Below are positions 1 through 64,000 of a DNA stretch of 64,000 nt, one piece after another. Positions within the stretch are counted from its first letter, which is position 1. Each line of letters starts with the position of its first letter. This DNA comes from an uncultured Pelagibacteraceae bacterium (GTDB lineage: Bacteria; Pseudomonadota; Alphaproteobacteria; Pelagibacterales; Pelagibacteraceae). The position numbers and the translations under genes are program-made. Location of the stretch: assembly GCA_902613065.1 (NCBI GenBank), contig CACMFU010000001.1:131471-195470 (forward strand), in the 5' to 3' direction. Under the pieces are notes generated by a model. That model made no database searches, had not been told where the DNA came from, and saw only the letters and a program-made list of their open reading frames with translations.

Positions 1-29
1 TAACATAATTCAACTTTAGGTATGTATTA

Positions 30-362
30 ATGATTATTGCTTTTAAAAATAATAGTTTATCAAAAAAATTTATTGCTCTGTTTATCACATTAACATTAAT
101 TTTTTTAACTGGATGCCAAACAATTAAAAAGAAATCTGACGAAGTGGCTGAAAAAGAGAATGAAAAATTTGGTCAATTCGTTGGGAAAGAAGTTAATGAG
201 ATGAGATTAGAATTAGGCTCACCGTCAGAAGATTTTGTCAATGAACTTGGAAATGAAATGCTTATCTACAAAACAAAAAAATATGGAATTCCTTGTGAAA
301 GAAAATTTGAGGTGAATGCATCAGGGGTTATTATCGGATTTAGCTCTAGTGGATGTATTTAG
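30..362 (+). CDS. Hypothetical lipoprotein
   Basis: 110-aa ORF with basic N-terminus, hydrophobic stretch and lipobox LTGC; no family recognised. Confidence 0.7.
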   Translation: MIIAFKNNSLSKKFIALFITLTLIFLTGCQTIKKKSDEVAEKENEKFGQFVGKEVNEMRLELGSPSEDFVNELGNEMLIYKTKKYGIPCERKFEVNASGVIIGFSSSGCI

Positions 363-363
363 T

Positions 364-386
364 CTTGTGGGGACTAGCCCCACAAG
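364..386. terminator. GC-rich hairpin between convergent genes (possible bidirectional terminator or stability element)
   Basis: CTTGTGGGG-ACTAG-CCCCACAAG, perfect 9-bp stem between the stops at 362 and 395; no U-tract on either strand. Confidence 0.6.
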
Positions 387-394
387 CAAGGTAC

Positions 395-841
395 TTATTT
401 AATTTCAATAAGTTTCTTTTTTTTATGTTCCGGGATAATCCTTTCACATGCGATTGTTAAAAGACCATCTTTTAACTCTGCACCATTAACTTTTACATCA
501 TCTGCAATTGTAAATGATCTCGCAAATTGTCTTTGCGATATACCTTTGTGGATTATCTCTCCATCTTGGTTTTTGTTTTCACTTCTATCAACTTGTTTAG
601 TTCTTACAGTTAATAAATTATCTTCAAACTCTACCTCAACATCTTTTTTGCTAAAACCAGCTAAAGCAACCTCTATTGAGTAGTTATCTTTGCCAGTTCT
701 TCTTATGTTGTAAGGCGGGTAGTTTGATTGCATACTTAAACCACCATTGCCCAACATACTTTCGAATTGGTCAAACATATCGTCAAAACCAATTGAGAAA
801 GGCCGAAGTGAGTTGAAAATTGATAGATCCTTACTTGTCAT
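395..841 (-). CDS. ibpA: Small heat shock protein, Hsp20/IbpA family
   Basis: SIGFDDMFD, NYPPYNI, IEVALAGF, HKGISQRQFARSF, AELKDGLLTI motifs. Confidence 0.95.
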   Translation of the reverse strand: MTSKDLSIFNSLRPFSIGFDDMFDQFESMLGNGGLSMQSNYPPYNIRRTGKDNYSIEVALAGFSKKDVEVEFEDNLLTVRTKQVDRSENKNQDGEIIHKGISQRQFARSFTIADDVKVNGAELKDGLLTIACERIIPEHKKKKLIEIK

Positions 842-900
842 ATTATCCTCCTTTAATTAAGCAAGTTTATATATTGCTAGCCCCATTAGGCGACTAACAA
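842..900 (-). promoter_or_regulatory. ROSE-like RNA thermometer in the ibpA 5' UTR
   Basis: Leader has a 5' hairpin (874-900), then CUUGCUU (859-865) able to pair with the SD-containing AAGGAG with a bulged G, as in the ROSE U(U/C)GCU motif. Confidence 0.65.
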
Positions 901-905
901 TGTTT

Positions 906-933
906 ATATGGTAATTAATTTTGATATTTCAAG
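906..933 (-). promoter_or_regulatory. sigma32 (RpoH)-type promoter of ibpA
   Basis: Minus strand CTTGAA-N16-CCATAT; the same CTTGAA -35 precedes groES. Confidence 0.7.
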
Positions 934-934
934 A

Positions 935-3016
935 TCAAGTGTTTAATTTTCCAGCTATTTTCAAAGCGAACGCGTAGTCAATTGCAATCTCCTCAATTGC
1001 TCCATCTCTTCCAGATTTTCCCCCATGACCTGCATTCATTTCTGTTTTTAATAAAAGTAAATTGTTATCCGTTTTGTAATCCCTTAATTTTGCAGTAAAT
1101 TTTGCTGGCTCATCAAATAATACCCTGTTATCACTTAGACTTGTTGTTATCAAAATGTTTGGGTAATCCATCTTTTTAATATTGTTATAAGGTGCATATG
1201 AAAATATGTAATCAAAGTGTTCTTTTTTATCTTTAGCATTTCCAAATTCATCAAATTCGCCGACTGTTAATGGTAACGAATGGTCTAAGTTCGTGGTCAA
1301 CGAGTCAACAAAAGGAACAGCCATAACAATACCCAAAAATAATTCAGGCGCTTGGTTAACAACGGCTCCCATTAAAAGACCTCCAGCAGATCCACCCATT
1401 CCAATAATATTACCTTTGGACGTAAACTTTTTTTCAATTAAAAATTTTGCAGAAGCAATGTAATCTTCAAAAGTATTTTTCTTGTTTAATAACTTTCCCT
1501 CTTTCCACCATTTCATTCCTTTTTCCATACCGCCTCTAATATGAGAAGTTACCCATATAATATCTCGCTCTATTAAACTTATTCTTGTTGAAGAAAAACT
1601 TGGCGACATAGAACTACCGTAAGATCCATACCCATATAATAATAATTTTGCAGATCCATCTAATTTAGTTTTTTTATGTCTTGTTATGGTAATAGGAACC
1701 ATTCTTCCGTCATGAGAGGCACACTCTAATCTTTCAACTACGTAGTCATCAGGATTATGGCCGCTAGGAATCTCTTGTTCTTTTACTAATTTTTTCTCCT
1801 TTGTTTTAAGATTGTATAGGTAAGTCCTTCCAGGAGTTTTTGGTGATGAATATGATAAATAAACGGCATCAGTATTTCTATTTTTTTGGGTTAACGAAAC
1901 ACCGGGTACTATAACTTTTTCATCTGAAAAAAATATTTCTTCTTCTTCATTATTTTTTGGATTTCTTAATATTAATTTTGATAATGCATTAGAAGTTTCA
2001 GATCTTATAATCCAATCATTTAAAAAAATTAATCCTCCAATTAAAACCTCTTCTCGTGCAGGTATAAATATTTCCCACTCCTTTTTTTCTAAATCATTTG
2101 TCTTTTCGATCTTAAAATCTTCCGCATCTTCATTTGTATGTTTATAGAAATTGCCATTCCATGAATTGACCGAATATATTATCCCTCTTTTTCTTTTATC
2201 AATTAGTTTTGGTTTTGGAATTATTTCATCTGCTTTAAAATAATACTGTTCGGATGTATTATGATCAGATGATGTAATAAAAAAATACTTTTCATCAGAG
2301 CTAAGACCTATTCCTACAGTAAATGCTTCACTTTCTTCTTTAAATATAAGAATATCTTTACTAGTAGGAGTTCCAATTTCATGCCTGTAAATTTCTCTTG
2401 GTCTGTGATTGTCATCAAGCTTAGAGTAAAAAATATATTTGTCATCTAAGCTAAATGTTATTCCACCACTTGTATTTTCAATTTTTTCACCAACTTCCTC
2501 TCGACTTTTAATATCTCTTATATGTATGGTGTAATATTCAGATCCTTTTAAATCTAATGAATAAGCTAGTAATTTATCATTATAGCTAACTTCTAAGTCT
2601 CCAAGCCCAAAATATTCTGTTTTAAGCTTTTCTTTTTCTAAATCACCATTCCAAATTTCTTCTATTTCATCAGAATCAATTTTTTTTCTTAACTTTATAG
2701 AATAATTTCCTTTTGTTGTTGTTTTTGTCCAGTAACTATATCTTACATCTTTAAACGGAAGAGACTCATCATCAAGTTTAATTCTTCCTTTAATCTCATC
2801 GAATAAAACTTTTTGAATTTCTTTTGTATCTGACATTTGATGACTAAAATAATCATTTTCATCTTCAAGATATTTTCTCACCTCAGGCAATAATTTTGAA
2901 CTATCTTTCAATACTTCAAGTATATTTTTCTGATGTATCCAACTATAATCATCTTCCCAAGTTACGTTGTGACAAGATTTTAATTCTGGTTTTTTTTTAA
3001 GCTGTGGTATTTTCAT
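935..3016 (-). CDS. ptrB: Oligopeptidase B (S9 prolyl oligopeptidase family)
   Basis: DDYSW N-terminus, YGYGSYG, HIRGG, GGSAGGLL nucleophile motif, DNRV and GHGG triad motifs; 693 aa. Confidence 0.92.
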   Translation of the reverse strand: MKIPQLKKKPELKSCHNVTWEDDYSWIHQKNILEVLKDSSKLLPEVRKYLEDENDYFSHQMSDTKEIQKVLFDEIKGRIKLDDESLPFKDVRYSYWTKTTTKGNYSIKLRKKIDSDEIEEIWNGDLEKEKLKTEYFGLGDLEVSYNDKLLAYSLDLKGSEYYTIHIRDIKSREEVGEKIENTSGGITFSLDDKYIFYSKLDDNHRPREIYRHEIGTPTSKDILIFKEESEAFTVGIGLSSDEKYFFITSSDHNTSEQYYFKADEIIPKPKLIDKRKRGIIYSVNSWNGNFYKHTNEDAEDFKIEKTNDLEKKEWEIFIPAREEVLIGGLIFLNDWIIRSETSNALSKLILRNPKNNEEEEIFFSDEKVIVPGVSLTQKNRNTDAVYLSYSSPKTPGRTYLYNLKTKEKKLVKEQEIPSGHNPDDYVVERLECASHDGRMVPITITRHKKTKLDGSAKLLLYGYGSYGSSMSPSFSSTRISLIERDIIWVTSHIRGGMEKGMKWWKEGKLLNKKNTFEDYIASAKFLIEKKFTSKGNIIGMGGSAGGLLMGAVVNQAPELFLGIVMAVPFVDSLTTNLDHSLPLTVGEFDEFGNAKDKKEHFDYIFSYAPYNNIKKMDYPNILITTSLSDNRVLFDEPAKFTAKLRDYKTDNNLLLLKTEMNAGHGGKSGRDGAIEEIAIDYAFALKIAGKLNT

Positions 3017-3033
3017 TTAAATTTAATTAATTT

Positions 3034-3543
3034 ATGAATATTTTTTTTGCAATACTAATAATTTTTATAATTCTTTATATTTTACTCAATTGGTTTGCCA
3101 AAACCTCAACAAAAAAAATATCAAAATTTGTAAGAACATTTATTATAATTTCTTCAATATTGTTAGCGGTAATAATGGCATATGCAGGAAGATATATATT
3201 TTCCTTACCATTTATGTTGGCTATTTTGCCTTTAATTAAAACGAAAGCAGGTATTTCTTTATTTCAGCTATTTAGATTATGGGGACTTTTTAGAGTTTTA
3301 AAAAATTCTGGCAGATTTAATTTTAATCAATTTAATCAAAATATGTCATCTCAGAATATGAGTTTAGATGAAGCATATAGAATTTTAAATTTAGATCCCA
3401 AAAAAAAATATACAAAAGATGAAGTGATGAATTCTTATAAAAAAATTATGAAAAAAATTCATCCAGACAGAAGTCCAGAATTAAATAATATTGCTACTTT
3501 AGTGAACCAAGCAAAAGACACAGTCTTAAAATCGGTTGTTTAA
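3034..3543 (+). CDS. Membrane-anchored DnaJ-domain protein
   Basis: N-terminal hydrophobic helices; C-terminal J domain (EAYRILNL...KKIHPDR, HPD motif). Confidence 0.85.
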   Translation: MNIFFAILIIFIILYILLNWFAKTSTKKISKFVRTFIIISSILLAVIMAYAGRYIFSLPFMLAILPLIKTKAGISLFQLFRLWGLFRVLKNSGRFNFNQFNQNMSSQNMSLDEAYRILNLDPKKKYTKDEVMNSYKKIMKKIHPDRSPELNNIATLVNQAKDTVLKSVV

Positions 3544-4475
3544 GTATAACTTAGTATTGATTTGTACACTTGTTCGACCTTAATTAAATTTGGATCAATT
3601 TCACTTCCATGTGTAATATTATTAATATCATATCCTTCAGGAATAATTCTAATATGATTAGGAGTATAATCCGTATATGCTTTTGGTGAGTCCAATAAAA
3701 TCACAAGGCTTGGTTTGCCAGATTGTGATGCAATATGTGAACCAAATGAATCATTCCCCACATACATATCTGCAGAAGCTATAAAAGGTATTACTTCTGA
3801 GATATTTTTGTCACTAAGATCTGTAATATTATCTCCTTCAACCTTATCCATTATTTCTTGAGCAATTAATTTTTCATCAGGACCACACAAAATAAAAAAA
3901 TTAAATTTATTTAGATTATTTAACTCATTTATTAGATTTGAGTAATTATTAGTACCCCATTTTGTTGTTGGACCTGAAGATCCAGCTCCTATTACAATGT
4001 TAAATTTTGATTTATCAAAATAAGTTGAGATATTTTTAAGTTTATTTTTATTTATGTGAATTTTTGTGTATGTTTGACATTTCTCTATGTTTAATACACT
4101 CGCAGTAAACTTTTGTGCTGCGTTGATTAAATGAAGATTTTTCTTTTTAAATAAAGGATAGTGATAAATATCTTTTATTCCAGCTAACTTACACGCAATG
4201 AATATTCTAGGACTTGGATAATAAATAAATATTTTATCAAAATTGTATTTTTTTAATTCTGATGAAAAACTAAATATATTTTTAAATTTATTATATTTTT
4301 TATCTATTACTATGACTTCTTTAATTTTAGGATCATCCTCTAATGCATCCGACAAATTATTGCATAATGTAAAAACTGTGATAGGTCCAAACTTTTCAGA
4401 TAACTGATGCACATAACTAAGATGTAACAAATTTGCTCCAAGACCTATATAGCTAAGATAAACACAAACTTTCAT
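3540..4475 (-). CDS. Glycosyltransferase family 9 (heptosyltransferase-like)
   Basis: GAGSSGPTTKW, YVGNDSFGSHIA and PSLVIL match GT9 C-terminal motifs. Confidence 0.8.
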   Translation of the reverse strand: MKVCVYLSYIGLGANLLHLSYVHQLSEKFGPITVFTLCNNLSDALEDDPKIKEVIVIDKKYNKFKNIFSFSSELKKYNFDKIFIYYPSPRIFIACKLAGIKDIYHYPLFKKKNLHLINAAQKFTASVLNIEKCQTYTKIHINKNKLKNISTYFDKSKFNIVIGAGSSGPTTKWGTNNYSNLINELNNLNKFNFFILCGPDEKLIAQEIMDKVEGDNITDLSDKNISEVIPFIASADMYVGNDSFGSHIASQSGKPSLVILLDSPKAYTDYTPNHIRIIPEGYDINNITHGSEIDPNLIKVEQVYKSILSYT

Positions 4476-4548
4476 AAGTATTTAGAATATATTTTTTTAT
4501 TATTTTTTTCTTAAATCTATTCTATAATTATAGTCATATAATTAAGTT

Positions 4549-5427
4549 ATGATTAATGGAATATATGCAGCTACATTGTCAGTATTAGATAAAAATCTGG
4601 CGTTAAATAGTGAAAAAACGATTAAATACGCTGAAAATCTAATTGACAAAGGTTGCCATGGAGTAGTTTTTTTTGGAAGTACTGGACAATCACAACTCAT
4701 ATCTCTTTCGGAAAAAATTCAATTAATCAATTTGTTACCAAAAAGTAATTATGGGGACAAATTTATAATTGGGACCGGTCTTAATTCGCTAGTTGACAAT
4801 ATTAATTTGATAAAAATAGCCAAATCAAATGGGTTTAATAAATTTTTAATTATGCCCCCTGCCTATTATAAGTATAGCGATCACGATGTGATTAATTTTT
4901 ACTCAAGAATAATAGATGAAATTAATGAATGTAAAATAATTTTATATAATTTCGAAAAACTCTCAGGATATAAATTTAGTATTGATTGTGTTGAAGAGCT
5001 AGTAAAAAAATTTCCAAGTCAAATAGTTGGAGTAAAAGACAGTTCTTATAATTTGTACGAAAATTTGAAAATAGATAATTTTTCAGTAATGCCAGGTTCA
5101 GAATCAAAATTATTGAAAGGACTTGAATTAGGTTGCTCTGGAATAATTACAGCAACAACAAATGTTACTTCAATTTTGGCAAGAGATGTTTACGATAAAT
5201 TTCAAAATGGATCGGATCAATCTTCAAACGAAAAGTTGTGTTTAGTGAGAAGTATTTTCGATAAATTTAATTTGATTTCAGGTTTACATACCTTCATGGC
5301 ACAAATTGATCAGGACTATCAGAATTTAATTCCACCATTGAAGTTATTAAATGAAAATGAAAAAAAAATATTTTTTGCTGAACTTCAAAAGCTTGATTTT
5401 GACTTTAAGCACTTAAAAGCAGCATAA
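4549..5427 (+). CDS. Dihydrodipicolinate synthase/N-acetylneuraminate lyase family aldolase
   Basis: FGSTGQ, PPAYYK, LYNFEKLSG and GVKDSS (Schiff-base Lys); substrate not assignable. Confidence 0.85.
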   Translation: MINGIYAATLSVLDKNLALNSEKTIKYAENLIDKGCHGVVFFGSTGQSQLISLSEKIQLINLLPKSNYGDKFIIGTGLNSLVDNINLIKIAKSNGFNKFLIMPPAYYKYSDHDVINFYSRIIDEINECKIILYNFEKLSGYKFSIDCVEELVKKFPSQIVGVKDSSYNLYENLKIDNFSVMPGSESKLLKGLELGCSGIITATTNVTSILARDVYDKFQNGSDQSSNEKLCLVRSIFDKFNLISGLHTFMAQIDQDYQNLIPPLKLLNENEKKIFFAELQKLDFDFKHLKAA

Positions 5428-6614
5428 TGAAACTTATAAATTTTTTAAATGATTTGTTCAAAGAAGATGGCTTTATCTTAATAGATTATAATTCTAATAG
5501 GTATGTAATAGGGAAACCTTTGAAAGAAACTCCAATAGAGTTGCAATTACTAGATAAAAGCTTGCACCAAAAATTACTGCTTCATCCTGATTTATATTTT
5601 GGTGAAGCATATACCAATGGCTCTTTAAGATTAAAAAATGGAACCTTGACGGAATTTCTTGATATAGCTTTTAAAAATATTGGAAGAGCAGATATTAATA
5701 TTTATGGAAAGACATTAAATAAAATAAAGGGAACTTTAAAATATTTAACAAGTTTTAATAAAATCGTTAAATCTAAACAAAATGTTGCACACCATTATGA
5801 TATTTCAGAAAAATTATATGATTTGTTTCTTGATAAAAAAAGACAATATTCATGTGCATACTTCAAAAATGAGAATGATACTTTGGAAACCGCTCAAGAA
5901 AATAAAATTGATCACATAATTAAAAAACTTCATATACAACCTAACCAAAAAGTTTTAGATATTGGATCTGGTTGGGGAACACTTGCAATTGACATTGCAA
6001 AAAAAACAAAAGCTTCGGTTACTGGAATTACACTTTCAGAAAATCAATTAAAATATAGTCAAGAAAAAGCTAAAGAATTAAATTTAGATAATCAAGTTGA
6101 ATTTAAATTAATAGATTACAGACAATTGAATGAAAAATTTGATAGGATAGTCAGTGTTGGAATGTTTGAACATGTTGGAAAAAAATTCTATCATACCTAT
6201 TTTAATAGAGTGTCTCAAATGTTAAAGAAGGATGGAGTAGCTTTGATACATACAATTGGATCAAATCTTCCACCAAGAGACCCACAGCCTTGGATAACAA
6301 AATATATATTTCCTGGCGGATATACCCCTAGTTTGAGCGAAATAACGAGGCCAATAGAGGATTCTGGACTGATAGCTACAGATATAGAGATTTTAAGGAT
6401 GCACTATGCCCACACTTTAAGAAACTGGAAAGAAAGATTTTTATCAAAAAAAGAAGAAGTTTTAGAAATGTTTGATGAAAAATTTTTAAGGATGTGGGAA
6501 TTTTATCTTACAAGTTGTGAAATGGCTTTTAAATGGGGAGATCAAGTTGTATTTCAACTTCAGCTAACTAAAGATATAAGATCTGTTCCTAATACTAGAG
6601 ACTATATTTATTAA
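5427..6614 (+). CDS. cfa: Cyclopropane-fatty-acyl-phospholipid synthase family SAM methyltransferase
   Basis: HHYD, YSCAYF, VLDIGSGWG, IVSVGMFEHVG, KYIFPGGY, HYAHTLRNW, RMWEFYL motifs. Confidence 0.85.
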   Translation: MKLINFLNDLFKEDGFILIDYNSNRYVIGKPLKETPIELQLLDKSLHQKLLLHPDLYFGEAYTNGSLRLKNGTLTEFLDIAFKNIGRADINIYGKTLNKIKGTLKYLTSFNKIVKSKQNVAHHYDISEKLYDLFLDKKRQYSCAYFKNENDTLETAQENKIDHIIKKLHIQPNQKVLDIGSGWGTLAIDIAKKTKASVTGITLSENQLKYSQEKAKELNLDNQVEFKLIDYRQLNEKFDRIVSVGMFEHVGKKFYHTYFNRVSQMLKKDGVALIHTIGSNLPPRDPQPWITKYIFPGGYTPSLSEITRPIEDSGLIATDIEILRMHYAHTLRNWKERFLSKKEEVLEMFDEKFLRMWEFYLTSCEMAFKWGDQVVFQLQLTKDIRSVPNTRDYIY

Positions 6615-6643
6615 AAATTAGCTGATAAAGCTGTATTTCTTAA

Positions 6644-7822
6644 ATGAAAAAAAAGAAAAAAAAAACTAAAAAAAAAAGTCTAAAAATAAAAGTTAAAAAA
6701 TCAAAAAAAAAAATCAAATCAAAATTAAAAAAAAAAAGATCTAAATTAAAGAAAAAAATAACAAAAAGATCAAATCAAAGAAAAAAAATAAAAAAAGTTA
6801 AGTTAAAGACAAGTACTGAAAAGGGTATTATTTCAAGAACAGTCAGACTTGAGGAAGATTTAAAAAATAAGTTTTCTTTCAAATTTAATTTTAATTTACT
6901 GGCAATTGATAAATTTATACAAAAATTTTTTCAAACTATAGAATTAAGATTAATTCGTTTTAAAGAGATAAGAGCTGAGGAAAAAAGACAAATTAAACTA
7001 GAGAAAATTGAGCAAGCAGAAAAAGAAAAAATTGAAATTGAAAAACAGAAGAAAGCAGATGAAACTGCCTTTCTAAAAGAAAAAGAAATTCAGCTAAAAC
7101 AAGAACAAAAATTAGAAAAAGAAAGAGCAAAAGATATAAAATTATTTTTAAGAAAAGAACAGGCCATACTAAGAAAAGAGCAGGCGGAGAGACAAAAGAA
7201 ATTTTTGCAAGAATTAAAATTAGAAAAACAAATAGAAAAGTTTAGAATAAGAGAGGTAAAAGAATTAGAACAACTAGAAAAATTAGCTTTAAGAGAAAAG
7301 AGAGAGGATTATTCAGGATTACAACAGCGTATCGAAAAATTAAAATTAAAATATCAACAAATAAGAGATCAGAAAATAAGAGAACGAGTTGAAGCGTTAG
7401 GTGTAGAAACACAAGAAGGAGACGATAGAGCAAAATTACTTCAAAGAGAAAGGGAGTATACTTTAGCTAGGCAAAAAATTGAGTTTGCACTTGAAAGCTT
7501 CTACAGAAGTGCGAATAGTTTAGTTTTTCAACTTAACAAAAGATATATAACTAAACATATGTCTATCTTGAGATGCGTAGACAGAAGATTCGAAACTGGA
7601 GAGATATTTATAAAATGGGATGAGACAATTGATGATGAGTGGTTAATACTAATTTATATTAAAAATAATTCTCCAGATGAAGGTATAGTAATTGAAGATA
7701 AAACAAATGAAGAAAAAAATATTTCACATGAATTTAAACCAAGTGAAATTTTTAAAGCCTCAGATTTAATGGTAGATTCATTAACCCAGCTGATTGCAAA
7801 AAAAAGATCTAAGAACAATTAA
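6644..7822 (+). CDS. Hypothetical coiled-coil protein with Lys-rich N-terminal tail
   Basis: 392-aa open frame: poly-Lys N-terminus, long E/K/R/Q-rich helical middle, globular C-terminal ~110 aa. Confidence 0.75.
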   Translation: MKKKKKKTKKKSLKIKVKKSKKKIKSKLKKKRSKLKKKITKRSNQRKKIKKVKLKTSTEKGIISRTVRLEEDLKNKFSFKFNFNLLAIDKFIQKFFQTIELRLIRFKEIRAEEKRQIKLEKIEQAEKEKIEIEKQKKADETAFLKEKEIQLKQEQKLEKERAKDIKLFLRKEQAILRKEQAERQKKFLQELKLEKQIEKFRIREVKELEQLEKLALREKREDYSGLQQRIEKLKLKYQQIRDQKIRERVEALGVETQEGDDRAKLLQREREYTLARQKIEFALESFYRSANSLVFQLNKRYITKHMSILRCVDRRFETGEIFIKWDETIDDEWLILIYIKNNSPDEGIVIEDKTNEEKNISHEFKPSEIFKASDLMVDSLTQLIAKKRSKNN

Positions 7823-8367
7823 ATTTGTTGGTCTTTGATAATTTTTTCTATTAACTTTATATTTTCTCCACTTTTGATTAATGGATAAATAGATTTTGCT
7901 TTTCTTAAGTCATCAACTGCTTTTTCATATTCCTTTAAGCTTAGGTATATTTGCGCTCGTCCTGATAATGCTCCAAAATGTCTTGGTTCTAGATCTAAAA
8001 CTTTTTCAATATCATCTAACGATTTCTCATAATCCCCTAATATAAATAGTAATGTTGCTCTCTTATTCCAACCCTCCGCCCATTTTGGGTCCTCATTAAT
8101 CACGTCTGTAAATAGTTTTAATGCCATTCTATACTGCTGATGATACATAGAATAAGTTCCGTTCTCTAATTTGTTCGTCAGATAATCATTGTTTGGGTGT
8201 CTTGTCCATTTATTCCAGATTTGATCCTCTAGCTTTTCTGCTTGTTGTAAATTTTTTGCGTTAAGCAATTCTTTAAACAATATATTTAAATTGTCTGAAT
8301 ACACATTATTTGTACTTACAAATAAAAATATAATTATAAAACTTATATTTTTTTTAATCACTGACAT
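7819..8367 (-). CDS. Tetratricopeptide-repeat protein, probably exported
   Basis: Signal-like N-terminus; TPR motifs (AEGWNKRATLLF, LEPRHFGALSGRAQI). Confidence 0.85.
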   Translation of the reverse strand: MSVIKKNISFIIIFLFVSTNNVYSDNLNILFKELLNAKNLQQAEKLEDQIWNKWTRHPNNDYLTNKLENGTYSMYHQQYRMALKLFTDVINEDPKWAEGWNKRATLLFILGDYEKSLDDIEKVLDLEPRHFGALSGRAQIYLSLKEYEKAVDDLRKAKSIYPLIKSGENIKLIEKIIKDQQI

Positions 8368-9778
8368 ATACAGATACTCCTCTAGAATTAATGTCTACAT
8401 CAAATTTTTTATGCAATGGTGGAAAAGCTCTTTGAGAACAATCCAGTCTATCACAAGTTCTACATGAAACCCCTACAGGTATCTCTGATTTTTTATCATT
8501 CAAATCTAAGTTTTCCGTATAAACAAAATCTCTTGCATATTTGGCTTCACATCCAAGTCCAATAGATAACATACTTTTTTTTTGTCCATATCTTCCTATA
8601 CCTTTTTCAACAGTTCTTGCTATACATACATACTTTTCGCCATTAGTCATTTTACTTACTGCAGCTTGTATAACACCAGGTCTAGAAAAAGCCGAATATA
8701 CATTCCACCGAGGACAAGCACCACCATAACGTGGTATTTCTATACCTGACAATGAAAATCTCTTTGAAATATTACCAGCTACATCAACTCTCAAAAAATG
8801 AAATGGAACCCCAGGTAATTTTGGATCATTCAAACATGTTACTCTATGTGTGACTTGTTCGAATGAAGTTGCAAAAGTATTTTGTAATAATTCTAAATCA
8901 TATTTAAGTTTTTTACATTCAGAATGAAATAATTTGTAGGGCATTAAAATTGCTGCACCACAATAATTTAATAAAGCAACTTTTGTTAATTTTTTTGATT
9001 CTTCATTTGGATAATTAAAAGTATCAAGATAAGAATTTATTATGTCACTAGCCCCTTCTTGTGCAATTTGAGCTGCAGCATGTAATTTCTTTGTTTCCAA
9101 AGACAAATAATCGGATAATAGCAACTTTTTATTTTTGTTATCATAAATTTTTGAAAAGGGTTTCCCTTCCTCAGGAATTATATCTTGTACTTCAATTTTA
9201 TACTCTGATTTTAAATAATCACATAAAGCAATATATCTTGTTCTATTATTTTGTTTTATTTGCTCAAAGATTTGATTTGCAAATTCCTCTAGTTTTGGAA
9301 AAAAATTTCTGTTTTCTTGCAAAAAATCTGAAATTACTTCTCCAGGAAATGAGTTTTTTCTATTATCTACAATTTTTCCTGATAGTTTTTCAATTTTGTT
9401 AACCAATTCATGATCTTTTTTTTTCAAAATGTCTCCTAATCTTATTAGAGCTTTACCAATTTTTGGATTACTATTTGCAAGATCTTTAACTTCTGGACCA
9501 ACTATATCCAAATCTTCAAAAAGTTGATCATCAAGCAATTCTGAAATTGTGTTGACCATATTGATATCTGATTTATTTGTTAGATCGCTAATGTTGATGC
9601 TTAACTCCTCACAAATTTTTAAAAGTAATTCCCCGTCAATTTTTCTTTTACCTCCCTCGATTAAAGCTAAATAACTTGGTGAAATGTTAAGTTGCAAAGC
9701 TAGTTTGTTTGCCTGCATACCTAGCTGTCTTCTAAAAGCTTTTATTTTTGGACCAATGTTTAATTCTACTTGACTCAT
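8354..9778 (-). CDS. XRE-family short-chain fatty acyl-CoA regulator (RamB/PccR/ScfR family)
   Basis: N-terminal XRE HTH (ISPSYLALIEGGKR), FATSFEQVTHRVT, RVDVAGNISKR, GGACPRWNVY, C-terminal GVSCRTCDRLDCSQRAFPP; divergent from aceA. Confidence 0.9.
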   Translation of the reverse strand: MSQVELNIGPKIKAFRRQLGMQANKLALQLNISPSYLALIEGGKRKIDGELLLKICEELSINISDLTNKSDINMVNTISELLDDQLFEDLDIVGPEVKDLANSNPKIGKALIRLGDILKKKDHELVNKIEKLSGKIVDNRKNSFPGEVISDFLQENRNFFPKLEEFANQIFEQIKQNNRTRYIALCDYLKSEYKIEVQDIIPEEGKPFSKIYDNKNKKLLLSDYLSLETKKLHAAAQIAQEGASDIINSYLDTFNYPNEESKKLTKVALLNYCGAAILMPYKLFHSECKKLKYDLELLQNTFATSFEQVTHRVTCLNDPKLPGVPFHFLRVDVAGNISKRFSLSGIEIPRYGGACPRWNVYSAFSRPGVIQAAVSKMTNGEKYVCIARTVEKGIGRYGQKKSMLSIGLGCEAKYARDFVYTENLDLNDKKSEIPVGVSCRTCDRLDCSQRAFPPLHKKFDVDINSRGVSVYVSD

Positions 9779-9784
9779 TTACTA

Positions 9785-9888
9785 TTTGTAAACTTTGTAA
9801 ATTATTATTTACAAAAAATTTATTGTATTTACTAGACTTTTAACATTTTTTGTGGATTTTGTAAATATTGTAAATTATAAAGTTTACA
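9785..9888. promoter_or_regulatory. Duplicated TTTGTAAA-based operator between the regulator and the aceA unit
   Basis: TTTGTAAA-C-TTTGTAAA-N6-TTTACAAA (9785-9815) and TTTGTAAA-T-ATTGTAAA-N8-TTTACA (9858-9888); resembles the TTTGCAAA sites of RamB/PccR. Confidence 0.6.
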
Positions 9889-10049
9889 TGGACAAAAATA
9901 CTATAAAAATCATTGAAACTAGTTCTCAAACTACAAATCACCAAGAGCACCAAGAGCATAGAAGTAGAGGGGTTTATTTAAGAGATGACCACTGCGATTG
10001 GGGATCAAGTGGAATGAATGAGTTTACCGAAGAATATAACGAAAAGTAA
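9888..10049 (+). CDS. Small His-rich hypothetical protein upstream of aceA (53 aa; track extends it to GTG 9852)
   Basis: ATG 9888 lies 7 nt after TATAAA (9876-9881) with no SD; the frame fills the otherwise unexplained gap before the aceA SD. Confidence 0.55.
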   Translation: MDKNTIKIIETSSQTTNHQEHQEHRSRGVYLRDDHCDWGSSGMNEFTEEYNEK

Positions 10050-10075
10050 AAAGAATTAGTTTTTAAGGAGGAATA

Positions 10076-11350
10076 ATGTCAGCCGAGAAAATCTCGTACG
10101 AGTTGAAAAGATTTGCAGGAATACAAAGGGATTATAAGCCAGAAGAAGTAGAAAGGTTAAGAGGATCCATTAAAATTGAGTATTCAATGTGTAAACAGCA
10201 ATCCCAAAAGCTCTGGAGATTATTAAATACAGAGCCATATGTAAACACACTTGGGTCTTTGTCGGGAAATCAAGCCGTTCAACATGCAAAAGCAGGTTTA
10301 AAAGCAATCTATTTAAGTGGTTGGCAAGTTGCAGCAGACGCAAACAGTGCTGGTGAAATGTATCCTGATCAATCTTTATATCCTTACGACAGCGCACCTA
10401 AATTAGTTGAGTCTATGAATAATTCTTTAATTAGAGCTGATCAAATTCAGCATATGGAAATAGCTGATGGGGATATGAAAAGCAGCGAAAGAACTGATTA
10501 CATGTTACCAATTATTGCAGATGGCGAAGCAGGATTTGGTGGGCCGTTAAATGTATTTGAGCTAACAAAAAAATTTATAAAAGCTGGCGCAGCCGGAGTT
10601 CATTTTGAAGACCAATTAGCTAGTGAAAAAAAATGTGGACATATGGGTGGTAAGGTACTTGTTCCTACTGGAACCATGGTCCGAAATCTAAAAGCAGCAA
10701 GATTGGCAGCTGATATTGCCGACGTTCCTCTCATTATTCTTGCAAGAACAGATGCAAACGCTGCGAAATTAATAACAAACGATTTTGATGAAAATGACAA
10801 ACCGTTTTTAACAGGAGAAAGATCACCTGAAGGCTTTTATTATGTAAAAGATGGTATTGATCAAGCAATCTCAAGAGGGTTAGCTTATGCACCTTACGCA
10901 GATTTAATATGGTGTGAAACTGCAACACCTAATTTAGAAGAAGCAAAAAAGTTTGCTGATGCAATACATGCAAAATTTCCTGGCAAGATGTTAGCTTATA
11001 ATTGTTCTCCATCATTTAATTGGAAGAAACATTTATCTGATGATGAGATTGCAACATTTCAAACTAAAATTGGAATGATGGGGTATAAATTTCAATTTAT
11101 AACTTTAGCAGGTTTCCATACGCAAAATATTGCTATTTTCGAGCTAGCAGAAAAATATAAAAAGGAAGGTATGACTGCTTACTCTAGAATACAACAAAAT
11201 GAATTTGCTAGAGAAAAAGATGGATATACCAGTGTTAAACACCAAAGAGAAGTTGGCACTTCTTATTTTGATGCAGTTTCCAATACAATAAGTTCTGGAA
11301 AGAGTTCCACAACAGCAATGGAAGGCTCAACAGAATCTGAGCAATTTTAA
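10076..11350 (+). CDS. aceA: Isocitrate lyase
   Basis: [36 protein letters not shown] catalytic motif, YNCSPSFNW; strong SD AAGGAGG. Confidence 0.98.
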
Positions 11351-12066
11351 TTACTCTTTAGCTTTTGAATTTGATCCCAGGCTGAATTAATAGCTCTCAT
11401 TTTCTTTTTACTTTCCTCAATAACTTCCTGAGGAACTCCTTTACTTAGAAGTAAGTCAGGATGATGTTCTTTGCTTAATTTTAAATATCTTTTTCTAATA
11501 TCTGTCAGATTATCATCAGGTTTGCTCTCTAGTACCACATATGGATTGAGTTTATCTGATGATTTCCTACCTTCAACTATTCCATTGAACTGTGCATCAC
11601 TAAGACCAAATAATCGAGAAACATGTTGTATCATTCTAAATTCTTGATCACTTATATTTCCGTCAGCTTCTGCAATATAAAATAATATATTAATGACTTC
11701 TTCCAAAACATTTATATTTCCTTGATAGATCTGAGCTATTTGTTTTGCATATGGTTCGTAACCAGTGCTTTCTTCTTTAGCTTTATTAAAAATTTTTCCA
11801 ACTTGATCTAATTCATGTTCTGGAATTTTGAGTTTATCTTTTACCGCTATTAATTCTTCTCTACTAACCTGACCGTCTGCTTTACTCAGTTTAGCTGATA
11901 AAACTATAAGAGCTAATGCAAAAATTTGTTGAGGTTGTGCAAAAGATTTAAATGATGATCTTGATCTTGATACTTTTCCACCAATTAAGGAACCTAATAG
12001 CATTCCAAACGGTCCTCCTAAAGAAAAACCGATCATTCCACCAATTAAACTTCCCCAGATAGACAT
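11347..12066 (-). CDS. djlA: DjlA-like co-chaperone (TerB plus J domain)
   Basis: [13 protein letters not shown] anchor, [10 protein letters not shown] TerB motif, C-terminal J domain with HHPD. Confidence 0.9.
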
Positions 12067-12098
12067 ATAAAAAAAATTTAATATAATTTAATATATTT

Positions 12099-12392
12099 AT
12101 GTTCTCAACTTTTTTAGCTTTAACATTTTTGTTTTTAATGTTTATGTGGTCATTGGCTTGGGTAAATTATTACAATAAACTAGATAAAAGATTTGGTTCG
12201 TCTTTATGGAGATGGAGTTATGATTATCCAGTGCCAGGTGATAGAGATATATCTTTTCTTGATGATAAAAAATTTGTTATTTTAAGAAGAAAGAGAAATA
12301 GAGCAGTTACAGTTATGTATTTTATTTTATTTTTCTCTTTTTTTATATTTTTATCTTTTGTAACCCAGATTTTATACGCTATTCAACATTAG
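12099..12392 (+). CDS. Small hypothetical membrane protein (2 TM)
   Basis: 97 aa, hydrophobic termini around a charged loop. Confidence 0.7.
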   Translation: MFSTFLALTFLFLMFMWSLAWVNYYNKLDKRFGSSLWRWSYDYPVPGDRDISFLDDKKFVILRRKRNRAVTVMYFILFFSFFIFLSFVTQILYAIQH

Positions 12393-12733
12393 TTTAGTTG
12401 GTGTTTATTTTTTAAATACAAAAAGAACGCTATAATTTCATATCCGATATAAAATAATTGGTAAATGACTGGGAGTTTAAAAAATTTATAAAGAAACTTG
12501 TATTTTGGAATATTTTTCCAAATAAGTAAAAAAGCATCAATACCCACATAGATTTTTCCATCTTGTTCTACATGAAGTCTTCTTAGAAGCTCTTTATCAG
12601 TTTTTTTTGTTTCTAATTCAGCATTTTTATTTTTAGTTATGTCTATCCAATTCAAATTTTCTATGTTTTCTTTTTTATAAATATTAATTTCTGCTTTGCA
12701 GATTTTGCATGAATTATTAAAAAAAACCTTCAT
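12389..12733 (-). CDS. DUF393/DCC-family thiol-disulfide oxidoreductase-like protein
   Basis: N-terminal CKIC (CxxC), RLHVEQDGKIYVGIDAF motif. Confidence 0.8.
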   Translation of the reverse strand: MKVFFNNSCKICKAEINIYKKENIENLNWIDITKNKNAELETKKTDKELLRRLHVEQDGKIYVGIDAFLLIWKNIPKYKFLYKFFKLPVIYQLFYIGYEIIAFFLYLKNKHQLN

Positions 12734-12818
12734 AATTAAACTATATTTGAATATTTTATTTTTACAAATGTGCCAAATAAGCAGTTGATATATTAATAAT
12801 CACTACTACATTCTTAAA

Positions 12819-14231
12819 ATGTCAAATTTCTTCATAGAAACAGATACAGATACATCACAAGCTGAAGCAATTGTTACTGAAACCTTAAAAAATTGTGATG
12901 ACGGAGAATTATATTTAGAAAATCATAAATCTGAGTCTATTGTTTTAGATGATAATAAAATAAAGAGCTCAACTTATAACTCTGATAAAGGATATGGTTT
13001 CAGAGCTGTGACAGGAGAGGTTGTTGCTTACTCTCATTCAAATGATATTTCAAAAGAGTCATTAAGAAAATCAAGCGAGAATTTAAAAGATACGTTAAAG
13101 TCAAAAAAAGGAACCTATAATCACGAAATTCCTAAAACTAATAGCAAATATTACGAAAACATTAATCCTATAGAAAGCAAGACTTTCGACTCGAAAATAG
13201 ACTTGCTGAATAGTGCTAATAACTATTTAAGATCAAAAGGCTCAATTGTAAATCAAGTAACTGCAAATTTTTTAGGCGAACATAAATCAATAGAAATTAT
13301 TAGGTCTGATAATCAAGTTTTGAAAGATGATAGACCATTAGTCAGATTCAACGTTTCTGTCGTATTAGAGAAAGATGGAAAAAAAGAAACAGGTGTTTAT
13401 GGAGTTGGAGGAAGACAAAGTTATGATGATTATCTAAAAGATGGAAGCTGGAAAGATGTTTGTGATGAAGCTTTTAGAATCGCCAATGTCAATTTAGAAA
13501 GCAAACCAGCGCCAGCCGGAGAAATGAAAGTTGTTTTAGGCCCTGGATGGCCAGCGATTTTAATACACGAAGCAATTGGACATGGACTTGAGGGAGATTT
13601 TAATAGAAAAAAAACTTCAGCTTTTCATAATTTAATGGGGCAGCGAGTAGCAAGCGAAGGAGTTACAATTGTAGATGACGGCACCTTACATCAAAGGAGA
13701 GGAAGTTTAACCATAGATGATGAAGGAACGCCTACTGAAAATACAGTTTTAATAGAAAATGGAATTTTAAAAAACTATATGCAAGACCGTTTAAATGCTC
13801 GTTTGATGGGAACTAAGTCAACAGGTAGCGGAAGAAGAGAAAGTTATAAACATGTCGTTTTACCAAGAATGAGAAATACAATGATGTTGTCAGGTAAATA
13901 TTCGCAAGATGAAATGATAAGTTCAGTTGATAAAGGTATTTTCGCTGTAAGTTTTGGGGGAGGACAAGTAGACATAACTTCAGGAAAATTTGTCTTTAAC
14001 TGCACGGAAGCATACGAAATCAATAATGGTAAAATTGGATCACCAATTAAAGGTGCTACATTAATTGGAGATGGACCATCAATTTTAAAAGAAGTTTCAT
14101 TAGTGGGTAATGACATGAAATTAGATCCAGGTATTGGAACATGTGGGAAAGCTGGACAGGGTGTTCCAGTAGGAGTAGCTCAGCCATCAATTCTTATAAA
14201 TAAGATGACTGTTGGTGGAACAAAACTTTAA
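12819..14231 (+). CDS. tldD: TldD metalloprotease
   Basis: HEAIGHGLEGDFNRK zinc motif, IDDEGTP, GRRESY, CGKAGQGVPVG. Confidence 0.96.
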   Translation: MSNFFIETDTDTSQAEAIVTETLKNCDDGELYLENHKSESIVLDDNKIKSSTYNSDKGYGFRAVTGEVVAYSHSNDISKESLRKSSENLKDTLKSKKGTYNHEIPKTNSKYYENINPIESKTFDSKIDLLNSANNYLRSKGSIVNQVTANFLGEHKSIEIIRSDNQVLKDDRPLVRFNVSVVLEKDGKKETGVYGVGGRQSYDDYLKDGSWKDVCDEAFRIANVNLESKPAPAGEMKVVLGPGWPAILIHEAIGHGLEGDFNRKKTSAFHNLMGQRVASEGVTIVDDGTLHQRRGSLTIDDEGTPTENTVLIENGILKNYMQDRLNARLMGTKSTGSGRRESYKHVVLPRMRNTMMLSGKYSQDEMISSVDKGIFAVSFGGGQVDITSGKFVFNCTEAYEINNGKIGSPIKGATLIGDGPSILKEVSLVGNDMKLDPGIGTCGKAGQGVPVGVAQPSILINKMTVGGTKL

Positions 14232-14236
14232 TCTAA

Positions 14237-15553
14237 ATGATAAGGGATCAGGAATTTTTAAGAGATATAGCATCTTATTGTATTGAAAACTCTAAAAAAC
14301 TAGGAGCCACGGATGTGGGTGTAAAAGTAATTCACTCTGTTTCAGAAAATGTTAGTTTTAGAAATAAAAAATTAGACGAGTCAAATAGAGCAGATAGTTT
14401 TGCTGTCAATTTAACTACTTATATAGAGAAAAAAAAATCAAGCATTAATTCATCAGATTTATCTAAATCAAACTTAGAAAAACTAATAGAACGTTGTATT
14501 GATGCTACAAAAATTACCCCATCAGATGAAAATAATTCGTTACCAGATAAAGATTTAATGTCTAAAGAGATAAGAGACCTTAATCTCTATGATGAAACAC
14601 ATTATCCAAATGATAAAAAGATTGAATTTTTAAAAAAAGTTGAAGAAACAGCATCAACGGATGAAAAAATAGTTAATACTGAAGCTGGTTTTACCGAAAA
14701 TAAAAATAATTTTATACTCGCAAACAGCAATGGTTTTTTAGGTGGATACAAAACCTCAAATTTTTCATCTTCATGTGTAGCTGTATCAAGAATTAATGGC
14801 GCAATGGAAAGAGATTATGAGTTTGGTAGCACAAGATTCTTGCAAGATATGATGAAACCAGAAGAAATTGGAAAAATAGCTGCCGACAAAGCAATAAAAA
14901 AGTTAGGTCCAAAAAAAATCAAGAGTGAAAAAATTGGCGTTATATTCGATAAAAGAATTTCCAAAGGAATATTAAGCACACTAGCAAGTGCAATAAGTGC
15001 GAGTGCTATTGCAAGAGGGACTTCTTTTTTAAAAGATCAAATCAATTCTGAAGTTTTTCCAAATTCAATTAATATCATCGATGATCCAAAAATTGAAAAA
15101 GGATTAGGCTCCCAAAACTTTGATAGCGAAGGTGTTGAGACCAATTCTTTGAAACTAGTTGAGAATGGTATTTTAAAAAATTATTTAATTGATACTTATT
15201 ATGGCAAAAAATTAAATTTAAAATCTAATGGAAGGTCTGGAGGAACAACAAACTTATACTTTGAAAACGGTACTTTAAGTTTTAAGAATTTGCTAAATTC
15301 AGAAAAAAAGTTTCTATACATAACAGAGACTATAGGCCATGGAGGTAATATTATTACAGGAGATTACTCAGTTGGAGCTTCAGGATTTATGGTTGAGGAT
15401 GGAGAATTAACTTACCCAGTAAGTGAAATAACTATAGCTGGAAATTTTAAGGAAATGTTTAAGAATATTACTTTGGCAAATGATTTAGAGATGAAGTACT
15501 CTACAAATGCACCTACACTTTTGATTAATCAAATGACAGTGGCTGGAAAATAA
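14237..15553 (+). CDS. pmbA: PmbA/TldE modulator protein
   Basis: FDSEGVET, GDYSVGASGF, PVSEITIAGN motifs; adjacent to tldD. Confidence 0.92.
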   Translation: MIRDQEFLRDIASYCIENSKKLGATDVGVKVIHSVSENVSFRNKKLDESNRADSFAVNLTTYIEKKKSSINSSDLSKSNLEKLIERCIDATKITPSDENNSLPDKDLMSKEIRDLNLYDETHYPNDKKIEFLKKVEETASTDEKIVNTEAGFTENKNNFILANSNGFLGGYKTSNFSSSCVAVSRINGAMERDYEFGSTRFLQDMMKPEEIGKIAADKAIKKLGPKKIKSEKIGVIFDKRISKGILSTLASAISASAIARGTSFLKDQINSEVFPNSINIIDDPKIEKGLGSQNFDSEGVETNSLKLVENGILKNYLIDTYYGKKLNLKSNGRSGGTTNLYFENGTLSFKNLLNSEKKFLYITETIGHGGNIITGDYSVGASGFMVEDGELTYPVSEITIAGNFKEMFKNITLANDLEMKYSTNAPTLLINQMTVAGK

Positions 15554-16231
15554 TTATTGAATTTCTTTTAGCCTATATTCCCATAGACCCAATCTTTTAT
15601 AAGCTACTTTTATAATCAATGCTTTTTTCTTATCATACCATATTTCAAAATTTAATTTTTTATCATCGGGTAGATTTGGGTTCGTAGAAAACAGTCTAAA
15701 ATGTTCAACATCATATTCTTTATTATAAAGTTTTATTTTTTTTTTCCCCAAAAATTCTATGTTTTGTTTTTTTACACTTCCAGATAAGGGACTTATTTGT
15801 GTCTCGGTTTGTAAAATTCTATGATTCCACCAATGACCAATTATATTTTCTTTATCAGCCTCTCCTTTATATGATGACCCATTAATTATAAACTTCTCTT
15901 TTTTTTCGTCAAAAATTAAATTTACATATTTTCTTTTATCATTTTGAAATGTTTCTGAGTTAAATGAAATTAATTGATCTCCAATATACTCCTCGGTTCC
16001 TCTGCTATTTACAGAGAACACTGTAACACCCAATAATTTTACATTGAAATTAGTCTTGTTTTTAACAATAAATTTATTTTCTTCTTTTTTAAAAGTAAAA
16101 ATACTTTCTCCAATTTTTTCATCATCTTTAAATATCTCCATTTCTATGTTTGAATAATTTTTATAGTGATCAGTATGTGCTTGCAAAAAAAGAGGAGATA
16201 AAACTAACAATATTACTAAGAATTTTCTCAT
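15554..16231 (-). CDS. Exported hypothetical protein (DUF6134-like)
   Basis: Signal peptide, beta-rich body, EIWYD motif; family call tentative. Confidence 0.6.
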   Translation of the reverse strand: MRKFLVILLVLSPLFLQAHTDHYKNYSNIEMEIFKDDEKIGESIFTFKKEENKFIVKNKTNFNVKLLGVTVFSVNSRGTEEYIGDQLISFNSETFQNDKRKYVNLIFDEKKEKFIINGSSYKGEADKENIIGHWWNHRILQTETQISPLSGSVKKQNIEFLGKKKIKLYNKEYDVEHFRLFSTNPNLPDDKKLNFEIWYDKKKALIIKVAYKRLGLWEYRLKEIQ

Positions 16232-16310
16232 TATTTCATATTATTTTAATTAACTTATTTGAACTTTATCTAGAATTTTTATGTTTAAAAGATAAATAGT
16301 CTAAAGAATT

Positions 16311-16958
16311 ATGTTTTTAACCATTAAAAATATCCCCTCAAAATCTTGGAGCTCAGAAAAACCTTTAAATTTAAAACCTAAATTTACAACTTTTTTACTT
16401 TTATGTGTTGGTTTATCTTTATTTGGGTTGGGAGAGGGTCTTTTATTAGTTTCTACTACTGGTAATTCTCCATGGTCTGTTCTTGCTGAGGGTTTATCAA
16501 ACATATTAAATATTTCGATCGGTTTATCTACATTCATAATAAGTATTGTTGTTTTAGGGTTTTGGTTTCCACTAAAACAAAAACCAGGAATTGGTACAAT
16601 TCTAAATATTCTAATTATAGCAGCGATAATCGATTTGACCCTTTTTCTCTTTGATCCACCTTTGGCTACTTTTTCAAAATATATTCTTGCTGTATTTTCT
16701 GTTTTGCTTGTCGGTCTAGGAAGTGGCATATACTTAATTGCAAATTTAGGACCTGGTCCAAGAGATGGATTGATGACGGGTCTAACAAAAAAAACTCAAC
16801 TTCCTATTGCTTTAATTCGAGCTACTTTAGAAATTTCAGCTGTTATATCTGGTTGGTATTTAGGAGGAACTGTTGGTTTGGGCACTATAATATTTGCATT
16901 TGGGATAGGCCCTGCTGTAGCTTTAGGAATTTATATTGTGGATAAAGTTACGAAGTAA
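16311..16958 (+). CDS. YczE/YyaS/YitT-family membrane protein
   Basis: GNSPWSV, PGIGT, LGPGPRDGLMTGL, LGGTVGLGTIIFAFGIGP motifs. Confidence 0.88.
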   Translation: MFLTIKNIPSKSWSSEKPLNLKPKFTTFLLLCVGLSLFGLGEGLLLVSTTGNSPWSVLAEGLSNILNISIGLSTFIISIVVLGFWFPLKQKPGIGTILNILIIAAIIDLTLFLFDPPLATFSKYILAVFSVLLVGLGSGIYLIANLGPGPRDGLMTGLTKKTQLPIALIRATLEISAVISGWYLGGTVGLGTIIFAFGIGPAVALGIYIVDKVTK

Positions 16959-17018
16959 ATGCTTTTAGTGGACAATTAGTCGATTGTTAATACTGAATAA
17001 AAATTGTAAATATAAATC

Positions 17019-17474
17019 ATGTCTATAAAAAATTGGATGAAAGAATCAGCGAATATACTATTTGACGATAGTAAAAATGATTTAAGAGCTCTTCCCAAAA
17101 CTGTGAGACTACAAATATTATTAGTTTTGAGTTTTATATGGACAACAGTATTTAGTTTATACGTATTTTCATATGCCACTTTTGCTTTTGGTTGGGCAGG
17201 GACATATGTTGCTCATATAGGTTTAATATTTGCTGTTTATTATACATTCAAACAATTTCATAGAGCTGAAGCAAAAGCTGTTAGTGTTTTTAAGACAAAA
17301 AATTTTGATCCATTTAAAATAATGACAATTGTTTTTGTCATAGTATTTATTTTTGTTTTCTCAAAAGGAATTGAGGTATTGACAAGAACAAACTCTTACT
17401 CAATTCCATATGACGGACCTAGTAAATCAGCGTTTGAAAAGTGGTTGCCTTTTACCAAAAATAAATCTGAGTAA
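17019..17474 (+). CDS. Hypothetical membrane protein (about 3 TM)
   Basis: 151-aa ORF with three hydrophobic segments; no family recognised. Confidence 0.7.
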   Translation: MSIKNWMKESANILFDDSKNDLRALPKTVRLQILLVLSFIWTTVFSLYVFSYATFAFGWAGTYVAHIGLIFAVYYTFKQFHRAEAKAVSVFKTKNFDPFKIMTIVFVIVFIFVFSKGIEVLTRTNSYSIPYDGPSKSAFEKWLPFTKNKSE

Positions 17475-17481
17475 TAATTTT

Positions 17482-19308
17482 TTAAGAAGCTTCTGATAAT
17501 TTAGAGAGCTTTTTTCTCTCGTGAGGATCAAGCACAGCTTTCCTTAATCTGCATGAATTTGGTGTAATTTCTAGTGCTTCATCAGAGTTTAACATGCTCA
17601 ATTGCTCAGCAATCGACATCTTTCTTACAGGAGTTAATACTACATTTTCATCTGTTCCTTGTGTCCTCATATTTGTAAGTTTTTTACCTTTCATGACATT
17701 TATTATCATGTCACCAGGTTTAGGTGACAATCCTACAATCATACCCGAATAAACTGGATCATTATGAGTAACAAACATTTCTCCTCTTGCCTGTAGATTA
17801 TAAATTGCAAATGCTACCGCTTTTCCTTGTTCCATAGAAATTAATGCACCATTTCTTCTGCCTTCCATATCTCCCTCAAATTTTCCATAAGAATGGAATA
17901 TTCTGTTTATTACCCCCGTTCCTTTAGTTAGAGTAAGAAATCTACTGGTGTACCCCATTAAACCTCTAGTTGGTGCATGAAAGATTAATCGTTTTTTATT
18001 TTTTCCAGTATCTTTAAGATCTATTAATTTTCCTTTTCTTTTATTCATCGAGTCTATAACTTTAGAAGAGAACTCTTCATCAAGATCCATAGTAATTTCC
18101 TCAATAGGTTCTAATTTTTCACCATTTTCATTTTTTTGAAATAAAACTCTAGGAGGGCTTACTGTCATCTCAAATCCTTCACGTCTCATTTGTGTTAATA
18201 ATATTTCTAACATTAATTCGCCTCTTCCACTTATTTCAAATGAGTCTTTATTTTCATTTTCTGAAAAAGAAATTCCGACATTATTCTGAGACTCTTGAAC
18301 TAACCTCTCTCTAATTTGAGTACTTGTAAGTTTTTTACCTTCAGTACCAGCTAATGGAGAACTATTTACTGTTATTTTGATAGACATCGTTGGTGGATCA
18401 ATTGGGGTTGCTTGTATTGGTGTATCTACCTCAGTATCACATATGGTATCAGCAACATTTGCTTTTTCTAATCCAGCGATAACTACAATATCTCCAGCTT
18501 CGCCAACTTCTATTGGTACTTTTTTTGTCCCCTCGTATCTAAATATTTTAGTCAACCTTCCCTCATCAACTTTTTTTCCATCAAGATTGATTGCTTTAAT
18601 TTGTTGGTTTGCTTTTGCAGTACCTTGAGAAATTCTACCAACTAAACTTCTACCCAAAAAACTGTCTGCATATAAAAGAGTTGAAAGCATTGCAAAAGGC
18701 TTGGTCTTGTCAAATTCTGCTGGCCTAACATGATCTATTACTAGATCTAATAATGGGTTTAAATTCTCTCTTGGGCCATCTATTTCATTAGATGCCCAAC
18801 CAGATCTTCCACTTGCATAAATAACTGGAAAGTCTAATTGTTCCTCGTTGGCATCTAAGCTGACAAACAAGTCAAAAGTCTCATTTAAAACTTCATCGGC
18901 TCTTTGGTCAGCTTTGTCTAATTTATTAATAACTACTATTGGTTTAAGGCCTTGTTTAAGTGCTTTAGCTAATACAAATTTAGTTTGAGGCATTACCCCT
19001 TCGGCTGAATCTATTAACAATAATGCACCATCAGCCATACTAAGAACTCTTTCAACTTCTGCAGCAAAATCTCTATGTCCAGGTGTATCAATAATATTAA
19101 TTCTAGAATCTTTCCAATTTATGGAAGCTGGTTTGGCAAGAATTGTAATACCTCTTTCCTTTTCAAGTTCGCCGGAGTCCATCAGTCTTTCATCAACAAC
19201 TTCATTTTCCCTAAAAGAGCCACTCTGTTTCATTAAATTATCAATTAAAGTAGTCTTGCCATGGTCAACATGAGCAATTATGGTGATGTTACGTATTGAT
19301 GTTGTCAT
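17482..19308 (-). CDS. typA: Translational GTPase TypA/BipA
   Basis: IIAHVDHGKTT, ERGITILAK, DTPGH, GRGELML, KGKKLTNMR; 608 aa. Confidence 0.96.
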   Translation of the reverse strand: MTTSIRNITIIAHVDHGKTTLIDNLMKQSGSFRENEVVDERLMDSGELEKERGITILAKPASINWKDSRINIIDTPGHRDFAAEVERVLSMADGALLLIDSAEGVMPQTKFVLAKALKQGLKPIVVINKLDKADQRADEVLNETFDLFVSLDANEEQLDFPVIYASGRSGWASNEIDGPRENLNPLLDLVIDHVRPAEFDKTKPFAMLSTLLYADSFLGRSLVGRISQGTAKANQQIKAINLDGKKVDEGRLTKIFRYEGTKKVPIEVGEAGDIVVIAGLEKANVADTICDTEVDTPIQATPIDPPTMSIKITVNSSPLAGTEGKKLTSTQIRERLVQESQNNVGISFSENENKDSFEISGRGELMLEILLTQMRREGFEMTVSPPRVLFQKNENGEKLEPIEEITMDLDEEFSSKVIDSMNKRKGKLIDLKDTGKNKKRLIFHAPTRGLMGYTSRFLTLTKGTGVINRIFHSYGKFEGDMEGRRNGALISMEQGKAVAFAIYNLQARGEMFVTHNDPVYSGMIVGLSPKPGDMIINVMKGKKLTNMRTQGTDENVVLTPVRKMSIAEQLSMLNSDEALEITPNSCRLRKAVLDPHERKKLSKLSEAS

Positions 19309-19397
19309 TTGCGCGTTCTTATATATTAATTTTTTGATTTGAAAACAGTTAAATCTTTGTATTTTTCAACAAATTTAGAAATTACTCAAATATACTA

Positions 19398-21026
19398 CTA
19401 ATTAATCAAAATTCTTGAGGGAATCGAAGTGCTAATAAGTTTTCTAAATGAAGACATGCTTTTAGCAAATAAATGTGAGTAATTATTCATTTCATCGATT
19501 ATCACATATCTTGAATAATCTTTAGTTTCATATTTTTTAATATTACCTAACGTTGAAAATACCCTTTTTCTAAGAACTTGTGGGATTTGACTATAATCAA
19601 TTTTTAAATTTTTTATCTCTCTTTTATCTGTCACCAAAACATAAAGATTAGTAATTTTTATACCTGTTTTTTCTACAAGTTCTTTGTCAAAGAAATAATA
19701 AATATTTTTGAATTCTGATCTAAAAGTAGATAGTACAAAATCAATGGTTTCTACTTTATCAAGATCTACAACTGTATTATTTAGCAATATACCGTCTTTA
19801 ACCATACATTTTTTTACATCTCTATAAAATTCTTTTGTTGTTAGATGTTCAGGAACCCCATCTCCAAAAAATAAATCAATAACAATAAGATCATATTTTT
19901 TTTTACATTTTTTTACAAAAGTTCTAGCATCTTCAAAAAATATGTTTGATTTTTTTTTTTTATAATTAAAATATTCTGTAGCTATACTTAAGGTCAAAGG
20001 ATCGATTTCAACAACATCAACATTGTATTTTTTACTTTCAAGATAATTTGGCAGTGCACCCGCTCCAAAGCCAAGAACCAGAGCATTTCCTATTTCAGAA
20101 CTCATTGATAAATTGTTTAAGACATGAATATAAGTATTCAGAGATTCTCCGTTTTTTGCAACAGTATTTTGTGTAAAACCATTTTGATAAAGAATATAAT
20201 GGGTTTCTTCCTGACTGTTTTTTGGTTTGTAACCGATTACCTTAAGATTTCCATAAAAAGATGGTTTTTCATAAAGTATTAAATACTCGTTATCATTCAA
20301 ATCTGTTGATTTGGTGAAATATGAAAGATAATTCTCTTTATTAACTAAAATCAAAATTAGTATTCCAAATAAGAGAATATTTAAAAATATAAATTTTTTT
20401 TTTAATTTTCTAAAAAATGAATAACCAATTAGAAAATAAATTAGTAAATTTATACTAATTAAAAATAAAGCATTTAATATAAATGAGTTAAAATTTGTAA
20501 AATTTGGAATTATAAAGAGAGCTGTAAAAATTACACCAAAGACCGATCCCAATGTGCTTATAAAAAAAACATAACCTGACTTAGAGTCGCTACTTTCGTC
20601 ATTTTTTGATTTAATTATTGATATTAAAATAGGATTGAGCGCAGACATTAATACCAATGGGACAGATAATAAAACTAAGCTTCCAATAAAACTACCGATT
20701 AATAAGTTTATTCCAATTAGATAAGGAAACAAAATTGGATAAATAATTGAAGAAATTAAAATAAAAAAAGAACTTAAAAAAGGGACAAAAATAAAGACAT
20801 CCTCATAAAGTTCATTTTTTATTTTTGATGTTAGCCACCCACCAAATTGATATCCAATAGCTAAAAAAATTAATGTTATTGACAATATAGAAGTCCAAAT
20901 GTACAGGCTTACGCCAAAAAATGGTGTTAGTATTCTTGATGCTAGTAATTCTAAGGACAATACTACCGCTCCAGTAAAAAAAATTAGTAAAAGATATTTG
21001 TTAAAATGATTTTTTTCTGTATTCAA
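19398..21026 (-). CDS. Fused membrane domain/spermidine synthase-like SAM-dependent transferase
   Basis: About 7 TM N-terminus (ELLASRILTPFFGVSLYIW) then LVLGFGAG, VVEIDP, EDARTF, YDLIVIDLF, PEHLTTKEF. Confidence 0.85.
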   Translation of the reverse strand: MNTEKNHFNKYLLLIFFTGAVVLSLELLASRILTPFFGVSLYIWTSILSITLIFLAIGYQFGGWLTSKIKNELYEDVFIFVPFLSSFFILISSIIYPILFPYLIGINLLIGSFIGSLVLLSVPLVLMSALNPILISIIKSKNDESSDSKSGYVFFISTLGSVFGVIFTALFIIPNFTNFNSFILNALFLISINLLIYFLIGYSFFRKLKKKFIFLNILLFGILILILVNKENYLSYFTKSTDLNDNEYLILYEKPSFYGNLKVIGYKPKNSQEETHYILYQNGFTQNTVAKNGESLNTYIHVLNNLSMSSEIGNALVLGFGAGALPNYLESKKYNVDVVEIDPLTLSIATEYFNYKKKKSNIFFEDARTFVKKCKKKYDLIVIDLFFGDGVPEHLTTKEFYRDVKKCMVKDGILLNNTVVDLDKVETIDFVLSTFRSEFKNIYYFFDKELVEKTGIKITNLYVLVTDKREIKNLKIDYSQIPQVLRKRVFSTLGNIKKYETKDYSRYVIIDEMNNYSHLFAKSMSSFRKLISTSIPSRILIN

Positions 21027-21032
21027 ACGATA

Positions 21033-21428
21033 TTAAGGGTAATTTTTGGTTGCTTTTGCTTTACCAAGTTTTTTCTTTTTGTCTCCAATTGCAGTTATAG
21101 TCCATTCATAGGTATGAGAACCATCGGGAGGACAAGGACTCTTATATTTGAAGGCGCCAGGTTGGATAGTTAGATCTCCGTTGTAATCCTTAATTTTTCC
21201 ACCTCCATGATTATATCCTGGAACATCTTTATCTTTCATTTTAAATCTTAGTTCTTTTGTCCCTTCTGGAACATTTTTTAGTTCAAAGATTGGATTAGAT
21301 ACTTTGTTTGGTTTACCGGATGTACAACTTTTTAAGTTTCCCCACTCAAAAGTAAATGAAAATTCATTAGCTGAGATTGGAATCGAAAATAAAAGAAATA
21401 AAATTATCGATTTTAGTAAAAGTTTCAT
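21033..21428 (-). CDS. Exported YbhB/YbcL (PEBP) family protein
   Basis: Signal peptide, VPEGTKEL, MKDKDVP, YKSPCPPDGSHTYEW motifs. Confidence 0.8.
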   Translation of the reverse strand: MKLLLKSIILFLLFSIPISANEFSFTFEWGNLKSCTSGKPNKVSNPIFELKNVPEGTKELRFKMKDKDVPGYNHGGGKIKDYNGDLTIQPGAFKYKSPCPPDGSHTYEWTITAIGDKKKKLGKAKATKNYP

Positions 21429-21463
21429 AATTTTAATTTAATGTTTTTAATAGAATCTTCACT

Positions 21464-21493
21464 AAAAAAAAACCCCCGATAAACGGGGGTTTT
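21464..21493 (-). terminator. Rho-independent terminator of groESL
   Basis: AAAACCCCCG-ATAAA-CGGGGGTTTT stem with a 9-nt A run, giving a U-tract on the minus strand. Confidence 0.9.
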
Positions 21494-21524
21494 AAATTTT
21501 TTTAAGCAGTTAGATTAGAGTGGG

Positions 21525-23192
<1,668 letters not shown>

Positions 23193-23199
23193 TTATTAA

Positions 23200-23493
23200 T
23201 TATTTACCTGTTGCAATACCCATAATGTCAGATTCTTTCATTATGCTGTACTCTTTACCATCAATTTTAACTTCTGTTCCTGACCACTTACCGAATAAAA
23301 CTTTATCTCCTACTTTAACGTCCATAGGTATTAGTTTTCCATCTTCAGTTTTTGCACCTCCGCCGACAGCAACAACTTTACCTTCTTGAGGTTTTTCTTG
23401 AGCTGTATCTGGAATAATTATGCCACCAGCAGTTTTTTCGCTGCTATCTAAAACTTCTATTAAAACACGGTCATGTAACGGTTTAAACTTCAT
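23200..23493 (-). CDS. groES: Co-chaperonin GroES
   Basis: [30 protein letters not shown]. Confidence 0.99.
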
Positions 23494-23519
23494 ACGAATT
23501 CTCCTTTAAATTAGCAGTC

Positions 23520-23548
23520 ATATAGAGACATATTTAATAATTTTCAAG
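23520..23548 (-). promoter_or_regulatory. sigma32-type promoter of groESL
   Basis: Minus strand CTTGAA-N16-TCTATAT, close to the alphaproteobacterial RpoH consensus CTTGAA-N16-CCTATAT. Confidence 0.7.
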
Positions 23549-23615
23549 ATCTTGAATAAAAATTATGGTCTAAAAAACCCAAGAATAAAGCATATTTTTA
23601 AGCTATACCTCAAGT

Positions 23616-24431
23616 ATGCCCCAAAACTTAGACAAAGATGGATTAAGATCTAAAATAAATAGTTACGAATTATTTTTTATCGACATATGGGGAGTGATCC
23701 ATAACGGATTACAAATTTTTGAAGATTCTATTGAAGTATTAGAAAATTTAAAAAAAAATAATAAAGAGTTTGTATTACTTACCAATGCTCCAAGACCAAA
23801 TTCTACAGTTATTGATTTTTTAAAAAAAATAGGACTCAAAAAATATTATGAAGATGTATACACCTCAGGAGAAGCTTCATTAAAATATTTAATGGAAAAT
23901 TTTCTAAATGCAAAATTTTATCATATTGGACCACCAAGAGATTTTGACTTATTTAAAAGATTTGAGCAAAATAAAGTTAGTAATATTAGTCAAGCTGATT
24001 ATTTTATTTGCACAGGGTTATTTGAAGATCATGAGACAAAACTTGAATATTATAAAGATTTACTTGAGAAATTTTCAAATAAAAAATTTGTGTGTACTAA
24101 TCCAGACCTAATTGTTGATAGAGGAGATGTTAGAGAGTTTTGCGCTGGATCAGTTGCAAAAATATTTGAGGAAATTGGTGGGAAAGTAATTTACTTTGGA
24201 AAACCTTATCCTCCAGTTTATAATTTATCTGCTAACATAAATGGTAAAAATGTTTTATGTATCGGAGATAATATGAATACAGATATAAAAGGAGCTAATA
24301 TTCAAAATTTTGACAATTTGTTAATAACGAGTGGTATACATAAAAAAGAATTAAGTAGTTTAAATATTGATAAATTAGAAAAAAAATATGGAGTGAGTGT
24401 GGATTACACTCAAACGAAATTAAAATGGTGA
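23616..24431 (+). CDS. HAD-superfamily class IIA hydrolase (TIGR01459-like)
   Basis: FIDIWGVIHNG, LLTNAPRP, CTNPDLIVDRG, FGKPYPPVY, IGDNMNTDIKGA. Confidence 0.9.
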   Translation: MPQNLDKDGLRSKINSYELFFIDIWGVIHNGLQIFEDSIEVLENLKKNNKEFVLLTNAPRPNSTVIDFLKKIGLKKYYEDVYTSGEASLKYLMENFLNAKFYHIGPPRDFDLFKRFEQNKVSNISQADYFICTGLFEDHETKLEYYKDLLEKFSNKKFVCTNPDLIVDRGDVREFCAGSVAKIFEEIGGKVIYFGKPYPPVYNLSANINGKNVLCIGDNMNTDIKGANIQNFDNLLITSGIHKKELSSLNIDKLEKKYGVSVDYTQTKLKW

Positions 24432-25351
24432 ACAAAATTAAAATTTATAAAAATTTTGAGATTTTAAAAAAACATCAAAATGCCATGATACTAATTGGTA
24501 ATTTTGATGGATTACACTTAGGCCATCAAAAATTATTCAAAGAAGCAAAAAAATATAAAAAAAAATATAATTCCAAAATTGGAGTGGTGACATTTGATCC
24601 AATACCAAAAATGTACTTTAATAAAAGTATTACAAATTATCGACTTTCAAATCTTAATCAAAAAAGCAGATATTTTAGTGATTATAACATTGATTTTTTA
24701 ATAAATAAAAAATTTGATAAAAAATTCTCTAAAATATCTTGTCATAATTTTATTAAAAATATTTTATGCAAAAAGTTAAGCGCAGATTATATTTTTGTTA
24801 GTAATAATTTTAGATTTGGAAATAAGAGAGAGGGGGACGTAAATCTATTAAAAAAACTTCAAAAGAAATATGATTATAAATTAATTAACCCAAAACCATT
24901 ATATAAAAAAAATAAAATTATTTCTTCAACATTAATAAGAAAATTAATCGAAAATGGTAATTTAAAAATTGCAAATCAACTTTTATCTAGAAATTGGTCA
25001 ATAGAAGGTGTCGTTGAAAAGGGTAGAATGATGGGAAGAAAAATTGGTTTTCCGACCTGTAACATAAATATAAAAAACTATGTAATACCAAAAGTAGGAG
25101 TTTATGCAGTTGACGTTTATATCGAAAAAAACAGAAAAAAGATCAAAGGAATAGCAAATATTGGTTATAGGCCTACTTTTAATCAAAAAAAATTATTATT
25201 AGAGGTAAATTTATTTAAATTTTCTGGAAATCTTTATAATAAAAATCTAACTATTAATTTTACAAAATTTATTAGAGGAGAAACCAAATTTAAAAATATT
25301 GATGCTTTAAAAAAACAGATAAAGAAAGATATTAAAATTGCCAAAAGATAA
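24425..25351 (+). CDS. ribF: Bifunctional riboflavin kinase/FAD synthetase
   Basis: IGNFDGLHLGHQ, FRFGNKREG, ISSTLIR, GRKIGFPTCN, ANIGYRPTF. Confidence 0.95.
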   Translation: MVNKIKIYKNFEILKKHQNAMILIGNFDGLHLGHQKLFKEAKKYKKKYNSKIGVVTFDPIPKMYFNKSITNYRLSNLNQKSRYFSDYNIDFLINKKFDKKFSKISCHNFIKNILCKKLSADYIFVSNNFRFGNKREGDVNLLKKLQKKYDYKLINPKPLYKKNKIISSTLIRKLIENGNLKIANQLLSRNWSIEGVVEKGRMMGRKIGFPTCNINIKNYVIPKVGVYAVDVYIEKNRKKIKGIANIGYRPTFNQKKLLLEVNLFKFSGNLYNKNLTINFTKFIRGETKFKNIDALKKQIKKDIKIAKR

Positions 25352-25357
25352 AATATC

Positions 25358-28111
25358 ATGAGCAAGGAACATATAAATCTACCTAAAACAAAATTCTCAA
25401 TGAAGGCAAATTTGCCAAACAAGGAGCCAAATTACATTGAATTTTGGAAGAAAATTGACCTGTACAATTTGTTAAGAAAAAAAAGTAAAGGGCAAGAAAA
25501 ATTTGTGCTCCATGATGGGCCTCCATATGCAAATGGAAATATTCATATGGGTACCGCTTTGAATAAAATTTTAAAAGACATAATTACAAAATTTCATCAA
25601 ATGGATGGAAAGGACTCAGTTTATGTTCCTGGATGGGATTGCCATGGGTTGCCTATCGAGTGGAAAATTGAAGAACAATATAAAAAGAATAAAAAAAATA
25701 AAAATGATGTTCCGGTAATTGAATTCAGAAAAGAATGTAGGGAGTTTGCAAACAAATGGATAGATGTTCATAAAGGAGAATTTACAAGACTTGGGGTAAT
25801 TGGTGATTGGGAAAACTACTATTCAACAATGTCATTTGATGCTGAAGCTCAAATAGTCAGAGAACTTGGAAAATTTCTTAAAGAAGGAAGCCTTTATAGA
25901 GGTTACAAGCCAGTTCTTTGGTCTACTGTTGAAAAAACAGCTTTAGCTGATGCTGAAGTTGAATACATGGATCATGTTTCAGATACTATTTATGCTGCAT
26001 TTAAAGTGAAATTTTCAAATTTAGATATAATTAAAGGTGCTGACGTAATAATTTGGACTACAACTCCCTGGACTATTCCTGCAAATAAAGCATTAGCTTA
26101 CAATGCTAGCCTTAAATATGTATTGCTTGAAATTAATGATAACAAAAATTTTGTTAACAGAAAAATTGTAATTGCAAAAGATTTATTAGAACCTTTTAAA
26201 AAAGATACCTCTATAGAAAATATTAAAGTTTTAAACGAATTTTTAGGAAAAGATTTAAATGGAACTATTTGCAGTCATCCATTTTCTAAAATGGAATATA
26301 ATTATGATATTCCTATGCTTGAGGCTAATTTTGTCACTACTGAACAAGGAACAGGTATTGTACATTGTGCTCCGAGCCATGGACCAGATGACTTCAATCT
26401 TTGTTTAAATAATAATATCAAAGCAATTGAAACAGTTGATGGTGATGGAAAATATACAAGTGAAATTAAACTTTTTGAAGGTTTACATATTTTTAAGGCT
26501 AATAACTTAATTATAGAAAAATTAGATGAACAAAAAAATTTAGTAACAAATGGAAAACTAACTCACTCTTATCCTCATTCTTGGAGATCAAAAGCTCCAC
26601 TAGTTCATAGGGCAACGCCACAATGGTTTATATCAATGGAAAGTCACGGGTTAAGAGATAAAGCATTAAAAGCTATCGATAATACAGATTTTTATCCTTC
26701 CAAAGGAAAAGAAAGAATAAAATCAATGATTGAAACTAGACCAGACTGGTGTGTATCAAGACAAAGAGTCTGGGGTGTGCCACTACCAATTTTTATTTCA
26801 AAAAAAACTGGTGATGTTTTAGTTGATGATGAAGTATTTGAAAATATTGCAAAAATTTATGAAAAAGAAGGTTCTGATTGTTGGTTTAATGATGATTATC
26901 AGATCTTTCTTGGAGACAAGTATAAAGCAGAAGACTATGAAAAATTATCAGACATAGTTGAAGTTTGGTTTGACAGTGGATCCACTCACTCCTTTGTTTT
27001 AGAGAAAAGAGACGACCTCAAATGGCCAGCATCTATGTATTTAGAGGGCTCAGATCAACATAGAGGATGGTTTCACTCCTCATTACTTCAATCATGTGGA
27101 ACAAGAGGAGTCGCTCCATTTGAAAGCATTCTTTCTCATGGTTTTGTTGTAGATGGAAAAGGTCTAAAAATGTCAAAGTCAACAGGTAACGTTATTGCTC
27201 CACAAGATATATTAAAAAAATATGGAGCTGATATATTAAGAATTTGGGTTGCATCTTCAAATTATGCTGAAGATTTAAGAATAGATTATTCAATTTTAGA
27301 TCAACACGCTGAGTCTTATAGAAAAATTAGAAATACATTTAGATATCTATTAGGAAATATTCAAGATCAATACGAAAATCTTGATCTAGAAAAAGTTAAA
27401 TTTGAAAACTTTGATTCTCTTGAAAAATTTATGCTTCATAGAATTTATACAATAAATGAGAATTTTAAAAATAATTTTAAAGTTTATAACTTCCATAATT
27501 TATACAAAGAATTACTAAATTTTTGCACAGTTGAGCTTTCTGCTTTTTATTTCGATATCAGGAAAGATACTCTATATTGTGACGCTTTAAATTCCGATAA
27601 AAGAAAGAACTGTATAACCCTTTTAAATATTATTTTGCAGTGTCTCCTAAAATGGTTTGCACCTATATTATCATTTACAACTGAAGAAATTTATCAACTA
27701 GTTAAAAAGGAAAAAGATAGCCAAAGTATCCATTTACAAAATTTCGTTTCAGTTCCTAATTCTTGGAACGATGAAGAACTTAGCTCAGATTGGGATTATG
27801 TTAAAAAAATTAGAGATGAGGCAAATATTTCAATAGAGAATATGAGAGCCGAAAAGTCAATTGGTTCAAGTTTAGAAGCAACAATTGAGATAAAATTAAA
27901 TAAAGAATTTTACGATAAGGCAAAAAATATTAATTTTTCTGAAATTTGTATAACCTCATCTGCCTCTGTAATTAAAGATGAAAATTTAAAAAATAGTATT
28001 GATGTAGTTGCAAAAAAGGCCCAAGGAAATAAATGTCCTATTTGTTGGAAAATTTTTGAAACGAGTTGTGAAAGACCAAATTGTGGACTTTTAAATACTA
28101 ATGGGAAATGA
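25358..28111 (+). CDS. ileS: Isoleucine--tRNA ligase
   Basis: HDGPPYANG-HMGT (HIGH variant), WTTTPWT, EGSDQHRGWF, KMSKS. Confidence 0.98.
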   Translation: MSKEHINLPKTKFSMKANLPNKEPNYIEFWKKIDLYNLLRKKSKGQEKFVLHDGPPYANGNIHMGTALNKILKDIITKFHQMDGKDSVYVPGWDCHGLPIEWKIEEQYKKNKKNKNDVPVIEFRKECREFANKWIDVHKGEFTRLGVIGDWENYYSTMSFDAEAQIVRELGKFLKEGSLYRGYKPVLWSTVEKTALADAEVEYMDHVSDTIYAAFKVKFSNLDIIKGADVIIWTTTPWTIPANKALAYNASLKYVLLEINDNKNFVNRKIVIAKDLLEPFKKDTSIENIKVLNEFLGKDLNGTICSHPFSKMEYNYDIPMLEANFVTTEQGTGIVHCAPSHGPDDFNLCLNNNIKAIETVDGDGKYTSEIKLFEGLHIFKANNLIIEKLDEQKNLVTNGKLTHSYPHSWRSKAPLVHRATPQWFISMESHGLRDKALKAIDNTDFYPSKGKERIKSMIETRPDWCVSRQRVWGVPLPIFISKKTGDVLVDDEVFENIAKIYEKEGSDCWFNDDYQIFLGDKYKAEDYEKLSDIVEVWFDSGSTHSFVLEKRDDLKWPASMYLEGSDQHRGWFHSSLLQSCGTRGVAPFESILSHGFVVDGKGLKMSKSTGNVIAPQDILKKYGADILRIWVASSNYAEDLRIDYSILDQHAESYRKIRNTFRYLLGNIQDQYENLDLEKVKFENFDSLEKFMLHRIYTINENFKNNFKVYNFHNLYKELLNFCTVELSAFYFDIRKDTLYCDALNSDKRKNCITLLNIILQCLLKWFAPILSFTTEEIYQLVKKEKDSQSIHLQNFVSVPNSWNDEELSSDWDYVKKIRDEANISIENMRAEKSIGSSLEATIEIKLNKEFYDKAKNINFSEICITSSASVIKDENLKNSIDVVAKKAQGNKCPICWKIFETSCERPNCGLLNTNGK

Positions 28112-28598
28112 AAAATTAAATAAACTTCTTATAGGTTTTGTATTTTTAGTTGTTTGTTTTGCTTTAGATAGACTATCAAAAATTTATATTCTAAATATCT
28201 TAAATAATGAAGGACAAGTTGACCTTTATATAAATCAATTTTTAAATATCTATTTAGTTTGGAATACAGGGATAGGATTTGGTTTATTTTCATCAGAAGA
28301 TAAACTTTTCTATAATATCTTTACTGCAATTATAGTCATTATAAACTTAGTAATATTGTATTTCGCTTTCATTGAGTCAAAAATTAAATCATTTTTTTTA
28401 ATGATAATATTAGGAGGCTCTTTAGGAAACTTATTTGACCGAGTTTATTACAGAGCTGTTCCAGACTTTATAGATTTAAATTATGCAGGATATCATTGGT
28501 TTATCTTTAATGTTGCTGATATTTTTATAACTGCAGGTATTATATGTCTTATTTTCTCCGAATTTATAATTTATAAACGAAAAAATAATGAGAAATAA
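28101..28598 (+). CDS. lspA: Lipoprotein signal peptidase II
   Basis: WNTGIGFG, GGSLGNLFDR, VPDFI, FIFNVADIFI; follows ileS. Confidence 0.95.
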   Translation: MGNEKLNKLLIGFVFLVVCFALDRLSKIYILNILNNEGQVDLYINQFLNIYLVWNTGIGFGLFSSEDKLFYNIFTAIIVIINLVILYFAFIESKIKSFFLMIILGGSLGNLFDRVYYRAVPDFIDLNYAGYHWFIFNVADIFITAGIICLIFSEFIIYKRKNNEK

Positions 28599-28902
28599 AT
28601 TTAATTTAATTTTACTAGTTATTCTAATACCCATTCTTTTAAATTGTGGTGGTGTTAAGGAAGCTTTGGAAGGACAAAAAAGATCAGATCAAAGTGACGA
28701 ATTTTTAGTAAAAAAAAAGAACCCTCTACAAATGCCACCAGATATGAATAAGTTACCCAAGCCTGGAGATGATTTAGAGTTGAGTAGGTCTGATAATTCT
28801 GAGGGCGTAAAAGAACTACTAAATATTAAAGAAAATAAGTCTTCAAAAAAAAGTAATGATAAATCAAATTTACTTAATGAAATGTTAAAGAAAATTGAAT
28901 AA
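28588..28902 (+). CDS. DUF3035-like lipoprotein
   Basis: Lipobox LLNC; DEFLVKKKNPLQMPPD-LPKP motif; usual position after lspA. Confidence 0.8.
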   Translation: MRNKFNLILLVILIPILLNCGGVKEALEGQKRSDQSDEFLVKKKNPLQMPPDMNKLPKPGDDLELSRSDNSEGVKELLNIKENKSSKKSNDKSNLLNEMLKKIE

Positions 28903-28905
28903 TTG

Positions 28906-30078
28906 ATGCAAAAAAAAAAAATTATTTATGAAAATTTTAACTATAAAATAAATAAGCCTCTACAAAAGAAACTACTTAATTATCTTAAACCAAAAGAACT
29001 ATTATTAAAATATCCTTTATTAAAATCTCTTTGTTCAAATTATAAATATGATGTAACTAAAAAAAATTTAAAAAAACTTAAAAAGTATAAAAGTTACAAT
29101 TTAATTGGAATGGGTGGATCTATTTTAGGAGCTCAAGCAATCTATGATTTTTTAGACAAAAAAATAAAAAAAAAATTCAATTTTTATAATAATTTACAAA
29201 GCAATATTAAGTTCAGTAATAATGGCAAAAAATTAAATATAATAATTTCAAAATCAGGAAACACTTTAGAAACATTTGCAAATCTTAATTTAATTTTAAG
29301 CCAACAAAAAAGAAATGATAACCTTTTAATTACAGAGAATAAAAGCAGTATTTTAAATAAATTAGCAAGTAAATTAAAAGCTGACGTAATCGAACACAAA
29401 AATTATATTGGTGGAAGATACTCGGTGCTTTCTGAAGTAGGCATGATTCCAGCTGAATTAATGGGACTAAGTGAAAAAAAATTTAAAAGATTTAATTATC
29501 TTATAAAAAATAAGTCTTTTACTAAGTGCTTGGTAAATAATGTTTTGGGTATTTATAAAAATCTTAATCAAGGAAAAAAAAATTCAGTTATTTTAAATTA
29601 TGATGAGAGCTTAAATAATTTTTTAAAATGGTATCAACAATTAACAGCTGAAAGTTTGGGTAAAGAAAATAGAGGCATATTTCCGATTATTTCCACTATG
29701 CCTAAAGACAATCATAGCCTTTTGCAACTTTATCTAGATGGATATAAAGATAATTTTTTCACTTTTTTTAGCACAATAAATTTTAGATCATTTAATTTCA
29801 GTAACACATTTCTAATAGATGGTTTTAAGAATTTAAAATATAAAAATATCGATTATGTCATTAACACTCAAAAAAAGGCTACCCAGAATATTTTTAAACA
29901 GAAAAAAATACCTTTTAGATGTTTTGATTTATCAGTTAAAAATGAAGAAACTATGGGGGAATTATTTTGCTTTTTTATATTAGAAACTTTACTCTTAGGC
30001 AAACTTCTTAAAGTAAATCCATTAGATCAGCCATCTGTTGAATTGATAAAAAGAGAAACGAAAAGAATTTTAAAATAA
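28906..30078 (+). CDS. pgi: Glucose-6-phosphate isomerase (short form)
   Basis: GMGGSILG, SKSGNTLET, GGRYSVLS, QQLTAESLGK, HSLLQL, NPLDQPSVELIK. Confidence 0.88.
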   Translation: MQKKKIIYENFNYKINKPLQKKLLNYLKPKELLLKYPLLKSLCSNYKYDVTKKNLKKLKKYKSYNLIGMGGSILGAQAIYDFLDKKIKKKFNFYNNLQSNIKFSNNGKKLNIIISKSGNTLETFANLNLILSQQKRNDNLLITENKSSILNKLASKLKADVIEHKNYIGGRYSVLSEVGMIPAELMGLSEKKFKRFNYLIKNKSFTKCLVNNVLGIYKNLNQGKKNSVILNYDESLNNFLKWYQQLTAESLGKENRGIFPIISTMPKDNHSLLQLYLDGYKDNFFTFFSTINFRSFNFSNTFLIDGFKNLKYKNIDYVINTQKKATQNIFKQKKIPFRCFDLSVKNEETMGELFCFFILETLLLGKLLKVNPLDQPSVELIKRETKRILK

Positions 30079-30636
30079 TATTTTTCCAAAAATTATCTTT
30101 GAAACACCATATGTTTGTACTCTAAAAATTTTAAATTCTTTTATGAATTCATCCGTATATTTCTTATTTCTGTGAATAATGATCATTGTATTTGATTGAG
30201 CTAATTTAAAATTTTTTATTCTTTCTAATAATTTATTTATGTTCTTATCCTTAAATGGCGGGTCCAAATAAATTAAATCGATTTTTTTATCATCTACATT
30301 TTTACTTGATATTTCATAGACATTTTTTTCAATAATCACTGAATTTTGATAAAGCTTTAAATCGTCTAAATTTTTTTTTAAAATTTTTAAAGATGGCTTA
30401 TAATTTTCAATAAAATAAACTTTTTTTACTCCTCTGGATAAACATTCAATGCCAAATGATCCTGAACCGGAGAACAAATCTAAAACAATACCATTTTTAA
30501 ACTCTATTTTTTGATTTTTAGAGTGTTCAAGGATATTAAATATTGATTCTCTTACCATGTCTCTCAATGGTCTTGTATTCTTATCAGTAGGATTTTGAAT
30601 TATTTTACCTTTAAGATTTCCACTTATTACTCTCAT
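30070..30636 (-). CDS. rsmD: 16S rRNA m2G966 methyltransferase
   Basis: MRVISG, TRPLRDMVRESIFN, LDLFSGSGSFGIECLSRG, YLDPPF. Confidence 0.93.
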   Translation of the reverse strand: MRVISGNLKGKIIQNPTDKNTRPLRDMVRESIFNILEHSKNQKIEFKNGIVLDLFSGSGSFGIECLSRGVKKVYFIENYKPSLKILKKNLDDLKLYQNSVIIEKNVYEISSKNVDDKKIDLIYLDPPFKDKNINKLLERIKNFKLAQSNTMIIIHRNKKYTDEFIKEFKIFRVQTYGVSKIIFGKILF

Positions 30637-31898
30637 TCATTTATTACTTTATGGCCTATATCAGATCTATAAAAACCATCTTTCCAATTTAATTTTTCTA
30701 TTCGTCTTATAATTTCTATCCTACTGGATAAAAAATTATTTGAAATATTTACAAAATTTATCACTCGACCACCAACTGCCAAAATTTTATTTCCAACTTT
30801 TTTTGTACCAGCATGAAAAACAAAGTTATCCTCGGTTGATTTAAATTCATTTAAATTATTAATCTCAATATTTTTATTATATTTTTCTGGATACCCTTTA
30901 GAGCATAATACTATGCACATACTTTTTTTAGTTTTCCACTTTATTTCCTGTTTTTTCAGATGTGAATTGCAGCATGCGTCTATAATTTCAACTAAATCAT
31001 TGTCTACTAAAGGTAAAATAGTTTGACACTCTGGATCTCCCATTCTTACATTGTATTCGATAAGAAATGGTTCATTATTTTTAATCATTAATCCTGCGTA
31101 TAAAAATCCTACATATTTTTCATTCATTTCTTTTATAGCTTTAAATGTAGGTTCAATTATTTTTTTTAAAATTTTGTCCTCTAAATCTTTATTAATTAAG
31201 CTTGAAGGTGAATAGGCTCCCATTCCACCTGTATTTTTACCAGTATCACCTTCACCTACTCTTTTGTGATCTTGAGCTGTATTAAAAGTCTTATAACAAA
31301 TTCCATCTGAAATAGTGAAAAAACTCATTTCGTCACCTTCTAAAAATTCCTCAATTAAAAGTTGATCTGTTTTACCAAATTTACCAGCAAAAATTTCAGT
31401 GACGGCACTTTTAGCATCATTTATTTCTTTACAAATATAAACACCTTTTCCTGCAGCTAATACATCTGCTTTTATAACAAGTGGAAAAGTAGATGATGAT
31501 AAAAATTCAAATGCCTTTTCTTTTGAATTACAAATTTTAAATTTAGCTGTAGGAATATTATATTTCTCACAGATTTTTTTTGTAAATATTTTTGACCCTT
31601 CTAATTGAGCTACAGTTTTATTGGGTCCAAATACTTTTATTTTTTTTTTTTCAAGAAAATCTACTATTCCTTCTACCAAAGGTTTTTCAGGACCAATAAT
31701 AACTAATTCGATTTTTTCTTTACTTAAAAAATTATACAAATCTTCAAAATTATTTGGATCTAAATCAATATTTTTAGATATTTCACCTGTGCCCGCATTC
31801 CCGGGAATACTATATAATTTAATTAATTTTTTAGATTTACTTAATTGATATGCTAAAGCATGTTCTCTACCACCGCTTCCAATAATTGCAATTTTCAT
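30633..31898 (-). CDS. purD: Phosphoribosylamine--glycine ligase
   Basis: GSGGREHAL, IGPEKPL, LEGSKIF, QDHKR, NTGGMGAYSP, EYNVRMGDPE. Confidence 0.97.
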   Translation of the reverse strand: MKIAIIGSGGREHALAYQLSKSKKLIKLYSIPGNAGTGEISKNIDLDPNNFEDLYNFLSKEKIELVIIGPEKPLVEGIVDFLEKKKIKVFGPNKTVAQLEGSKIFTKKICEKYNIPTAKFKICNSKEKAFEFLSSSTFPLVIKADVLAAGKGVYICKEINDAKSAVTEIFAGKFGKTDQLLIEEFLEGDEMSFFTISDGICYKTFNTAQDHKRVGEGDTGKNTGGMGAYSPSSLINKDLEDKILKKIIEPTFKAIKEMNEKYVGFLYAGLMIKNNEPFLIEYNVRMGDPECQTILPLVDNDLVEIIDACCNSHLKKQEIKWKTKKSMCIVLCSKGYPEKYNKNIEINNLNEFKSTEDNFVFHAGTKKVGNKILAVGGRVINFVNISNNFLSSRIEIIRRIEKLNWKDGFYRSDIGHKVINE

Positions 31899-31920
31899 TT
31901 AGTAAATATATATCTTAAAT

Positions 31921-32118
31921 ATGTTAAATAAGTTAGCTAAATTAAAATACTCAGCAAACAATTTTGAAATTATAGAGGATGGTGATCATGTTATTTGTGC
32001 TGTTTCACAAAAAAAAATACCACTTGAAAATCTTAATTATTGGAATGTTGAAGAACAAGAAGCATATTTTTCTTACATAGAAGCTTCGATCAAAAGAGAT
32101 ACATTAACTAAAAAATAA
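31921..32118 (+). CDS. DUF2093 small protein
   Basis: FEIIEDGDHVICAVSQKKIPLENLNYWNVEEQEAYF matches DUF2093. Confidence 0.85.
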   Translation: MLNKLAKLKYSANNFEIIEDGDHVICAVSQKKIPLENLNYWNVEEQEAYFSYIEASIKRDTLTKK

Positions 32119-32979
32119 TTATTTTTTCCACCTATCGTGTGTCCAAATCCACTGATCTATATTTTTTAAAATCATTTTCTCAAGAATTTTGTTTAAATGT
32201 TCTGTAATTTCTTTGGTTGATTTATTATTTCCAATTTTAATTGGTGCAGAAATAAACATTTTAAAATAATATTTTCTTTGTCTCTCTATATAAATCGGAA
32301 CCAATTCACATTTATATTTTTTTATTAATTGAGCGGGAATGGTTGTTGTAGTAGCTGATTTTCCAAAAAAATTAGTTTTTATTCCTTCTCTAACTCTTTG
32401 ATCAATCATTAGAGCAACTGACCGACCTTTTTTCAAATTCTCAATTATTTGTCTTGTACCGGATCTACCTTTTCTAATTTGATTTTTACATATAAATTTT
32501 TTTCGTATTTCTTCCATTGTGTTGTTAAGAAATAAATTGTTTAAAGGTCTATAAATAGCGCATAATTCTATGCCTGCCTTTTCTATTTGAAGTGCCATCA
32601 ATTCAAAGTTATTGAAGTGTCCTGAAATAAATACGGCCCTTTTTTTTTCCTTCTTAATATCATTTAAGTTTTCAATACCCTCAATTTCAATGAATTTATT
32701 TAATTTGTTATTTCTAAAATCCTTAAGAAATGGATATTCTGCAAGTATTCTTCCATAATTACCATAAAGTTTATTCACAATTTTATTGTATTTTGTTTTA
32801 TCAACTACCCCTGATTGTTCTAAATTTTTATTTATTAATTTTCTTGATCTAAATATTGGCCCTAATAAACGTCCTATGAAACATCCTAAATTAGATCCAC
32901 TTTTATATCCAATAATTTTTAATATAAGAAAAAATAATTTAATCAATACAAATTCAATAAAATAAAAAAACTTTTTCAT
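32119..32979 (-). CDS. lpxL: Lipid A acyltransferase (LpxL/HtrB family)
   Basis: SGHFNNFE (HX4E), YRPLNN, MIDQR, FFGKSA, DQWIWTHDRW. Confidence 0.88.
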   Translation of the reverse strand: MKKFFYFIEFVLIKLFFLILKIIGYKSGSNLGCFIGRLLGPIFRSRKLINKNLEQSGVVDKTKYNKIVNKLYGNYGRILAEYPFLKDFRNNKLNKFIEIEGIENLNDIKKEKKRAVFISGHFNNFELMALQIEKAGIELCAIYRPLNNLFLNNTMEEIRKKFICKNQIRKGRSGTRQIIENLKKGRSVALMIDQRVREGIKTNFFGKSATTTTIPAQLIKKYKCELVPIYIERQRKYYFKMFISAPIKIGNNKSTKEITEHLNKILEKMILKNIDQWIWTHDRWKK

Positions 32980-33899
32980 ATTCTTTTGATTAAAAAATTT
33001 TTAAATTGCATTTCCTTTTCAATTTTCAATTCTATTTTTAAATGTTGAATATTTTTTCTTTGTATATTTGATAATCGATTATAATCCTTTTCACTAGTTA
33101 CAATTTTTAATTTATTACTTTTAGCTATTTTATTTATATTTTTAATATCTGAATTTTTATAATTATAATGATCAGGAAAAATTATTTTTTTTTTTATTTT
33201 AAACCTAAATTTTTTTAGTGTCTTTTCAAATTCTATTGGATTGCCAATTCCTGAAAACATTAAAAAATTATCATTAAGTTTAAAGTCTTTAATATTTTTT
33301 GGAGTATATTTTGCTCTAAATATTCTCAAAGCAGGATTTAATTTTCTAAGATATTTTTCAAAATTTGTATTATTTTTTTCACCATTTAAAAATGCTATAT
33401 TGTAATCCATAATTTTAGAAATTCTTTCTCTTAATGGTCCTGCCGGGATTACTAATCCATTGCCAATTAGATCCGAACTGTTAAAGCAAGCTATAGAAAT
33501 GTCATAGTTTAAACTTTTTTCTTGCAAACCATCATCTAAGATAGCCACTTGGTATTTTTTCTGCTGAGCAATTTTAAGTGCAATATCTCTAAAACTTGAG
33601 CAGATCAATTCCCCATACGTAGATAAAATATTCTGTTCATCAATTTGATTAGAATACTTTTTTTTTATAAACACAGTTTTATATTTATATTTTAAAATTT
33701 CGTTAATTTTTAAGACTAATGGTGTTTTTCCAGTTCCGCCTAAGTAAATATTTCCTACACATATAGTCTTAATTTTGAAATGTTTTTTAGAACTGAATGA
33801 TTTAATAAAATTATAAATTACTGTTAGTAAACTCAAAGGAATAAGTAATAATGATATTAAATTAAAACTATCCCAAAAAATGGGTCTCTTTATTTTCAT
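32976..33899 (-). CDS. lpxK: Tetraacyldisaccharide 4'-kinase
   Basis: CVGNIYLGGTGKTP, ILDDGLQ, PAGPLRE, FPDHY, TSEKD. Confidence 0.93.
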   Translation of the reverse strand: MKIKRPIFWDSFNLISLLLIPLSLLTVIYNFIKSFSSKKHFKIKTICVGNIYLGGTGKTPLVLKINEILKYKYKTVFIKKKYSNQIDEQNILSTYGELICSSFRDIALKIAQQKKYQVAILDDGLQEKSLNYDISIACFNSSDLIGNGLVIPAGPLRERISKIMDYNIAFLNGEKNNTNFEKYLRKLNPALRIFRAKYTPKNIKDFKLNDNFLMFSGIGNPIEFEKTLKKFRFKIKKKIIFPDHYNYKNSDIKNINKIAKSNKLKIVTSEKDYNRLSNIQRKNIQHLKIELKIEKEMQFKNFLIKRI

Positions 33900-35128
33900 T
33901 ATAAATAATTTTGAATTTCTTTGATATTTTCTCTAAAAATTCTACTTCCTAAATCATGAATTCGTTTAATTTTATTTTTTGATTTTTTGTAATTATATTT
34001 TTTTACAAATACTTTTTTCATTTCGCTGATATTTTTAACTTCTGAAGAAATTTTATAATTTTTCAATTCTTTGTAAATTTCCTTGAAATTGTCAATTTTT
34101 CCACCATGCATGACGTAATTACCCATTCTAACAGCTTCCAATGGATTTTGTCCCCCATGATTTATTATTGATCCTCCAATAAAAGCCAAATTTGAAAGTT
34201 CTAAAAAATTTGACATTTCTCCATAAGTATCAACTACTAAAATATCGCAATCACTTGATGGTTTCAAACCACTTGTCCTTTTTATAACTTTAAGTTTTAA
34301 ATTCTTTAAGTTTTCAATAATATCTTCTGATCTGTTTATATGTCTGGGTATAATTATAGTAATTAAATCTTTAAATTTTTGCTTTAGATCCAAATGTAAT
34401 CTGCCAATTATTATTTCCTCATTATGATGTGTACTAGCAGCGCAAAAAACTATCTTATTTTTGAAATATTTTTTAATATTTATTTTAGAAATTGGCTTGT
34501 TATTTTTAAAATATTTTAAATTTCCTATATACTTTATTTTTTTTACTCCTAATCTATTTAGATAATTTTTAGTTTCTTTATTTTGAGGTAGTGCAATTGA
34601 AATTTTGCTAAAAATATTATTTGCAAATGAAGGCATTTTGCTCCATCTTTCAAAGCTTTTTTTAGTTATTCTACCATTAATCAAAATAATAGGTATTTTT
34701 TTTAAATATAATCTTTCATACATGTTTGGCCAAATTTCAGAGTCGACAAAAATTGCAATTTTAGGTTTCCATTTTCTTAGAAAATTATTGCAAATAAATC
34801 CTATATCAAATGGATAATAAGCATGAGTAGTTTTTTTAAAATTTTGTCTTTTAATAATTGAAGCTGAACTTGTTGTACTTGAAGTAAGTAAAATTTTTTT
34901 TACTTTTTTATTTTCCTCAAATTTTTTTATTACAGGCAAAATAGTCATTATTTCCCCAACGCTTGCTCCATGGAACCATATAGTTTGAATATTATTTTTT
35001 TTATCATTCAATGAATATTTTTCTAAAAATCTATTTTTTTCCTCTTTTCCAGAGATTAATCTTATTAAAATTATTAATGGGGAAAGTATTAAAAATACTA
35101 TTCCGAAGATATTATAAAGGAAGATCAT
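33899..35128 (-). CDS. waaA: Kdo transferase
   Basis: WFHGASVGE, DSEIWPN, AASTHHNEE, IPRH, GGQNPLE. Confidence 0.93.
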   Translation of the reverse strand: MIFLYNIFGIVFLILSPLIILIRLISGKEEKNRFLEKYSLNDKKNNIQTIWFHGASVGEIMTILPVIKKFEENKKVKKILLTSSTTSSASIIKRQNFKKTTHAYYPFDIGFICNNFLRKWKPKIAIFVDSEIWPNMYERLYLKKIPIILINGRITKKSFERWSKMPSFANNIFSKISIALPQNKETKNYLNRLGVKKIKYIGNLKYFKNNKPISKINIKKYFKNKIVFCAASTHHNEEIIIGRLHLDLKQKFKDLITIIIPRHINRSEDIIENLKNLKLKVIKRTSGLKPSSDCDILVVDTYGEMSNFLELSNLAFIGGSIINHGGQNPLEAVRMGNYVMHGGKIDNFKEIYKELKNYKISSEVKNISEMKKVFVKKYNYKKSKNKIKRIHDLGSRIFRENIKEIQNYL

Positions 35129-36870
35129 TAATTATTTTTGATCTGTCTGTCATAGAAATTTTTATAAAGTGACGAATTTTTTAGGAGTTCAGTATGTTTT
35201 CCGAAACTCTGTACAGAGCCTTTATCAATTACATAAATATTTTCTGAATTAAGTATCGTTGATAGTCTGTGAGCAATTACTACAGTTGTTTTATTTTTTG
35301 TCAATTCTTCCAAGGCTTTTTGTATCTTCTCTTCAGTTTCAGAATCTAGAGAAGAGGTCGCTTCATCTAATAAAATTATTTTACTGTCTTTTAAAAGAGC
35401 TCTTGCAATAGATAATCGCTGTTTTTCTCCCCCTGATAATTTCACCCCATTTTCTCCTATGAAAGTTTCAAATTTTCTCTCTAATTTTTCAATGAAGTCT
35501 GTACTCATAGAAATTTTTGCAGCTTTATAGACTTCTTCATCAGTAGCTGAAGGTTTTGCATATTTAATATTATTAAAAACTGTATCATCAAATAGAGTAG
35601 TATTTTGATCTACAATTGATATTTCTTTTCTTAAAGATGCAAGATTTACTTCTTTGATATTTTGGTTATCTATTAATATTTCTCCTTCATTTGCCTCATA
35701 AATTCTTGGTATCAAGTTTAATATCGTCGATTTTCCAGATCCACTATGACCAACTAAAGCAGTCATTTTTTTTCCCACAATATTCATATTAATTTTTTTC
35801 AACACAATATTTTTTGCATTAGAATTGTATTTAAAGCTTAAATCTTTTATTTTAATTGATGCATTATCAATTTTTAAGTGATCACCACTTTCGTTTTTTG
35901 ATATTTTATTTTTTTGATCTATGATTGGTATAATTCGTTTAGCTGCTGATAATCCTTGGCCAAAAGCTATATTGACTGTAGCTAGTGACTTAACTGGTTG
36001 ATAAGCTAACATCATTGCAGCTAAAAATGAAAAAAAATTGTTAATACTTAATTGACCACTCATAATCATTTTCCCAGAGAAAAAAATAAGAATAGCAATC
36101 ATAATTCCAGTTAATATTTCCATAATAGGAGTAGATCTTATAAAAACTGTAAGAATTTTTATTGATTTTTCTTTTAGTTCATCAACAAATTTTTCAGATC
36201 TTTCATTTTCATAATTTTCTCTTTGAAAAATTTTTATTATCTTATGATTTTTAAATAAATCGACTAAATATTTATTCAAATCTCCTGATTTTTCTTGTGC
36301 CTCGGTAGTAACTTTTTTAATTCTTTTTCCTAATTTTTTAGCTGTAAATGTTGCAATGGGTATCATTATAATTGCAATTAAAGATAATTTCCAATTTTGA
36401 AAAAACATTACAAGTAATAATCCAATCAATGTCAGTCCATCTTTGAATAAATTTAAAATCGCATTACTCAACATCGCAGTAATTTGATTTACATCGAAAT
36501 TTAAATTTGAAATATATTTTCCAGTGTGTTTATCTTCAATCATTTCAGTGTCAGCTTTTATAAAAGATGACAACATGTCGATTTGAATATTTTTTTTTAC
36601 TTCCTCAGATGTTCTTATCATTAAAACTTTTGCTATGTATAAAGAAATTCCCTTAGTTGAAAATGCAATAATAATTAATATTGGAATTACTAAAATTAGA
36701 CTTTGGTCTTTATTTAAAAAAATCTTCTCTATCGCTGGATCTAATAACCAAGCAGTAGCTGAAGTGCTACCCGCTACAAGTATTGAAAAAATTAGGGCAA
36801 AAATAATTTTTCCAAGATGTTTTTTTGTGTAATCAATATACAATCGGAAAATAATCTCTTTATCATTCAT
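35128..36870 (-). CDS. msbA: Lipid A flippase ABC transporter (start placed at ATG 36870)
   Basis: Six-TM domain plus GHSGSGKST, LSGGEKQR, LDEATSSLD; within the lipid A cluster. Confidence 0.85.
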   Translation of the reverse strand: MNDKEIIFRLYIDYTKKHLGKIIFALIFSILVAGSTSATAWLLDPAIEKIFLNKDQSLILVIPILIIIAFSTKGISLYIAKVLMIRTSEEVKKNIQIDMLSSFIKADTEMIEDKHTGKYISNLNFDVNQITAMLSNAILNLFKDGLTLIGLLLVMFFQNWKLSLIAIIMIPIATFTAKKLGKRIKKVTTEAQEKSGDLNKYLVDLFKNHKIIKIFQRENYENERSEKFVDELKEKSIKILTVFIRSTPIMEILTGIMIAILIFFSGKMIMSGQLSINNFFSFLAAMMLAYQPVKSLATVNIAFGQGLSAAKRIIPIIDQKNKISKNESGDHLKIDNASIKIKDLSFKYNSNAKNIVLKKINMNIVGKKMTALVGHSGSGKSTILNLIPRIYEANEGEILIDNQNIKEVNLASLRKEISIVDQNTTLFDDTVFNNIKYAKPSATDEEVYKAAKISMSTDFIEKLERKFETFIGENGVKLSGGEKQRLSIARALLKDSKIILLDEATSSLDSETEEKIQKALEELTKNKTTVVIAHRLSTILNSENIYVIDKGSVQSFGKHTELLKNSSLYKNFYDRQIKNN

Positions 36871-36871
36871 A

Positions 36872-37741
36872 CTAAAAAACTTTACCAATTATAATATTTG
36901 TCAAAATTATTAATCCCAATAAATTATTACTTTTGAATTTTGCTAGACAATTTTTTTCATCGTTCACATTTAAACTAAATACTTGAAAATAAAATAAATG
37001 TATAATCGTAACAATGAGAGATAAATAAAAAAATATATTATAATCCATTAAAAACCCCACAATAAATAATGTTGAGATAAAAACTAAATAACTAAATGAA
37101 ATAAATTTCTTTGGGTTATTTTTGAATTTTATTGAAGTCGATTTGACTCCTATAATCTCATCATCATTAATATCCTGGTACCCATATATTGTGTCGTATC
37201 CTAATGTCCAAAATGTGGCCCCGAAATAGAATAATATTGGAATTAATGAAATATTATTCTGAACTGAAACCCATGCTAAAACTAGCCCGTAATTAAAAGT
37301 AATACCCAAAAAAAGTTGAGGCCAGTAAGTAAATCTTTTCATTAAAGGATAAGTAAATGCAAAAGGCATTGAGAGTAGAGCCAAGTAAATTGTATATTTG
37401 TTAAAATTTATTAGAACTATAAATGCAATTAAGCATAAAATTATTGCATAGATACTAGCACGCATAACAGAAATTTTTCCTGAAGCAATTGGTCTATTTT
37501 TTGTTCTTTCGACTAACTTATCAATTTTTCTATCGCTTATATCGTTAACAATACATCCTGCCGATCTCATTAGAACTGATCCAGAAAAAAATAAAAAAGC
37601 ATAAATAAAATAAGTATTTAAAGAAGCAGAAAAATCATATGAAATTGTTAAACCCCAAACACATGGCCAAAATAGAAGCATGAAACCAATTGGTTTATTA
37701 AGTCTTGTTAATTCAATAAAAATTTTAACCTTTTCAGACAT
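36872..37741 (-). CDS. ubiA: 4-hydroxybenzoate polyprenyltransferase
   Basis: RLNKPIG, MRSAGCIVNDISDRKID, RTKNRPIASG, YPLMKR, YDTIYGYQDINDD. Confidence 0.95.
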   Translation of the reverse strand: MSEKVKIFIELTRLNKPIGFMLLFWPCVWGLTISYDFSASLNTYFIYAFLFFSGSVLMRSAGCIVNDISDRKIDKLVERTKNRPIASGKISVMRASIYAIILCLIAFIVLINFNKYTIYLALLSMPFAFTYPLMKRFTYWPQLFLGITFNYGLVLAWVSVQNNISLIPILFYFGATFWTLGYDTIYGYQDINDDEIIGVKSTSIKFKNNPKKFISFSYLVFISTLFIVGFLMDYNIFFYLSLIVTIIHLFYFQVFSLNVNDEKNCLAKFKSNNLLGLIILTNIIIGKVF

Positions 37742-37790
37742 AATTTACTTGTAAATAACAAAGCGTAGATTCATAATCAAACTGATTCGC

Positions 37791-38198
37791 ATGAATATTG
37801 ATTACACTGTTACCGCATTAATGTTTCCCGCCATTCCCTTGATTATGGCTGTCTATAGTAACAGATTTCATACATTAAGCGGTTTGATTAGAAAAATACA
37901 CGACGAATATGTTTTTGAAAAGCATACTCCACCAGAGTGGAAACAGCAGCTAATTAACTTAAATGATAGAGTAAAAAATTTAAGGATTACTATACTTTTT
38001 GCAGCATTTGGTTTCTTATTTAATATGCTTACTGTTTTTGCTCTTTATTTAGAGACATATTTTTTAGCTAGAATAATTTTTGGTTCTTGTTGTTTATCGA
38101 TGATGGTATCAATAATATTTTTTATAAGAGAAATACAAATCTCGACTAGAGCGTTAAGACTTCATCTTTCAGATATGGATGATCAATTTAAGGAATAA
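37791..38198 (+). CDS. DUF2721-like membrane protein
   Basis: PAIPLIMAVYSNRFHTL and FIREIQISTRAL motifs. Confidence 0.8.
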   Translation: MNIDYTVTALMFPAIPLIMAVYSNRFHTLSGLIRKIHDEYVFEKHTPPEWKQQLINLNDRVKNLRITILFAAFGFLFNMLTVFALYLETYFLARIIFGSCCLSMMVSIIFFIREIQISTRALRLHLSDMDDQFKE

Positions 38199-39159
38199 TA
38201 ACTGCTGGTCCAGTTAAAATTCTATTCTCTAAATCTATGTGAGCTTGTTTAGCTTCACTTAATTTATATTTTTTAGAAACTTCAATTTTTATTTTCCCTG
38301 AGAGAACTGCATCAAAAACCAATTTAGCAGATTTTTCTAATTCATCTCTTGTAATTGTATAATGCATTATTGACGGTCTTGTAAAAAAAAGACCTTTTGT
38401 ATTTATATGTTTTTTGACATCTATAGTGTGAACATATCCAGATGCATTTCCAAATGCTACCATCATCCCTCTAATTTTTAAACATTCTATTGATCCCTCA
38501 AAAGTTTTTGCTCCAACACCATCATAGACAACATCTATTCCGTTTTTACCTACTATTTTTTCAACTTCTTCCACAAAATTATGATCTGTATAATTGATGA
38601 CATGATGACACCCATTTTTTTTTGCTATTTCAACTTTTTCTTTAGATCCAACTGTTCCAATGACTTCACATCCTAATGCATTAGCCCACTGGCATAATAT
38701 TTGACCAACACCACCAGCTGCAGCATGAAATAAAACTTTATCTCCTTTTTTTACAGCATATGACCTGTGTAATAAATATTCTGATGTTATTCCTTTCAAT
38801 AAAATGCAGGAAGCTATTTCATCTGAAATACCTTCTGGCACCGTGACTAATTTTTCTTCTGGCATTATTTGTTTTTCTGAGTATCCACTTATTGGAGCAG
38901 ATGCATGACTTACTCGATCTCCAACTTTAAAAAGACTTACTTCAGAGCCAATTTCTTCAACTACTCCAGATGCTTCTAGTCCAAGTCCACTTGGTAATTC
39001 AATTGGATACAAACCTGTTCGATGGTAAACATCAATATAATTAAGTCCAACTGACAAATTTTTAACGAGAACTTCCTTTGGACCAGGTTTACCTATTTCA
39101 ATATCCTTGTATTCTAAGACTTCTGGGCCTCCAAACTTTTCAAATCTTATAGCTTTCAT
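38188..39159 (-). CDS. qor: NADPH:quinone oxidoreductase (zeta-crystallin family)
   Basis: GGPEVLE, GLNYIDVYHRTGLYP, HAAAGGVG, VVYDGVG, FFTRPS. Confidence 0.92.
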   Translation of the reverse strand: MKAIRFEKFGGPEVLEYKDIEIGKPGPKEVLVKNLSVGLNYIDVYHRTGLYPIELPSGLGLEASGVVEEIGSEVSLFKVGDRVSHASAPISGYSEKQIMPEEKLVTVPEGISDEIASCILLKGITSEYLLHRSYAVKKGDKVLFHAAAGGVGQILCQWANALGCEVIGTVGSKEKVEIAKKNGCHHVINYTDHNFVEEVEKIVGKNGIDVVYDGVGAKTFEGSIECLKIRGMMVAFGNASGYVHTIDVKKHINTKGLFFTRPSIMHYTITRDELEKSAKLVFDAVLSGKIKIEVSKKYKLSEAKQAHIDLENRILTGPAVIIP

Positions 39160-39161
39160 AT

Positions 39162-40007
39162 TTACTTTACAAAATTACCATTATGATAATCATCAATTGC
39201 TTGAAGTATTTCTTGTTTGGTATTCATGACAAATGGGCCACCTCTTGCAATCTGTTCTCCTATCGGTTTTCCAGATATTAGTAAAAATTTAGCTTTTGTT
39301 AAAGCAGTTACTTTCAAGTTTTCACCTTTAGATAATAAAATTAAAGTAGAGTCTTTAACACTTTCATGTTTATTGTTTCCAATTTCTATCTCACCTTCAA
39401 TTAAATATATGAATGAATTGTGTGTGGATGGAACTTGATGATTAAAAATTTTACTTTCATTCAATTCTACATCAAAATAAATTGGATCGACATTGTGTTT
39501 TTTTATTGGACCTTCTGAATTTTCAAACTTTCCAGCAATTACTTTTATAAATTTATCTTTATCCTTATGTGTACTCATTTTATCAGAGTCTATATAGTGG
39601 TATTCTGGTTTACTCATCTTCTCGCTGGCAGGCATATTAATCCATAATTGAAAACCATGAAGTTTTCCATCGTTCATAGCTGGCATTTCAGAATGAATTA
39701 TTCCACTACCAGTTTTCATCCATTGCACATCTCCTGCAGTCATTTTTCCTTGACCACCTGTACTATCTTTATGTTCGAAACTCCCAGCTAACATGTATGT
39801 AACTGTTTCAATTCCTCTGTGTGGATGAGGAGGAAAGCCCGCAATATAATCATCTTTATTTTCTGATCCAAATTCATCTAACATTAAAAATGGATCATAA
39901 TAATTTGGTTCAACGCCAATACTTCTTTTTAATTTAACTCCTGCACCATCTGATGCGGGTGTTGGATCTATAATTTTTTCTACTTCGATATTTGTCATGT
40001 TGTTCAT
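39162..40007 (-). CDS. Pirin family protein
   Basis: DPFLMLDEF, FPPHPHRGIETVTY, QWMKTGSGIIHSE, GGPFVMN. Confidence 0.95.
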   Translation of the reverse strand: MNNMTNIEVEKIIDPTPASDGAGVKLKRSIGVEPNYYDPFLMLDEFGSENKDDYIAGFPPHPHRGIETVTYMLAGSFEHKDSTGGQGKMTAGDVQWMKTGSGIIHSEMPAMNDGKLHGFQLWINMPASEKMSKPEYHYIDSDKMSTHKDKDKFIKVIAGKFENSEGPIKKHNVDPIYFDVELNESKIFNHQVPSTHNSFIYLIEGEIEIGNNKHESVKDSTLILLSKGENLKVTALTKAKFLLISGKPIGEQIARGGPFVMNTKQEILQAIDDYHNGNFVK

Positions 40008-40018
40008 ATAGGATATAT

Positions 40019-40681
40019 CTAAATTAAATCAAGTAATTCTGATAAATTACTTATTTGTTGGATAGGTTCAAAATCTAATTTATCAAAAATATTATTATTT
40101 CTATTCACCCAAACTGTGTTGTATCCATAATTCCCTGCGCCAGAAACATCCCATGTATTAGCACTTAAGAATAAAACTTCATTCTTTTCAATATTATATT
40201 TATTTATTGGAAGATCATATACTTTTGAATCTGGTTTAAAAATACCAGCTTCTTCTACAGAAAAAATATCATCAAAAATATCTTTTAATTGATTGCTAAC
40301 TACAAGTTCATTTAAAAGTTCAGGCGTACCATTTGATAGAATTGCTAATTTATAATTTGATTGTTTTAATTTTTTTAAAGCATCCCTTACTTCTGTAAAT
40401 GGTGAAAGCACTTTATATAAATTTAATAGTTCTGATCTCATTGAATTATCAATATTGTAAAAATTCATAGATTTATCCAAACTATCTTCAGTGATTTGCC
40501 AAAAGTCTTTGTGTCTTCTCATTAAACTTCTAAGCCAAGTATATTCAAGTTGTGTAGTTCTCCAATAATTAGCAAATCCTTCCCATTTATCTCCTAATTT
40601 TTCCTTACATTTTTCAGCTGCAGAATTAACATCAAATAGGGTGCCGTATGCATCAAATATGATTGCTTTAATTTTTTTCAT
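40019..40681 (-). CDS. L-2-haloacid dehalogenase type II (HAD)
   Basis: FDAYGTLFDV, WRTTQLEYTW, AILSNG, FKPDSKVY, SANTWDVSGA. Confidence 0.92.
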   Translation of the reverse strand: MKKIKAIIFDAYGTLFDVNSAAEKCKEKLGDKWEGFANYWRTTQLEYTWLRSLMRRHKDFWQITEDSLDKSMNFYNIDNSMRSELLNLYKVLSPFTEVRDALKKLKQSNYKLAILSNGTPELLNELVVSNQLKDIFDDIFSVEEAGIFKPDSKVYDLPINKYNIEKNEVLFLSANTWDVSGAGNYGYNTVWVNRNNNIFDKLDFEPIQQISNLSELLDLI

Positions 40682-40698
40682 AAATTAATTTAAATATA

Positions 40699-41397
40699 AT
40701 GAGCAATATTAGAATATTTTATCCAGAAAAATTATCAATTAATTTAGAAACTAATTTAACTAAGTCTCAGTCACACTATTTATTGAAAGTAATGAGGATT
40801 AAACAAGGAGAGACTTTTTCAGTTTTTAATAAATCCGGAGAATGGAAGTCAATTGTAACTGAAATTTCAAAAAGCAGCTTAAATTTCAAGGTTGTTGAAC
40901 AGTTGAGACAAAAAGAAAAAGAGCAAGAAATCTGGTTAGCCTTCTCGCCCATTAAATCAAATTATTTTAACTTCATGATACAAAAAGCAACTGAGCTTGG
41001 AGTAACAAAATTTGTACCAATTATTTCTGAAAGGACAATTGTTAGAAAAGTAAATAATGAGAGATTAAATAAAATAATTATAGAGTCGTGTGAGCAAAGT
41101 AATAGAATAAATATTCCCTTAATTGAAAAACCTCAATCATTAGATAAATTCCTTTCTAACAATTCAGATATAAATTTAATTTTTGGAGATTTAAATACGA
41201 ATAATAAAAAAATTAAAATTTCTAATTCAAAACCAAATTGTCTTTTAATTGGTCCTGAAGGGGATTATTCAGCCAGTGAAATTAAAAAGATTCTAAACTT
41301 TAAAGGGTCTCAATCGATAAAACTAAGTGATAACATTTTAAGGTCTGAAACTGCGGTTATATCCGCGTTATCTGTGATCAATTATTTGCAAAATTGA
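40699..41397 (+). CDS. rsmE: 16S rRNA m3U1498 methyltransferase
   Basis: HYLLKVMR, QKATELGV, ESCEQSNR, IGPEGDY, ILRSETA. Confidence 0.93.
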   Translation: MSNIRIFYPEKLSINLETNLTKSQSHYLLKVMRIKQGETFSVFNKSGEWKSIVTEISKSSLNFKVVEQLRQKEKEQEIWLAFSPIKSNYFNFMIQKATELGVTKFVPIISERTIVRKVNNERLNKIIIESCEQSNRINIPLIEKPQSLDKFLSNNSDINLIFGDLNTNNKKIKISNSKPNCLLIGPEGDYSASEIKKILNFKGSQSIKLSDNILRSETAVISALSVINYLQN

Positions 41398-41456
41398 TAA
41401 ATTGTCGCGAATTCTCTAGTATTTTTTATAATATTTTCGATCTATATAGAAAACAA

Positions 41457-43906
<2,450 letters not shown>

Positions 43907-43932
43907 TAACGTCTTAAGATATAAAAATTAAA

Positions 43933-44841
43933 ATGGCTACGACGTATTCTAAAGTAAAAAAATCATATTACGAACTAGGTATTATTACTGAATTATTAAA
44001 GTTAATGAAACCAAGAGTAATGTCTCTTGTTATTTTCACATGTGCAGTTGGTCTATTAACAGCTCCTACTTCAGTTTCATTTCAACAATCAGTGATTGGA
44101 ATATTAATTGTAGCCTTTGGCGCTGGAGCAGCGGGAGCACTTAACATGTGGTATGAAGCTGACTTAGATAAATTAATGTCTAGAACTTGCCTGCGTCCAA
44201 TTCCAAGAGGAAAGCTGAATAGAAACCAAGCATTATATTTTGGAACATCTCTGTCAGTTATTTCAGTTGTAAGCTTATACTTTGTTACAAATGCTTTATC
44301 AGCATTTCTATTATTGTTTACGATATTATTTTACGTATTTGTTTATACAATTTGGTTAAAAAGAAAAACTCCACAAAATATTGTTATAGGTGGAGCTTCA
44401 GGAGCTTTACCACCAGTAATTGGATGGGCAATAGCAACAAATTCTATTTCATTGGAGTCTATTGCTTTTTTTTTAATAATTTTCTTTTGGACACCGTCAC
44501 ACTTTTGGGCATTAAGCTTATACAAAGCTGATGATTATAAAAAAGCAGGTATTCCAATGCTCCCAGTAACTAATGGAATTCAGGATACTAAAAAGAACAT
44601 TCTAATTTATTCTTTGCTAATGATACCAACAATTGTTTTCCCATATTACATTGGATTTGTCGGTGAAGTATTCTTAACACTTAGCTTGCTACTTACATTT
44701 TATTATAATTTAATTTGTTTCCAGCTTTACAACTATAAAGTTGGAAAATTTAATATAAAGAAAGCTAGACATATTTTCAGCTATTCAATTATTTACTTAT
44801 TTTTAATATTTGTTTTTTTCTTAGTGGATAAAGTTTTATGA
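43933..44841 (+). CDS. ctaB: Protoheme IX farnesyltransferase (heme O synthase)
   Basis: MKPRVMSLV, NMWYEADLD, RTCLRPIP, LKRKTPQNIVIGG, WTPSHFWAL. Confidence 0.95.
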   Translation: MATTYSKVKKSYYELGIITELLKLMKPRVMSLVIFTCAVGLLTAPTSVSFQQSVIGILIVAFGAGAAGALNMWYEADLDKLMSRTCLRPIPRGKLNRNQALYFGTSLSVISVVSLYFVTNALSAFLLLFTILFYVFVYTIWLKRKTPQNIVIGGASGALPPVIGWAIATNSISLESIAFFLIIFFWTPSHFWALSLYKADDYKKAGIPMLPVTNGIQDTKKNILIYSLLMIPTIVFPYYIGFVGEVFLTLSLLLTFYYNLICFQLYNYKVGKFNIKKARHIFSYSIIYLFLIFVFFLVDKVL

Positions 44842-44963
44842 TAGTCAAAGATCAAAAATTAAAAAAGAAAAATTTATGGACAGCAGTTGGTTTGGTTGCA
44901 TTTATAGTTTTCTTATTCATTTTTACACTATTTAATATTGGAGTATTTGAAAGACCTCTATGA
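44838..44963 (+). CDS. Small single-TM protein (CoxF-like) between ctaB and ctaG; absent from the ORF track
   Basis: 41-aa MIVKDQKLKKKNLWTAVGLVAFIVFLFIFTLFNIGVFERPL; 4-nt ATGA overlaps with both neighbours. Confidence 0.8.
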   Translation: MIVKDQKLKKKNLWTAVGLVAFIVFLFIFTLFNIGVFERPL

Positions 44964-45508
44964 TTAAAAAAAATACTTTAACTCCACTAATTCTTGCAGG
45001 AATTTTTGTCTTTATGTTGGGATTGTCTTTCGCAGCCGTGCCTTTGTATGATTTATTTTGTAGAGTAACTGGCTTTGGTGGAACTACACAAATATCCAAA
45101 GAGGCTCCCAATATAGTTCTAGATAAAAAAATAAATGTAAGGTTAGATACCAACGTTAACAGTGCTCTTGATTGGAATTTTGATGTTGATCAAAAAACAA
45201 TGGATGTCCAGCCAGGCAAGGTATATAGAATTAAATTTGAAGTGGAAAACACGGGAGATGAAATTTCATCTGCTGTAGCTACATATAATGTTTCTCCATC
45301 ATCATTTGGAGCATATTTTAATAAATTAGGCTGTTTTTGCTTTGAAAAACAAACATTAGATCCGGGGGAAAAGGCAAGTTACACCCTAGTATTCTACTTA
45401 GATCCAGAATTAGTAAATGATCCAAAAACATCTAGAGTTGAAGATGTTACTATGTCATATACTTTTTTCTCATCTGAATATTATAAAAACGAAAAAAAAG
45501 AGAGTTAA
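44960..45508 (+). CDS. ctaG: Cytochrome c oxidase copper chaperone Cox11/CtaG
   Basis: FAAVPLYDLFCRVTGFGGT, YFNKLGCFCF. Confidence 0.96.
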   Translation: MIKKNTLTPLILAGIFVFMLGLSFAAVPLYDLFCRVTGFGGTTQISKEAPNIVLDKKINVRLDTNVNSALDWNFDVDQKTMDVQPGKVYRIKFEVENTGDEISSAVATYNVSPSSFGAYFNKLGCFCFEKQTLDPGEKASYTLVFYLDPELVNDPKTSRVEDVTMSYTFFSSEYYKNEKKES

Positions 45509-45513
45509 AATAA

Positions 45514-46305
45514 ATGTCTGCATCTGGTCAAAAACATGATTATCATTTAGTTGACCCTAGCCCTTGGCCTTTAGCTACATCTATAGCAACACTAGTTACT
45601 GCAGTTGGATCTGTTTATTATTTCCACAGTAAAGTTATGTGGGCAATGGTTTTAGGTTTTTTACTTATAATTTATTGTGCATTCATGTGGTTCAGAGATG
45701 TCGTAATTGAAGCTGAGCACAAAGGTCATCACACACCTGTTGTTCAAATTCATCACAGATATGGAATGACATTATTTATTGCATCTGAAGTAATGTTTTT
45801 TGTTGCATGGTTTTGGGCATACTTTGATGCAAGTTTGTTTCCAAATGAATTCATGGGAAATGTATGGCCGCCAAAAGATATTGAGACTTTTGATCCATGG
45901 GATATCCCACTTATAAATACTCTTGTCTTACTTTTATCTGGTACAACAGTAACTTGGGCACACCATTCTTTATTAGAGGACGACAGAAAAGGATTTATAA
46001 ATGGTCTAATTTGTACAGTAATTTTAGGAGCATTCTTTACGTTATTGCAAATATACGAATACCAACACGCTACATTTAGTTTTTCAGGTCACATTTATGG
46101 TGCTACATTCTATATGGCCACAGGGTTTCATGGTTTCCATGTATTAGTTGGGACTATCTTTTTAGCGGTTTGTTTATGGAGAGGTAAATTAGGACACTTC
46201 ACTAAAGAGCATCACTTTGGTTTTGAAGCTGCTGCTTGGTACTGGCACTTTGTTGATGTTGTCTGGTTGTTCTTATTTGCAGCTATTTACATTTGGGGAA
46301 GTTAA
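45514..46305 (+). CDS. coxC: Cytochrome c oxidase subunit III
   Basis: HLVDPSPWP, LFIASEVMFF, WAHH, TGFHGFHV, AAWYWHFVDVVW. Confidence 0.98.
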   Translation: MSASGQKHDYHLVDPSPWPLATSIATLVTAVGSVYYFHSKVMWAMVLGFLLIIYCAFMWFRDVVIEAEHKGHHTPVVQIHHRYGMTLFIASEVMFFVAWFWAYFDASLFPNEFMGNVWPPKDIETFDPWDIPLINTLVLLLSGTTVTWAHHSLLEDDRKGFINGLICTVILGAFFTLLQIYEYQHATFSFSGHIYGATFYMATGFHGFHVLVGTIFLAVCLWRGKLGHFTKEHHFGFEAAAWYWHFVDVVWLFLFAAIYIWGS

Positions 46306-46311
46306 TAGTTC

Positions 46312-46965
46312 TTGAAAAATAAGTTATCTTTTTCAATTTTTGTATACTTTTTTATTTTAGTTTTTTTGTCATTAGGCACTTGGCAAATTGTTAGACTAAA
46401 TTGGAAGCTTGATTTAATAAATTCAATCGATCAATCTTTAAAAAGTGATCCAGTAGAATTTAATGGAAGTAATCCAATTAACTTTAAAAAAATAAAATTT
46501 GAAGGAATATTAGATAATTCAAAAATAATTTTTTTATATTCCTTAAATGACAAAGGAGAGCCAGGATTTGATATTGTAAATCCAGTTAGTATTAACAATA
46601 AAAGCTATCTAATAAATCGAGGTTGGGTTCCAAGAGATTTTAAATCTAAAAAGTATATTTCAAATGAAAGTAAATTTGAGGGAGTTTTAAAATTAAAAAG
46701 CAAATTTAATTATTTCAAGCCAGATAATGACATAAATAAGAATTATTGGTTCACTCTTAAAGATGAAGATTTATTGACTTATACAGGCAAAGAATTTTCT
46801 CCATTCATTATCAACAATATTAGCAATCAAGAAGGAATTTATCCAAAGTCAAAACAAATAGGAGCCAATATTTCAAACAACCACTTAAAGTATGCTCTTA
46901 CATGGTTTTCATTAGCCGTTTCCATCTTTTTAATATATTTATATTTCAGAAAAAAAAATTACTGA
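46312..46965 (+). CDS. surf1: SURF1/Shy1 cytochrome oxidase biogenesis protein
   Basis: LGTWQIVRL-WK, LINRGWVP, NNHLKYALTWF. Confidence 0.92.
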   Translation: MKNKLSFSIFVYFFILVFLSLGTWQIVRLNWKLDLINSIDQSLKSDPVEFNGSNPINFKKIKFEGILDNSKIIFLYSLNDKGEPGFDIVNPVSINNKSYLINRGWVPRDFKSKKYISNESKFEGVLKLKSKFNYFKPDNDINKNYWFTLKDEDLLTYTGKEFSPFIINNISNQEGIYPKSKQIGANISNNHLKYALTWFSLAVSIFLIYLYFRKKNY

Positions 46966-48338
46966 TGGAATATATAAGCACTAGAAACAATTCAGATCAT
47001 TTTTCATTTAAAAAAGTATTTCTAAAAGGTTTAGCTGATGATGGGGGTCTTTTTGTACCAAAGTCAATCAAACCATTTAGTAAAGATGAATTAAACAAAC
47101 TAAGTTGTCTTAATTACAATGAATTAGCAGCCGAAATAATTTTCCCATTTATTGGTGATTTTATGACTAAAGAAGAATTAATTTCCACAGTGTCAAAATC
47201 TTACTCAAATTTTAGAGCAGAGGATGTTGTAAAAATCTCTGATTTAGGAAAATTAAAAGTTTTAGAACTCTATCATGGTCCAACACTTGCTTTTAAAGAT
47301 ATTGCAATGCAATTAATAGGAAATTTTTATCAATATCATTTAGGAAATGAACAAGAAAAAATTAATATTATTGTAGCAACTTCAGGAGACACAGGTGCAG
47401 CTGCTATTGATGCTTTAAAAGGCAAAAAGAATTTAAATGTTTTTGTATTACATCCAAATAACAGGATTTCACCAGTGCAAAGAAGACTGATGACAATCCA
47501 TGAAGAAAAAAATGTATTCAATATTGCTATTGATGGAAACTTTGATGACTGTCAAAATCTAGTTAAAGCAATGTTTAATGATGAAAAATTTTCTAGCTCA
47601 ATAAATATGTCAGGTGTTAATTCAATTAATTGGGCAAGAATTGTTGCTCAAGCTGTTTATTATTTTTATTCTTATTTTAAAATAGGCAATGGACAGCCCC
47701 TGTCTTTTTCTGTTCCGACTGGAAATTTTGGAGATATTTATGCTGGTTATTTAGCGAAGAAACTTGGTCTTCCAATTGATAAACTTATTGTAGCTACTAA
47801 CAAAAATGACATCCTTCATAGAGCAATTTCTGGTGGAGATTATTCTCAAAAGAAAGTTGAGGAAACAAATACCCCCAGCATGGATATCCAGATAGCAAGC
47901 AACTTTGAGAGACTTTTATACGATGTTAAAGACTGTAATTCAGAAGTTACGAAAGATGTAATGAGTAGAATAAAAAACAATACTTATCAAATCGACAATA
48001 GTGACTTAAATGAAATAAAAAAGAATTTTACGTCTGAAATGTTAGATGAAAATGAAACAATCCAAATGATAAAAGATATAAATAAAGAATATAAAGTTGT
48101 AGTTGATCCACATACTGCAGTTGGAATTGGTGCTGCAAAAAAACTTGGACTAGAACAAAATTGTGTTGTTTTATCTACTGCACACCCATGTAAGTTTCCA
48201 AAAGCAATAGAAGATGCAATCTCAAAAACTGAAGAATTACCAGATAGTCTTAAATATGTTTATGATAGAGAAGAAAAATTTGAAGTTATATCAAATGATA
48301 TAAATAAAGTTAAAGAATACGTAATAAACTCAATATGA
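46965..48338 (+). CDS. thrC: Threonine synthase (start placed at ATG 46965)
   Basis: YISTR, GLADDGGL, HGPTLAFKD, ATSGDTG, NSINWAR, PTGNFG, PSMDIQIASNFER. Confidence 0.96.
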   Translation: MEYISTRNNSDHFSFKKVFLKGLADDGGLFVPKSIKPFSKDELNKLSCLNYNELAAEIIFPFIGDFMTKEELISTVSKSYSNFRAEDVVKISDLGKLKVLELYHGPTLAFKDIAMQLIGNFYQYHLGNEQEKINIIVATSGDTGAAAIDALKGKKNLNVFVLHPNNRISPVQRRLMTIHEEKNVFNIAIDGNFDDCQNLVKAMFNDEKFSSSINMSGVNSINWARIVAQAVYYFYSYFKIGNGQPLSFSVPTGNFGDIYAGYLAKKLGLPIDKLIVATNKNDILHRAISGGDYSQKKVEETNTPSMDIQIASNFERLLYDVKDCNSEVTKDVMSRIKNNTYQIDNSDLNEIKKNFTSEMLDENETIQMIKDINKEYKVVVDPHTAVGIGAAKKLGLEQNCVVLSTAHPCKFPKAIEDAISKTEELPDSLKYVYDREEKFEVISNDINKVKEYVINSI

Positions 48339-48820
48339 AATTAAAAATAAAAGATCAAATTCCAGATATAGAAATTTTTCATTTAGTAGATGGTGAACCA
48401 CAAACTAGTAAGATTAGAGATATATTAGGAAAAGGTAAAGTTGTTTTATTCGGATTGCCTGGTGCCTTTACTTCTACTTGTTCAAAACTTCATCTTCCTG
48501 GATATGTAGCTAATGCCGATAAAATAAAAGCCAAAGGAATAGATAATATATTTTGTTTATCTGTGAATGATCCTTTTGTTATGAATGCTTGGGGAAAAGC
48601 AAACAATGCGGCTGGTAAAATTACAATGTTATCAGATCCGTATCTATTGTTTACAAAAGCCATCGGTGCTGAAGTAGATAGAAATTCAAAAGGAATGGGT
48701 ATTAGATCAAATCGTTACGCAATGGTTATTGAAAATCTAGAAGTCATTAATATTCAAGTTGAGAAAGAGACTAAACAATGCGGTTTATCTTCAGCAGAGG
48801 GTGTTTTAGATTTATTATAA
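48335..48820 (+). CDS. Peroxiredoxin (Prx5 type)
   Basis: LPGAFTSTCS, SVNDPFVMNAW, RSNRYAM. Confidence 0.93.
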   Translation: MKLKIKDQIPDIEIFHLVDGEPQTSKIRDILGKGKVVLFGLPGAFTSTCSKLHLPGYVANADKIKAKGIDNIFCLSVNDPFVMNAWGKANNAAGKITMLSDPYLLFTKAIGAEVDRNSKGMGIRSNRYAMVIENLEVINIQVEKETKQCGLSSAEGVLDLL

Positions 48821-48850
48821 TTAGTAGGGCAATTCTGTTGCCAGGTGTAC

Positions 48851-49273
48851 CTAAATTATTGCAGAGGACCTTGCCAATAAATCCACTTCATTATTAAGTT
48901 TATCTGTTGAATGTGCCTTTACCCAGCTCCATTTAATTTCAAAAGTATTTGATAAATTATCTAATTCAGTCCAAAGTTCTTTATTTTTAACTTCTTTTTT
49001 ATTTGCTGTTTTCCAACCATTTTTTTTCCAATTATGTATCCATTCAGTTATTCCAGATTTTACATATTTAGAATCTGTAAATATTTGAACCTTGCTTCCT
49101 TTTGGAATTTTTTTTAAAGCTTTAATTGGCGCAAGTAATTCCATTTGATTGTTTGTTGTTTCTTTTTTGCTTCCTTTAATTTGAGTTTTCTTTCCATTGT
49201 CAATAATGATTGCTGCCCAACCACCATTTCCTGGATTTCCAATGCAAGAACCATCTGTGTAGATTTTAATCAT
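48851..49273 (-). CDS. rnhA: Ribonuclease HI
   Basis: YTDGSCIGNPG, TTNNQMEL, TDSKY, WVKAH, NNEVD. Confidence 0.97.
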   Translation of the reverse strand: MIKIYTDGSCIGNPGNGGWAAIIIDNGKKTQIKGSKKETTNNQMELLAPIKALKKIPKGSKVQIFTDSKYVKSGITEWIHNWKKNGWKTANKKEVKNKELWTELDNLSNTFEIKWSWVKAHSTDKLNNEVDLLARSSAII

Positions 49274-50238
49274 TAAGAATAATCCTTAAATGTGCTTAGA
49301 TTTCTGTGAAAATTTAACTTATCTATATACTCCTTTGGATCTTTGATTTTAATGACAGCATTTTTAGGAGTATTTAAATAGTCATAAGATCTAGTCAAAA
49401 GATATCTTAAAGCCGATCCTCTACATAATGTATTTAAATTTCTTTTTTCAATTTCACTTAATTTTCTAACAGATTGGTAGCCTTTTAATAAATTTGAAGA
49501 TCTTTTTTTATCTAATACAAATTTTCTATTTTTCTTTTTAAAGCATAAAGCATTAATGCAGGTTGCTAATTCATAAGATAGAAAATCATTAGCCGAAAAA
49601 TAAAAATCTATAAATCCATGAAATTTGTCTTTATTGAAAAAAATATTATCAATAAATAGATCGCTATGAATTATTCCGTTTGGCATCTTTTTAGGCCATT
49701 TTCTTTTGATATCTTTCAGATCATCTCTCATTAAATCTTTTAAGTTTTTAGACAATTTATTAATTTTATTGTCTATTTTATTTAGAATTGATCCCCATGA
49801 ATTTATCGATAGAGAATTTTTTCTATATAATTTCAATTTCTTTGAAGCTTTATGAAGAAGTGCAGCATTTTTTCCAACTATAAAACAATCCCTATTATTT
49901 AGTTGTTCTTTATCTTTCCCTTCTAGGAAACTGACAATACAAGCTTTTTTATTTTTTAAGTTAAATAAATATTTACCCTTTTTATCTTTTATAGGAACTG
50001 GACATTTTACTTTTAATCTAGATAGACCAGACATAAGATTAACAAAAAATGGGAGATCTTTTTTCTGAACTCTTTTTTCGTAAATAGTTAAAATATATTT
50101 TTTTTTCTTTGTCTTTAAAAGGAAGTTGGTATTTTCAATACCTTTTTTTATACCTGAATAATTTTCTATTTTTCCAATATTATATTTCTTCTCAATAAAT
50201 TTTATCTGCTTATTATTAATTTTAGTATAAACAGCCAT
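49273..50238 (-). CDS. thrB: Homoserine kinase type II
   Basis: MAVYT, GIENTNF, IHSDLFIDN, IDFYF, RYLLTRSYD; ispH-thrB-rnhA order. Confidence 0.93.
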   Translation of the reverse strand: MAVYTKINNKQIKFIEKKYNIGKIENYSGIKKGIENTNFLLKTKKKKYILTIYEKRVQKKDLPFFVNLMSGLSRLKVKCPVPIKDKKGKYLFNLKNKKACIVSFLEGKDKEQLNNRDCFIVGKNAALLHKASKKLKLYRKNSLSINSWGSILNKIDNKINKLSKNLKDLMRDDLKDIKRKWPKKMPNGIIHSDLFIDNIFFNKDKFHGFIDFYFSANDFLSYELATCINALCFKKKNRKFVLDKKRSSNLLKGYQSVRKLSEIEKRNLNTLCRGSALRYLLTRSYDYLNTPKNAVIKIKDPKEYIDKLNFHRNLSTFKDYS

Positions 50239-51182
50239 TAATTTAATTTTCCAGGAATTTTAAAAGTAATATTTTCTTTTACGATTTCAACTTCTTCTAT
50301 GTTGACTGTAAATTGATCTTTTAACTCTGCTATAAACTTTTCAACAAGTATTTCTGGCGCCGAAGCACCTGAGGAGATTCCAATCGTATTACATCCTTTA
50401 ATTTTATCTATAGGCACTGGACTTTCCGAATGTATTAACTCAGCAGAACTACAACCAGAGTTTTTAGCAACCTCAACTAATCTTACCGAGTTAGATGAAT
50501 TTCTACTTCCAATTACAAAAAACATATCACATTTATCTGCTATTTCTTTAACTGCGGATTGTCTATTTGTTGTTGCATAACATATGTCATCTTTTTTAGG
50601 CTCTTTAATATCTGGGAATTTAGATTTTAGAGCTGCAATAATATCTTTGGTATCATCTACAGAGAGCGTTGTTTGAGTTATGAAAGATAGATGTTTTTTT
50701 GAGACATTTTCATACTTATTTGCATCCTCAATATTTTCTATTAAATCTATTGAACCTTCTGGCAATTGACCCATAGTTCCTATGACTTCTGGATGGTTTT
50801 TGTGACCTATTAATAATATATGATGTCCTTGTTTATTTAAGTTTTCTGCTTCTCTATGAACTTTAGATACTAGAGGACACGTTGCATCTACAAACATCAT
50901 ATTTAAATTAGAAGCTTCCTCTGGAACAGATTTTGGAACCCCATGTGCTGAGAATATAACTGGTCTCGATTTATCTTTAATCTCATCTAATTCTTCAACA
51001 AATATCGCTCCTATCTTTTTTAAACTTTCTACAACATGTTTGTTATGTACAATTTCGTGTCTCACATAAACTGGAGCACCAAATTTATCTATACTCTTTT
51101 TTACAATTTCAATTGCTCTATCAACGCCTGCACAAAATCCTCTTGGTGCAGCTAAATAAATTTTTAAATTTTTGTTACTCAT
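50238..51182 (-). CDS. ispH: 4-hydroxy-3-methylbut-2-enyl diphosphate reductase
   Basis: PRGFCAGV, HEIVHN, FSAHG, DATCPLV, HPEVIGT, ICYATTNRQ, NSSNS. Confidence 0.97.
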   Translation of the reverse strand: MSNKNLKIYLAAPRGFCAGVDRAIEIVKKSIDKFGAPVYVRHEIVHNKHVVESLKKIGAIFVEELDEIKDKSRPVIFSAHGVPKSVPEEASNLNMMFVDATCPLVSKVHREAENLNKQGHHILLIGHKNHPEVIGTMGQLPEGSIDLIENIEDANKYENVSKKHLSFITQTTLSVDDTKDIIAALKSKFPDIKEPKKDDICYATTNRQSAVKEIADKCDMFFVIGSRNSSNSVRLVEVAKNSGCSSAELIHSESPVPIDKIKGCNTIGISSGASAPEILVEKFIAELKDQFTVNIEEVEIVKENITFKIPGKLN

Positions 51183-52072
51183 TTTTTTTCTACCATGAAT
51201 TCAAGTAAAATATGAGGGAAGGTCAATGAAGCCAATCCAACAAATATTATTTTAATAATACTTTCATCTATACCAAATTTTTCTGAAATAAAATAAAAAA
51301 CTATTAAATACATTATTGCTGTGATTACTGTAAGTGGAATAATTTTTCGCAAAAAAATAGGAAATCCTTTCATCAAATTTTTATTTATTTCACTAATTAA
51401 ACTTAGTGAGTGTCTTATAGAATGAAGAAAGCAGAAATAAATTGTGAAAGCCAATATAGGGTTAAAAAAATAGTTTAAAATAATTATTGAAAAACTATCT
51501 AAAAAAAGAATTGATCTTAAATCATTATTATTACCTCTATATATAAGAAAATTACTTAGCACTGATAATATAACTAAAGGAATTAAAAAATTATTAGCCA
51601 CAATATTTTCGTCTATTGAAAAATTTAACATTTTAAAAATTTCGATTGTCTCAGTTTTGTGAAACAGTAAGGGTGCTGAAATAACTAATGATCCTTTAAT
51701 GAAATAAAAAATTTCTAAAAAATTAGCATTTTTTGTTTCGATAAAGTCACTATCCTCTTTGCCAAAATGATATGCTGCAACTATTAAAAAAAGCGAAAGC
51801 AACAATATTGGACTTAAAATCCAAATTAGAATAACAAAAATAGCAATACCTATATAAGTTATATAGAACACTTCTGTATTTTTAATTTTATAAATTTTTA
51901 AAAGTTTTTTACCTTTTTCATGATCCAGCGCACCGTGAGAGATACCAATTGTAAGAATTAAAAAAAAACTAAAAAGTATAAACGAATTATCTCTCAATAC
52001 CTCAAAGGCAGAAAAAAAAATACAGATATTAAAAAAAATAATAGAATGAAAAAAATTTATTTTGTTGATCAT
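51179..52072 (-). CDS. blh: Beta-carotene 15,15'-dioxygenase (Brp/Blh)
   Basis: IGISHGALD, AYHFGKED, FCFLHSIRH, LTFPHILL; downstream of crtIBY. Confidence 0.93.
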   Translation of the reverse strand: MINKINFFHSIIFFNICIFFSAFEVLRDNSFILFSFFLILTIGISHGALDHEKGKKLLKIYKIKNTEVFYITYIGIAIFVILIWILSPILLLSLFLIVAAYHFGKEDSDFIETKNANFLEIFYFIKGSLVISAPLLFHKTETIEIFKMLNFSIDENIVANNFLIPLVILSVLSNFLIYRGNNNDLRSILFLDSFSIIILNYFFNPILAFTIYFCFLHSIRHSLSLISEINKNLMKGFPIFLRKIIPLTVITAIMYLIVFYFISEKFGIDESIIKIIFVGLASLTFPHILLEFMVEKK

Positions 52073-53139
52073 TATTTAAATACAGCTTTAATAAAAATCC
52101 ATTTTGGCATCTTTAATATAATGGATAAGTCCTCAAAAATATTACTTTTATTGGAGAGGAAATTTATTACTGTTTTTGACTTGCTTTTAAACATTTTGAA
52201 GAAAATATTTGGCATGATCTCTGGCTTTTCAGCTAGGACTTTCAAAAAAACATTATCTAAAAACTTATACTTACTTTTTATATTGAAAGCTCTAGTTTGG
52301 GTTATTTTATCAATGTTTTGGGTAATATATTCTGCTTGTTCTTGAATATTTAGGAAAGTATAGCCAGTACTTAAACGCGTCATACCTCCAGCAGTTCCAA
52401 TATTAATCGTATTTTTATCGTTTTTAAATTTTGGATAAAATAATGGTATGGCCCCAACTTCTTTATAATTAATTTTATATTTTTTTAATTTTAGAGTGTT
52501 TTCGATGTAATCAGTAATTTGTTTATCATAATCTTTTTCACTATCATCTTCCATTTTTGAAAGCCACGTAGTTTCGATTAAAGCTGATTTTTTTGAATAG
52601 GGTAGTGTATAGAAAAAATGAACACTTTTTTTTTGATCACAATCAAAGTCCATTAAATTCATTATTTGATCATCAAAAAAATCTTTTTCGGTTTCAATCT
52701 CAACACCTTGAAAGTGTTGCCATAAATTAGAATCTTTATTCTCAAGATTTGGCAGACTGTTAAATAAAATCGCGTTTTCTGTATTTACTTCACTAATATC
52801 TTTAAAGAATTGAATATTAGGATTTTTATTGATTTTATTTAAAATTTTTTTGTAGAATAGTCCACTATCAATACTTTCGTAAGGAGTTTCTTTACAATCT
52901 TTATATTCAACATTTCCTTTAAAATTGATTGTATAATCTTTCCATCTTTTTTTTACACAGTCATCAAACTTGTGAGGTACAGTTTTCCAATATGACCAAG
53001 TTTTATCTCTTTTATATTCATCTCTTTTTTCAATAATTGCTAAAGTCTTATTTTTAAGTTTATCGTGATACTCTAACTCATAAGCCAATGTTAAACCTGC
53101 ACAGCCACCTCCAATAATTATGTAATCAAAATCTTTCAT
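52072..53139 (-). CDS. crtY: Lycopene beta-cyclase
   Basis: IIGGGCAGL FAD motif, DKTWSYW, LMDF, FFYTLP, IGTAGG-TGYTF. Confidence 0.9.
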   Translation of the reverse strand: MKDFDYIIIGGGCAGLTLAYELEYHDKLKNKTLAIIEKRDEYKRDKTWSYWKTVPHKFDDCVKKRWKDYTINFKGNVEYKDCKETPYESIDSGLFYKKILNKINKNPNIQFFKDISEVNTENAILFNSLPNLENKDSNLWQHFQGVEIETEKDFFDDQIMNLMDFDCDQKKSVHFFYTLPYSKKSALIETTWLSKMEDDSEKDYDKQITDYIENTLKLKKYKINYKEVGAIPLFYPKFKNDKNTINIGTAGGMTRLSTGYTFLNIQEQAEYITQNIDKITQTRAFNIKSKYKFLDNVFLKVLAEKPEIMPNIFFKMFKSKSKTVINFLSNKSNIFEDLSIILKMPKWIFIKAVFK

Positions 53140-53977
53140 TATACTCGATATCTTGCATTATTATCTCATGCTCTTTTATTGTAAGTTTTTTATCTTCTTT
53201 TACAAAATATAATTTAATTAAATCACCAATAGATAGCACTGTATGTAAGACTTTTCCCAAATTGTTTACATAAATTTTTCCTGATTTATTATAATTTTCT
53301 AAGTTTCCTTTTTTTAAGATTTCATTTCCAATTTGTCTGTATACTCGTCTTGCAACCAAAATCGAAAATCTTAAAAAAAATGGAATTTTTTTAATTGATA
53401 TAAAAGAATTATTATAAAATTTGTCAGCGATTTTTAGAATTCTTTTTATTTCATCAAAATTCTTTTTTATATAAAACCTATTATTGCTTTCATCTTCAAT
53501 AACATCTCTTGAAATATTAGTTAATTGCATTGCAATACCTAAGTCAATCGCTCCTAAAAGTGCTGATCTTTCTTTGACATTTAAAATTTTTGCCATCATT
53601 AATCCAACTGTTCCAGCCACTCTATATGAATAAACATATAGATCTTTGTCAGTGTTGATTTCTACTTTTGATTTTATATCGGCCTCGACGCCATCGAATA
53701 AATCATCAATTATTTTTTGTGATATTCCAAATTTATTTATTAAAGCCCACATATTTTTAATTATTTGGTTATTTTCATTTTTTAATTTGAAATCTTCTTT
53801 GAAAGTATTGAAATTTTTTAATTTCGTATCAAGATCACCTTTTTCATCTGCTATATTGTCTAAGTATCTGCAAAAATCGTACAAATTAGAGCAATCAGAG
53901 TAGACTTGTTTTGGTAAAAAGAAACCTGCCCAATTAAAAGATTTAGCGTATATCGACAAATAATTTTGTTCATTCAT
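53126..53977 (-). CDS. crtB: Phytoene synthase
   Basis: AKSFNWAG, LYDFCRYLDNIAD, YSYRVAGTVG, LGIAMQLTNISRDVIED. Confidence 0.95.
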   Translation of the reverse strand: MNEQNYLSIYAKSFNWAGFFLPKQVYSDCSNLYDFCRYLDNIADEKGDLDTKLKNFNTFKEDFKLKNENNQIIKNMWALINKFGISQKIIDDLFDGVEADIKSKVEINTDKDLYVYSYRVAGTVGLMMAKILNVKERSALLGAIDLGIAMQLTNISRDVIEDESNNRFYIKKNFDEIKRILKIADKFYNNSFISIKKIPFFLRFSILVARRVYRQIGNEILKKGNLENYNKSGKIYVNNLGKVLHTVLSIGDLIKLYFVKEDKKLTIKEHEIIMQDIEYNERF

Positions 53978-55434
53978 TACAAAATTTTATCTAAGACCTT
54001 TGCGGATGATAGAACCCCTGGAACACCAGCTCCAGGATGAGTGCCTGCTCCAACAAAATATAAACCGTCATAAACCTCAGATTTGTTATGAAATCTAAAG
54101 TATGCTGATTGAGAAAATTTGGGCTGAATTGAAAAACCCGAGCCATATTTTGTATTTAATTCATTTTCAAAATAATCAGGGGTTAAATAAAAATCATCTA
54201 CAATATTTTCTCTTAAATTTGGTAATAAACTTTTTTCCATTTTATCTATTACAAGTTTTTTTAGATTCTCACCTTCGACTGACCAGTCTATTCTTGATTT
54301 ATTATTAGGTACAGGCACCAATACATAAAAGCAATCGTGGTCTTTTGGTGCCATACTCGAGTCAGTCGCGGTAGGCCTATGTAGATAGTAGCTTATATCG
54401 CTATTTAATTTTTTGTTTACAAATATATCATCCAAGTGTTCTTTGTACTTATCGCCAAACTTTATAGTATGGTGTTCAACATTTTCGTATTTTTTCTTTG
54501 TTCCAAAATAATAAACAAACAATCCCATTGAATATTCCATTCTATTTATCTTCCAATTAAATAAGGTGTTATATTTTTGATTATTTAGCATTTTTGAATA
54601 AACACCGGGAGGATCTGCATTACAAACTACGTTATCTGCTTTAATTTCCTCATCTTCACTTGTCACAACACCGACAACTCTTTTATTTTCTGTAAGCAAG
54701 TTTTTAACTTCTTTACCTTTAATAATTGTAACATCTTCTTCTAACATCAATTTCTCAAAACCTTTTATGATTTGTCCCGTTCCACCCATAGAATAATGAA
54801 TTCCCCATTTTTTTTCTAAATACAAAATTAATCCATATATAGAGGTTGTAGTAAAAGGGTTCCCACCCACCAATAATGGGTGCATACTAAATAGCCTTCT
54901 TAGTTTTTCATTTTCAATAAAACCACTAACCAAAGAATAAACAGATTTATAACTTTTTAAACTTAGCAATGCAGGAATTTGCTTAAACATAAATGAAGGT
55001 TTATCAAATGGCACATCTGATAATTCTGAATAACCCTTATCAAATATTTTTTTTGTAAATTTAAGTAAATTTCTGTAACCCACAACATCTTTATGATTAA
55101 TTGTTGCAATCTGTTCTTCCATTTTCTTTTCATCAGCTGAATAATCAAAATGGCTTCCATCTTCAAAAACAAATCTGTACCAAGTATCCAAATCTTTTAT
55201 TTTTATGTAATCATCTGGATTTTTATTAAAAAGTTTAAAAATTTCATAAATTAAATATGGAGCGGTTATTACAGTTGGTCCACCATCATAAGTGAACCCA
55301 TTACTTTTAAATACTCTCGCTCTTCCACCTAAATCTTTTTGTTTTTCAATTAAAGTGACTTTATGGCCTTTTGCCCGAAGTCTAAGAGCTGCTGCTATGC
55401 CACCAAAACCTGATCCAATTACAATTGAATTCAT
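53977..55434 (-). CDS. crtI: Phytoene desaturase
   Basis: IGSGFGG, GGRARV, YDGGPTVIT, LLVGGNPF, FVGAGTHPGAGVPGVL. Confidence 0.96.
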   Translation of the reverse strand: MNSIVIGSGFGGIAAALRLRAKGHKVTLIEKQKDLGGRARVFKSNGFTYDGGPTVITAPYLIYEIFKLFNKNPDDYIKIKDLDTWYRFVFEDGSHFDYSADEKKMEEQIATINHKDVVGYRNLLKFTKKIFDKGYSELSDVPFDKPSFMFKQIPALLSLKSYKSVYSLVSGFIENEKLRRLFSMHPLLVGGNPFTTTSIYGLILYLEKKWGIHYSMGGTGQIIKGFEKLMLEEDVTIIKGKEVKNLLTENKRVVGVVTSEDEEIKADNVVCNADPPGVYSKMLNNQKYNTLFNWKINRMEYSMGLFVYYFGTKKKYENVEHHTIKFGDKYKEHLDDIFVNKKLNSDISYYLHRPTATDSSMAPKDHDCFYVLVPVPNNKSRIDWSVEGENLKKLVIDKMEKSLLPNLRENIVDDFYLTPDYFENELNTKYGSGFSIQPKFSQSAYFRFHNKSEVYDGLYFVGAGTHPGAGVPGVLSSAKVLDKIL

Positions 55435-55482
55435 ATTCCTTAATTTACATTATTTTTATAAAATTTGATAAACTATCTTAGT

Positions 55483-55980
55483 TTAAGAACTGATTTTCTT
55501 TAATTCTGTCTTCGTTTCTTCAAGATTTTTATTAAACAAATTGTCAAGTTTAGACTTATCAACAGATGTTGTAATAATTTTTTTCACAGATTCTACAGCA
55601 ATGTTAATTGATGTATCTTTAATTTCTTTAATGGCATTATCCTTCATTTGAGAGATTTTAGTTTCTGCTAGACTTTTCTTTAGTTCAGTTGATTTATGGA
55701 ATTTGTCATTCATTTCAATTACAAATCTTTCAGTTTCATCTTTTGACTGCTGCATAATCTTTTCACTCTCAATTTTTGCAGTATCTAGCTTCTTTTGCGC
55801 CTCATCCAATAGTCGTTTAGATTCAGCTCGGAGTTTTTCACTTTCATCAATTTCATTTTTGATATCAGTAATCATTTTGCTCAATAAATTGTTAACATTT
55901 TGCGGAACTTTTAAATAAATTAGCGCTCCAAAAAATATTACAAAAGAAACTGCTACCCAAAATGTTGCATCAAATGCCAT
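55483..55980 (-). CDS. atpF: ATP synthase F0 subunit b (start placed at ATG 55980)
   Basis: DATFWVAVSFVIF anchor followed by a charged coiled coil. Confidence 0.9.
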   Translation of the reverse strand: MAFDATFWVAVSFVIFFGALIYLKVPQNVNNLLSKMITDIKNEIDESEKLRAESKRLLDEAQKKLDTAKIESEKIMQQSKDETERFVIEMNDKFHKSTELKKSLAETKISQMKDNAIKEIKDTSINIAVESVKKIITTSVDKSKLDNLFNKNLEETKTELKKISS

Positions 55981-56560
55981 TATGTTTTTCCATTTCTTTT
56001 TTAGAAAGATCTTCAACTATGGCTGAAAGACTACTTTTATTTATATCTTCACCAATTAATTGTTTAATTAGATCGGAGGATGTCTCAATTGCAATTTTAG
56101 TAACTTTCTCTTGAGAAGTTTTTTTTAATTGGTCTATTTCTTCTTCAGCTTTTATTATTTCTTTTTCGATATCCTTTTCTAAAGATAATCTTTTATTGTT
56201 TATATCGTCCAAAACTTTTTGTCTTTCACTATTAAAGAAGTTTTTTGCTTCGACTTTTGTATCATTGATAATTTTATCAAATTCTTTAACTTTTTTTTCA
56301 GTTTCTTCCCTTTGCTTGTCTGCAGTTTCGATATTCTCTAAGATTTGTGATTTTCTGGTTTCAAGATTGTTACTAATTTTTGGTAGTATGAACTTAGATA
56401 AAATTATAAACAATAATCCAAAAGTAAGTACTAACCAAAAAATTTGAGATATCCAAAACTCGGGATTAAGCTGGGGCATACCTCCACTCTCAGCGCTTTG
56501 AGCGCTATAAGTAAAGATAAGACTTAAAGCTAGAAATTGAAAAATTATCTTTTTCAACAT
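55970..56560 (-). CDS. ATP synthase F0 subunit b'
   Basis: GGMPQLN-W-SQIFWL motif of alphaproteobacterial b', then coiled coil. Confidence 0.9.
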   Translation of the reverse strand: MLKKIIFQFLALSLIFTYSAQSAESGGMPQLNPEFWISQIFWLVLTFGLLFIILSKFILPKISNNLETRKSQILENIETADKQREETEKKVKEFDKIINDTKVEAKNFFNSERQKVLDDINNKRLSLEKDIEKEIIKAEEEIDQLKKTSQEKVTKIAIETSSDLIKQLIGEDINKSSLSAIVEDLSKKEMEKHNGI

Positions 56561-56563
56561 TAA

Positions 56564-56791
56564 TTAAAACGCGAAAAGAATAATTAATGCAACAACTAAT
56601 CCAAATAAACCAGTCGCTTCCGCTAATGCAAAGCCTAATAGCAAGTTTGGAAACTGCTTTTGAGCTGCAGATGGATTTCTCATTGCACCTGAAAGATAAT
56701 TTCCAAAAATTATCCCAATTCCAACTCCTGCTCCTGCAAGTGCAATTGCTGCTAGTCCTGCTCCTATCATTTTTGCTGCTTCTAATTCCAT
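56564..56791 (-). CDS. atpE: ATP synthase F0 subunit c
   Basis: GAGVGIG, RNP loop, GFALAEA proton-binding Glu. Confidence 0.98.
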   Translation of the reverse strand: MELEAAKMIGAGLAAIALAGAGVGIGIIFGNYLSGAMRNPSAAQKQFPNLLLGFALAEATGLFGLVVALIILFAF

Positions 56792-56810
56792 TATATCCTC
56801 CTTATGTTAA

Positions 56811-57542
56811 TTAATGGTGTAAATTTAATGCATCATTCAAATAGATACATGTTAAAATTGCAAATACATATGCTTGAAGAAAAGCAACTAATATCTCCAA
56901 ACCTGTTAATGCAACTGAAAAACCTAGTGGTAGCCAGCCTCCAACAATTCCTAAGCTAACTACGAAACCTCCAAAAACTTTCATCATCGTATGGCCTGCC
57001 ATCATATTTGCAAACAATCTAACTGATAAACTAATTGGCCTACTTAAGTATGAAATTATTTCTATAACAACTATTAATGGCAATAAAACCATTGGAACTC
57101 CACTTGGTACAAAAAGTTTTAGATATCCAAGTCCATGTTTAATAAATCCAATTATTGTTACTCCTACAAATATAAATGCAGCTAATACAAAAGTTACAAT
57201 GATGTGGCTAGTGACAGTAAAAGAGTATGGTATCATCCCAAACATGTTACAAAATAAAACAAACATGAATAAAGAAAATATGAAAGAAAAGTAAGGCTTA
57301 GCTTTTGATCCTGCTGTATCACTTATCATTTTTGAAATAAAAGAGTAACTGAGTTCTGCAAGTAATTGAATTTTATTTGGTATAATTGATTTTTTTGTTC
57401 CTAAATTAAAAATAATTAATATTGCTAGTGAACTTATGACCATAAACAAACTCGCGTTTGTGAATGAAATGTCTATGTTATTTATTTTAATTTCTGGACC
57501 AATTCGGTAAACGTTGAATTGGTACATTGGATTTGCTGCCAT
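56811..57542 (-). CDS. atpB: ATP synthase F0 subunit a
   Basis: SFTNASLFM, SRPISLSVRLFANMMAGH, LEILVAFLQAYVF. Confidence 0.98.
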   Translation of the reverse strand: MAANPMYQFNVYRIGPEIKINNIDISFTNASLFMVISSLAILIIFNLGTKKSIIPNKIQLLAELSYSFISKMISDTAGSKAKPYFSFIFSLFMFVLFCNMFGMIPYSFTVTSHIIVTFVLAAFIFVGVTIIGFIKHGLGYLKLFVPSGVPMVLLPLIVVIEIISYLSRPISLSVRLFANMMAGHTMMKVFGGFVVSLGIVGGWLPLGFSVALTGLEILVAFLQAYVFAILTCIYLNDALNLHH

Positions 57543-57549
57543 TTGCCTA

Positions 57550-57825
57550 CTATTTTTGCATTTTTTTTGCTGATCTAATAACGTTCATAATTCCAGCTAC
57601 TACACCAATAAAAAAAAATATTAAAATTAACCAGGGTTTAGTACCAAACCAATTGTCTAAAATAAACCCAATAATTGTCCCAACAGCCACTGCAGATACC
57701 AATTCCGTGCTCATTTTGAAGGCTGATCCCATACTTGAGCCTTTATTTCCCTCTTCAGATTTTTTGTCTTTATCGGTTTTATTTTTTGCAATTTTTAGGC
57801 GAGTTTTAAACTGGTCTTCATCCAT
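57550..57825 (-). CDS. atpI: ATP synthase protein I (AtpZ/AtpI family)
   Basis: STELVSAVAVG, LDNWFGTKPW, GVVAGIMNV. Confidence 0.9.
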   Translation of the reverse strand: MDEDQFKTRLKIAKNKTDKDKKSEEGNKGSSMGSAFKMSTELVSAVAVGTIIGFILDNWFGTKPWLILIFFFIGVVAGIMNVIRSAKKMQK

Positions 57826-57827
57826 TA

Positions 57828-60401
57828 TTAAGCAACCATACTCTCTGCTTTTTGAAGATCTACAGCAACTAGTTGGCTAATTCCTTTTTCTGGCATTGTT
57901 ACACCATATAGTCTGTCCATTTTAGACATGGTTAAAGCGTGGTGAGTTACAATAATAAATCTTGTAGATGTGATTTTAGTTAGTTCCGTCAAAAGACTGC
58001 AAAATCTTGTTACATTCGCATCATCGAGAGGTGCGTCTACTTCATCGAGAACACATATTGGAGCTGGATTAGTAAGAAACACCGCAAAGATTAATGATAA
58101 AGCAGTCAGGGCTTGTTCACCTCCTGATAATAAAGTTATTGATTGCAATCTTTTTCCTGGTGGACTTACCAACATTTCTAATCCTGCATCTAAAGGATCA
58201 TCAGAGTCTACTAGCTCTAGTTTTGCATTACCTCCATTAAAGAGTTTGGTATAAACTTCATTGAACTTTCTATTCACTTTTTCAAAAGCATCTAGAAGTC
58301 TTTCCCTACCTTTCTGATTGAGTTCAGTAATACTTTCTTTTAATTTTATAATTGCAGTTACTAAATCTTGTCTATCTTTTTCCATTTTTTTAATTTCATC
58401 TTCATATTTTGAAGTTTCTTCATCTGCTCTTAAGTTGACTGAGCCTAATTTTTCTCTTTCCCTTTTTCTTTCATCAAGCAATTCCTCTTGTGTTACTGTA
58501 TCTGGATATTCAGATGCATCTTTTAAATTTGAAAAATTTAGTATCTCTTCTTCTTTTAAATTAAGTTCCGTTGATACTCTTTCTAATAAATCATTTCTTC
58601 TTTTATTCAAACCATCGATTGTTGCTCCAGAGCTAGCTTTTCGCTCTCTTATTTCAATAGACTCTTCCTTTGTTGTATTAAGATTGCTTCTTAATTCATT
58701 AATCTCTTTATCTAGTTCATCTATTAATATTTCATTATCACTTTTTTCTTTTTCAGAAATTCTTAAATTTTCTGATATTTGCCCTTTTCTTTCAGCTTGT
58801 GTTTGAGGTTGTTTTTCTAGGTCATCCAATTTTTTTTGTTGAGTATCTTTTCTACTATTTAATTCATTAACCATTTTTTCAGAATTTACTAATAAGTTTT
58901 TCCAACTTTCTATTTCTTGATCAATTATTTTAATTCTTTCACTTCTCTTGATTGATTCTTTTTTAATATTTTGATTTGCACTAAACGCTTCAGCATATTC
59001 TTCCTGTAGACTTTTGATTTCTTCGTTTTTCTTAGTTACTGTTACCGCTAAATCGTCATCATGCATTTCATTAATTTTCATTTTTAAAAATGAAAGATTT
59101 ATTTTGCATTCATCTATTAAATTAGTTGCACCATTAATATTGTTCTTTGAGAGCATTTCTTTTGCTTTTTCTAATTGCTCACTTGCTAAATCGATAGTTT
59201 CTGAATTCTTTTTTAGAGTATCAAGGTTTAGATTTTCTAGTATTCTCTCTAACTTATCTTGCTCATCTTTTAATTTACCTTTTGCATTTACCAAATCTAA
59301 ACCTGACAATTTTTCAGTTTCATAATATTTTGAGTCAACTGTAATTAAATTTTCTTTTTCTTCTCTAAGTCTTTTTTCATTAGAGTTTGCATCAATGATT
59401 ATGCTTTTTTCTCTAACAATATCCTCATCTATTACACTTAAAGCCTTTCTAATTGATTGTATTTCATCATTAACCCTGTCTTTTTCTTCATCTAAGCTCT
59501 TTAACTCTAAATTTAATCTTTGTATTTTTGACAAGTTTTCTTGATTTTTTTCTCTTATAGGATTTACATTTTTATTCTTTTCAATAATTTTCATGCTTAA
59601 ATCCTCTAATTTATCATTGAAGGACTTAACTTGATCATCAGCCTCGTTATTGATCTCGTTTTCTACTTTAATTTCATTATCAATTTCTAAAAGACGTAAA
59701 TAATATAAACCTGCCTCAACTTTTTTTATTTCTTCAGAAATAGATTTATATTTTGCAGCCTCTTCAGCTTGTTTTTGCAAATTTGCTAATTGTCTTTCCT
59801 GTTGTCTTCTTAATTCATCTGCCCTTTTTAAATTATTTTCTGCAGCGCCTAATCGTAATTCTGCTTCGTGTCTTCTAACATGTAAACCTGCTATACCAGC
59901 TGCTTCTTCTAAGATAGCTCTTCGATCAGAAGGTTTAGCCGTGACCAATGCTCCAATTCTACCTTGACTAATAATCGAAGGTGAATGAGCACCTGTTGAT
60001 AAATCTGCAAAAAACATCTGAGCATCTTTAGCTCTAACTTCTTTCCCATTTATATAAAATTTTGAGCCTTTATCTTTTTCTATTTTTCTTCTTATTTCAA
60101 TTTCATCGAGCTCATTATATTGTAGAGGACCATCTTTATTGTCATTTGATAAGCTCACTAAAACTTCTGCAATATTTTTTGATGGTTTGTTTGAAGTTCC
60201 GGAAAATATAACGTCTTCCATTCCTGAACCTCTCATACTTTTTGCTGATGTCTCACCCATACACCATCGCAATGACTCCACTATATTTGATTTGCCACAA
60301 CCGTTTGGACCAACTATCCCAGTTAAACCTTCTTCGATCAGGAAATTAGTTTTTTCAGCAAAAGACTTAAATCCATTTAGTTGGATTTTTTTAAATTCCA
60401 T
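57828..60401 (-). CDS. smc: Chromosome partition protein Smc (unusually short)
   Basis: GFKSFA, GPNGCGKSN, IISQG Q-loop, LLSGGEQAL, LDEVDAPLDD, ITHH-type H-loop; only 857 aa. Confidence 0.93.
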   Translation of the reverse strand: MEFKKIQLNGFKSFAEKTNFLIEEGLTGIVGPNGCGKSNIVESLRWCMGETSAKSMRGSGMEDVIFSGTSNKPSKNIAEVLVSLSNDNKDGPLQYNELDEIEIRRKIEKDKGSKFYINGKEVRAKDAQMFFADLSTGAHSPSIISQGRIGALVTAKPSDRRAILEEAAGIAGLHVRRHEAELRLGAAENNLKRADELRRQQERQLANLQKQAEEAAKYKSISEEIKKVEAGLYYLRLLEIDNEIKVENEINNEADDQVKSFNDKLEDLSMKIIEKNKNVNPIREKNQENLSKIQRLNLELKSLDEEKDRVNDEIQSIRKALSVIDEDIVREKSIIIDANSNEKRLREEKENLITVDSKYYETEKLSGLDLVNAKGKLKDEQDKLERILENLNLDTLKKNSETIDLASEQLEKAKEMLSKNNINGATNLIDECKINLSFLKMKINEMHDDDLAVTVTKKNEEIKSLQEEYAEAFSANQNIKKESIKRSERIKIIDQEIESWKNLLVNSEKMVNELNSRKDTQQKKLDDLEKQPQTQAERKGQISENLRISEKEKSDNEILIDELDKEINELRSNLNTTKEESIEIRERKASSGATIDGLNKRRNDLLERVSTELNLKEEEILNFSNLKDASEYPDTVTQEELLDERKREREKLGSVNLRADEETSKYEDEIKKMEKDRQDLVTAIIKLKESITELNQKGRERLLDAFEKVNRKFNEVYTKLFNGGNAKLELVDSDDPLDAGLEMLVSPPGKRLQSITLLSGGEQALTALSLIFAVFLTNPAPICVLDEVDAPLDDANVTRFCSLLTELTKITSTRFIIVTHHALTMSKMDRLYGVTMPEKGISQLVAVDLQKAESMVA

Positions 60402-60409
60402 TCACTGAC

Positions 60410-60985
60410 TTATATCAGTTTTTCAATGTATTTTTTTAATTTTTTGTAGTTTGAGTGATTTTCAAACTTTTTTCCGTTAATTATGACTGTAGGAGTAGCA
60501 TTCACTTTATACTTTTTAACACCTTCGATTCGGTCTTCTAAAATATGATCCTCTATTTTTTTATCCGCCAAGCACTTATCAAAATCAAGATTATATTCAG
60601 TATTATCAATAAATTTTTTCATTGCTTGATTTGCCTCTAATTCATTTTTCCCTTTTATCCACTTATCTTGATTTAAATATAAATGATGCAAAATTTCATG
60701 CTCACCATCATTTCTACAATGCGCTAATTTAGTTGCATTAAATGCAATGATGTCTAATGGAAAGCTTTTAAATTCTATTGAAATCAATCCTTTATCAATA
60801 AAATCTTCTTTTAATTTAGGATATATATTTTTATGAAAATTTGCACAATGACTACAAGTTAAAGATTCAAAAACCATTAACTTAACTTTTGAGTCTGCAC
60901 TTCCAACTAAAATTGGTTTAACTTCAGAATTAGCATTGATGAAATTAAAAAAAATTAAAATTGAGATAAAAATTATTTTTTTCAT
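60410..60985 (-). CDS. DsbA-family thioredoxin-fold protein
   Basis: Signal peptide, FESLTCSHCANFH (CxxC), VNATPTVIING cis-Pro loop. Confidence 0.92.
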   Translation of the reverse strand: MKKIIFISILIFFNFINANSEVKPILVGSADSKVKLMVFESLTCSHCANFHKNIYPKLKEDFIDKGLISIEFKSFPLDIIAFNATKLAHCRNDGEHEILHHLYLNQDKWIKGKNELEANQAMKKFIDNTEYNLDFDKCLADKKIEDHILEDRIEGVKKYKVNATPTVIINGKKFENHSNYKKLKKYIEKLI

Positions 60986-61464
60986 TTTATTTTAAAATGT
61001 TTACTTAGCTCTAAAAGTGAATTTTTTATTTTGTCATTTTTAATATTATTTATGCTCTTTATATGTTTATTTTTTGTCGCATTAATAGCTGTATTTTTAT
61101 GGCTTTCTTCAATTTTTCCATCAAATGTATTCAATTTAATGTCATCTAAAACATGATAGCCAAAAAAAATATTAATTTTTTTTATTATTTCTTTTTTAGA
61201 ATACTCAACTTCAACTTCATTTCCCCTCTTTACTAAAATATTTAAACGACTACCCGATAACTTATTTGAACTTTTGTATGATTTAGGAAAGCTTACTTTA
61301 AATAAATCTTTACCTACTAAATATTTCCAATTGTCTAAAGTTTCGTTATAAATTTTACCTTTTTTACTAATTATTCTTTTTGCTTCTGTGGGTAAAGTAT
61401 CTTTAAAAGATCTTAAACCTTGAATGGAATTATATCTCTGCTTAGTATTATGTTTTTGACTCAT
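60982..61464 (-). CDS. DUF721/DciA-family protein
   Basis: NWKYLVG, EVEYSKKEIIKKINIFFGY; conserved dciA-dsbA-smc order divergent from mutY. Confidence 0.75.
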   Translation of the reverse strand: MSQKHNTKQRYNSIQGLRSFKDTLPTEAKRIISKKGKIYNETLDNWKYLVGKDLFKVSFPKSYKSSNKLSGSRLNILVKRGNEVEVEYSKKEIIKKINIFFGYHVLDDIKLNTFDGKIEESHKNTAINATKNKHIKSINNIKNDKIKNSLLELSKHFKIK

Positions 61465-62457
61465 ATGAATAATAAAAACATACCAAATAAAATTCTACAT
61501 TGGTACGATAATAATAAAAGAATTTTACCTTGGAGAAAAAAAGTTTCTCAGAAACAAAAAGAATATTTTACGTTTGTTAGTGAATTTATGTTGCAGCAAA
61601 CTCAAGTAAAAACTGTTATTCCTTATTTTGAAAAATTTGTAAAACAAATTCCAACCTTTCAATCATTAGCAGATGTTGATGAAAAAATCTTAATGAAACA
61701 TTGGGAAGGCCTTGGTTATTATTCAAGAGCAAGAAATCTAAAAAAAAGTGCAATTAAAATTCTTAAAGATTTCAACGGTAAGTTGCCAAAATCTTATGAA
61801 AAGTTAATACAATTACCAGGTGTTGGTGAATATACATCTAAAGCAATAATGTCTATAGCATTTAACATTAAAACTATCCCTTTAGATGGAAATGTAGAGA
61901 GAATTCTTAAAAGAACTCTCTATTTAAAAAAGCAGAATGAAATATCTAAAATTTCTCTAAAAACAAAAATTAATTTTTTTGGACTGTCCGATCGTGCTAG
62001 TGATTACTCACAAGCAATTATGGAAATAGGTGCTTTAATTTGCAAACCAAAAAATCCAATTTGTAAAGAATGTCCATTAAGTAAAAATTGTATATCTTTA
62101 AAAAAAAATGATTTTGAGTTAACTAAAATTAATAAAGAAATAAAAACTAAATATTTTGAAGCGACTATCTACAAAAAACAAAATAATTATTTATTGGTTA
62201 AAAATGATAAATTTAAATTTTTAAAAAATATGCCAATTTTTCCAATGACTGAAGTTCGAGAAAGTAAGTATAATTATTCAAATAATAAAAAAATTAATAT
62301 AAAATTATCTAATATGGAAATGAAAATTTTGATAAATAACTCGAAAAGACCACCAAAGATTAAAAATAAAATATTAATTAAAAAAGATAAATTAAGCTCA
62401 GAAATAATTCCATCATTTACTAAAAAAATATTTTATACCATCTCAAAATCTGAATGA
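61465..62457 (+). CDS. mutY: A/G-specific adenine glycosylase (start placed at ATG 61465)
   Basis: LPWR, VSEFMLQQTQV, WEGLGYYSRARNL, LPGVGEYT, LDGNVER, C-x6-C-x2-C-x5-C [4Fe-4S] motif. Confidence 0.95.
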   Translation: MNNKNIPNKILHWYDNNKRILPWRKKVSQKQKEYFTFVSEFMLQQTQVKTVIPYFEKFVKQIPTFQSLADVDEKILMKHWEGLGYYSRARNLKKSAIKILKDFNGKLPKSYEKLIQLPGVGEYTSKAIMSIAFNIKTIPLDGNVERILKRTLYLKKQNEISKISLKTKINFFGLSDRASDYSQAIMEIGALICKPKNPICKECPLSKNCISLKKNDFELTKINKEIKTKYFEATIYKKQNNYLLVKNDKFKFLKNMPIFPMTEVRESKYNYSNNKKINIKLSNMEMKILINNSKRPPKIKNKILIKKDKLSSEIIPSFTKKIFYTISKSE

Positions 62458-63575
62458 AAAAAGTTGCAATTGTAGGAGCTGGTATATCTGGTTTGTATCT
62501 TGCAAATGAATTAAACAAAAATACTGAAATAGATTATAAAATCTTTGAAAAAAGAGATTACCTTAATTTAAACGAAGGTTATGGCATTCAACTTTCAGTT
62601 AATAGTATTAATTTGTTAAATAAAGTAGGATTTAAAAATATTTCAGCATCAGATGTTTATTATCCAACAAAAGTTAATTTTTTCCAGGCTAAAAATATTA
62701 AAAAGATTTGTGAAATTGATTTAAAGCAATTCAATAGTGTAAACGACCGTTACACAACACTTAAAAGATCAACATTAATAAAGTTTTTAATTGGCAATAT
62801 ACCTGAGGAAAAAATTCAATTTAAAGCCGATATTCAAAATATCGAATATAATAAAAAAATAAAGATTTCTTGGAATAATAAGAATGAAAGTTTCGATTAT
62901 ATAGTAATTGCAGACGGTGTTTTTTCAAAATTAAAATCTCAAATATCAAATAATCATTTAAACCCAATTTTTAATGGGAACATTGCTTTAAGGGCGAATT
63001 TAAAACAACATGAAAAAGATAATATTTCTGTTTATATGGGTTCAAATTTTCACTATGTAACTTATCCTGTAAATCAAAAACTCGAATATAATTTCGTTGC
63101 TATAATCAAAAAGAAACTAACTACTAAAGAAATTGAAGATAAAAATACTCTTAATTCTGAAACATTTATAAAATCTTTAAAAGATCTTATTTCAAAAAAT
63201 TCTATTATAAATTTGGAGAGTTTAGTAAATTTAAAGTGTTTTCCTGTATTTGTGAGCACTGAATTACCCACACTAAAATATCAAAATACCTTTTTGAGTG
63301 GAGACGCTTTATTTGCTTTTCCACCTTCTTTTGCACAAGGTGCTTCTCAAAGTATTGAAACGGCAAATGGTATTTTAGAAAATATTACAAATTCAAATAA
63401 TGTTTATAAAGATAAAATAAGTAAAATATTACTAGTAAACAAAAGATCTAAACTAAATCATTTTGCCTTCCATTTAACTAATCCAATAATAATATTAATT
63501 AGAAATATTGTTTTGAAATTTTTATCAAAAAATAAAAAATTTTTAGAGAGTTATCTTGGAAAAATTTATAGATAA
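62454..63575 (+). CDS. FAD-dependent monooxygenase (aromatic hydroxylase-like)
   Basis: IVGAGISG, GYGIQLS, VIADGVFS, SGDA...PSFAQGASQSIE. Confidence 0.85.
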   Translation: MKKVAIVGAGISGLYLANELNKNTEIDYKIFEKRDYLNLNEGYGIQLSVNSINLLNKVGFKNISASDVYYPTKVNFFQAKNIKKICEIDLKQFNSVNDRYTTLKRSTLIKFLIGNIPEEKIQFKADIQNIEYNKKIKISWNNKNESFDYIVIADGVFSKLKSQISNNHLNPIFNGNIALRANLKQHEKDNISVYMGSNFHYVTYPVNQKLEYNFVAIIKKKLTTKEIEDKNTLNSETFIKSLKDLISKNSIINLESLVNLKCFPVFVSTELPTLKYQNTFLSGDALFAFPPSFAQGASQSIETANGILENITNSNNVYKDKISKILLVNKRSKLNHFAFHLTNPIIILIRNIVLKFLSKNKKFLESYLGKIYR

Positions 63576-63586
63576 CTTAATTAACT

Positions 63587-63615
63587 TTGTTCTTAATTTG
63601 TTCTTATGGTATCTT
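63587..63615 (+). promoter_or_regulatory. Putative sigma70 promoter overlapped by an alphaproteobacterial LexA (SOS) box
   Basis: GTTC-TTAATTT-GTTC at 63589-63603 (GTTC-N7-GTTC); TTGTTC-N17-TATCTT promoter-like spacing. Confidence 0.75.
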
Positions 63616-63629
63616 ATAACCGATTCGTT

Positions 63630-64000
63630 ATGAAAAAATATAAAACAATTTATGCTGATCCACCTTGGAGATTTAAAAACTTCAGTGAAAAGGGCGAGGG
63701 TAGAAATGCAATATCTCATTATGATTGCTTAACTTTACTAGATTTGAAAAAACTCAACATAAAACGCTACGCTGATAAAGATTGTGCTTTGTTTATGTGG
63801 GTAACAGATCCAATGCTTGATCAAGGTATCCAGCTTATGCAAGATTGGGGATTTAAGTTTAAGACTGTTGCTTTTTATTGGGCAAAGACAAATACTAAAG
63901 TTGATTTAAAAAAATTATCGTCTGAAAAAGATTTTTTTACTGGTCTAGGTTATTGGACTAGAGCCAATTGTGAACAGTGTATTTTAGGTACAATAGGAAA
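63630..64000 (+). CDS. MT-A70-family N6-adenine methyltransferase, N-terminal part (runs off the window; absent from the ORF track)
   Basis: MKKYKTIYADPPWRF...DCALFMWVTDP...WGFKFKTVAFYWAK...GLGYWTRANCEQCILG; DPPW motif and MT-A70 downstream blocks; no stop in 123 codons. Confidence 0.9.
   Translation, partial: MKKYKTIYADPPWRFKNFSEKGEGRNAISHYDCLTLLDLKKLNIKRYADKDCALFMWVTDPMLDQGIQLMQDWGFKFKTVAFYWAKTNTKVDLKKLSSEKDFFTGLGYWTRANCEQCILGTIG

Follow-up and report, generated by a model that had tools for sequence, protein, structure and literature searches.

Does the direct repeat GTTC-N7-GTTC in front of a DNA methyltransferase gene of a SAR11 bacterium place that gene under the control of the host LexA repressor, or is it part of an ordinary promoter that happens to resemble an SOS box? 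The window, that is, the whole stretch of 64,000 nt that was analysed, corresponds to G000:C1:131471-195470 of a SAR11-like genome of 1.27 Mb with 29% GC in 37 contigs, whose relatives in public records are single-cell genomes of Pelagibacteraceae (SAR11). In this window a gene for a FAD-dependent monooxygenase (62454-63575, plus strand, 373 aa, with a Pfam FAD_binding_3 match) ends with the stop codon TAA at 63573-63575, which marks the left edge of an inserted cassette. An intergenic gap of 54 nt (63576-63629; cttaattaacTTTGTTCttaatTTGTTCttatggtatcttataaccgattcgtt) separates this stop from the start of a gene encoding an MT-A70 family type II DNA methyltransferase of 211 aa. The 5' part of the methyltransferase gene occupies 63630-64000 on the plus strand, and its 3' end lies at G000:C1:195735, 265 nt beyond the window. 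Its reading frame begins with the ATG at 63630 (MKKYKTIYADPPW...); the ATG at 63606 given in the list of open reading frames was rejected as the start because in two orthologues (L086 and L087) its frame differs from that of the gene.

The gap holds a putative LexA operator at 63589-63603 on the plus strand, composed of GTTC (63589-63592), TTAATTT (63593-63599) and a second GTTC (63600-63603), and reading AAGAACAAATTAAGAACAA in reverse complement. The direct repeat sits within an 11-bp tandem repeat (TTTGTTCTTAA / TTTGTTCTTAT, 63586-63607) and overlaps a conserved TTGTTC-N17-TGnTAnnnT. The components of the latter are a putative -35 hexamer TTGTTC (63587-63592, plus strand) and a putative extended -10 element TGgTATCTT (TGnTAnnnT; 63607-63615, plus strand), whose TATCTT (63610-63615) follows the hexamer after a spacer of 17 nt. 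The initial annotation had placed both the box and TTGTTC-N17-TATCTT in this gap, and the sequence confirms the coordinates of each. A generic promoter scan did not list the methyltransferase promoter. Reading 63570-63610 by eye for a CtrA box (TTAA-N7-TTAA) gave no pair with the correct spacing. Further downstream, near the transcription start, which is predicted at about 63621-63624, and 3 nt before the start codon, lies GATTC (63622-63626, no strand assigned), a match to the CcrM target motif GANTC. GATTC or GAATC is found 3-4 nt before the methylase ATG in nearly all orthologues (L085-L087, L117-L139), and GANTC is also kept in this place in a group of 71-75% identity from unrelated contexts. 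It could couple expression of the methylase to CcrM methylation, or be the target of the modification system itself.

The initial annotation had named GTTC-N7-GTTC as the LexA operator of Alphaproteobacteria, which agrees with the motif established for this class (PMC3323433, PMC9578287). In cultured SAR11, transcriptomes show lexA, recA and umuDC to be induced together (PMC12753301, PMC2864753). The present genome does contain the lexA gene that such control would need: LexA is encoded at C2:75081-75764 (LexA_DNA_bind, 55 bits, in an ORF of 228-235 aa with an S24 peptidase part), and RecA at C32:1564-2688. No umuD homologue was found in this assembly; it may be truly absent, or may fall in an assembly gap. 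At least 30 relatives have umuD about 3 kb from recA, and the recA of this genome lies on a contig of 3.9 kb.

The operators of this order can be read from about 30 Pelagibacterales relatives, whose lexA, umuD and recA promoters keep GAAC-N7-G(A/T)AC. The lexA promoter carries GAAC-N7-GAAC in 29 of 29 relatives from four genera, with LexA identity as low as 55%; its letters are aGAACttttataGAACat in this genus and GAGAACATTGATAGAACAT in other genera, and the box of this genome, GAACTTTTATAGAAC, belongs to the same conserved direct repeat. Within the genus, lexA promoters (L003-L021, e.g. L001:1464-1500) extend to GAAC-N7-GAAC-N7-GTAC-N7-GTTC with a period of 11 bp, the last tetramer abutting the ATG, an arrangement that suggests two or three overlapping LexA sites. 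The recA promoters of 30 relatives (L033-L062) keep GAGAACAAAATGTGTACA, in its long form TTGCyAATGAGAACAAAATGTGTACAT. This GAAC-N7-GTAC variant is order-wide, is located between -35 and -10, and reads GAACAAAATGTGTAC in the present genome (G000:C32:2737-2755). In the other family, the recA promoter has an extra canonical box, GAACattaattGAAC, about 65 nt upstream of GAAC-N7-GTAC. Just before the start codon of umuD, 18 relatives have AAGAACAAAA(C/T)AAGAACA or (T/A/G)AGAACAAAA(C/T)AAGAACA. Read in reverse complement, the candidate site (AAGAACAAATTAAGAACA) differs from the umuD operator of the relatives, given as GAACAAAAYAAGAAC, only at two spacer positions and at the base after the second GAACA. 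The umuD promoters of the genus (L101-L116) also bear a conserved tandem pair of GANTC motifs, ttttGATTCacttttGATTCa, about 60-80 nt upstream of the LexA box.

How much weight does the match itself carry? The initial annotation had stressed that the box is perfect, and as evidence in itself this counts for nothing. The bare pattern occurs once in the window, for an expectation of 0.90, and at least one match appeared in 59 of 100 shuffles. Genome-wide, 10 matches were counted on both strands against roughly 19 estimated from base composition. Eight of these lie inside coding regions, and the only two intergenic ones are the lexA promoter and the candidate site. Intergenic DNA amounts to 51 kb (4% of the genome, 25% GC), in which about 0.5 bare matches are expected from length and composition. 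With expectations of about 0.9 for a window and about 0.5 for intergenic DNA, the 8-base match on its own is unremarkable and not significant. The latter figure favours a reading in which no LexA binds at all: TTGTTC would be a -35 hexamer, and the second GTTC would stem from the 11-bp tandem duplication and have been kept by recent ancestry.

Against that reading, the site fits the umuD, lexA and recA operators well beyond the eight core bases. A log-odds matrix of 19 nt was built from 37 distinct lexA, recA and umuD sites, with the candidate left out, and both strands of the genome were scanned with it. The recA operator scored 23.0 bits, the candidate site 21.5 bits (rank 2 genome-wide), and the second element and first box of lexA 20.4 and 19.1 bits, respectively. 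These four outliers are all in promoters. The next best sites overall, all inside coding regions, reached 17.6 bits and below, and the next intergenic site 11.3 bits. By exact enumeration, chance alone should yield 0.006 intergenic hits and 0.15 hits genome-wide at 21.5 bits or more. A matrix made from umuD sites only, none of them from this genome, placed the candidate first genome-wide (22.6 bits versus 14.8 bits for the next), which again speaks against a promoter devoid of LexA binding. The candidate ranked second, after lexA, with a matrix of canonical sites from which the loci of this genome had been removed, and third, after recA and lexA, with a matrix of sites from the other family only. 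Its high rank is robust to the choice of matrix.

The fit beyond the core also bears on a second alternative, in which another regulator that uses direct repeats with an 11-bp period, for example an OmpR/PhoB-type response regulator, acts at the -35 as an activator. Pho-box-type sites consist of 7-bp repeats with an 11-bp period and overlap the -35, and the arrangement in the gap resembles them. Nevertheless, the extended motif also heads lexA, recA and umuD in the clade, the canonical SOS genes, and such a regulator is hard to credit as the protein that reads this site. The reach of LexA in the present genome appears narrow. The initial annotation had named uvrA and ssb next to recA and lexA as promoters that would define the operator; the candidate did come out among the top four sites of the genome with a matrix from lexA, recA and umuD, but uvrA and ssb proved to be without a box, and the matrix scan gave no LexA box before any other gene of this assembly. 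The regulon visible in this assembly seems to comprise recA, lexA and the methyltransferase gene only. The lexA box GAACTTTTATAGAAC recurs as an exact 15-mer within a coding region of 489 aa (G000:C8:20403-20417); this copy is probably due to chance, since the letters on either side of it disagree with the operator matrix (11.6 bits).

A further line of evidence comes from orthologues. None of 40 close relatives examined has the methyltransferase gene, and orthologues were sought by scanning species-representative genomes and metagenome contigs. Three SAR11 single-cell genomes carry it at the same locus with 88-97% amino-acid identity, and 17 marine metagenome contigs carry it with 85-100% identity. 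As the initial annotation would predict for a genuine operator, the box is conserved: 20 of the 21 marine orthologues (this genome counted) have GTTC-N7-GTTC 40-43 nt before the ATG, with 15 distinct upstream sequences and the box-anchored consensus TTTGTTCnTAnTtTGTTCnTaTGnTA. In one orthologue (L130, 85%) the box is lost and the -10 (TG.TA) kept. Column identity is 100% at TTTGTTC and TGTTC, versus 50-70% over the 20 nt upstream. Both tetramers are invariant; free variation is seen at the positions that follow each GTTC and at one position of the spacer. The -35 hexamer is likewise invariant and TG.TA is kept in all 15 distinct sequences; located 17 nt downstream of TTGTTC, the conserved TG-n-TA...T has the form expected of an extended -10 element and supports the promoter that had been proposed earlier.

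This pattern has to be read with care. Because the entire 30-nt promoter is conserved, beyond the two tetramers, promoter function alone could be the cause of part of the conservation of the box, as the reading without LexA would have it for the whole -35 to -10 stretch. That reading also draws on the methyltransferase, whose sequence is unusually alike in different lineages, which hints at a recent spread. Genomes that share only 37-57% identity in mutY and monooxygenase have methylases of 88-97% identity, and the gene may have spread recently by recombination together with its promoter. If so, the conservation is weaker as independent evidence, and the 15 upstream sequences are indeed not fully independent, though their flanks have clearly diverged. 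On the other hand, the second GTTC is located in the promoter spacer, where RNA polymerase requires no particular sequence, and both tetramers stayed invariant in 15 distinct sequences whose flank and spacer had diverged to 50-70% identity. Weighed with the matrix scores, this makes a promoter without LexA binding an unlikely explanation of the site.

Taken together, the presence of lexA, the related repeat in the lexA promoter, the matrix rank and the conservation among orthologues support the proposal of the initial annotation that a LexA operator overlaps the -35 and spacer, and GTTC-N7-GTTC at 63589-63603 is very probably a working one. Among viral contigs and phage records, only relatives of 33-52% identity were found, all without the box, and homologues of the cassette in other contexts (71-75% identity) have no LexA box either. 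Since the homologues in other contexts are without it, the putative operator is best regarded as an acquisition of the host lineage, particular to the marine SAR11 copies and not intrinsic to the cassette.

What, then, would LexA control? The product has a full-length Pfam MT-A70 match (3e-29), a DPPW motif and a match to PADLOC MTase_II (1e-57), and its nearest phage relatives are 44-49% identical. The initial annotation had allowed for an operon continuing beyond the window; there is none, as the methyltransferase gene is monocistronic and the two genes that follow it are encoded on the other strand. The first of these is a minus-strand gene of 255 aa that is convergent with the methyltransferase gene, overlaps its 3' end by 12 nt and lies 6 nt downstream of ccrM. 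Its protein had no match in Pfam, NCBIfam, PADLOC or PDB sequence searches. In 15 homologues, D130 and E145-I-K147 are invariant, a PD-(D/E)XK signature. Its AlphaFold model is confident (pLDDT 87), and a Foldseek search with this model gave weak matches (best E 0.02), mostly to PD-(D/E)XK nucleases (among them N.BspD6I, Can2/Card1 and MunI), and the protein is taken here as a putative PD-(D/E)XK nuclease. An assignment of the 255-aa family to TdeIII, from a precomputed match of one homologue, was set aside when it was not reproduced on re-search. Domain searches revealed no DNA-binding regulator domain in either cassette protein.

The convergent pair occupies the monooxygenase/ccrM locus in SAR11, and recurs at 71-75% identity in other neighbourhoods beside an integrase and other genes (L132 and L136). 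In 20 relatives there is no methyltransferase gene at this place, and the convergent ccrM is the immediate neighbour of the monooxygenase gene. The pair is probably a strain-variable type II restriction-modification (R-M) cassette inserted between monooxygenase and ccrM. Because it recurs in quite different neighbourhoods it is read as a mobile cassette, and its accessory nature is shown by computation. A target-site duplication was considered and rejected, as both repeat copies stand side by side at one end, and none was seen at the right junction. Several observations describe the history of the locus. Within the cassette (L085-L087 compared with G000:C1:195100-196491), the methylase is 88-97% identical and the putative nuclease only 46-48%; two nuclease types (255 aa; 245-251 aa) are paired with a nearly identical methylase. 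The ccrM gene (G000:C1:196498-197571, 1 kb past the window end) is 90-91% identical to distant congeners and 76-77% to the three nearest relatives, to which the monooxygenase is 95% identical; judging by these identities, the discordance of ccrM indicates recombination at the locus.

A mechanism can be proposed on this basis. Bound as a dimer, LexA would sit on four bases of the -35 hexamer and on the greater part of the spacer, and would occlude the promoter and keep transcription of the methyltransferase low. DNA damage would then let RecA stimulate LexA to cleave itself, which would free the promoter and allow the methylase to be transcribed. For an active R-M system, repression of its protective methylase would seem hazardous unless a basal level is supplied by read-through from the upstream operon. 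The mutY gene (61420-62457) overlaps the start of the monooxygenase gene (62454-63575) by 4 nt; they probably share a transcript, from which read-through into the methylase gene could occur. This transcript is proposed as the source of basal methylase because no terminator-like structure was found between monooxygenase and methylase. The purpose of the circuit would be to hold the methylase low in normal growth and to raise it when repair synthesis creates unmethylated sites, so that newly synthesised, unmethylated repair tracts would be protected, a form of transcriptional restriction alleviation.

No terminator-like structure was found between the convergent genes either, and induced transcription could run antisense into the nuclease gene, possibly damping the nuclease. 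This opens a third alternative, in which LexA binds as proposed and the effect that matters is the damage-induced antisense transcription that lowers the nuclease, the level of methylase mattering little. The convergence of the genes, their 12-nt overlap and the missing terminator speak for it; yet it is a purely structural inference, and it is compatible with control of the methylase by LexA instead of excluding it. As the main consequence of LexA binding it is very unlikely. The fullest version of the LexA reading, in which an R-M cassette spreading among SAR11 has the host SOS repressor as its only regulator, with damage both raising methylation and lowering the nuclease, is offered as a tentative and somewhat doubtful extension.

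From the arrangement of these elements, self-protective methylation looks to be tied to DNA damage in this SAR11 bacterium. SAR11 are among the most abundant organisms of the ocean and have very few regulators, and their LexA regulon is apparently reduced to recA, lexA and umuDC. The predicted wiring of an accessory R-M methylase to this minimal circuit would link phage defence and self-protection to DNA damage. If this is true, LexA keeps the methylase low so that incoming DNA is restricted efficiently, and damage leaves repair tracts uncut, which would amount to transcriptional restriction alleviation for type II systems. Coupling the output of an R-M methylase to the SOS signal may even be a general principle. 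Because phage infection itself induces SOS in SAR11 (PMC12753301), the circuit also bears on the interplay of damage by sunlight (UV) and phage infection. Should it prove to be no more than an additional gene with a LexA box, it extends a known regulon in a routine way.

The proposed circuit shares features with several known systems. Like the alphaproteobacterial LexA operators of Rhodobacter, Sinorhizobium and Caulobacter crescentus, the site is a direct repeat with an 11-bp period (PMC3323433, PMC9578287). It also overlaps a putative promoter, and lexA and recA of the same genome have related boxes. In contrast to alphaproteobacterial SOS regulons, the predicted target here belongs to none of the classes repair, mutagenesis and cell division: it is the methyltransferase of an accessory R-M system. 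The regulon seemingly holds only recA, lexA (and umuDC in relatives) and this methyltransferase, and the recA box has the form GAAC-N7-GTAC. LexA-controlled mobile elements, such as integron integrases, colicin genes and the repressor circuits of prophages and ICEs, resemble the cassette in that a moving element carries an operator, putative in the present case, for the LexA of its host; the gene under control differs, being here the modification enzyme of an R-M pair. The nearest precedent would be ydiOP, the BsuM methylase operon of Bacillus subtilis, which is listed among the members of the LexA regulon. C proteins and self-repressing methyltransferases of the M.SsoII and M.EcoRII type similarly hold the methylase level through an operator that overlaps the promoter. 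Unlike those systems, the cassette has no C gene and its 211-aa methylase has no DNA-binding extension, and its repressor would be the LexA of the host, acting in trans and responding to damage. Finally, the proposed avoidance of self-restriction at unmethylated sites of repair and recombination is akin to the ClpXP-dependent alleviation of type I restriction by EcoKI (PMC11109961, PMC4231737). There, alleviation proceeds through proteolysis of the restriction subunit; the circuit proposed here belongs to a type II system and would work by inducing transcription of the methylase gene.
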